A stretch of DNA of 260 nt from a phage: the sequence record X58668.1; one strand, 5' to 3'. Shown here piece after piece: positions 1 to 260 of this stretch. The notes under the pieces were generated by a model. It was given only the letters and a program-made list of their open reading frames with translations. It was not told where the DNA came from and searched no databases. The first letter of the stretch is position 1, and every line of letters starts with the position of its first letter. A program made the translations under genes and the position numbers.

Positions 1-10
1 TTGGCATTAT

Positions 11-40
11 AAAAAAGCATTGCTTATCAATTTGTTGCAA
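11..40 (+). promoter_or_regulatory. IHF binding site H' of attP: A-tract 11-16, consensus WATCAANNNNTTR at 25-37 (TATCAATTTGTTG).
   Basis: Seen in sequence: exact match to the IHF consensus at 25-37, with a 6-bp A-tract about one helical turn upstream. Established knowledge: the H' site used for the IHF-DNA co-crystal structure has this sequence (AAAAAAGCATTGCTTATCAATTTGTTGCA), recalled from memory. Confidence 0.85.
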
Positions 41-45
41 CGAAC

Positions 46-55
46 AGGTCACTAT
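46..55 (+). promoter_or_regulatory. Int arm-type binding site P'1 (AGGTCACTAT)
   Basis: Seen in sequence: close match to the arm-type consensus C/AAGTCACTAT. Established knowledge: three tandem arm-type sites bound by the Int N-terminal domain lie at about +53 to +82 in the P' arm. Confidence 0.8.
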
Positions 56-65
56 CAGTCAAAAT
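56..65 (+). promoter_or_regulatory. Int arm-type binding site P'2 (CAGTCAAAAT)
   Basis: Seen in sequence: CAGTCA half matches the arm-type consensus and the site lies directly adjacent to P'1 in tandem. Assigned by position and recalled lambda annotation. Confidence 0.75.
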
Positions 66-75
66 AAAATCATTA
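66..75 (+). promoter_or_regulatory. Int arm-type binding site P'3 (AAAATCATTA), the weakest match; overlaps the int stop codon
   Basis: Seen in sequence: degenerate match in the third tandem 10-bp register. Recalled as P'3 of lambda attP. The int TAA stop (complement of 73-75) lies inside it. Confidence 0.65.
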
Positions 76-237
76 TTTGATTTCAATTTTGTCCCACTCC
101 CTGCCTCTGTCATCACGATACTGTGATGCCATGGTGTCCGACTTATGCCCGAGAAGATGTTGAGCAAACTTATCGCTTATCTGCTTCTCATAGAGTCTTG
201 CAGACAAACTGCGCAACTCGTGAAAGGTAGGCGGATC
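73..237 (-). CDS. int: Lambda integrase Int (tyrosine recombinase), C-terminal fragment: residues 303-356 plus stop. The 5' part of the gene is replaced by non-lambda sequence from 238 onward.
   Basis: Seen in sequence: minus-strand translation of 237->73 gives DPPTFHELRSLSARLYEKQISDKFAQHLLGHKSDTMASQYRDDRGREWDKIEIK*, which matches the lambda Int C-terminus as I recall it. Active-site residues map to His308 (220-222), Arg311 (211-213), His333 (145-147) and catalytic Tyr342 (118-120). The stop TAA is the complement of 73-75. Identity to lambda ends at 237/238; lambda continues GGATCCCC.. (..SFEG|DPP), recalled from memory. Confidence 0.93.
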   Translation of the reverse strand, partial: DPPTFHELRSLSARLYEKQISDKFAQHLLGHKSDTMASQYRDDRGREWDKIEIK

Positions 238-260
238 TGGGTCGACCTGCAGGTCAACGG
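233..260. other. Synthetic cloning junction and polylinker: GGATCT (233-238; BamHI/BglII-type hybrid, keeps GATC), SalI GTCGAC (241-246), PstI CTGCAG (247-252) within SbfI CCTGCAGG (246-253), HincII GTCAAC (253-258).
   Basis: Seen in sequence: a dense cluster of 6-8 bp restriction sites forming a 12-bp palindrome GACCTGCAGGTC (244-255), starting exactly where lambda identity stops. Inference: the lambda BamHI end was joined to a compatible GATC overhang of a vector. The specific vector is not identified. Confidence 0.7.

Follow-up and report, generated by a model that had tools for sequence, protein, structure and literature searches.

Features of the locus

The DNA analysed here, referred to below as the window, is a stretch of 260 nucleotides from a phage sequence record (X58668.1). 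It consists of a segment of lambda att/int sequence (positions 1-237) and a visible flank of 23 bases (238-260), which ends after a GG. The features recognized in both parts are listed in Table 1.

The window starts two bases past the 15-bp common core of the attachment site (27724-27738, as annotated in NC_001416). Because it begins to the right of the core, the left partner, either a P arm or a B arm, lies outside the 260 bases. The lambda part contains the complete P' arm beyond the core, with identity to lambda right of the core, a putative IHF H' site (TATCAATTTGTTG, which fits WATCAANNNNTTR) and three predicted arm-type Int motifs, located together at about +33 to +84. The names C', H' and P'1 to P'3 are applied to these sites on the basis of established knowledge of lambda attP. 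A P' arm with IHF and arm-type Int sites is half of the intasome for Int-mediated recombination at attB, and the lambda part of the window, judged by its motifs, would supply half an att site for integration mediated by Int and IHF.

The lambda part also carries the 3' end of int on the minus strand. The int coding sequence occupies 27812-28882 in NC_001416, and the residues encoded in the window are thus 303-356, i.e. the last 54 of 356 codons, with the N-terminal 302 missing. The remnant includes the residues known as H308, R311, H333 and Y342. A C-terminal piece of 54 residues of a tyrosine recombinase cannot work alone, and the int fragment is an inert gene remnant without a biological role. 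An equivalent remnant in an engineered Escherichia coli record is annotated as 'incomplete; missing N-terminus'. The int frame on the minus strand is open across the end of the lambda part (VDLQVDPDPPTFHELRS...). When the read-through remnant (VDLQVDPDPPTF...) was compared with 5.8 billion predicted proteins, other int truncations only were retrieved, among them the DE3 junction in Vibrio natriegens but none with this junction, and an exact look-up of the 47-amino acid open reading frame gave no match. No RNA family was detected in the window with Rfam, and a promoter and terminator scan of the window gave nothing beyond chance.

Table 1. Coordinates of the features recognized in the 260-nt window
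Feature	Position	Strand	Basis
C' core-type Int site, remnant of lambda att	1-9 (lambda 27740-27748; +9 to +17 from core centre)	+	100% lambda identity
Putative IHF H' site, P' arm	25-37	+	consensus match
Predicted arm-type Int sites P'1 (46-55), P'2 (56-65) and P'3 (66-76)	46-76 (+54 to +84 from core centre)	+	motif positions, lambda identity
Lambda int 3' end, codons 303-356 (DPPTFHELRS...DKIEIK) and stop	73-237	-	translation, lambda identity
GGATCT, hybrid of lambda BamHI (G^GATCC) and a GATC-compatible end followed by T	233-238		alignment, restriction scan
TGG spacer between GATC and SalI	238-240		read from sequence; absent from pUC7-type polylinker (C there)
GG spacer	239-240		sequence
Polylinker-type sequence, SalI-PstI-HincII then GG	241-260		site scan, polylinker comparison
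SalI/AccI/HincII, GTCGAC	241-246		site scan
SbfI, CCTGCAGG	246-253		site scan
PstI, CTGCAG	247-252		site scan
HincII, GTCAAC	253-258		site scan

Distribution of the lambda segment

In a BLAST comparison with the phage collection, positions 1-237 aligned with lambda (J02459/NC_001416) at 27740-27976 with 100% identity, over exactly the interval that the initial annotation of this DNA had predicted. The same 237 bases are 100% identical in HK97, HK106, HK630, DE3 and other lambdoid phages and, in the plasmid collection, in some large plasmids. The lambda P' arm together with the int 3' end was found in 1,937 of 5,426 complete E. coli genomes, mostly in one copy each, and all but a few of these genomes (1,925 of 1,937) carry the segment at an identity of at least 99%. 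The att/int module is far commoner than lambda itself. Since positions 1-237 are shared widely beyond lambda, 'lambda' should be understood here as a lambda-type att/int module.

The records that are 100% identical to the lambda segment also include 'plasmids' assigned to Salmonella (NZ_CP082339.1, 48,502 bp), Stenotrophomonas (NZ_CP104294.1, 48,499 bp) and Paenibacillus (NZ_CP068597.1, 48,499 bp), as well as Campylobacter phage CJLB-4 (MW057783.1, 48,361 bp). These lambda-sized records look like lambda control DNA carried into assemblies.

The lambda identity ends at a BamHI site

The initial annotation had placed the end of the lambda identity at position 237. This agrees with the alignment, in which the window and lambda are identical through GGATC and then diverge completely (lambda GGATCCCCTTCGAAGG, window GGATCTGGGTCGACCTGCAGGTCAACGG). 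Position 233 corresponds to lambda 27972, the first base (G) of the int BamHI site. This is the sole BamHI site of the region, and the break lies precisely at its GATC. The substitution noticed earlier was seen both in the alignment and in the site scan: GGATCC at lambda 27972-27977 is GGATCT at 233-238 of the window. The GC content changes from 41% before the junction to 65% after it.

GGATCT in place of GGATCC, with lambda identity ending at GATC, is the structure of a compatible-end hybrid. It holds neither a BamHI nor a BglII site, whereas the Sau3AI/MboI/DpnII and BstYI/XhoII sites remain. BglII is only one possible partner, as a Sau3AI/MboI or BstYI end, or indeed any end with GATC and then T, would lead to the same hexamer. 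Moreover, GGATCT is found at this position as a point variant in E. coli strain 317 (NZ_CP023357.1), in a ybhC prophage with intact int and xis, and the lambda sequence continues after it; the C-to-T change at the BamHI site looks synonymous. Because strain 317 has a natural T at 238, GGATCT, or the loss of the BamHI site, is by itself no proof of a BglII join or of engineering.

The tail resembles a symmetric polylinker

The SalI, PstI/SbfI and HincII sites that had been reported downstream of the junction are all present, with the addition that a GG spacer separates GGATCT from SalI. Positions 241-258 form a palindrome at 16 of 18 bases, without a spacer. Positions 238-260 contain two palindromic hexamers, compared with 0.28 expected, and both abut. 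In the natural lambda, DE3 and E. coli prophage loci examined, no two palindromic hexamers abut, and in two engineered loci all abutting pairs but one lie in polylinker remnants. Such pairs turn up at a rate of about one per kb across 0.9 Mb of high-GC natural DNA, which corresponds to about 0.01 expected for the tail.

The layout is like that of the M13mp7/pUC7 polylinker (GTCGACCTGCAGGTCGACGG), with which positions 241-260 agree at 19 of 20 bases. This polylinker is symmetric (EcoRI-BamHI-SalI-PstI-SalI-BamHI-EcoRI), and the window ends before the second BamHI site expected from it. Its GTCGACCTGCAGGTC.ACGG has the same palindromic layout and adjoins GGATC, as in the window. In the GTCGAC-CTGCAG-GTCGAC palindrome of M13mp7/pUC7, 17 of 18 bases agree, the second SalI site being GTCAAC in the window and thus a site for HincII only. 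The two sequences also differ between GGATC and the first SalI site, where M13mp7/pUC7 has a single C and the window has TGG. The BamHI sites that flank the palindrome in M13mp7/pUC7 (GGATCCGTCGAC ... GTCGACGGATCC) have no counterpart on the left, where the window reads GGATCTGGGTCGAC. The tail would therefore be a derivative or relative of the M13mp7/pUC7 polylinker and not the polylinker itself. The reference polylinker string (CCCGGATCCGTCGACCTGCAGGTCGACGGATCCGGGGAATTC) was read in pTi_EHA101, a disarmed Ti plasmid, where it directly adjoins an aph(3')-Ia (kanamycin) cassette.

Both deviations could have arisen during cloning. The TGG spacer would be compatible with a BglII 8-mer linker (CAGATCTG), which gives GATCTG, placed next to a blunt end whose first base is G. 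GTCAAC could stem from the HincII half-site GTC fused to a blunt end that begins with AAC, or from a point change.

Known constructs that break at the same base

Breakpoints at the position seen in the window are known from two independent engineered loci, DE3 and an attP-vector integrant in a record of E. coli CFT073 (NZ_CP051263). The DE3 record opens at the att core and contains all of the 237 bases, including the 54-codon int remnant. Unlike the window, DE3 keeps GGATCC, followed by lacI, lacUV5, lacZ' and T7 gene 1, and has no polylinker. On the far side of gene 1 the lambda sequence takes up again at the GGATCC of this site, whereas the window covers the att side only. The D69-type design of DE3 is reportedly that of Mizusawa and Ward in 1982 and of Studier and Moffatt in 1986.

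The CFT073 integrant resembles the window in its P' arm, which likewise stops with GGATCT at this base, and in carrying the same int remnant beside the att core. From ybhC to ybhB, the insert consists of the att core, the int remnant, GGATCT, a pUC-type backbone, a NotI site, bla, an rrnB 5S/terminator segment, msbA, araC, the lambda P arm and again the att core. The lambda P arm starts exactly at the HindIII overhang (lambda 27479). Together with the GGATCT at the other end, this indicates that the vector carried the classical 0.5-kb HindIII-BamHI attP fragment, with its BamHI end joined to a BglII-type end. The joining of a BamHI end to a GATC-compatible end, as the initial annotation had proposed for the window, thus has a precedent at the very same base. 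However, the integrant continues after GGATCT with ATTCTTACTCCTAGATCTTCC, followed by the pUC-type backbone and bla, whereas the window continues with GGGTCGACCTGCAGGTCAACGG, so the CFT073 vector and the window are different constructs. We assume that the vector of the integrant is of the pLDR type.

A third group of constructs may be related. The left arms of lambda 1059/EMBL-type vectors presumably end at the int BamHI site, which in the EMBL series was probably destroyed by a BglII-type join followed by SalI. The arm end of EMBL3 would read GGATCTGGGTCGAC and so match positions 233-246. After SalI, EMBL3 would continue with GGATCC, whereas the window has CTGCAG. Searches of the literature on EMBL3/b189 and D69/DE3 yielded no description at the level of sequence.

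Searches across the junction

The whole window and the intervals 215-260, 221-260 and 226-260 were used as megablast and blastn queries against phages, plasmids and E. coli genomes. None of the records with the lambda part (42 phage records, 23 plasmid records and 1,937 E. coli genomes) shows the continuation of the window past 238. Position 238 is reached in two records only, that of strain 317 and that of the engineered CFT073. A natural lambda or lambdoid prophage contiguous with the window through 238-260, which would have spoken against a construct, was thus encountered in none of the phage, plasmid and E. coli collections. Exact scans with a 31-mer spanning the junction (GTDB species genomes and IMG/VR), with the 27-mer GATCTGGGTCGACCTGCAGGTCAACGG and a 21-mer (JGI metagenomes) and with the 21-mer and the 22-mer GGGTCGACCTGCAGGTCAACGG (IMG/VR) all gave zero matches. 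Positions 238-260 also had no exact match in any engineered record of the collections searched, and a full-text literature search with the junction string, the polylinker strings and possible arm primers returned nothing useful.

Two further candidates were rejected. An IS or transposon end at 238 is at odds with the lack of a match in any E. coli genome, and a Gateway att site does not fit because Gateway sites have mutated cores and a much shorter P' arm.

Origin of the junction

As the lambda sequence ends at a BamHI site and polylinker-type sequence follows, the locus is, with little doubt, an engineered construct, in which a lambda attP arm, cut at BamHI, is joined to a polylinker by an ordinary cloning junction. 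The initial annotation had come to the same view of the locus, and it is sustained by the end of the identity on the BamHI site, the two constructs that share the break and the polylinker match at 19 of the 20 bases of the tail. The junction is of a well-known kind, already explained, and holds no new biology.

Regarding the enzymes used, the polylinker family and the use of the construct, we infer the following course of events. Positions 1-237 would represent the BamHI end (27972) of the classical lambda HindIII(27479)-BamHI(27972) attP fragment or, just as well, what lies to the left of DNA inserted at this BamHI site of int, as in phages of the D69/DE3 type. Ligation of this BamHI end to a compatible GATC end with a T behind it, for which BglII is the simplest source, would have given a GGATCT hybrid that neither BamHI nor BglII can cut. 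Next to it would come a synthetic polylinker with SalI, PstI and HincII sites, belonging to the symmetric M13mp7/pUC7 type. The fragment may have been carried as the att-bearing piece of a vector for cloning or integration; alternatively, it may have formed the att-proximal side in an int::insert phage. In either case the polylinker would mark the start of the cargo DNA, and the junction has no biological role.

Several observations count against an origin by engineering with a polylinker. There is no exact engineered match for 238-260; TGG stands for C and GTCAAC for GTCGAC in the comparison with pUC7; the visible flank is 23 bases long; the 20-mer occurs naturally in high-GC nagA-like genes; and T occurs naturally at 238. 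The occurrence of the 20-mer GTCGACCTGCAGGTCAACGG (241-260) in at least 120 species genomes, almost all of high GC content, where it encodes the conserved motif PG[F/L/Y]VDLQVNG, shows that it is not exclusive to vectors; the copies listed from the GTDB species genomes were all natural and of the NagA type. The construct could therefore be engineered in another way, the flank being the start of a Sau3AI, MboI or BglII fragment of a high-GC gene for a NagA-type amidohydrolase, cloned in a lambda BamHI vector as in a genomic library. The weak BLAST matches of the tail are to genes annotated as nagA or amidohydrolase, and a Sau3AI fragment in a BamHI site likewise gives GGATC followed by any base. 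However, the window encodes VDLQVNG after Ile-Trp (ATC TGG) and so departs from the PG[F/L/Y]VDLQVNG motif; among the 120 natural copies listed, TGG is found at that place in none, and almost every copy encodes Gly and then Phe, Leu or Tyr (GGN TTC/CTG). The absence of the 27-mer from the JGI metagenomes and of the 22-mer from IMG/VR also speaks against a NagA-type fragment. Both the 16/18 palindrome and the 19/20 polylinker match would then be coincidences, and we see no reason for a NagA-type gene beside lambda int except as a cloned insert. We consider this origin of the flank improbable, and if it were right, the locus would still be an engineered clone.

An origin without cloning is harder still to reconcile with the data. 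In a natural setting, a rearrangement or the insertion of foreign DNA would have cut int short here in a lambdoid prophage with a natural GGATCT variant. Strain 317 indeed has GGATCT at this position, and other kinds of truncated int remnants are common in E. coli. In strain 317, however, the lambda sequence goes on after the T, and not one of the 1,937 E. coli genomes that carry the segment has the continuation of the window. The breakpoint coincides with the BamHI site to the base, as it does in the two known constructs, and the flank is built of abutting restriction sites. A GGATCT prophage that lost the 5' part of int to a high-GC insertion, starting in a NagA-like gene and by chance at the BamHI site, seems to us very unlikely. 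Hardly any more credible is an artefact in silico, that is a chimeric assembly or an untrimmed read in which lambda control DNA is fused to an adapter or vector and to which no physical molecule corresponds. Lambda DNA plausibly contaminates public records, given several 48.5-kb 'plasmids' and one 'Campylobacter phage' 100% identical to the segment. Nevertheless, a random chimera would not break on the GATC of BamHI with a clean compatible-end hybrid, and the join is built like a ligation product. These comparisons favour an attP arm cloned through its BamHI end next to a polylinker.

Reading of such junctions in public genomes

As the locus is recombinant, nothing downstream of 237 should be scored as a phage or bacterial novelty, and the sequence past this position should be treated as vector or cargo DNA. 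Laboratory constructs in public genomes can be recognized reliably by a lambda int remnant ending at GGATC, as exemplified by DE3, by DE3-derived cassettes in Vibrio natriegens and by attB integrants in records of 'wild-type' strains. Annotation pipelines call such remnants partial integrases.

Many of the at least 120 genomes with GTCGACCTGCAGGTCAACGG (SalI, PstI and HincII sites) belong to Actinomycetota. Natural copies of this 20-mer are a possible source of false 'vector' calls made from restriction-site strings alone.

The RefSeq 'complete genome' of E. coli CFT073 (NZ_CP051263.1; intervals 828803-835040 and 835000-838000) contains a laboratory insertion at attB, between ybhC and ybhB. 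Its bla gene is of the TEM type and it includes a copy of msbA; the int remnant is annotated as a partial integrase pseudogene, and the 5S segment of the vector as an rRNA gene. On a 3.26-Mb contig of V. natriegens, a 78-amino acid 'tyrosine-type recombinase/integrase' is the lambda int remnant read through the BamHI junction of DE3 (...GVRDLDPPTFHELRS...). By its sequence, this protein indicates a probable DE3-derived T7 RNA polymerase cassette in that genome.
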